Part shown: positions 1 to 23,864 of the stretch, one piece after another
Numbering within the stretch: position 1 is the first letter of the stretch
Layout of the letters: each line of letters starts with the position of its first letter
Source of the DNA: Promethearchaeota archaeon
GTDB taxonomy: Archaea > Asgardarchaeota > Lokiarchaeia > Sigyniarchaeales > SOKP01
Length of the DNA stretch: 23,864 nucleotides
Reading direction: 5' to 3'
NCBI GenBank assembly: GCA_048940925.1
Contig: JBHLOC010000041.1
Span: 1 to 23,864 of the forward strand
Notes under the pieces: model-generated
The model's input: the letters and a program-made list of their open reading frames with translations, nothing else
The model's database searches: none
What the model was told of the DNA's origin: nothing
Program-made: the position numbers and the translations under genes

Positions 1-261
1 TTGTAGTAATTTTCTAACTGAACTTTATAATTTAGAAACATCTTTGTTTGCTATTATATCCAATTTTATTAACAACTTCAACTAAATTATCAATCAGTTT
101 AAATGAAAAGCATATACTTTTTCCATCAAAACGTTTAAATTAAACTTTTGTTTTAATTCCTTTTTATTTTCAAAAGAGAAGCTATTTTCTAAAAATAACA
201 ATAAGTTTTAAGAGTATAGATTATAATTAAAATTTATATCGGTAATTTTAGTCATGAAAAA

Positions 262-1014
262 ATGTCTGACACGGATTATGTGATAAAAGCTCGAAACTTG
301 GTAAAAATTTACAAGCAGGGCAATGTAAGAGCTGTAGATGGTTTGGATTTAAGTATTCGCAAGGGTGAAATCTATGCATTCATAGGAGCAAATGGATCTG
401 GTAAAACTACCGCTATAAAAATGTTAACAGGAGTTCTGGATCCTACTTCTGGATCGATAAGTGTTTTCGGTTTGAGTGTCCCTAAAAACCGAAAAGTAAT
501 TGCTCATAATATAGGAATAGCCCCTCAAGAATATTCATTATATGACGATCTTACAGTGATGGAAAATATCAAATTTTTTGGTCGGTTGTATGGAATGAAT
601 AAACATGAGTTTAAAGCAAAAATTGATAACTTAATCCAAATTTTACGTCTTGAAGTGAAAAAAGACACTTTAGTTTCCAATCTTTCTGGTGGGATGAAAC
701 GTCGTGTGAGTATTGCTTGTGCATTGATTCATTCCCCTCGTGTAGTATTTTTTGATGAAGCTACAGTTGGTATTGATCCTATTCTTCGTAAATTCTTCTG
801 GGAATATTTTAATGAGCTTAAAAAAGAAGGACTGAGTCTTATTCTTACTTCACATGTAATGGATGAGGCTGAAAGAGCAGACAGGATTGGCTTAATACGT
901 GAAGGTAAACTTATTGACGAGGGAACGCCTAATTCCTTAAAAGAGAAACATCATGTTAATACGATTGAGGAAGTATTCTTAAAATTAAGTGATGAGGTGA
1001 TCACAGATGACTGA
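262..1014 (+). CDS. ABC-2 type exporter ATP-binding subunit (DrrA/CcmA-like)
   Basis: Walker A GANGSGKTT, signature LSGGMKRR, Walker B VVFFDE, H-loop TSH; its TGA stop overlaps the start of the permease. Confidence 0.95.
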   Translation: MSDTDYVIKARNLVKIYKQGNVRAVDGLDLSIRKGEIYAFIGANGSGKTTAIKMLTGVLDPTSGSISVFGLSVPKNRKVIAHNIGIAPQEYSLYDDLTVMENIKFFGRLYGMNKHEFKAKIDNLIQILRLEVKKDTLVSNLSGGMKRRVSIACALIHSPRVVFFDEATVGIDPILRKFFWEYFNELKKEGLSLILTSHVMDEAERADRIGLIREGKLIDEGTPNSLKEKHHVNTIEEVFLKLSDEVITDD

Positions 1015-2203
1015 AGAAGACATTAAAAATAAGAAGTCAAGGGAACATTTAAAAACCTCGCATTTTTCTTTTAACAGGGTTTTTTTGATAGCACGTCGCG
1101 TTTTACGGCAAATAAGTCGCGATCGACGAACTTTCGGAATGATTATTATAATGCCTATTACAATAATGCTTATTTTTGGTTTTGCGCTTGGAGGAGATAT
1201 AAAAAATATACCAATTTTAGTTGATGATAAGGATAGAGCTTATACCGCAATGATTGCTCCTGGTGTGAATGAAACATTTTCATTTGGTGAAAATATAACA
1301 ACCGCATTAAAAAATGATGATAGAGTACATTATAATGTAGGAAATTTTCTTAATAATAAAAAAAATGTTGATAATGGTAAATATTATGCTGCTATTTATA
1401 TTCCATCTAATTTCTCAGAGTCTATTTACAACAAAACACAAGGAAATCAAATAAATGTCACTATTTTTCTTTATATTGATGCCACCAAACCCTCAATAAA
1501 AGCCACTATCCTTGTTGCCATACAAGATGCTATGCAATCAGCTCTTGGTAATAAAGGAATAACAATTGATGAAGAATTTGCTTTTGGAGGAGTAAAGTTT
1601 AGTGGATTAGATACCAGTATCCCTTCAGTAATAGCTTTTGTAATAACTTTCCTTATATTATTAATCTCATTACTCACGATAAAGCGAGAATCTATAGGTG
1701 GTACAGAGGAACGATTGTATGCTACACCCTTACGAGCATCAGAAAGGTTGGTTGGATACACAATTGCATTAACTATTCTTGCTCTTATTATGGTAACTGC
1801 TATCTTATTAATTAGTATTCTTCTATTTGGCGCTATTATTCAAGGTGACATCATTTTACTTGTTATTATGCTCTCGTTGTTCTCTCTTCTTCACGTTCTT
1901 CTAGCCGTTTTCTTATCAAATTTTGCTAAAAATGAGTTACAAGCTATACAAATCGCTCCTTTAATTGCTCTTCCCTCTATGGCATTAAGTGGATTGCTCG
2001 TTCCCGTCAATAGTTTTCCATTCTTTGTTCAAATTATTGCAAGATTTATTCCATTATATTACGGAAATCGAATATTTGAGGGAATAATGTTAAAAGGATG
2101 GAATATTACTCAATTATGGCCAGACGTACTTATAATTTCCTTAATGGCTTTGATATTTCTTGTATTAGCAATGTTTACTGTCAGAGATAAAATTAAAGCA
2201 TAA
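1007..2203 (+). CDS. ABC-2 type transporter permease (YbhR/YbhS-like)
   Basis: N-terminal TM after RDRRT, large extracytoplasmic loop, about 5 further TMs, RE..GT.ERL..TP motif; overlaps the ATPase gene. Confidence 0.92.
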   Translation: MTEEDIKNKKSREHLKTSHFSFNRVFLIARRVLRQISRDRRTFGMIIIMPITIMLIFGFALGGDIKNIPILVDDKDRAYTAMIAPGVNETFSFGENITTALKNDDRVHYNVGNFLNNKKNVDNGKYYAAIYIPSNFSESIYNKTQGNQINVTIFLYIDATKPSIKATILVAIQDAMQSALGNKGITIDEEFAFGGVKFSGLDTSIPSVIAFVITFLILLISLLTIKRESIGGTEERLYATPLRASERLVGYTIALTILALIMVTAILLISILLFGAIIQGDIILLVIMLSLFSLLHVLLAVFLSNFAKNELQAIQIAPLIALPSMALSGLLVPVNSFPFFVQIIARFIPLYYGNRIFEGIMLKGWNITQLWPDVLIISLMALIFLVLAMFTVRDKIKA

Positions 2204-2512
2204 ATGATATTTAATGCATCAATTCAATAGATATCTTTGCACTTGATGCTTTAAATTTCATTATTAATCTAAATATAAGAATCCTATTATTGTCCAAATC
2301 CAAATTATGAACTATTTCTTTGCTGAAAAGATTCAATACCAGAAACTAGGCTTTCAATTATTACTGTATATTGAATAATCTATAGACTAACCACTTGTTA
2401 TTGGTATAAAGTCTAAAGTAGTTTCTAAAAATATAAACTGATAAACTTCCATTGAAAATAAAAAAAGAATATCCAAACCTTAGTATTTTTATTATGCTAC
2501 CTAAACTACTCC

Positions 2513-2674
2513 TTAAACCTCTTTTGGAGTATCATCATTTATATCATCAAAATTATTTAACTCTTTTTCATCATGAAAAAAACAACACCCATTTGAAATA
2601 CGATATTCATCCTCCTCAGCAACTTCTTGAGGATCATCCCCTTTACTAATTAAGAGTTTTTTCCATTTTTCCAT
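2513..2674 (-). CDS. small acidic hypothetical protein (53 aa), absent from the ORF track
   Basis: Read manually: ATG at 2674 preceded by AAGG, MEKWKKLLISKGDDPQEVAEEDEYRISNGCCFFHDEKELNNFDDINDDTPKEV, TAA at 2513-2515; GAN-rich, coding-like codon use; the + ORF 2452..2649 looks like its shadow. Confidence 0.5.
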   Translation of the reverse strand: MEKWKKLLISKGDDPQEVAEEDEYRISNGCCFFHDEKELNNFDDINDDTPKEV

Positions 2675-2967
2675 CCTTAATCAAACAAAGATGCAAAACT
2701 AACTTAATAAATGTTATCTCTTAGTTTTATTAATAATTAGAATGATTCACTTCACTTTGATAATCATTAAGAAAATTTAAAAAGACATATCTTTAGCAAA
2801 AATTAGAAAGATATTAGATCCACTCCTATCCATGTAATATATTTTAAAAGTTTACTCCAAATTAGATAGAGATGAAGAGAAAAAACTGATTTTAAATTCG
2901 ATGAACAAATTCAGAAATTGATTTTCTATCAAATAAAAATAAAAAAAGAATTAAATGAATTAAATAT

Positions 2968-3975
2968 TCATAACCTTTTTACAATTAATTCAGCCATACG
3001 GTTAGAGAAACCCCACTCATTATCATACCAGCTCAATACAAAAACTTCATCTTCGATAACCTTAGTCCAAAGACTACTGAATACTGAGCTGTGTGAATTG
3101 CCAATAATATCACTACTTACGATAGGGTCATCAACATAATCTAAGATGCCATTTAAATTATTATTAGAAGCCTCTTTCATCTTAGAATTTATTTCTTCAG
3201 CTGTACATCTATTTTCAACAATAGCTTTTAAATCAACTACACTCCCATCAAGCGTAGGAACTCTTACAGCAATACCATCTAATTTTCCTTTTAAATCAGG
3301 AAAAACTAATCCAATTGCTTTCGCAGCACCAGTTGAGGTTGGAATCATATTAGCAGCTGCTGCTCGTCCCCTTATCATTTTTTCAGGAGTTCCTGCTCTT
3401 GCAATATCAGCCGTTGTTTGATCATTTGTATAACTGTGAATTGTTGTCATTAGCCCATATTTTATGTTGAAATTTTCATGCAAGACTTTCACTACAGGTC
3501 CGAGGCAATTCGTCGTACACGAAGCATTTGAAATAATTTTATGCTCATTTGTGATCTTATCATCATTGCATCCGAGTACTACAGTTATATCTGGATCTGT
3601 AGCTGGAGCACTTATTAAAACTCTTTTGGCTCCAGCAGATAAATGTTTGCTAGCCCCTTCTCTATTAACAAATCGACCAGTACTTTCAACAGCGACATCA
3701 ATATTATTACTACTATGGGGCAAATTCGCGGGATCTCTCTCAGCTGTAATAGGAATATTCTTACCATGTATAATCAATGAATTTTCGGTGGATTCTACGT
3801 TTCCTTTAAATTTTCCGAAGACAGAATCATATTTTAAAGCATAAGCCAGATATTTTGGGTCAAAAAGGTCATTGATGGAAACAACATCAATATCATCCCA
3901 GAAATTATCATATATCGCTCTAAAAAATAATCGACCGATTCTTCCAAAACCATTAATTGCGACTCTTTTAGACAT
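2968..3975 (-). CDS. gap: class I glyceraldehyde-3-phosphate dehydrogenase
   Basis: INGFGRIGR NAD-binding motif, catalytic NASCTTNC, PTSTGAAKA, WYDNEWGFS; ATG at 3975 (MSKRVAING) preferred over GTG at 3984. Confidence 0.96.
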   Translation of the reverse strand: MSKRVAINGFGRIGRLFFRAIYDNFWDDIDVVSINDLFDPKYLAYALKYDSVFGKFKGNVESTENSLIIHGKNIPITAERDPANLPHSSNNIDVAVESTGRFVNREGASKHLSAGAKRVLISAPATDPDITVVLGCNDDKITNEHKIISNASCTTNCLGPVVKVLHENFNIKYGLMTTIHSYTNDQTTADIARAGTPEKMIRGRAAAANMIPTSTGAAKAIGLVFPDLKGKLDGIAVRVPTLDGSVVDLKAIVENRCTAEEINSKMKEASNNNLNGILDYVDDPIVSSDIIGNSHSSVFSSLWTKVIEDEVFVLSWYDNEWGFSNRMAELIVKRL

Positions 3976-4528
3976 ATTTATCACTTTTTTAAATTATTTT
4001 AAAATAAAAGAAATTACAATTCAAATATGTGGTAGATTATTTTTTAATTTTATAGTTTATATTTTTCTACATCAAAGAATGATACATGGGATATTTTTAG
4101 TGTAAGAAAATGAAAGTGAAAGCAAAAAATAGTTGATATTTGAGATTGAGTTTATTGCAGAAAGACTACTGTTCATTTTTTAGGTGTTTCATGCTGTAAA
4201 TTTAGTAGTATTTTTCTACACAAACAATTACTTCTCCTAAATTAATAATCTTATCCATAGCTTCATATTTTTATGATGCTATGCATACTACAAAAGTAAT
4301 TGAAATCATATTCTTATAATTTTTAGATTTGATTAAAAGAATGAAATTCTGATGGAGTATATTTTTGATGGGAATATAATGTTAACAATCTGAAAAAAAA
4401 CCGTAGGTTTAACATTTTCATGCATTAAATATTATCTACTTTTTAAAATCATAAATGAATCATAATAAAAACCTTTTTAATCAAGAAGAAGCTTGACATT
4501 ATAAATATTTAAAATTAAGTTTATTATA

Positions 4529-5959
4529 ATGGTAGAATATAAATGGAAAGTGTTAGTAATAACCACTATTGGAGTATTCATGTCTTCTCTAGATGGAAGT
4601 ATTGTGAATATCGCAATTCCTTCAATTTCGAGAGATTTGGGTACATCATTTGAAGTAGCTCAATGGATTCCGATTATATATTTATTAGTAAATGCGGTTA
4701 CTCTTATTAGTTTTGGAAGGTTATCTGACCTTAAAGGAAGAAAATTATTCTTCCTCCTGGGAATTTTTCTTTTTACTATTTCAAGCTTCTTAACTGTATT
4801 TGCTTCTTCAGGGATAATAGTAATAATTTTTCGAGCAATTCAAGGAATTGGAAGCGCCTTTATTTCAGCAAATGCGCCCTCAATGATAACAGACATTTTT
4901 CCTCGTCAAGAAACGGGAAAGGCATTAGGAATAAATGTAGCAACAATTTATACAGGTTTAGTAATAGGACCGGTATTAGGAGGATTTATTGTCCAATTTA
5001 CTACTTGGAGGCTTATATTTTTTATTAATATTCCAATAGGAATTGTCCTTTTTATTATCGGTTGGTTTAAATTAAAAAAAGTAGATCAAGGAATTGAGGA
5101 GGAAAGTTTTGATTTTCGAGGGACAATTTTGTTTGGATTATTCTTAGCATCACTTCTTTTAGCACTAACATTTACAAATATTTTAGGATGGCTTTCGTAT
5201 GTGGTTATTTCATTATTTATTATTTCAACCATAGGCATAATTTTTTTCATCTATATCGAAAACAAAACCAAATATCCTTTATTTAAACTTAGCTTATTTA
5301 GAAAAAATAGAATATTTTCTTTTGCTAATTTTGCTGCTTTATTAAACTATATTGCAATTTCTGGAATAAGTTTTTTGTTGTCAATCTATCTTCAATCGAT
5401 TTTAGGCATCCGACCAGCTATTACAGCTTTATATTTACTTCCAACAACAATCACTATGGCAGCTATAGCCCCATTAAGTGGGAGACTTTCTGATAAATAT
5501 GGGACTAGGATCTTAACAACATCAGGTATGATTATTATGGCAGTTGGTTTTATCCTTTTAATTCTAGTAATAGCGTTTTTACCATTAATATACATTATTA
5601 TAACTCAATTTGTTGTTGGGTTAGGGGTTGGATTTTTTTCATCTCCTAATAATTCAGCAATAATGAATGCAGTTGAACCAAGAGATCATGGAATAGCAGC
5701 AGGTACGCTCTCAACCATGCGTGTTGTAGGGCAATCAATAAGTGTAGCTCTATTAAGTGCAATTTTGACTATTTTTATTCCTATTACCATATTGAATCCT
5801 ATATTATCAAATCCAACAGTAATAACAGATCCATCAGCAATAACTAAATTTACTAGGGGTATGCAGGTGGTATTATTAACTTCAACCATTATTTGCTTTG
5901 CCGCAGCTTTACTGTCATACATGAGAGGTAAAAAGATTTCATCTAATAACCCCCTTTAA
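4529..5959 (+). CDS. MFS transporter, DHA2 (EmrB/QacA) family
   Basis: LDGSIVNIAIP, motif A GRLSDLKGRK, GPVLGG, WRLIFFINIPIG; about 14 TM helices. Confidence 0.92.
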   Translation: MVEYKWKVLVITTIGVFMSSLDGSIVNIAIPSISRDLGTSFEVAQWIPIIYLLVNAVTLISFGRLSDLKGRKLFFLLGIFLFTISSFLTVFASSGIIVIIFRAIQGIGSAFISANAPSMITDIFPRQETGKALGINVATIYTGLVIGPVLGGFIVQFTTWRLIFFINIPIGIVLFIIGWFKLKKVDQGIEEESFDFRGTILFGLFLASLLLALTFTNILGWLSYVVISLFIISTIGIIFFIYIENKTKYPLFKLSLFRKNRIFSFANFAALLNYIAISGISFLLSIYLQSILGIRPAITALYLLPTTITMAAIAPLSGRLSDKYGTRILTTSGMIIMAVGFILLILVIAFLPLIYIIITQFVVGLGVGFFSSPNNSAIMNAVEPRDHGIAAGTLSTMRVVGQSISVALLSAILTIFIPITILNPILSNPTVITDPSAITKFTRGMQVVLLTSTIICFAAALLSYMRGKKISSNNPL

Positions 5960-6357
5960 TTACTTCCCGCATCAAGAATTTTATATCTTAACCTTTATAT
6001 GAGAAGATTAATTGTCTCATTGAATTTATAATATGTTTAAATTGTATATCTTACTGAATTAATTTGTTTTACTTTTTCTTCGCAAGATATAAAAAGAATG
6101 CATGTTACAAATTGAGGGTGAATGTTATTATACTATATTATATGATGCATTGATAATAGGAGATGCGTTTGACAATTGTTTTCTAAATAGAGCAACTTTT
6201 GAAAAAAAATATTAGAGAAAAAAAATCCTCCTTCACTTTTTCAAATGAAGTTTACAGGATCCATGTATTTCTACACTATTTGTCATAATTCATATTTTTT
6301 TTTCTAATTCTATTTAATTTTAATGAATTTTAAATCATATCTTAAGTTAAAGATATT

Positions 6358-7149
6358 ATGAGTAGTCAAGAATTAATTTTATATGAAGTAAAGGGACGTA
6401 TTGCAAAAATTACAATAAATAGACCAGATAAGGCGAACTCCTGCAATGTGTATATGTTAAAAAGAATTTATGATAATTTAAATAAAGCTGATAATAATGA
6501 GAGAGTGAAATGCATTATTATAAATAGTTCAGGACAAAGATTCTTTTCTGCTGGATATGATCTTAAAGAAATACAAGGTACTCCTGAAAATGCAGCTAAA
6601 ATACAAGAATGGGGTAGAAAAATCAATGAATTTATACTCCTTATGAAAAAACCTGTAATTACGCAGGTTCAAGGCATCGCAGTTGGTTTTGGTGTTTTGC
6701 TGATATTAGCTTCTGATTTAAGAATTTTTGCAGACAGACCAAAAGAAGAATTGTATTTAAGGTTACCAGAACTCGCAATTTCAGCTTTTCCACAAACTGG
6801 GGCAACATTTTTACCATTAATGGCATTTGGATTTAGCTATGCAAAATATGCTCTTTTCAGTGCTGATAAAATTGGATTAGAAGAACTAAAAAATATAAAT
6901 TTCCCTACAAGAATTTTTCCATTTGATCAACTTGAGGAGGAAACAATTACTTTCGTAAGGGGATTGACTAAATATCAAACAGAATTCCTCTTTTTTACTA
7001 AATCTATGCTAACAATTATGCAAAAAAACAATATTAAATCCTATTTTGATTTAGAAGATGAATGCGGTAAGATTGCATATGCAAAAGAGAAAAAATCTAT
7101 AGAGGAACTAGATGAGTTTATTAAAAGCTTACATAAGAAATATGGTTAA
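6358..7149 (+). CDS. enoyl-CoA hydratase/isomerase (crotonase superfamily) protein
   Basis: ITINRPDKANS, FSAGYDLKE oxyanion-hole motif, KPVITQVQGIAVGFG, LPE motif. Confidence 0.88.
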   Translation: MSSQELILYEVKGRIAKITINRPDKANSCNVYMLKRIYDNLNKADNNERVKCIIINSSGQRFFSAGYDLKEIQGTPENAAKIQEWGRKINEFILLMKKPVITQVQGIAVGFGVLLILASDLRIFADRPKEELYLRLPELAISAFPQTGATFLPLMAFGFSYAKYALFSADKIGLEELKNINFPTRIFPFDQLEEETITFVRGLTKYQTEFLFFTKSMLTIMQKNNIKSYFDLEDECGKIAYAKEKKSIEELDEFIKSLHKKYG

Positions 7150-7206
7150 TCAAATATTAAAAGATTTAAATCATTTTAACCTAAACTTTTATTCTTAAAA
7201 TGGTTT

Positions 7207-7704
7207 TTATTGTTCTAAATATGGAAGTTTCTTAATTATCATTGTTGTTTTAGTACCCTTAATCAATTTATGAAATTCTGCTCTAGGAATTTGCAATGTC
7301 TCATTATTTATGTTTGGATGACAACAAACCTCTTTTGCATTCCAGATATTTTCATCAACCATGAAAATAACTTTATCTTCAATATCATTAACTAATCCAA
7401 TCGGAGAGACAGCACCAGGAGTGATACCTAAAAGTTCAAAGAGATCTTCTGGGCTACCAAAGCGAACTTTAGGAGCATTTATTGATCTTCGGAATTGATT
7501 TAAATCAAGTCGTTTATCATGAGGCATTGTTACAAGAAAAAATTGACCCAATTTCTTATTCTTCAGAAATAAATTTTTACAATGAGTTCCTGGGATGTGA
7601 CTACAATGTTTTCTTGCTTCTGGTACTGTAAATACAGGAGGGTGAGTATGCAGTACATATTGGATATCATGGTTCTTTAACCATTGCTTTAATGAATCGT
7701 CCAC
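7207..7704 (-). CDS. YbaK/ProX-family aminoacyl-tRNA deacylase (PrdX/ProXp-ala-like)
   Basis: HPPVFTV, KNLFLK, LGITPGAVSPIGL, HPNINNET motifs; GTG start. Confidence 0.88.
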   Translation of the reverse strand: MDDSLKQWLKNHDIQYVLHTHPPVFTVPEARKHCSHIPGTHCKNLFLKNKKLGQFFLVTMPHDKRLDLNQFRRSINAPKVRFGSPEDLFELLGITPGAVSPIGLVNDIEDKVIFMVDENIWNAKEVCCHPNINNETLQIPRAEFHKLIKGTKTTMIIKKLPYLEQ

Positions 7705-7796
7705 TTTTTTCTCAACAAAAGATGTCTTTCGAATGATTTATCTCTAAAATCAAGAATTAATAATAAATAGAAGTATAAAATAATAACAAAATAAAA

Positions 7797-8567
7797 TTAA
7801 GATTCTTCTTCTGTTTCTTCTCTTCCGAGTAATCTAACTACTGCATCAGCTAATTTATTTTGGCTCCTACTCATTATTCCTTTAATCTTACCTTCTTTTC
7901 CGAGAACTCTTAACATGATGCCGTTCCAAATCGAAGAAGGTTCTCCCTTTATGCTTTTAAATCTATCGCGATGAACGTCAACACTAATGTTCTCATAATT
8001 CTTGGCAGCTTCACTGCATTTGAAACATAAAATACACTTATCTCTATCAACTTCAATTTCTTTGCCTTTTCTTTCCATCGCACTCACAGCACATTCATCA
8101 CAAAACGCATCCAAAATTTTCGTGTCTTTTTCATTGCAAGTGATTGTTATTGAACCCTCAACAACTTTTCGAACTTTATTCCCATTCTCCAGTGTTCGAA
8201 CTTCTTCCTCAAATTCAGGAAGAGAACCATTTTCTACCAATAACAGTTTATTCTCTCCATTCACAAGTAATTCTAAGGTGTAACCTGGACAAATCCACGT
8301 GCATGAACCACACCATACACACTTTTCTGTATCAACGACAATCTTTTTATCAGATTCAATATTCATCTCTTCTGGAGTTCCAATAGCAGTTTTTTTATAA
8401 GGTTCATCATAGATAGAGACTGTAACGGGGCATACTCTATGGCAAAAACCGCATTCCAGGCATTTACTCTCGTCATACTTTAGAATCATTTCATGATTAA
8501 GCATCTTGAACTGATAATGAGTTATACTCTCATCAACTTGAATCGCTTTTTTTGATGGTAACGACAT
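7797..8567 (-). CDS. 4Fe-4S ferredoxin-domain protein, FwdF/FmdF-like, with two intact and two degenerate cluster motifs
   Basis: CLECGFCHRVCP and CVWCGSCTWICP intact; later C..FCDECA and CILCFKCSEAA incomplete. Confidence 0.75.
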   Translation of the reverse strand: MSLPSKKAIQVDESITHYQFKMLNHEMILKYDESKCLECGFCHRVCPVTVSIYDEPYKKTAIGTPEEMNIESDKKIVVDTEKCVWCGSCTWICPGYTLELLVNGENKLLLVENGSLPEFEEEVRTLENGNKVRKVVEGSITITCNEKDTKILDAFCDECAVSAMERKGKEIEVDRDKCILCFKCSEAAKNYENISVDVHRDRFKSIKGEPSSIWNGIMLRVLGKEGKIKGIMSRSQNKLADAVVRLLGREETEEES

Positions 8568-8636
8568 TTTTTCTCTTATTCGTTTTGAATTTAAGATTAA
8601 TTATTTATAATTCATAAAAGATAATAAAAGTTACAT
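8560..8636. repeat. direct repeat copy 1 (start codon and upstream region of the ferredoxin gene)
   Basis: aacgacatttt at 8560; 8582-8636 matches 9536-9590 at 49/55 by manual count, first 24 bp identical (gttttgaatttaagattaattatt). Confidence 0.85.
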
Positions 8637-8755
8637 TTAAGCTTGTATTAATAAGATTGAAAATAATTATTGACGAAAGTTATATATAAATAATATTCTT
8701 TTTTATACATAATCCAACCTTTATAAGAGTTCCTGATAAGCAATTATATTCTTTT

Positions 8756-9502
8756 ATGTCAAATAATTTCAGTGAAAAGAAATTAGTTATTTCGATAATC
8801 TTTATACTAATTGTTATTTATCAAATATTTCCATATGCAGTTTCTATACAAGCGCAATCAGATTCATGGAAAGAATATTATGATCATGAAATTGAGCTGA
8901 AATATGATACTCCAACTAAATTAGCAGAAACTTCAATATCATCTGATAATTTTTTTGAAGTTTGGGGAATTCTTTCCTTTACCATTAGGGCTAACTTCTC
9001 GAGTAATAATGGTACAATATGGTTACAAAATCAAAATGAAGAAACTATTTGGAAAGAGGCTCTTAACAATCCCTTTGATAAACATATAAGTGGAAATGAA
9101 TCATCTAAACAGTATAGCTTATGGGCAAATTCTTCAACCTTAGGGACTGATACTTTATATTATAGTTTCTATTATGAAGTATTTCATGGTCCTAATATTG
9201 GTGCTATAATTATAACAATTTTCCTTCTCAGTATACCTGGTATTATCTGCGTCATTTTAATAGGAATGCGAAAATCGAAAGATTCAAGAAGGAGAAAAAA
9301 AGAGCCAAGGGCTGTTAGTACTGCTCTTAGAATCGGAGAGACACTTCAGAAGAAATATGAAGTTAAACATCCTGAAAAAGCGAAAAGGGTTTTAGAAGAC
9401 AAATCAAAAATGAAAAAGATAAAAACATGTCCTAAATGTGGTGCTATTAATGTAGATATTGACGATGACTTCTGTAGAGAATGTGGTTTCAAGTTTAGAT
9501 AG
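8756..9502 (+). CDS. membrane protein with extracellular domain and C-terminal zinc ribbon
   Basis: N-terminal hydrophobic/signal segment, N-x-S/T sequons (NFS, NGT, NES, NSS), TM GAIIITIFLLSIPGIICVILIG, basic linker, CPKCG...CRECG. Confidence 0.8.
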   Translation: MSNNFSEKKLVISIIFILIVIYQIFPYAVSIQAQSDSWKEYYDHEIELKYDTPTKLAETSISSDNFFEVWGILSFTIRANFSSNNGTIWLQNQNEETIWKEALNNPFDKHISGNESSKQYSLWANSSTLGTDTLYYSFYYEVFHGPNIGAIIITIFLLSIPGIICVILIGMRKSKDSRRRKKEPRAVSTALRIGETLQKKYEVKHPEKAKRVLEDKSKMKKIKTCPKCGAINVDIDDDFCRECGFKFR

Positions 9503-9503
9503 A

Positions 9504-9590
9504 AACGACATTTTCTTATTATTTTCTTATTATCTGTTTTGAATTTAAGATTAATTATTAATAATTTATTGAAAATAATAAAAGTTTCAT
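9504..9590. repeat. direct repeat copy 2, containing an internal 11-bp tandem duplication
   Basis: aacgacatttt at 9504, ttttcttatta twice (9511-9532), then 9536-9590 homologous to 8582-8636. Confidence 0.85.
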
Positions 9591-9735
9591 CATTTGTTAT
9601 TAATGATATTTATCAATTTTCTTTTATTATATACTGATTTATTTTTTGAATAATTTTTGGAAAAAAGCACGATATGTTTTTAAAAAAAAATATCTTATTA
9701 TTTTCATAATTGAAGATAGATGGTGAATCTAATTA

Positions 9736-11454
9736 TTGCGATTACCTAGTTTTGTTTTAAAAAAGTGGTTAAAAGAAATCTTTATTAGAGATCACAATCT
9801 AGAAATGAGATTTTATTTCAAGAGACAGAACCTTACGATTAAAGAATTTTTAGATTCTATTATCATTTGGATTGATAAAAGCGTATTCTTTGATAACCAG
9901 ATTTATCCAATTGATTTTGATATAGTGGTAAATGGAACATTATATAAAAATGAAAGTTTGGCTATAATTAATAATTATCGTATTCAAGCGGGAGATATGA
10001 TTCGATTTATTGTCCCAAATAGAACAAATATATCAAGCGGGAGACATAAGATCTATCTTGGATCCCACGGGTATTCTATAAAGACAAGTTTTAAAATAGA
10101 GATACAAACTTCTAAAAAAAAATTGATCGAGCAAAAATCTATTCCAATAACTAAACAAAAATCTATTCCAATGACCGAGAAAAAGTCTATTTCAAAATTG
10201 TTAAAAATAACCTATTACTATGCGTTATTCTCAGTAATCTTTTATGAAATATTGTTAATTTTTAGTTCGCAAATAAACTATCTTTATTTTTTTATTCCAG
10301 CTTTGTTTATTGCTTTTTTCTTTAGTGTATACTATATAAATCGACAAAGAAATTTAGCAAGGTATCCACGACCAATAAGAAAGAAATGGTATTCTTCAAA
10401 GCCAGACTGGTTTTGGCTTGTTTTAGGTTATAGCTTCATTTTTTCATTACTTTTAATTATTCCTTGGGGTATTGTGGGACTACTTTTTGCAACTATAATT
10501 CCATGTATAATAGCATCTGTATTTTTTTTTAGGACACTATCTAGAAATGCGCTAGGGGATGAAATAGAAAAATCTTCAAGAAAAATTAAAAATAGAGAGA
10601 TTATAATTAAGGGATTATTGATTGGATTTGTTCTTATTCCTTTAGTCATTTTATATATTGTTTTTTTAAGTATAATGACCGCAATTATACTACTCTTGCC
10701 TGGAATTTTTTATTATTTATATAATAATCGTCAGAAGATGAAATTACAGAAAAAACATGAGTTCTTAATTCTTTTTATTATCATACTCCTTTCAATTACA
10801 CCAATCGTCCTTGAAAGGACCTTGATTAGAAATAATTATCAATATATTGAAGATTATAACGTAGAATCAGGAGTTCCAGATAATCTTATTTCTATATCTG
10901 AATCTTTTGATCCTCATCAAAAGTTAAATTGGAGTACAACAGGAAGCCTTAAGAATTTTGTTTTTCCTAATGAGAGAATAGTGTACAAAAATAAAATTCA
11001 TAATCATAAAAATCAATTTTTTATTCCGTACCTTCATAGTAAAGAGTTGTTTAGGTATAGCTTCTCAGCTAAACCTATTTCTACATCAATAATAATTAAT
11101 TATACAATAAATTATGGTTATTTTGAGTATTCTCTTAATGATTTATCTTTCAATATATCAGGAGATAATTTGGATGAAAACTATTTTGCTAGATATAGAT
11201 ACTGTTTTTGTTATTTCTATATAAATTCTTCTCTTTACAATCCTCCTAGTAATGCCTCAGAATCAGCATCATTTTCTAGTGGATTTCTTGTTACGATTGA
11301 TATGACCTATGAATACCAACCATTAATTTTATATATGGGGGGGGATAAGGAACAAAAACATGTAATAATTCTAAATGAGGAGTATGAAATTTTATTCGTA
11401 TTAATTGTAAGTTCTATGATACAATACGTTGATGTTTCTGGATGTGGATGTTAA
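9736..11454 (+). CDS. hypothetical polytopic membrane protein (soluble N-domain, about 7 TM, sequon-rich C-domain, ends in CGC)
   Basis: 572-aa ORF, TTG start after GGTGA RBS-like motif; hydrophobic segments about aa 160-360; sequons NWS, NYT, NIS, NSS, NAS in the C-terminal part. Confidence 0.75.
   Translation: MRLPSFVLKKWLKEIFIRDHNLEMRFYFKRQNLTIKEFLDSIIIWIDKSVFFDNQIYPIDFDIVVNGTLYKNESLAIINNYRIQAGDMIRFIVPNRTNISSGRHKIYLGSHGYSIKTSFKIEIQTSKKKLIEQKSIPITKQKSIPMTEKKSISKLLKITYYYALFSVIFYEILLIFSSQINYLYFFIPALFIAFFFSVYYINRQRNLARYPRPIRKKWYSSKPDWFWLVLGYSFIFSLLLIIPWGIVGLLFATIIPCIIASVFFFRTLSRNALGDEIEKSSRKIKNREIIIKGLLIGFVLIPLVILYIVFLSIMTAIILLLPGIFYYLYNNRQKMKLQKKHEFLILFIIILLSITPIVLERTLIRNNYQYIEDYNVESGVPDNLISISESFDPHQKLNWSTTGSLKNFVFPNERIVYKNKIHNHKNQFFIPYLHSKELFRYSFSAKPISTSIIINYTINYGYFEYSLNDLSFNISGDNLDENYFARYRYCFCYFYINSSLYNPPSNASESASFSSGFLVTIDMTYEYQPLILYMGGDKEQKHVIILNEEYEILFVLIVSSMIQYVDVSGCGC
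10132..10197 (+). repeat. 24-bp in-frame tandem repeat (about 2.7 copies), QKSIPITK/QKSIPMTE/KKSISK
   Basis: caaaaatctattccaataactaaa at 10132, caaaaatctattccaatgaccgag at 10156, aaaaagtctatttcaaaa at 10180. Confidence 0.85.
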
Positions 11455-11478
11455 CAGAATGGTTTTAAAAATTCTAAC

Positions 11479-12144
11479 TTACCCATAGAATAATCGATAT
11501 AATTCATTATATAATTCAGCTAATTTAGAAATTTTATATTGATCATTTTGTTGCAAAGCATAAGATATATATCCTGCTAAACCATGAGGATCGTTAATCC
11601 ATTGTAAAAATCCCTCAAGTTCAGCTTTAAGATAAGGATCAACTGTAGAACTTGCAGCTGCTTGATAACCTGGTACTGCTTGCCTTGAAGACGTTTCATA
11701 TGCCATTCCACGATTTGCTTCACTTGCTAATTCGACTTTTGTTTCAATAAATTCAGATTTTGAGCCTTTTTTCAACATTGCTGCAGCTCTTGCTACAGCA
11801 GGATACGCCATATGGAACCATCCTTTTGCCTTAGGTCGAATGTGGGCAACCATATATTTATCTCCATCGGGGGTTGAGGCACCAATTAAATGTCCTTTTT
11901 TTTTCCGATTGGTACCTATAAAACGTTCAGGTTCCATCTGCAGAATTGAATATCTAATTCCATTTAACACAACGAATTGGGCATTACCGCTTACCCAGCT
12001 GGCTAAAACTGCTTTTATATCATTTTTTACATCCCATTTACTTGTGGAATATAAAACTTTCCCTTTTTTATCGATAATTGCTACATCTGATGCATCAGGA
12101 TAATGTTTCTGCAATTTACTAACAACGGATTTAAAACTTGTCAT
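11479..12144 (-). CDS. Asgard (Loki-type) profilin with C-terminal linker and helical extension
   Basis: aa 1-126 follow the Loki profilin pattern: AIIDKKGKVLYSTSKWD, GIRYSILQMEPERFIGTN, GHLIGA, ending in a helix (YPAVARAAAML); about 95 extra residues follow. Confidence 0.82.
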   Translation of the reverse strand: MTSFKSVVSKLQKHYPDASDVAIIDKKGKVLYSTSKWDVKNDIKAVLASWVSGNAQFVVLNGIRYSILQMEPERFIGTNRKKKGHLIGASTPDGDKYMVAHIRPKAKGWFHMAYPAVARAAAMLKKGSKSEFIETKVELASEANRGMAYETSSRQAVPGYQAAASSTVDPYLKAELEGFLQWINDPHGLAGYISYALQQNDQYKISKLAELYNELYRLFYG

Positions 12145-12316
12145 GATCTATCTCTTTAATTATTTTTCTGTTTTTTTAAACTTATTATTTTGTAAAATAA
12201 TTCCTAATTGAATTATTTATAATTTAAAGAATTTTAAAAAGAGATTATTATGTATTAGAAAAAATAAAAGGCGACTTAAATCTCAAGCTTATTTTAATTA
12301 GTTTAACTGACTTGTT

Positions 12317-13429
12317 TTAATCATTTATTTTTAATGATATTTTTAAATCTTCTGCCATTTTTCCAAGTTTATTTGCCATAGCACTGATTTCTTCCATTGA
12401 GGCTGTTTGTTGTTCTGTTGATGCACTTATTCCTGTTATGGCACTGAATGAACTTTTAATTTTATTTACTACATTACTAATTTTTATGTTAGTATTCCGT
12501 ACAGCTAATTTTGATTCTTCGGCTAATTTTCTGACCTCATCAGCTACAACTGCAAAACCACGACCATATTCACCGGCTCTTCCTGCTTCAATACTCGCAT
12601 TAAGTGCAAGCAAATTTGTTTGATCTGAAATATTTGTAATTAAGTTCATTACATTACCTATATCACTCGTAGCTTTCATAACATCTTGAGTTTCTAAGGT
12701 CATATTTTGAGTAGATGAAGATATTTCTTCTGATGCAGCATTTACTTCACTCGCGCTAGCAGCTAACTCTGTCGCCATATTGGATACATTCAAGCTAGTT
12801 TCTGAAGCTGTTTTCACTACATTTTTTAAGGTACTACTCATTTGAATAATTCTATATTCTATGATTGCAACTAATCCCATAACTAAATAAATCGTATCCA
12901 TATAAGTCATAGCGAAGTTATTAAATTCTGTGCCAGTAGCAGTTTGAGAAGTACTTAACATAGCCCCAATTAAACTTAATATACCACCTATAAAGTTTAA
13001 GCAATAAAAGGCATGTAATAAAGATCGTTTTTTTAAATACAATCGAATAACTAAAACAAAACATAAAATTAAAAGACCAAGCATCATATAGTAAAAACCA
13101 AAAGTTATTGAACCCACAAGTCCAGCAGCACTATATTTAATAGTACTTTTTTTAGCTTGTTTCACTTTAATGAAAGTCTGGAAATATTCTTGACCTACTG
13201 CAAAAAGCAATATAAAAGTTCCTCCTGAGAATAGTATCATTGCTATAGGATTTACTTGGGTGGTAGAATCTTGGGGGAATGCATTAATTATATATCCAAT
13301 AGTGTTTACAGCGCATGAAATAAACCAAAACTTCAATTCTCTCCTTTTCATAAAAGCCACGAAAAATATTAAGGATGCAAAACTCATAATTACAGCATGA
13401 CATATATTCATCAAACTAATAACTGCCAT
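12317..13429 (-). CDS. methyl-accepting chemotaxis-like receptor, about 6-TM N-domain plus short signalling domain (paralog 1)
   Basis: Hairpin tip [40 protein letters not shown]; methylation-like ASEEISSS and [10 protein letters not shown]; six hydrophobic segments; no evident HAMP. Confidence 0.9.
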
Positions 13430-13471
13430 TATTTAATCCTCAAATTTGAATTGTAAATATTTTAATACAAA

Positions 13472-13557
13472 TATGTAATTATAACCACTTTTATGTAAAA
13501 AGCGATTTTCTTTATAATAGATAAAAGAATTGATATATAAATTTTCTTTTTTACAAA
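13472..13557 (-). promoter_or_regulatory. conserved upstream block of MCP paralog 1 (TATA-like TTTATATA plus tatgtaa direct repeats)
   Basis: Colinear similarity to 17072-17158; TTTATATA on the minus strand at 13534-13541; tatgtaa at 13472 and 13492. Confidence 0.6.
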
Positions 13558-13667
13558 TTTTTTTATAAAATGTAAGTAAAAAAGTAAATATAGCTTAGCT
13601 ATTTAATATGTTTATAGCGTATTTTAACATTGAAATCTTTCTTTAAAAGAAAGGGTTGTTCAGGTAT

Positions 13668-15566
13668 ATGATGAGTATATATCAAGAATATAATAATCAC
13701 CTTGACGAAATATTTGCAAATTCATTTGATTATATATATCTTCACGATAAAGCAGGAAATGTTATTGATGTTAACGATGTTGTAATAAACAATCTTGGCT
13801 ATTCTAAACAAGAAATTCTTAATATGAAAGTTAGAGACTTTTTATTTGAAGATAATGTTGCTGAAATTCTTAGTGAAATTAAGAATACTATAAAAACTGG
13901 GTTAGTAAAAAAACCTAAAATATATAAAGTGAAAAAAAAGAATGGTAATTTTGTTTATATCGAAGCTAATGCAATCCCCATAAAAAAGAATGGCGAAATC
14001 TATGCTATTCTTGGAATTGGACATGATATAACCAAATATAAAGAAATGGAAGACAAATTAAAAATATCTGAAGAAAAATATAGAAATATTGTTGAAAATA
14101 CAACCGATGTTATAATAGTTACTCGATTCGATGGTAAACATCTTTATATTTCTCCTCAATATATGCAATTGCTTGGATATTCCGAACAAGAAGCAGATAA
14201 AGTAAATTTTGAGTTGATTCATCCAGATGATCGTCCAAAAATAATGAATCTCTATAGAAAATCAGTTGAAGAAAAGCAGACTCTTGTGGCGGAAATAGAA
14301 CAAAGATGGAAACATAAAGATGGTCATTATATATGGGTCGCTACCAAATCAAAAAATTATTACAATAAGGGAGGAGAGGTTATTGGTTGGATTACATCAA
14401 TTAGAGATATTACAGAACGTAAAAAAGCAGAATTGAAGTTAATAGAATCGGAAGAAAAATTCAGAACACTAGCAGAACAATCATTTATGGGGATTATAAT
14501 AATTCAAGGCGGAAAGCTTAAGTATATGAATAAAACATTGTCGGAAATTTCAGGTTATCCTGTTGAAGTGATGCTTAAATGGTCTGAAAAAGAAATTACC
14601 AAGATGATACATCCTGAAGATTTAAACCAGATGTTAAATCGCATAAGAAGTAATAAGGAAGAAAACATGGCTACGTTTTCTATTAATTCATTTAGAATAA
14701 TAAATAGAGATGGAGAAGTAAGATGGCTGGAAGATTACACCAGCAGAATCATTTATCAAGGAAAATTAGCGAACTTAGTTTCTCTTATTGACGTTACAGA
14801 TAAAAGGGAGGCAAATAGGCTAATTTTTGAGGAAAATAAGAGATTATTAGAGCTCAGTGAATTGAGGAAAGATCTCATTATTCGAGTCTCACATGAATTG
14901 AAGACTCCAATGACATCTATATATGGCGCGATTCAAATTCTAAATAAACTCTTTTTAGATGAAATCGGAGCTGAAGCTAAAAATTATATTGAAATTTGTC
15001 ATCGTGGATGTCTTAGACTAAAGGAATTAATTGATAACTTATTAGATGTTTCAAGATTAGATGCTAAAAGATTTCAATTAAATCTTCAGAGAGAAAATCT
15101 AAAGGAAATTATTATGGATTGTGCTTATGATATGAAATATTTGACCACTAATCGTAATCTTAAATTAAAATTAAATTTTTTAAAAGACATCTTTTATAAT
15201 GTAGATAAACTTCGTATCAGGCAGGTTTTGACAAATTTAATTTCAAATGCTATTAAAAACACTCCAAAGGGAGGAGATATTTCTATAAACTTAGCGGAAA
15301 CACCAGAATTAATTGAAATATGTGTTAAGGATACAGGAATAGGAATTACAAAGAAAGAACAAGAGAATTTATTTGAAAAATTCGGGAAAATAGAACGATA
15401 TGGTAAAAATCTAGATGTTGATATAGAAGGTTCCGGACTTGGATTATATATTTCAAAAGAAATAGTAGAATTGCACGGAGGGCAAATTCTTGTCGAATCT
15501 GAAGGAAGAAATAAAGGTTCTAATTTTAAAGTAAGATTTTTTAAAAAAATGACTAATAGAACTTAA
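13668..15566 (+). CDS. cytoplasmic PAS-domain sensor histidine kinase (3xPAS-HisKA-HATPase)
   Basis: Three PAS/PAC repeats (GHDIT, IHPDD..RDIT, IHPED..DVT), H-box SHELKTP, N-box NLISNAIK, DTGIGI, GSGLGL; ATG at 13668/13671 after AGGT preferred to TTG at 13656. Confidence 0.95.
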   Translation: MMSIYQEYNNHLDEIFANSFDYIYLHDKAGNVIDVNDVVINNLGYSKQEILNMKVRDFLFEDNVAEILSEIKNTIKTGLVKKPKIYKVKKKNGNFVYIEANAIPIKKNGEIYAILGIGHDITKYKEMEDKLKISEEKYRNIVENTTDVIIVTRFDGKHLYISPQYMQLLGYSEQEADKVNFELIHPDDRPKIMNLYRKSVEEKQTLVAEIEQRWKHKDGHYIWVATKSKNYYNKGGEVIGWITSIRDITERKKAELKLIESEEKFRTLAEQSFMGIIIIQGGKLKYMNKTLSEISGYPVEVMLKWSEKEITKMIHPEDLNQMLNRIRSNKEENMATFSINSFRIINRDGEVRWLEDYTSRIIYQGKLANLVSLIDVTDKREANRLIFEENKRLLELSELRKDLIIRVSHELKTPMTSIYGAIQILNKLFLDEIGAEAKNYIEICHRGCLRLKELIDNLLDVSRLDAKRFQLNLQRENLKEIIMDCAYDMKYLTTNRNLKLKLNFLKDIFYNVDKLRIRQVLTNLISNAIKNTPKGGDISINLAETPELIEICVKDTGIGITKKEQENLFEKFGKIERYGKNLDVDIEGSGLGLYISKEIVELHGGQILVESEGRNKGSNFKVRFFKKMTNRT

Positions 15567-15883
15567 TAAAATTCGTCTAAGAATTCATTTTTAAGAATAT
15601 TAATTAATTTTTTTTTATTACTACTGGATAACTGATTTACATGGAATCCACAATGATTATATGTATCTGGGGGCTTTTTTTCGAATAAACAAAGTATAAG
15701 GATAATAACATTTGCTGCTACAATTTTATTTCCCATTGTTTCTAGGTTACGCATTAAACTTAGATATGATTGATACTTCCAAACATCAATCTTCTTCTTA
15801 TTTAATTCTTTTTTTTGAAAAAGATCAATGATTTTTAAATAGCTATCTAATTCAAATTGACTTTCAGAATATTTATCATTCAT
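15563..15883 (-). CDS. hypothetical protein (about 106 aa)
   Basis: Lies directly downstream of and co-oriented with MCP paralog 2, stop overlaps the kinase stop; ATG at 15883 or 15901; no recognised motif. Confidence 0.65.
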   Translation of the reverse strand: MNDKYSESQFELDSYLKIIDLFQKKELNKKKIDVWKYQSYLSLMRNLETMGNKIVAANVIILILCLFEKKPPDTYNHCGFHVNQLSSSNKKKLINILKNEFLDEFY

Positions 15884-15909
15884 TTTTTGATATCCTTGCA
15901 TGAAATGAA

Positions 15910-17037
15910 TTACATTTTTTCGGTTTTAGTTAACGCACTTTTAAGATTGTCCGCTAGAGTTCCTAAATTATTTGCTAAAGCACTAATCTCTTCCATTGAA
16001 GCAGTTTGCTGCTCTGAAGAAGCACTTATTCCTTCAATTGCATCAAATGTCTTACTTATTTTATCTATTATAAAACTAACTTTGTTATATGATTCACCAA
16101 CAGCGTTTTGAGACTCTTCTGCTAATTTTCTGACTTCATCAGCTACAACAGAAAATCCTCTACCATATTCACCCGCCCTTCCTGCCTCAATGCTCGCATT
16201 CAGCGCAAGTAAATTGGTTTGTTCTGAAATATTTGTAATAATTTCCATAACATTATGGATATCACCAGTAGATCTCTTAATTTCCTGAGTCTCTCTTGCC
16301 ATTTCTTGAGTTGATGACGCAATTTCTTCTGCAGCTGCATTTACTTCGTTTGCACTTGCCGCCAATTCTGTTGCCATATTTGAAACATTGATGCTCATGG
16401 AAGAACTTTCATTAATTACATTCGTCAATGAATTTTGAAATCTGGTAATCCGTAATTCTAATAATGCAACAAGACCAGTTACGAACATCAAAGAAACAAA
16501 CACAGTAGTCATCCCTATCCCAAATTCATTTGTCTCAATAAGTTCTAAATCCCTTAATGTAGAAGATAGAATTGTAAGAGATGCTGCTATTAATGTAATA
16601 ATGAAAAACGCATAGGTAGGTGATCTATTTTTTATATACAATCTAAGCTGTAATATTATACTTATTAATGCTAAAATTAAGATAATAAATTCTGCTCCCA
16701 AAATAATAGGGACTACTGATAATATTACTCTAAGATTTTTACCTATTTCCTGATTCCAATTTTTTGATTTAATAAAAGTTGTATAATATTCATGAGTAAC
16801 TCCTATGAATATTATAATTACAGCTATGACAAAAAGTATATTCATAATGATACCTCCAGTTTCTCCGAGGAATTTACTAAATGAACTTAAGATTTGACCA
16901 ATCATAACTAAAAAATAGGAAGGGAACCATTTTATAAGATCGCGTCGCTTTGTGCAAACCCATCCAAAAATAATTGTGGCAAGAACAATTATAATAGTTG
17001 CTTGGTTATCTATAATTGTAAAATTTGTTTCTACCAT
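15910..17037 (-). CDS. methyl-accepting chemotaxis-like receptor, about 6-TM N-domain plus short signalling domain (paralog 2)
   Basis: [40 protein letters not shown]; [13 protein letters not shown] shared exactly with 12317..13429. Confidence 0.9.
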
Positions 17038-17071
17038 TTATATCAAGATTTATCTATTTTTAGATCTATTT

Positions 17072-17158
17072 TATGTAATTAAATATTTTTTATGCAAAAA
17101 TGGTTTTTTTTTATAATTTTTATAATAATTTTTATATATAAATCCTTATTTTTGCAAA
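17072..17158 (-). promoter_or_regulatory. conserved upstream block of MCP paralog 2
   Basis: Matches 13472-13557; TTTATATA on the minus strand at 17135-17142; tatgtaa at 17072 and tatgcaa at 17091. Confidence 0.6.
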
Positions 17159-17233
17159 CAATATATTCTAATACCAAGAATGAGATTCTATTAACAAAAC
17201 CATATTAAGATTTATTTTATCATCAAATTAATC

Positions 17234-19174
17234 CTAACCTGATTTTCGTGTTACCCACACTATCATTTCACTTTTACCTCGATTAGCCCAAGCATAATAG
17301 GGAATAAAAATTTGTTTATTTTTTGATGTAAAACTTTCAATTTTGGAGTCTTGAACATAACATAAATTTCCGGTTATAGTAACGACTCCTTTTAGTATAT
17401 CCCTACGAAATTCTGCTATTAGTTCGACAGAGTCATCATACACCAGATTAAATATTGAATCTATTTCATTATCTATAGTTTCAAGACAATAAACAATAGG
17501 TCCCCGTTCAATAGCAAATTTATCTACATCATCCTCAACTTTATCATGACTTAATACCCTTCTGATAGGCATTGGTATATTTAATTCAATAGTATCATTG
17601 TCTTTCCATATACGCCGAATTTTAATAAAGCCTTTTTTCGGATGAACATCAAAATCTTTATTATTTACTTTAAACTTTATTTTTAAATCGGTAGGGTTTA
17701 AATAATGATATAAATCACTGGGAACTGGTTTATTTTGAGCCCAACCAGGAATTCGGATTGCAAGTTCAAACTCTCTCTTATGAGAAGGGTTTATTATGAT
17801 TTTCACTTTTCCTTTCCACGGATAATCAGTTTCTTGAGTAATTGAAATAATTATATTCTCAATAACTATCTGTACCATACTTCCGATAAATAAGTTAACA
17901 AAAATAGTCTTATCTTTTAGTGCATAAATAAAACTTGGAATTTGAGGCATAAAGCGTATAATATTAGTAGGACAACAAGGGCACTTCCACCAAGACCGTC
18001 TATATACGTTTCCTTTTGAAGCGAGGGGATTAATATAAAAAAATTTTGTACCATCTAAGGATATTCCTGAGAGAAAACCATTATATAATATTCGTTCTAA
18101 GACATCAATATATTTTGCATCTTCATAAAGTAAAAAAAGACGATGATTCCAGAAAATATTTCCAATAGCTGCACATGTTTCAGCATATGCTTTTAAGTTA
18201 GGCAATTTATAGTTTTCACCAAAACTTTCTCCTTCTTTACTAGCTCCAATCCCCCCAGTTAGATATAATTTTTTAGAGACCATATTCTCCCAAATTCGAC
18301 TAATAGCTTTCTTATATTCAGTTTCATTGAAAATAGATATAATATCTGTAACTGCTGAATACATATACGTTGCTCGAACAGCATGTCCTACAGCTTCATC
18401 TTGTTCAATAATTTTTTTATGAGATTGATTATATTCGGGTGATCGTGCATCTTCAAAATAAATCTTGAATTTAGATAAATAATCTTCAAAATCAAATGCT
18501 TCAGTAGAACCACGAATATCTAAGAAAAATTTTGCTAAATCTGAATATTTTTTATCCTTTGTAATATTGTATAGACGAATTAATGCTAATTCAATTTCTT
18601 GATGTCCTGGGATTCTTTCAAGCTTTTCTTGACCAAATTCTCTATCTATTAAATCTGCACTTTTAATTACTACATTTAATAATTTTTCTTTACCTGTAAC
18701 TTGGTAATAAGCAATACCTGCTTCAATGAGATGCCCCATATTGTATAATTCATGACTTAATATTGATACTAATTCCCATCTGTCTTTACCGGCCCATTTA
18801 TGAGGATTTTCAGGATTAATTGTACGTGTGGTGTATAAGTATCCGTCATCTTCTTGAGCTGCTGCTATTTTTTCTATTAAGTTATCGAGATATTTTTCGA
18901 ATTTGGGATCAGGATAATAGATCAATGAATATGCAGCTCCCTCAATTACTTTAAAGACATCAGAATCATCAAAAGGAAATATTGGTTTCTTTCCATCATT
19001 TAATACTCCTGCAGCTCTAGAAAAATTTTCAATTCGTCCAGTCTTCTCACATTTCTTTAGAACATGAGGAATTGTAATATAATGATTGATCTTTATTCTT
19101 GGAGCCCAAAATTTGTCAGTTAACTTTACGCTGTTCAGAGAAACTTGTCGTATTGAATGATTAAATGAACTCAA
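17234..19174 (-). CDS. glycoside hydrolase family 127 (beta-L-arabinofuranosidase-like, DUF1680)
   Basis: FDDSDVFK, HELYNMGH, GHQEIELAL, GHAVRATY, ETCAAIG, CPCCPTN Zn/Cys motif; TTG start after AAGGAG. Confidence 0.92.
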   Translation of the reverse strand: MSSFNHSIRQVSLNSVKLTDKFWAPRIKINHYITIPHVLKKCEKTGRIENFSRAAGVLNDGKKPIFPFDDSDVFKVIEGAAYSLIYYPDPKFEKYLDNLIEKIAAAQEDDGYLYTTRTINPENPHKWAGKDRWELVSILSHELYNMGHLIEAGIAYYQVTGKEKLLNVVIKSADLIDREFGQEKLERIPGHQEIELALIRLYNITKDKKYSDLAKFFLDIRGSTEAFDFEDYLSKFKIYFEDARSPEYNQSHKKIIEQDEAVGHAVRATYMYSAVTDIISIFNETEYKKAISRIWENMVSKKLYLTGGIGASKEGESFGENYKLPNLKAYAETCAAIGNIFWNHRLFLLYEDAKYIDVLERILYNGFLSGISLDGTKFFYINPLASKGNVYRRSWWKCPCCPTNIIRFMPQIPSFIYALKDKTIFVNLFIGSMVQIVIENIIISITQETDYPWKGKVKIIINPSHKREFELAIRIPGWAQNKPVPSDLYHYLNPTDLKIKFKVNNKDFDVHPKKGFIKIRRIWKDNDTIELNIPMPIRRVLSHDKVEDDVDKFAIERGPIVYCLETIDNEIDSIFNLVYDDSVELIAEFRRDILKGVVTITGNLCYVQDSKIESFTSKNKQIFIPYYAWANRGKSEMIVWVTRKSG

Positions 19175-19265
19175 TATAACTCCTTCTTATTTTTTTAAAT
19201 TATTTCAAGAAATATTGCTATAACTAATAAATAAAGTAAAATAATAGAATTTAAAAAAATTAGGA

Positions 19266-20420
19266 TTAGGTTTTTTCTAATTCCATCTGGGAAATAGCTT
19301 TTCCAGATCGAAATGGAATATCCTCAAGAGACATTCCCGCTTCATAATTGAATTTTTCTTTAAAGGCTTCATTTAATGACTGGAAATACAGCGATAACGG
19401 TAAGTTCTGTGGACAATTGTTATCGCAGTTTCCACATTCAACACAACGATCTGCATCATGAGCGATTCTTGTCAATTGATAGGTTGCTTTATCTATAGTT
19501 TTATCTTTTCTTTTCTTCATAAGAATGCAATCAACACAGTAACAAACCGGACATCCCCGGATACATGTATTACACATTGTGCATTTAAGTAATTCAGCCA
19601 TCTTTTCTTCTTGAGATAATTTGTTCCACTCTTCTAAATCTTTTGCTCTTTTTTCTTTTGCTTTTTCAATTATTTCGTCATATTTATCTGAATGAGTTTT
19701 TTTGATTTTATCTGGAAGTGATTTTTTGTTAATTCCTGATTTTTCCAATACATCACTTCCTTTATCTGAATATACTTTCAGGATAATCTCACCTGAATCA
19801 ATAGGAATACCAAGATCACTCACAGTTAAATCAGCAACGATGGGAATTTTACGATAACACCTCGAACAATTTTCGGCAACAGTAAGATTAAGTTCTTTAA
19901 TGCTTCCATCATCCATCATTACAATTAGACCTTTGTCTCCTACCTTTTCCTTGACAATTTTTGTAGCATCGACATCCTTAATTTTTCTCATTTCTCTTCC
20001 TGCTTTAGGAAGCATTCCTCTATCTTCAATCCCAATAACAAAAAGATTATCAAGTTTTACTTGTCTGATTTTAGCAAGCTCGATTAATGCTCTAGTGTCA
20101 CAAGGGCGTGCTATAAGCCCTACTTTTTCATTCATTGCCCCTTCTACTGATTTATGTAAAAACTTAGAAGCGGAATCAGTTCGTGCATATCCAAACGCTA
20201 TTAAAGGAGACAATGGAAAATCTTTTAGATCTTCTTCTTTTTCTACTAGTTTTGGCTGAACAGTAAACCTATCTGTTTCTCCAGATTTTTTATCAACTCT
20301 TAATTGAGCACCTATTATCTTATCAACTATCTTTTCTTTTAATAAAGTACTTAATATTATTGGAAAATCCTCCAACTTTATCAGATATTCTGCCATAGCT
20401 TCCATGTATTTCCAACTCAA
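19266..20420 (-). CDS. FdhB/FrhB-family Fe-S subunit (divergent), C-terminal 4Fe-4S dicluster
   Basis: RPCDTRALIELAK, NCSRC, CTMCNTCIRGCPVCYCVDC, CVECGNCDNNCP; the true start may be ATG at 20405 or 20396. Confidence 0.8.
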   Translation of the reverse strand: MSWKYMEAMAEYLIKLEDFPIILSTLLKEKIVDKIIGAQLRVDKKSGETDRFTVQPKLVEKEEDLKDFPLSPLIAFGYARTDSASKFLHKSVEGAMNEKVGLIARPCDTRALIELAKIRQVKLDNLFVIGIEDRGMLPKAGREMRKIKDVDATKIVKEKVGDKGLIVMMDDGSIKELNLTVAENCSRCYRKIPIVADLTVSDLGIPIDSGEIILKVYSDKGSDVLEKSGINKKSLPDKIKKTHSDKYDEIIEKAKEKRAKDLEEWNKLSQEEKMAELLKCTMCNTCIRGCPVCYCVDCILMKKRKDKTIDKATYQLTRIAHDADRCVECGNCDNNCPQNLPLSLYFQSLNEAFKEKFNYEAGMSLEDIPFRSGKAISQMELEKT

Positions 20421-20502
20421 AATATAAATTTAAATTTGTTCTTTATTTTTTTTCAAACATTAAATCTTTTAATATATTCATCTAAAATTTAAAATATTTT
20501 TT

Positions 20503-20575
20503 ATGTGTTTTATGGTGCACCCATTTCTTTAACTGAGCTCTCATTTTTTTAACTCAGCTTCATTAGATAACACAT
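20503..20575 (-). promoter_or_regulatory. candidate SECIS element in the 3' UTR of mvhD
   Basis: Minus-strand RNA: AUGUGUU..UCU-AAUGA-A-GCUGAGUU-AAAAAAAUGAG-AGCUCAGU-U-AA-AGA..AUGG-GUGCA-CCAU..AACACAU; AUGA core, 8-9 bp stem, A-rich loop, 7-bp outer helix; begins 7 nt after the stop of a UGA-containing gene. Confidence 0.6.
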
Positions 20576-20582
20576 TAATTTT

Positions 20583-21041
20583 TTAAGCTTTAGCTTTCGC
20601 TTTAGCTTTTTCTTTAGGCGTGCCTTTTTTCGGACGTAAGGGACTTGGTCCTAATTTACGTATGGTCTTATCGATTTTAATGGCTTCTTGTTGAAATTTC
20701 TGACCTTCAGCTGCAGTACAGTATATAATTTTTATTCTTTCTGGACTAAGTCCAACAACTTGTAAAATTTCTTTAATATACTCCACTTGACGATACGCAT
20801 AATAATTACCTGTCTCATAATCACATTCTCCAGGATATCAAGCATTAATAACCACACCATCAGCACCTCTTCCAAACGCTCGCATTATTAAATCAGGTCC
20901 TACCCGTCCACTACATGGTACTAAGACATTTCTAATGCTATCAGGATATTGAGCACGTATAGTACCTGCCATATCAGCACTGCCATAACCTCACTTCCAG
21001 CACGCATATACAATTATCTTAATATCATTATTTTCTGCCAT
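20583..21041 (-). CDS. mvhD: MvhD/VhuD [2Fe-2S] subunit, selenoprotein with two Sec (codons 17 and 68)
   Basis: ATG at 21041 after GAGGT; MAENNDIKIIVYACWK-U-GYGSADMAG...VPCSGRV...GADGVVINA-U-YPGECDY; in-frame TGA at 20991-20993 and 20838-20840 fall at conserved Cys; continues in frame into ORF 20583..20786; 152 aa. Confidence 0.92.
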
Positions 21042-21054
21042 TTTACTTACCTCT

Positions 21055-23031
21055 CTACTCTTCAATTGGTAATAATTCATCTACTAATGCCATATACTGA
21101 TCGTCTCTAAAATATGTTAACTCAATAGCTTTTGAAGGACAAAGCGAAGCGCAAGTTCCACAACCTCGACAATTTATTAAATTTACAACAATATTTCCTC
21201 TTTCATTTACTGATATTGCACTGTATGGACAGGCTTCTATGCATTTATAACATTTGGCACAACGCTCGTCTGATGGTGTAGCACGGATTAGTTCCATTGT
21301 ATATTCTCCTTTACTCATTGGAATACCTGCTACAGATGCTGCACCTCTAGCTTGACTGACAGTTTTATCAATCTCTTTTTGACCCTGTGCAGAACCACAA
21401 ATGTAAATACCTGGAACTTTTGTACTAATTGGATCAAGTCGAGCATGATATTCCTTTAAAAATCCATCTGGACTTTTCTCCATGTTCAGGACTTTAGCGA
21501 TCTCCATTGTACCTTGTGATGGCAGAGATGCAGATGATAATACCACCATATGAGCTTCCATTGTAACAACAGAATCTGTCCCAACTGGTTCAAATTGCAC
21601 TTTAAGATTTTTTGTCAAAGGATCTTCTTCAATTTTTCCAACTAATCCCTTTACAAAAATAATTCCAGCATTTCGAGAACGCCTATAATATTCTTCATAA
21701 TCTTTTCCCGCACATCGCATATCTATATATGTACATACAATTTGGGAATCGGGATATTCTGATTTAATTAATTTTGAGTTTTTAAGAGAAAGATTGCAAC
21801 AGATAACACTACAGTGAGCATTCTTATTTACATCTCTCGAACCAACGCAATTAATGAATATGATTTTTGTAGGGCGTTTACCATCAGATGGTCGTTTTAA
21901 GTGACCATAGGTAGGACCATTTGGAGCCAGTATCCTCTCTAATTCTATTTGATTAATAACATTATCATAAATACCATACCCATAATCGTCTCCTTTATAA
22001 AGATCCCAACCTGTAGCTACAATTATAGTACCAACTTTTAATTCTAATATTTTATCTTGTTGACTGAAATCAATCGCTTCTTGTTCACATGCATCAACGC
22101 ATGCAAAACATTCTACACAAACATTTCTATCGAGTTGTGATATTGCTGGTACTGCTTGAGCAAAAACAATATCAATAGCTTTTCTTGCAGATAAATGCTC
22201 ATCAAAATAATTACTCGTATATACTGGACAAACATCGGTACATGTTCCACAGCCAGTGCATTTATCTTCATCGACAAATCGGGCTTTTCTTCTAATTTTA
22301 ACCGTAAAATTTCCAATGTAGCCATCTATTTCGTCAACTTCGCTAAATGATAAAATTTCTATATTTGGATGTCGATTAGCTTCAAGCATTTTTGGACCCA
22401 GGATTCATATAGAACAATCATCTGTGGGAAAAGTTCTATCAAGTTGGGACATGCGTCCTCCAATTGTTGTATTTTTTTCTACTAAATAAACTTTATAACC
22501 AGCATCTCCTAAATCTATTGCTGCCGTTAAACCTGCTATTCCTCCACCCACAACTAAAGCAGTAGGTTCTACAGGGACAGTTTTAGTTGGAACATCTTCT
22601 AATAATTTTGCTCTGGCAATTCCTGCTTTAATCAATTCAATAGCTTTAAGTGTAGCCCTCTCACGGACTTCTGGAGCTTGATGTACAAATGAACAATGCT
22701 CACGAATATTTACAAACTCTAAATATCTTGGTGGTAAGCCCATCTCTTCCAAAATAGCATGAAAAACTGGTTCATGTGTTTTTGGAGTGCATGCAGCTAC
22801 CAAAATTCTATCAAATTTCCTCTCTTCATGCTTTTCCTTGATTTCACTCGACCCGCCTTCGGTACATAAGGAAAGGTAAGGGTAAGCCCAAACATTCTCT
22901 ATTTTATTAATTTCTTCGATAATTTTAGGAATATCTAAGATCCCAGCGATATTAATACCTCAATGACATACAAACACGCCTATTCTTAGCTTTTCTTCGA
23001 TATTATTATCCGTGGTCTGTTTTACAGACAC
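21055..23031 (-). CDS. hdrA: heterodisulfide reductase subunit A (flavin/Fe-S), selenoprotein with two Sec (codons 24 and 209)
   Basis: GTG at 23031 after AAGGTGA; RIGVFVCH-U-GINIAG (TGA 22960-22962), AACTP, NIREHCS, GGGIAG, FPTDDCSI-U-ILGPKM (TGA 22405-22407), CVGSR, CSVICC, ferredoxin motifs; joins ORFs 22405..22803 and 21055..22389 in one frame; 658 aa. Confidence 0.93.
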
Positions 23032-23090
23032 ATCGATCACCTTTGTTAAACCTAACCTCCTAAATTTTGAAAACTATATGCTTTGCTATC

Positions 23091-23113
23091 TTCTTAGAGA
23101 TTCTTTCTAAGAA
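23091..23113. promoter_or_regulatory. 8-7-8 inverted repeat upstream of hdrA (possible operator or hairpin)
   Basis: ttcttaga-gattctt-tctaagaa, about 60 bp upstream of the hdrA start. Confidence 0.35.
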
Positions 23114-23372
23114 ATGTATTATGATCTTGTAAATAGTCAATATTATTAAAATTAAATTATTATCAAATTTTAATTCAATTCTTCAATAATCTGATAATTT
23201 AATCGCAGTTCCTTTTTTAAGATCACTATTCTGATTTGAAATAACTAAATTCGACGTAATTCTCTCCAACTTTTACTGTTTTTCGTAATTTTCACAAAAA
23301 ATATGATTAATTTAGATCAAAATAAAAAGATTTTTTTTATTTATTTTAAATTTTTTAGTAGATTTTAGGTAT

Positions 23373-23864
23373 TTAAGGTAATATCCCTAATTCTTTCAAT
23401 TTTACTTCAGTAGGTCTTCCTGTATTCCAATCCCATCCACGAATATTATAATATTTTTTCAAATTTTCCTCTAAGTCAAGTTTTACTCCTTTAACTCTTC
23501 CTGATGATAAGATTTTCATATTATGATTTGGCAATCTATCGTCTTTTGTTGTAATTCCTAAATTACAGCTGATTATACGCTTCAAATTGTTTATACGCTC
23601 CCCAACTTTCATTAGTGATTTTCTATCATAATTAAACCCTGTAGCTGCATTAATGTATCCAATAATGTGCTCGAGTGAAGGATTTGCAAAGTTACAATTC
23701 ACAGCAGAATCATCAATAGCTCTGATATCTTGAAGATTTGCAATGCCTCTTTCGCTTCCTTTTATATTATTTCTTCCTTTACTTCTTTTTATACGTAATA
23801 TTGGATGATTTACATTCCCTAATTCAGCACCATACCAATCGCACTTGTTATGATTTGCTCCAAC
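23373..23864 (-). CDS. aldehyde:ferredoxin oxidoreductase family protein, C-terminal part (5' end beyond the window edge)
   Basis: Frame open from 23864: VGANH...DDSAVNCNF...GERINNLKR...DDRLP...YYNIRGWD..GRPT..KLKELG, typical of the AOR C-terminus. Confidence 0.88.
   Translation of the reverse strand, partial: VGANHNKCDWYGAELGNVNHPILRIKRSKGRNNIKGSERGIANLQDIRAIDDSAVNCNFANPSLEHIIGYINAATGFNYDRKSLMKVGERINNLKRIISCNLGITTKDDRLPNHNMKILSSGRVKGVKLDLEENLKKYYNIRGWDWNTGRPTEVKLKELGILP

Follow-up and report, generated by a model that had tools for sequence, protein, structure and literature searches.

Our analysis showed that a gene of a Loki-type Asgard archaeon (Promethearchaeota archaeon, assembly GCA_048940925.1, contig JBHLOC010000041.1) encodes a profilin that is tied by a disordered linker to a small, undescribed three-helix module, and that this module is portable, is predicted to pair with itself and exists as a free mini-protein in almost every genome of one order. 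The gene lies at positions 11479-12144 of the window, i.e. the whole 23,864-nucleotide stretch of DNA that was analysed, which lies on contig 29 of a 4.8-Mb, 90-contig assembly. It is on the minus strand, starts with ATG at 12144 and ends with a stop codon at 11479-11481, and encodes 221 aa; the plus-strand reading of the same interval is full of stops. A word-indexed search of 5.8 billion proteins returned 358 relatives at E<=1e-3, the best 120 of which are 201-226 aa long, cover 91-100% of the query at 62-88% identity and are named only 'hypothetical protein' in Promethearchaeota/Lokiarchaeia-type MAGs. The earlier note had proposed a profilin-like N-terminal domain, a linker and an unrecognised helical C-terminal domain, and this three-part layout is confirmed: in an alignment of 23 homologues, all sharing the same start, mean pairwise identity is 0.74 for aa 1-126, 0.34 for aa 127-167 and 0.69 for aa 168-221.

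The head (aa 1-126; 11767-12144, minus strand) is homologous to the solved Loki and Odin profilins. A phmmer search of all PDB chains found only Asgard profilins, namely Loki profilin-2 and -1, Odin profilin and a Thor profilin (5zzb, E 3.6e-9; 5yed, E 7.7e-9; 5zza, E 5.3e-8; 7pbh, E 1.9e-6), and the best-conserved stretch aligns with the G-I-K/R-Y...R-x-I-G-T-N...K-G-H block of Loki profilin-2. Profilin is also the top Pfam family (PF00235), but at only 16.3-18.1 bits against a gathering score of 25, a cut-off that the single-domain profilins of the same genome only just pass (25.8-26.4 bits), indicating that this model is weak for the lineage. Since profilin, roadblock and longin share a core fold (PMC10933270), we modelled the protein from the alignment with AF2. 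The head, at a pLDDT of about 90, has the profilin topology, with an N-terminal helix (4-14), seven strands (the first two at 18-25 and 30-33) with a short central helix (43-52), and a C-terminal helix (109-123). The top 38 rows of a Foldseek search against PDB are all profilins, led by the Loki and Odin proteins (5zzb, 5yed, 5yee and 5zza; E 1e-11, TM over target 0.78-0.88) and followed by eukaryotic profilins, whereas roadblock chains appear only from rank 39, with TM 0.56-0.65 and rmsd 4.8-5.5. The head is strongly basic, with a family mean net charge of +11.8 and a pI of about 10.

The linker (aa 127-167; 11644-11766, minus strand) is acidic and poorly conserved, with a pLDDT below 50 over residues 127-166; among relatives the spacing between head and tail varies from 26 to 142 aa, and some versions are lysine-rich. 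The tail (aa 168-221; 11482-11643, minus strand) is predicted to form three helices (170-184, 188-198 and 202-220) and reaches a mean pLDDT of 83 when modelled alone. Its signature is E-x3-F-L-x-W-[IV] ... G-L ... [YW]-I ... L-x-x-[IL]-Y ... [IL]-F, usually at the extreme C-terminus, and over 51 diverse tails W182 and G188 are invariant and L189 and Y212 are at least 90% conserved. Pfam and NCBIfam gave no family for it, even at E<=10. A tail profile against PDB sequences gave only a spurious hit to the 23-residue neck repeats of a C-type lectin, where seven 13-residue stretches each have an individual E above 200, and a weak, unrelated 45-residue match. Foldseek against PDB gave no match at E<=10, and VIA-align against 48,161 chains gave a best Z of 4.6 at rmsd 5.0, which corresponds to generic helical noise.

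The tail is not confined to profilins of this type. A profile of it, searched against 1.84 billion cluster representatives, found 53 proteins, 41 of them at E<=1e-10. With an HMM of this family's head plus Pfam, 24 of these were found to carry a profilin domain, 4 a Ras-family GTPase domain and 1 leucine-rich repeats; 1 of the Ras proteins (database protein P0159) continues after the tail into a gelsolin repeat and the start of a profilin domain before the sequence ends, and 1 protein (P0140) has the tail at the N-terminus, followed by a polyproline stretch, a profilin domain and a zinc ribbon. Tail-bearing Ras-family GTPases and relatives (P0140, P0144, P0149, P0153 and P0159) also carry proline-rich stretches and zinc ribbons. 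Several of the 53 proteins are only 53-66 aa long, but many other short hits may be gene fragments and were not counted as architectures. The GTPase, gelsolin and polyproline fusions carry tails 61-71% identical to that of a second profilin-tail paralogue of this genome, against 41-49% identical to the tail of the gene studied here, and there are therefore at least two tail subtypes.

In the genomes sampled, the tail is restricted to one order. Across 400 genomes of the phylum, the tail profile (E 5.4e-36 for this gene) matches 148 of 153 genomes of the order, with 1-4 copies each, and none of about 246 others, including 7 genomes of other orders of the same class. A profile of the free mini-tail finds a full-length match at E<=1e-14, always in a 42-87-codon open frame, in 140 of 154 genomes of the order and in 0 of the 7 genomes of other orders of the class; these absences hold at the sensitivity of short profiles built from this order. 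The genome studied here encodes this gene, the second profilin-tail paralogue on contig 31 (L002:1492-2127, minus strand; 211 aa, 38% identical), three single-domain profilins, five actin-family genes and a free 53-aa ORF homologous to the tail on contig 18 (L007:1486-1647, plus strand; BLASTP E 7e-9 to the tail). The mini-tail gene is transcribed divergently from a conserved 319-380-aa protein with several CxxCxGxG zinc-finger repeats, in this genome and in two closed sister-family genomes (36% identity, E 3e-72), and an actin-family gene lies about 7.5 kb away on the same contig. Closed genomes of the sister family each have one profilin-tail gene and one mini-tail gene, and a GC-rich family keeps the 219-aa architecture. 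In a tree of the profilin domains, this gene sits in a well-supported clade (99/95), distinct from the clade of the contig-31 paralogue and from the sister-family clade; the deeper nodes are unresolved and the single-domain outgroups sit on very long branches, so that the order of duplication could not be derived. The 159-aa zinc-finger protein directly upstream of the contig-31 paralogue is conserved next to the sister-family profilin-tail genes (44% identity, E 8e-29), suggesting that this paralogue is their positional orthologue.

The earlier note had suggested that the tail might oligomerise, localise or regulate the profilin, and of these roles oligomerisation received computational support; the note did not foresee that the tail is shared with GTPases, gelsolin and LRR proteins or that it exists on its own. 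A complex prediction with two copies of the tail, using a 51-row alignment, scored 0.62 in all three runs, against a best of three controls of 0.04. This mark was reached by 20 of 30 proteins solved as pairs of one chain and by 1 of 23 solved as single chains, although these counts hold only roughly because our own alignment was used, and up to about 19 in 100 monomers may reach it. The runs agree in at least 89% of contacts, the partner pLDDT is at least 82, and the predicted interface is symmetric, large (93-102 contacts) and involves all three helices, as in an intertwined dimer. No similar solved complex exists, so the pass is unlikely to come from the model's memory. The score is nonetheless the model's own confidence, and supports binding without showing it. 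Interface positions are more conserved than the rest of the helices (mean entropy 1.48 vs 2.41 bits, one-sided Mann-Whitney p about 1e-4), but in so small a unit the interface and the hydrophobic core coincide and this adds little.

Taken together, these observations are best explained by a tethered, probably bivalent profilin, a reading for which we consider the odds about even. The head would, by inference, bind monomeric Lokiactin on its conserved beta-sheet face, and the flexible acidic linker of about 40 residues would connect it to an autonomous docking module of about 55 residues that most likely forms a symmetric dimer with a second copy, such that two profilin heads hang from one hub. 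Since the same module occurs on the second paralogue, on the free mini-protein and, in relatives, on Ras-family GTPases, a GTPase-gelsolin chain and an LRR protein, like-with-like or mixed pairing could bring actin regulators and switches together, with the mini-protein acting as a partner or a competitor. However, no actin, gelsolin or GTPase gene is adjacent in the window, and this genome has no GTPase-tail fusion, so that the hub idea rests on other genomes. It is conceivable, though unlikely on present evidence, that the tail is a lineage-specific homotypic 'docking code', in which pairing of like tail subtypes assembles profilins, gelsolin and Ras-family GTPases, some of which carry proline-rich arms, into a switch-controlled actin-assembly hub regulated by the mini-tail protein, as a functional forerunner or analogue of GTPase-to-formin/WASP/VASP coupling.

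Among the alternatives, the least remote is that the tail does not pair with itself in the cell but docks another partner, most plausibly the mini-tail protein as an obligate heterodimer, or an unrelated protein. The mini-tail gene co-occurs with profilin-tail genes across the whole order, sister-family genomes have exactly one of each, and a homodimer prediction can stand in for the true heterodimer of close relatives; on the other hand, the mini-tail is only about 25-30% identical to this tail and the homodimer prediction passed with a wide margin; this possibility remains tentative. It is less likely that the acidic linker and tail fold back on the basic head and autoinhibit it until relieved by a signal or a competing partner. 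The charge split (head about +12, linker about -3, tail about -3), conserved over 23 homologues, would suit such a fold-back equally well, and N-terminal extensions of Heimdall and Thor profilins are reported to modulate ligand binding (PMC8410842). Yet, judging without the coordinates or PAE, the tail gains no confidence from the head in the full-length model (pLDDT 64-76, against 83 alone; pTM 0.54), and the same module is found on unrelated N-terminal domains and as a free protein.

We consider it similarly unlikely that the head has the profilin fold but regulates small GTPases, like the related roadblock and longin folds, with the tail linking it to them. This view draws on the fusions of the tail to Ras-family GTPases, on a weak Robl_LC7 hit (E 0.016-0.06; 13.6-15.4 bits against a cut-off of 23) and on the Arf/Ras/Rag-like small GTPase genes that lie next to profilin-tail orthologues in two other genomes (L041:4730-5686, minus strand; L042:3190-3699 and 1012-1956, both minus strand). 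The model, however, has the profilin-specific extra strands and a short central helix, the fusion of the tail to a gelsolin repeat and the start of a profilin domain points to actin, and sequence similarity is greatest over the strands that probably face actin in profilins. A tail acting as a filament-side or membrane-binding end piece, analogous to the villin headpiece (VHP), seems very unlikely. The layout of an actin-binding core, a floppy linker and a small C-terminal helical unit ending in a conserved aromatic residue does resemble villin, and domain X of Thor 1DGelX was hypothesised to bind filament sides (PMC7444086). But the tail is acidic (family mean -2.8; 42 of 51 tails are not positive), in contrast to the probably basic surface of the headpiece, its helices are longer, and there is no Pfam VHP hit for aa 125-221 even at E<=10, nor is VHP among the fold-search rows, although the latter does not exclude it.

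Profilins and gelsolins are the only established regulators of Asgard actin, and we found no description of this architecture or of the tail module in the literature examined, although prior description cannot be fully excluded. The single-domain Loki and Odin profilins share the homologous head (21-26% identity) but are 119-136 residues long, without the linker and the conserved module, and the head described here is unusually basic. The Heimdall and Thor profilins (PDB 6YRR, 7PBH; PMC8410842) also carry an appendage that is proposed to regulate them, but it consists of about 20-24 disordered residues at the N-terminus and is found in roughly 5% of Asgard profilins, whereas here it is a predicted folded C-terminal domain that also exists on other proteins and on its own. 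Thor 1DGelX, in which a gelsolin domain is followed by an unknown helical 'domain X' (PMC7444086), is likewise an Asgard actin regulator extended by a C-terminal helical domain of unknown function, but no sequence relation was detected; the tail profile finds nothing outside one order and only three copies in this genome, none of them on a gelsolin. A role analogous to that of small homotypic modules such as the PKA RII D/D domain or the Ena/VASP tetramerisation helix may be envisaged, but no sequence or structural similarity was found.

The gene is preceded by a 172-bp AT-rich spacer (12145-12316, minus strand), in which an oligo-T tract follows the stop of the upstream gene and an A/T-rich TATA-like stretch lies about 30 nt before the ATG; from this reading of the sequence alone, the gene probably has its own promoter. 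The upstream, co-oriented gene (12317-13429, minus strand) encodes a membrane protein with an MCP-signal domain, and further on are a triple-PAS histidine kinase (13656-15566, plus strand) and a second membrane protein with an MCP-signal domain (15910-17037, minus strand), with no che genes or response regulator in the window. The first MCP gene recurs in orthologues of 64-70% identity but is absent in more divergent members of the clade, and we read this adjacency as inherited synteny, not an operon. In two other lineages, a conserved 450-461-aa protein with no Pfam family (L025:4594-5979 and L041:2616-3971, both plus strand; 57% identity between them) ends 21-30 nt before the profilin-tail gene, while in this genome its homologue (48% identity) lies on contig 72 (L027), inside a 647-codon open frame. 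On contig 7, just downstream of an actin gene (L005:2-1105), a 416-aa ORF (L005:1432-2682, plus strand) has a profilin-like N-terminal domain (E 8e-13 to this family's head HMM) fused to a TrmB-type helix-turn-helix (Pfam TrmB, E 1.5e-9), and could be an actin-responsive transcription regulator. Finally, two opposite-strand genes of the window (8756-9502 and 9736-11454, both plus strand), one encoding a membrane protein ending in a zinc ribbon and the other a 572-aa multi-pass membrane protein with no Pfam family, sit between the profilin gene and the 4Fe-4S/tRNA-editing genes, which directly follow it in one related genome (L025; a TFIIB gene intervenes in another, L023), and look like a local insertion.

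Follow-up and report, generated by a model that had tools for sequence, protein, structure and literature searches.

The genes hdrA and mvhD, which lie on the minus strand of a 23,864-nt stretch of DNA from a Loki-type archaeon (the whole of which is referred to here as the window), in all probability form a two-gene selenoprotein unit in which four in-frame UGA codons encode selenocysteine (Sec) and one lokiSECIS element, downstream of both genes, is shared between them. The genes and the codons concerned are as follows.

21055..23040, minus strand: hdrA, predicted selenoprotein gene, 661 codons from GTG 23040 (658 from GTG 23031)
22960..22962, minus strand: UGA-1, HdrA codon 27 (predicted Sec27), motif C25-H-U27 in the N-terminal Fe-S domain, context VCH-U-GIN (longer peptide VCH-U-GINIAGILDIPK)
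22405..22407, minus strand: UGA-2, HdrA codon 212 (predicted Sec212), motif C209-x-x-U212, the canonical HdrA Sec position, context DCSI-U-ILG (longer peptide DCSI-U-ILGPK)
21055-21057, minus strand: hdrA stop codon, TAG
20583..21041, minus strand: mvhD/vhuD (frhD in Huang et al. 2024), predicted 152-aa selenoprotein, stop codon TAA
20991..20993, minus strand: UGA-3, predicted MvhD Sec17, motif C14-x-x-U17, context CWK-U-GYG
20838..20840, minus strand: UGA-4, predicted MvhD Sec68, motif U68-x-x-x-x-C73, context INA-U-YPGEC

When TGA is translated as U both frames are uninterrupted, the only in-frame stops within them being the four TGAs, two per gene, and there is not one other stop or frameshift in the 813 codons of the pair. 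The positions and residue contexts of the TGAs given in the original prediction (22960, 22405, 20991 and 20838) are exactly reproduced by frame translation, and the full-length products of 658 and 152 aa that it proposed correspond to open frames with homology to HdrA and MvhD/VhuD from end to end. Only 13 nt separate the hdrA stop from the mvhD start, and the two genes would very probably be transcribed together. Standard annotation was expected to split both genes and under table 11 it does, leaving pieces of 444 and 132 aa from hdrA and of 67, 44 and 30 aa from the mvhD region; an exact look-up of three of these fragments in a protein collection gave no match, a result which is neutral between readings. 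This is a practical annotation problem, as fragmentation by standard gene callers makes Loki-type genomes seem to be without intact HdrA and MvhD when what they have are selenium-dependent versions.

The read-through product of hdrA contains Fer4 and FAD-binding Pfam domains and has the five-domain type I architecture, with an N-terminal Fe-S domain, an FAD/thioredoxin-reductase domain and both inserted and C-terminal ferredoxin domains. It matches the HdrA chains 9sfi_A (E 7.9e-208) and 5odc_A (4.8e-191) in the PDB (residues 16-657 overall, 19-657 for 9sfi_A), with four further HdrA structures matched besides 9sfi_A. The product of mvhD covers the whole of the Pfam FlpD profile (6.8e-41, positions 1-123 of 123) and matches MvhD/VhuD chains in the PDB at 6.7e-36 to 1.7e-30. 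Alignment of the read-through translations to the two families, which had been suggested as a check, gives full-length matches with Cys or Sec at all four columns. Judged from its homology and from a UGA at the canonical column, this HdrA would belong to the Sec-containing HdrA proteins, and the FlpD domain together with UGAs at both known Sec columns places MvhD amongst the Sec-containing VhuD/MvhD proteins.

The original prediction gave no location for a SECIS element; one was found here, immediately downstream of mvhD, and it sits within a larger fold.

20529..20563, minus strand: lokiSECIS hairpin, AUGA, 9-bp stem AGCUGAGUU / AGCUCAGUU, loop AAAAAAAUGAG, AA
20503..20575, minus strand: three-way junction carrying the SECIS, from RNA folding and an alignment of 41 orthologues
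20575-20569 with 20509-20503, minus strand: basal helix AUGUGUU/AACACAU
20524-20512, minus strand: side hairpin AUGG[GUGCA]CCAU

The lokiSECIS begins 19 nt past the mvhD stop, and has the AUGA 5' of the stem, the 9-bp stem and the 11-nt loop (AAAAAAAUGAG, A-rich and ending in AG) that are expected of such an element in this position just after vhuD. Seven of the nine stem pairs show compensatory changes across 41 orthologues. A relaxed scan of 20200-23040 revealed this single SECIS-like element and no separate one for hdrA. A strict pattern matches 7 times in the 4.8-Mb genome and not at all once the genome is reversed. Five of these matches come after frames that contain UGA, namely four Sec-type hdrA or mvhD genes and a small frame with a single UGA; wherever the genome has a Sec-type hdrA or mvhD locus, one lokiSECIS follows it. 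No SECIS family was matched when 19000-23864 was scanned against Rfam (E up to 10), which agrees with the statement in PMC4989117 that the lokiSECIS escapes standard SECIS tools. The distances from the UGAs down to the element are 275, 428, 1842 and 2397 nt, and as the single SECIS after mvhD it would have to act at a range of 0.3 to 2.4 kb and, for hdrA, from beyond the end of the cistron. The recoding of both genes would be directed by one eukaryote-like lokiSECIS 3' of mvhD, with the four UGAs being decoded by Sec-tRNA(Sec) via archaeal SelB/EFSec.

One feature of the element departs from expectation, in that the bases directly 3' of the stem are AA rather than GA. The core is thus AUGA_AA in this copy against AUGA_GA in 40 of 40 orthologues, with A.A in place of A.G in the kink-turn quartet, a single-base difference that may reduce recoding efficiency or may be an assembly error. 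It could be argued from this that the AA-core SECIS is a poor one, that the UGAs are read partly or wholly as Cys or terminate translation when selenium is low, and that they act as a regulatory bottleneck; this copy is alone amongst the 41 orthologues in its core, and the genome has numerous hdrA-mvhD paralogues with Cys throughout which might stand in for it, much as Methanococcus replaces Vhu by Vhc when selenium is scarce (PMC13518236). It would seem very unlikely that this is so, since AA cores occur naturally in Lokiarchaeial selenoprotein genes (PMC4989117, PMC11227280) and, in the same genome, at the hdrA loci C85 and C19, and the coding sequence displays no relaxation. As AUGA_AA has been published for vhuU and for Lokiarchaeial hdrA/frhD, the element belongs to a known variant class.

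The junction around the hairpin folds with an MFE of -18.2 kcal/mol (z = -3.5), RNAalifold recovers the identical three helices from 41 orthologues, and the paralogous selenoprotein genes are followed by a like architecture built from unrelated helix sequences. T-runs lie near 20490-20475. When elements in their native flanks were compared by folding energy with 300 shuffles, all but 1-9 of the shuffles were beaten for five of eight elements; a shuffle test of the three-way topology is not discriminating, as 42-184 of 300 shuffles of this AT-rich sequence passed. A covariance model (R1) trained on the 41 orthologous junctions scores this locus at 100.1 bits and gives a weak match on C27 (E 0.09), in a genome search in which 150 of 6513 candidates were scored and for which the model is too sequence-specific to recover paralogous SECIS elements. 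The MAFFT alignments across these paralogous elements (A2 and A3) have their basal helices out of register. The loop of the side hairpin usually contains UGC.

It is quite possible, if on balance somewhat doubtful, that the functional Asgard SECIS is a k-junction-like three-way junction which is recognised as a whole, and that the element is also an intercistronic signal. The unit recognised by an Asgard SECIS-binding factor may comprise the AUGA/GA(AA) core, the basal helix and the side hairpin on the 3' strand, and as the SECIS has mvhD on one side and a conserved fdhB-like gene on the other, it could serve as an intercistronic signal for four UGAs up to 2.4 kb upstream. Should this be true, the change from GA to AA, seen in this genome alone, would amount to a natural experiment on how far the core can be altered. 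The element as modelled by Huang et al. (2024; PMC11227280) consists of an upper and a lower stem with an internal loop between them; the side hairpin that gives the three-way junction found here is not described in the portion of that paper drawn on.

Conservation supports the reading of the four UGAs as Sec codons. The column of UGA-1 aligns with a Cys of 9sfi_A, that of UGA-2 with the X (Sec197) of M. maripaludis HdrA in the DDC-x-x-U-IL motif of the same chain, and those of UGA-3 and UGA-4 with the first and second X of M. maripaludis VhuD (9sfi_K). Within this genome TGA is found in five copies of hdrA (columns 27 and 212) and four of mvhD (columns 17 and 68), whilst all 13 non-TGA copies of mvhD have Cys at columns 17 and 68, as do all non-TGA copies of hdrA at columns 27 and 212 wherever the homologous domain aligns there. 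Relatives are Promethearchaeota MAGs, and in the public loci of these TGA is present at both mvhD columns (42/42), at hdrA column 212 (41/41) and at hdrA column 27 in all but one, which has TGT (40/41); the hdrA terminator is TAA or TAG in all of them. Two more distant copies (L047 and L050) have TGT at MvhD column 68. Close relatives without Cys or TGA at these columns would have counted against the original prediction, and its statement that all four UGAs occupy conserved Cys positions is instead borne out by paralogues, by the 41-42 public loci and by solved structures.

The same comparisons bear on the idea that the TGAs are true stops, with hdrA and mvhD being decaying pseudogenes or separate short fragments, as their splitting under table 11 would have it. 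This is almost certainly wrong. Across the ~40 orthologous loci, which span 67-92% protein identity, the flanking Cys codons drift synonymously between TGT and TGC, yet the four TGAs stay fixed, which excludes chance. Third codon positions take most of the substitutions, both outside the TGAs and between them, so that the bias runs through every segment (for the middle hdrA segment compared with L081 the counts by codon position are 8/3/79), and neither the confinement of the TGAs to Cys columns in otherwise intact frames nor a SECIS after the gene pair would be expected of decay.

The genes needed to read UGA as Sec were proposed as a further check and all were found in the genome, which thus has a complete archaeal/eukaryotic Sec-decoding trait (tRNA-Sec, PSTK, SepSecS, SelB/EFSec and SPS/SelD). 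The tRNA-Sec scores 63.7 bits and is called SeC(tca) by ARAGORN, SepSecS (484.6 bits) is 0.5 kb from it, and aSelB is ~4 kb off on the same contig, with a TIGRFAM score of 240.3 that is below the cut-off of 242.25 and a Pfam aSelB_III domain that is present. PSTK belongs to the KTI12 family and likewise has the Pfam KTI12 domain with a TIGRFAM score, 139.2, under its cut-off of 290.5, and there are two selD genes with one TGA each. TGA also remains in use as a stop, terminating 262 of 1973 long ORFs genome-wide, and the original prediction was right in naming gap and an ABC ATPase of the window as examples.

262-1014: ABC ATPase gene, Pfam-complete, terminates in TGA
2968-3984: GAPDH gene, Pfam-complete, terminates in TGA

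That TGA is instead a sense codon genome-wide, with no SECIS-directed Sec insertion, has a precedent in the stop-codon recoding reported for some Asgard lineages (PMC9723677), but is so improbable as to be set aside given these TGA-terminated genes, the dedicated tRNA-Sec and Sec pathway, the restriction of in-frame TGAs in hdrA and mvhD to Cys columns with a SECIS at every such locus, and conserved housekeeping genes in which no in-frame TGA was seen at non-Cys columns.

Taking hdrA and mvhD to be a Sec-encoding unit, the HdrA product would carry one Sec in the CxxU motif beside the bifurcating FAD and another in the N-terminal Fe-S domain, and MvhD would carry Sec at both positions known from methanogen VhuD. 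By analogy with solved Hdr complexes the [2Fe-2S] cluster of MvhD would receive electrons from an input module and hand them to the HdrA FAD, and that module is probably the product of the gene directly downstream of the SECIS.

19266..20420, minus strand: fdhB-like flavo-iron-sulfur protein gene, Pfam FrhB_FdhB_C and two [4Fe-4S]

The best PDB matches of this protein are to FdhB chains of Hdr complexes (9t1s_M at 2e-39, 7bkb_E and 8rvu_E), and an fdhB-like gene is found 150-190 nt past mvhD on the same strand in 38 of 42 public loci. It is therefore likely to be the electron-input partner of MvhD-HdrA, resembling most closely the FdhB subunits bound to MvhD-HdrA in the FdhAB-MvhD-HdrABC complexes (7bkb, 9t1s) and in those of an MvhD-related protein, an FdhB-like protein and HdrA (8rvu, 8rvv). 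Unlike in the 7bkb and 9t1s complexes, no fdhA-like catalytic subunit was seen beside the fdhB-like gene within the window. Furthermore hdrBC are not adjacent to hdrA-mvhD, the nearest gene with a CCG domain being ~13 kb off on the contig, and the NCBIfam scores are all under their cut-offs (746.8 bits against 1100 for HdrA2, 621.2 against 1400 for HdrA and, for MvhD, 133.9 against 215 for VhuD). With these scores, no adjacent hdrBC and relatives that are Promethearchaeota MAGs, the locus does not qualify as a methanogenic CoB-CoM HdrABC-MvhAGD system. The module would, as far as the sequence indicates, work like HdrA-MvhD, whilst the low HdrA and VhuD scores and the position of hdrBC do not establish CoM-S-S-CoB as its acceptor.

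The arrangement itself is already known, and is what the Lokiarchaeota reports mentioned in the original prediction describe: Mariotti et al. (2016; PMC4989117) described tandem HdrA-VhuD with multi-Sec HdrA and one shared lokiSECIS in Lokiarchaeota, and it was catalogued again in the Asgard selenoproteome of Huang et al. (2024; PMC11227280), which lists clusters of hdrA and frhD that have an eSECIS-like element of type I. In keeping with the lokiarchaeal tandem, hdrA lies upstream of vhuD on the same strand, the gap between them being very short (13 nt), and ends in TAA or TAG and never TGA, HdrA is multi-Sec, the canonical site around residue 200 included, there are two Sec in VhuD, and both Sec positions of this HdrA are amongst those published in 2016. 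The element agrees with the published lokiSECIS in its place after vhuD, AUGA, 9-bp stem and 11-nt loop with at least 5 starting A and a terminal AG; no essential feature differs, the departure being the AA on the 3' side of the core, where Mariotti et al. have GA and give AA for VhuU only. The locus shares with the Huang catalogue the same families, a shared SECIS, AUGA_AA for Lokiarchaeial hdrA/frhD and several selD.

Finally, the closest solved structure is the Hdr-Vhu-Fwd assembly of M. maripaludis, in which HdrA has Sec197 and VhuD two Sec (PDB 9sfi; PMC13518236). The Sec columns U212, U17 and U68, the five-domain HdrA, and MvhD as a [2Fe-2S] adaptor linking an input module to the HdrA FAD are common to both. 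Methanococcal HdrA has one Sec and a Cys at the U27 column, whereas there are two UGAs here, its SECIS belongs to the euryarchaeal GAA_A-bulge type rather than being a lokiSECIS, and M. maripaludis is a methanogen that reduces CoM-S-S-CoB, whilst the host here is a Loki-type archaeon with no hdrBC alongside. A shared eukaryote-like SECIS bears on the origin of Sec decoding in eukaryotes, and whilst no new principle comes from this locus it is a further clean case of one such element being used by several UGAs that lie in two cistrons and span more than 2 kb. What it adds to the known systems is modest, namely a core in which the GA of 40 orthologues is AA, the setting of the element in a three-way junction and the conserved fdhB-like gene.

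Once TGA is translated as U, both minus-strand frames run uninterrupted, their only internal stops being four TGA codons whose positions and contexts agree exactly with the original prediction, as do the hdrA start at the GTG at 23031 and the 152-aa mvhD; the spacer from hdrA stop to mvhD start is 13 nt. It had been expected that standard annotation would split these genes, and a table 11 ORF call does break hdrA into 444 and 132 aa and the mvhD region into 67, 44 and 30 aa. When the locus is compared with four orthologues, substitutions cluster at third codon positions in all segments before, between and after the TGAs, so translation continues through these codons. The features of the locus are:

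21055-23040, minus strand: hdrA, 661 codons if started at the first GTG and 658 if started at GTG 23031; stop TAG
22960-22962, minus strand: hdrA TGA (U27), context VCH-U-G
22405-22407, minus strand: hdrA TGA (U212), context DCSI-U-I
20583-21041, minus strand: mvhD, 152 aa; stop TAA
20991-20993, minus strand: mvhD TGA (U17), context CWK-U-G
20838-20840, minus strand: mvhD TGA (U68), context NA-U-YPGEC
20529-20563, minus strand: lokiSECIS, first base 19 nt past the mvhD stop
20503-20575, minus strand: three-way junction around the lokiSECIS, with a basal helix and, on the 3' side, a side hairpin (UGC is usual in its loop)
19266-20420, minus strand: fdhB-like gene, with a FrhB_FdhB_C domain and two [4Fe-4S] motifs

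Comparison of the readthrough translations with the HdrA and MvhD families, as had been suggested, bore out both identities. The 661-aa HdrA product aligns end to end with five solved HdrA chains in the PDB (best 9sfi_A, 7.9e-208, and 5odc_A, 4.8e-191), and the 152-aa MvhD product spans the FlpD/MvhD domain in full (6.8e-41) and is matched by all solved MvhD/VhuD chains; both score below the equivalog cut-offs that NCBIfam sets for methanogen HdrA and VhuD. U212, in a conserved DDC-x-x-U-IL motif, lies opposite the X of Methanococcus maripaludis HdrA (9sfi_A), which is Sec197 (PMC13518236), and U17 and U68 lie opposite both X residues of M. maripaludis VhuD (9sfi_K). At the column of U27, the methanogen enzymes have Cys.

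The hdrA-mvhD paralogue family is large in this genome, as revealed by tblastn against the whole assembly. Five hdrA copies, on contigs C29 (which carries the window), C64, C41, C85 and C19, have TGA at columns 27 and 212, and the others all have Cys there wherever the homologous domain aligned; TGA occurs at columns 17 and 68 in four mvhD copies, with Cys at both in the other thirteen. The UGAs were predicted to lie at conserved Cys positions, and the paralogues agree at all four columns. Internal stops at the Sec-type loci are exclusively TGA, each Sec-type hdrA copy terminates with TAA or TAG, and a SECIS-like hairpin follows each locus ~10-40 nt from the end of the last gene. The C85 hdrA (64812-66894, plus strand) has a third TGA, at codon 407. 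An AA-core SECIS comes directly after this gene without an intervening mvhD, an exception to the rule that hdrA and mvhD are always in tandem. The C41 mvhD frame (146064-146567, plus strand) apparently ends at the UGA within its own SECIS AUGA, an ending that Mariotti et al. 2016 describe for VhuU.1.

Rather than relatives lacking Cys/TGA conservation at the four columns, a possibility raised in the original prediction, 42 public loci (HdrA identity 52-92%) reveal the opposite. TGA is found at mvhD columns 17 and 68 in 42/42 loci, at hdrA column 212 in 41/41 and at column 27 in 40/41, the most distant having TGT; flanking Cys codons alternate between TGT and TGC, and none of the public loci uses TGA as the hdrA stop. 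Close orthologues from 40 same-genus genomes all have at least two TGAs. HdrA column 59 (window ~22864-22866) toggles between Cys and Sec among close relatives, since nine orthologues have a third TGA (those listed being L091, L094, L103, L104 and L107-L110) in place of the Cys codon found here. One locus, L118 (CAZWEM010000009.1), has an in-frame TAA at mvhD column 15, two codons ahead of the first Sec codon, which could reflect either a damaged copy or an error in sequencing. Near-identical Loki-type loci also occur on contigs titled 'Nanopelagicaceae bacterium', 'Thorarchaeota', 'Hermodarchaeota' and 'Hodarchaeota' (L110, DATKTW010000168.1; L097; L081; L092), which are probably mis-binned or inconsistently labelled in taxonomy.

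The Sec machinery that the prediction called for is all found in the assembly: a tRNA-Sec (Rfam, 63.7 bits; ARAGORN SeC, anticodon tca), SepSecS 0.5 kb from it (484.6 bits), a SelB-type factor with archaeal SelB domain III, encoded on that contig at a distance of ~4 kb, a PSTK of the KTI12 family, and two selD genes with one in-frame TGA each. TGA remains a normal stop, as had been noted for gap and the ABC ATPase: both complete genes in the window end with it, as do 262/1973 long ORFs genome-wide.

The hairpin reads, in order, AUGA, stem AGCUGAGUU, loop AAAAAAAUGAG, stem AGCUCAGUU and AA, and matches no Rfam family. It has all the lokiSECIS features published in PMC4989117 (AUGA ahead of a 9-bp stem; 11-nt loop, adenines first, AG last) except the two post-stem bases, AA instead of GA. 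Across 4.8 Mb a strict pattern scan identified seven elements, against none when the genome was reversed; five come after UGA-containing frames, four behind Sec-type hdrA/mvhD genes and one behind a small one-UGA frame. As a relaxed scan reveals no second element in the locus, one SECIS must serve all four UGAs, which lie 275 to 2397 nt upstream of it. Among the orthologues the AA (20529-20530, minus strand) is unique to this genome, with GA in all 40 other loci. It amounts to one G-to-A substitution within the kink-turn quartet and could be a base-call error, a weakened signal or a tolerated variant. It is treated as tolerated because AA cores are also present at the C85 and C19 loci and have been published for vhuU (PMC4989117) and Lokiarchaeial hdrA/frhD (PMC11227280).

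RNAalifold on an alignment of the element from 41 orthologous loci gives three helices: the SECIS stem, with compensatory changes at 7/9 pairs; a basal helix (AUGUGUU/AACACAU), where one AU-to-UA change is compensatory and several U-A pairs have become U-G; and an invariant side hairpin, AUGG[GUGCA]CCAU. The window region folded alone gives the same three-way junction (z = -3.5). The same architecture, with unrelated helix sequences (for example CCGAA/UUCGG, CUGAAA/UUUCAG, UCGAUGG/CCAUCGA), is predicted after paralogous selenoprotein genes in this genome and more distant relatives (L126-L130, L042, L044, L045, L050, L120, L121), and native flanks outfold all but 1-9 of 300 shuffles at 5/8 elements in this genome. 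The available portions of Mariotti et al. 2016 (PMC4989117) and Huang et al. 2024 (PMC11227280) make no mention of the junction. A covariance model built from the 41 junctions has a weak match on C27 (34487-34557, minus strand; 22.6 bits, E 0.09), with no UGA-containing frame upstream at a quick look.

The gene that follows mvhD and the SECIS on this strand is fdhB-like, as in 38/42 public loci, and the best solved relatives of its product are the FdhB subunits seen docked to MvhD-HdrA in structures of Hdr complexes. The 80-nt AT-rich spacer ahead of it contains T-runs and TATA-like runs, so the gene may or may not be co-transcribed. No hdrBC adjoins hdrA-mvhD, the nearest CCG-domain gene being ~13 kb off; such genes are numerous in the genome. 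We infer the direction, donor and acceptor of electron flow: electrons would pass from the fdhB-like input protein to the MvhD [2Fe-2S] cluster and then to the FAD of HdrA, with Sec replacing Cys at redox-sensitive sites, the CxxU pair near the FAD and the Cys-rich motifs of MvhD-like folds. Both neighbours of the cluster share its strand: upstream lies the C-terminal part of an aldehyde:ferredoxin oxidoreductase gene (23373-23864, minus), with C29 extending past the window end, and downstream a GH127 beta-L-arabinofuranosidase gene (17234-19174, minus). Further along, a PAS-rich histidine kinase lies between two methyl-accepting chemotaxis signalling-domain genes (12317-13429, minus; 13656-15566, plus; 15910-17037, minus), giving this Asgard genome a sensory cluster of bacterial style.

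Sec/Cys columns, machinery, SECIS and conservation support, at the level of sequence, the reading of hdrA and mvhD as full-length selenoprotein genes. That Sec-containing HdrA and VhuD are reported in Lokiarchaeota, as stated in the prediction, is confirmed by Mariotti et al. 2016 (PMC4989117), who describe tandem HdrA-VhuD pairs with very short spacers, up to four Sec in HdrA spread over five candidate Cys columns, one of which is the canonical column, two Sec in VhuD, a single lokiSECIS downstream of VhuD that serves the pair, and hdrA stops that are never UGA; Huang et al. 2024 (PMC11227280) report the same families across 227 Asgard genomes and an AUGA_AA variant. The shared-SECIS arrangement is therefore already known and the locus is an orthodox member of the published HdrA-VhuD/lokiSECIS class, the remaining minor interest lying in the genome-unique GA-to-AA core change, the junction around the SECIS and the fdhB-like gene conserved next to it.
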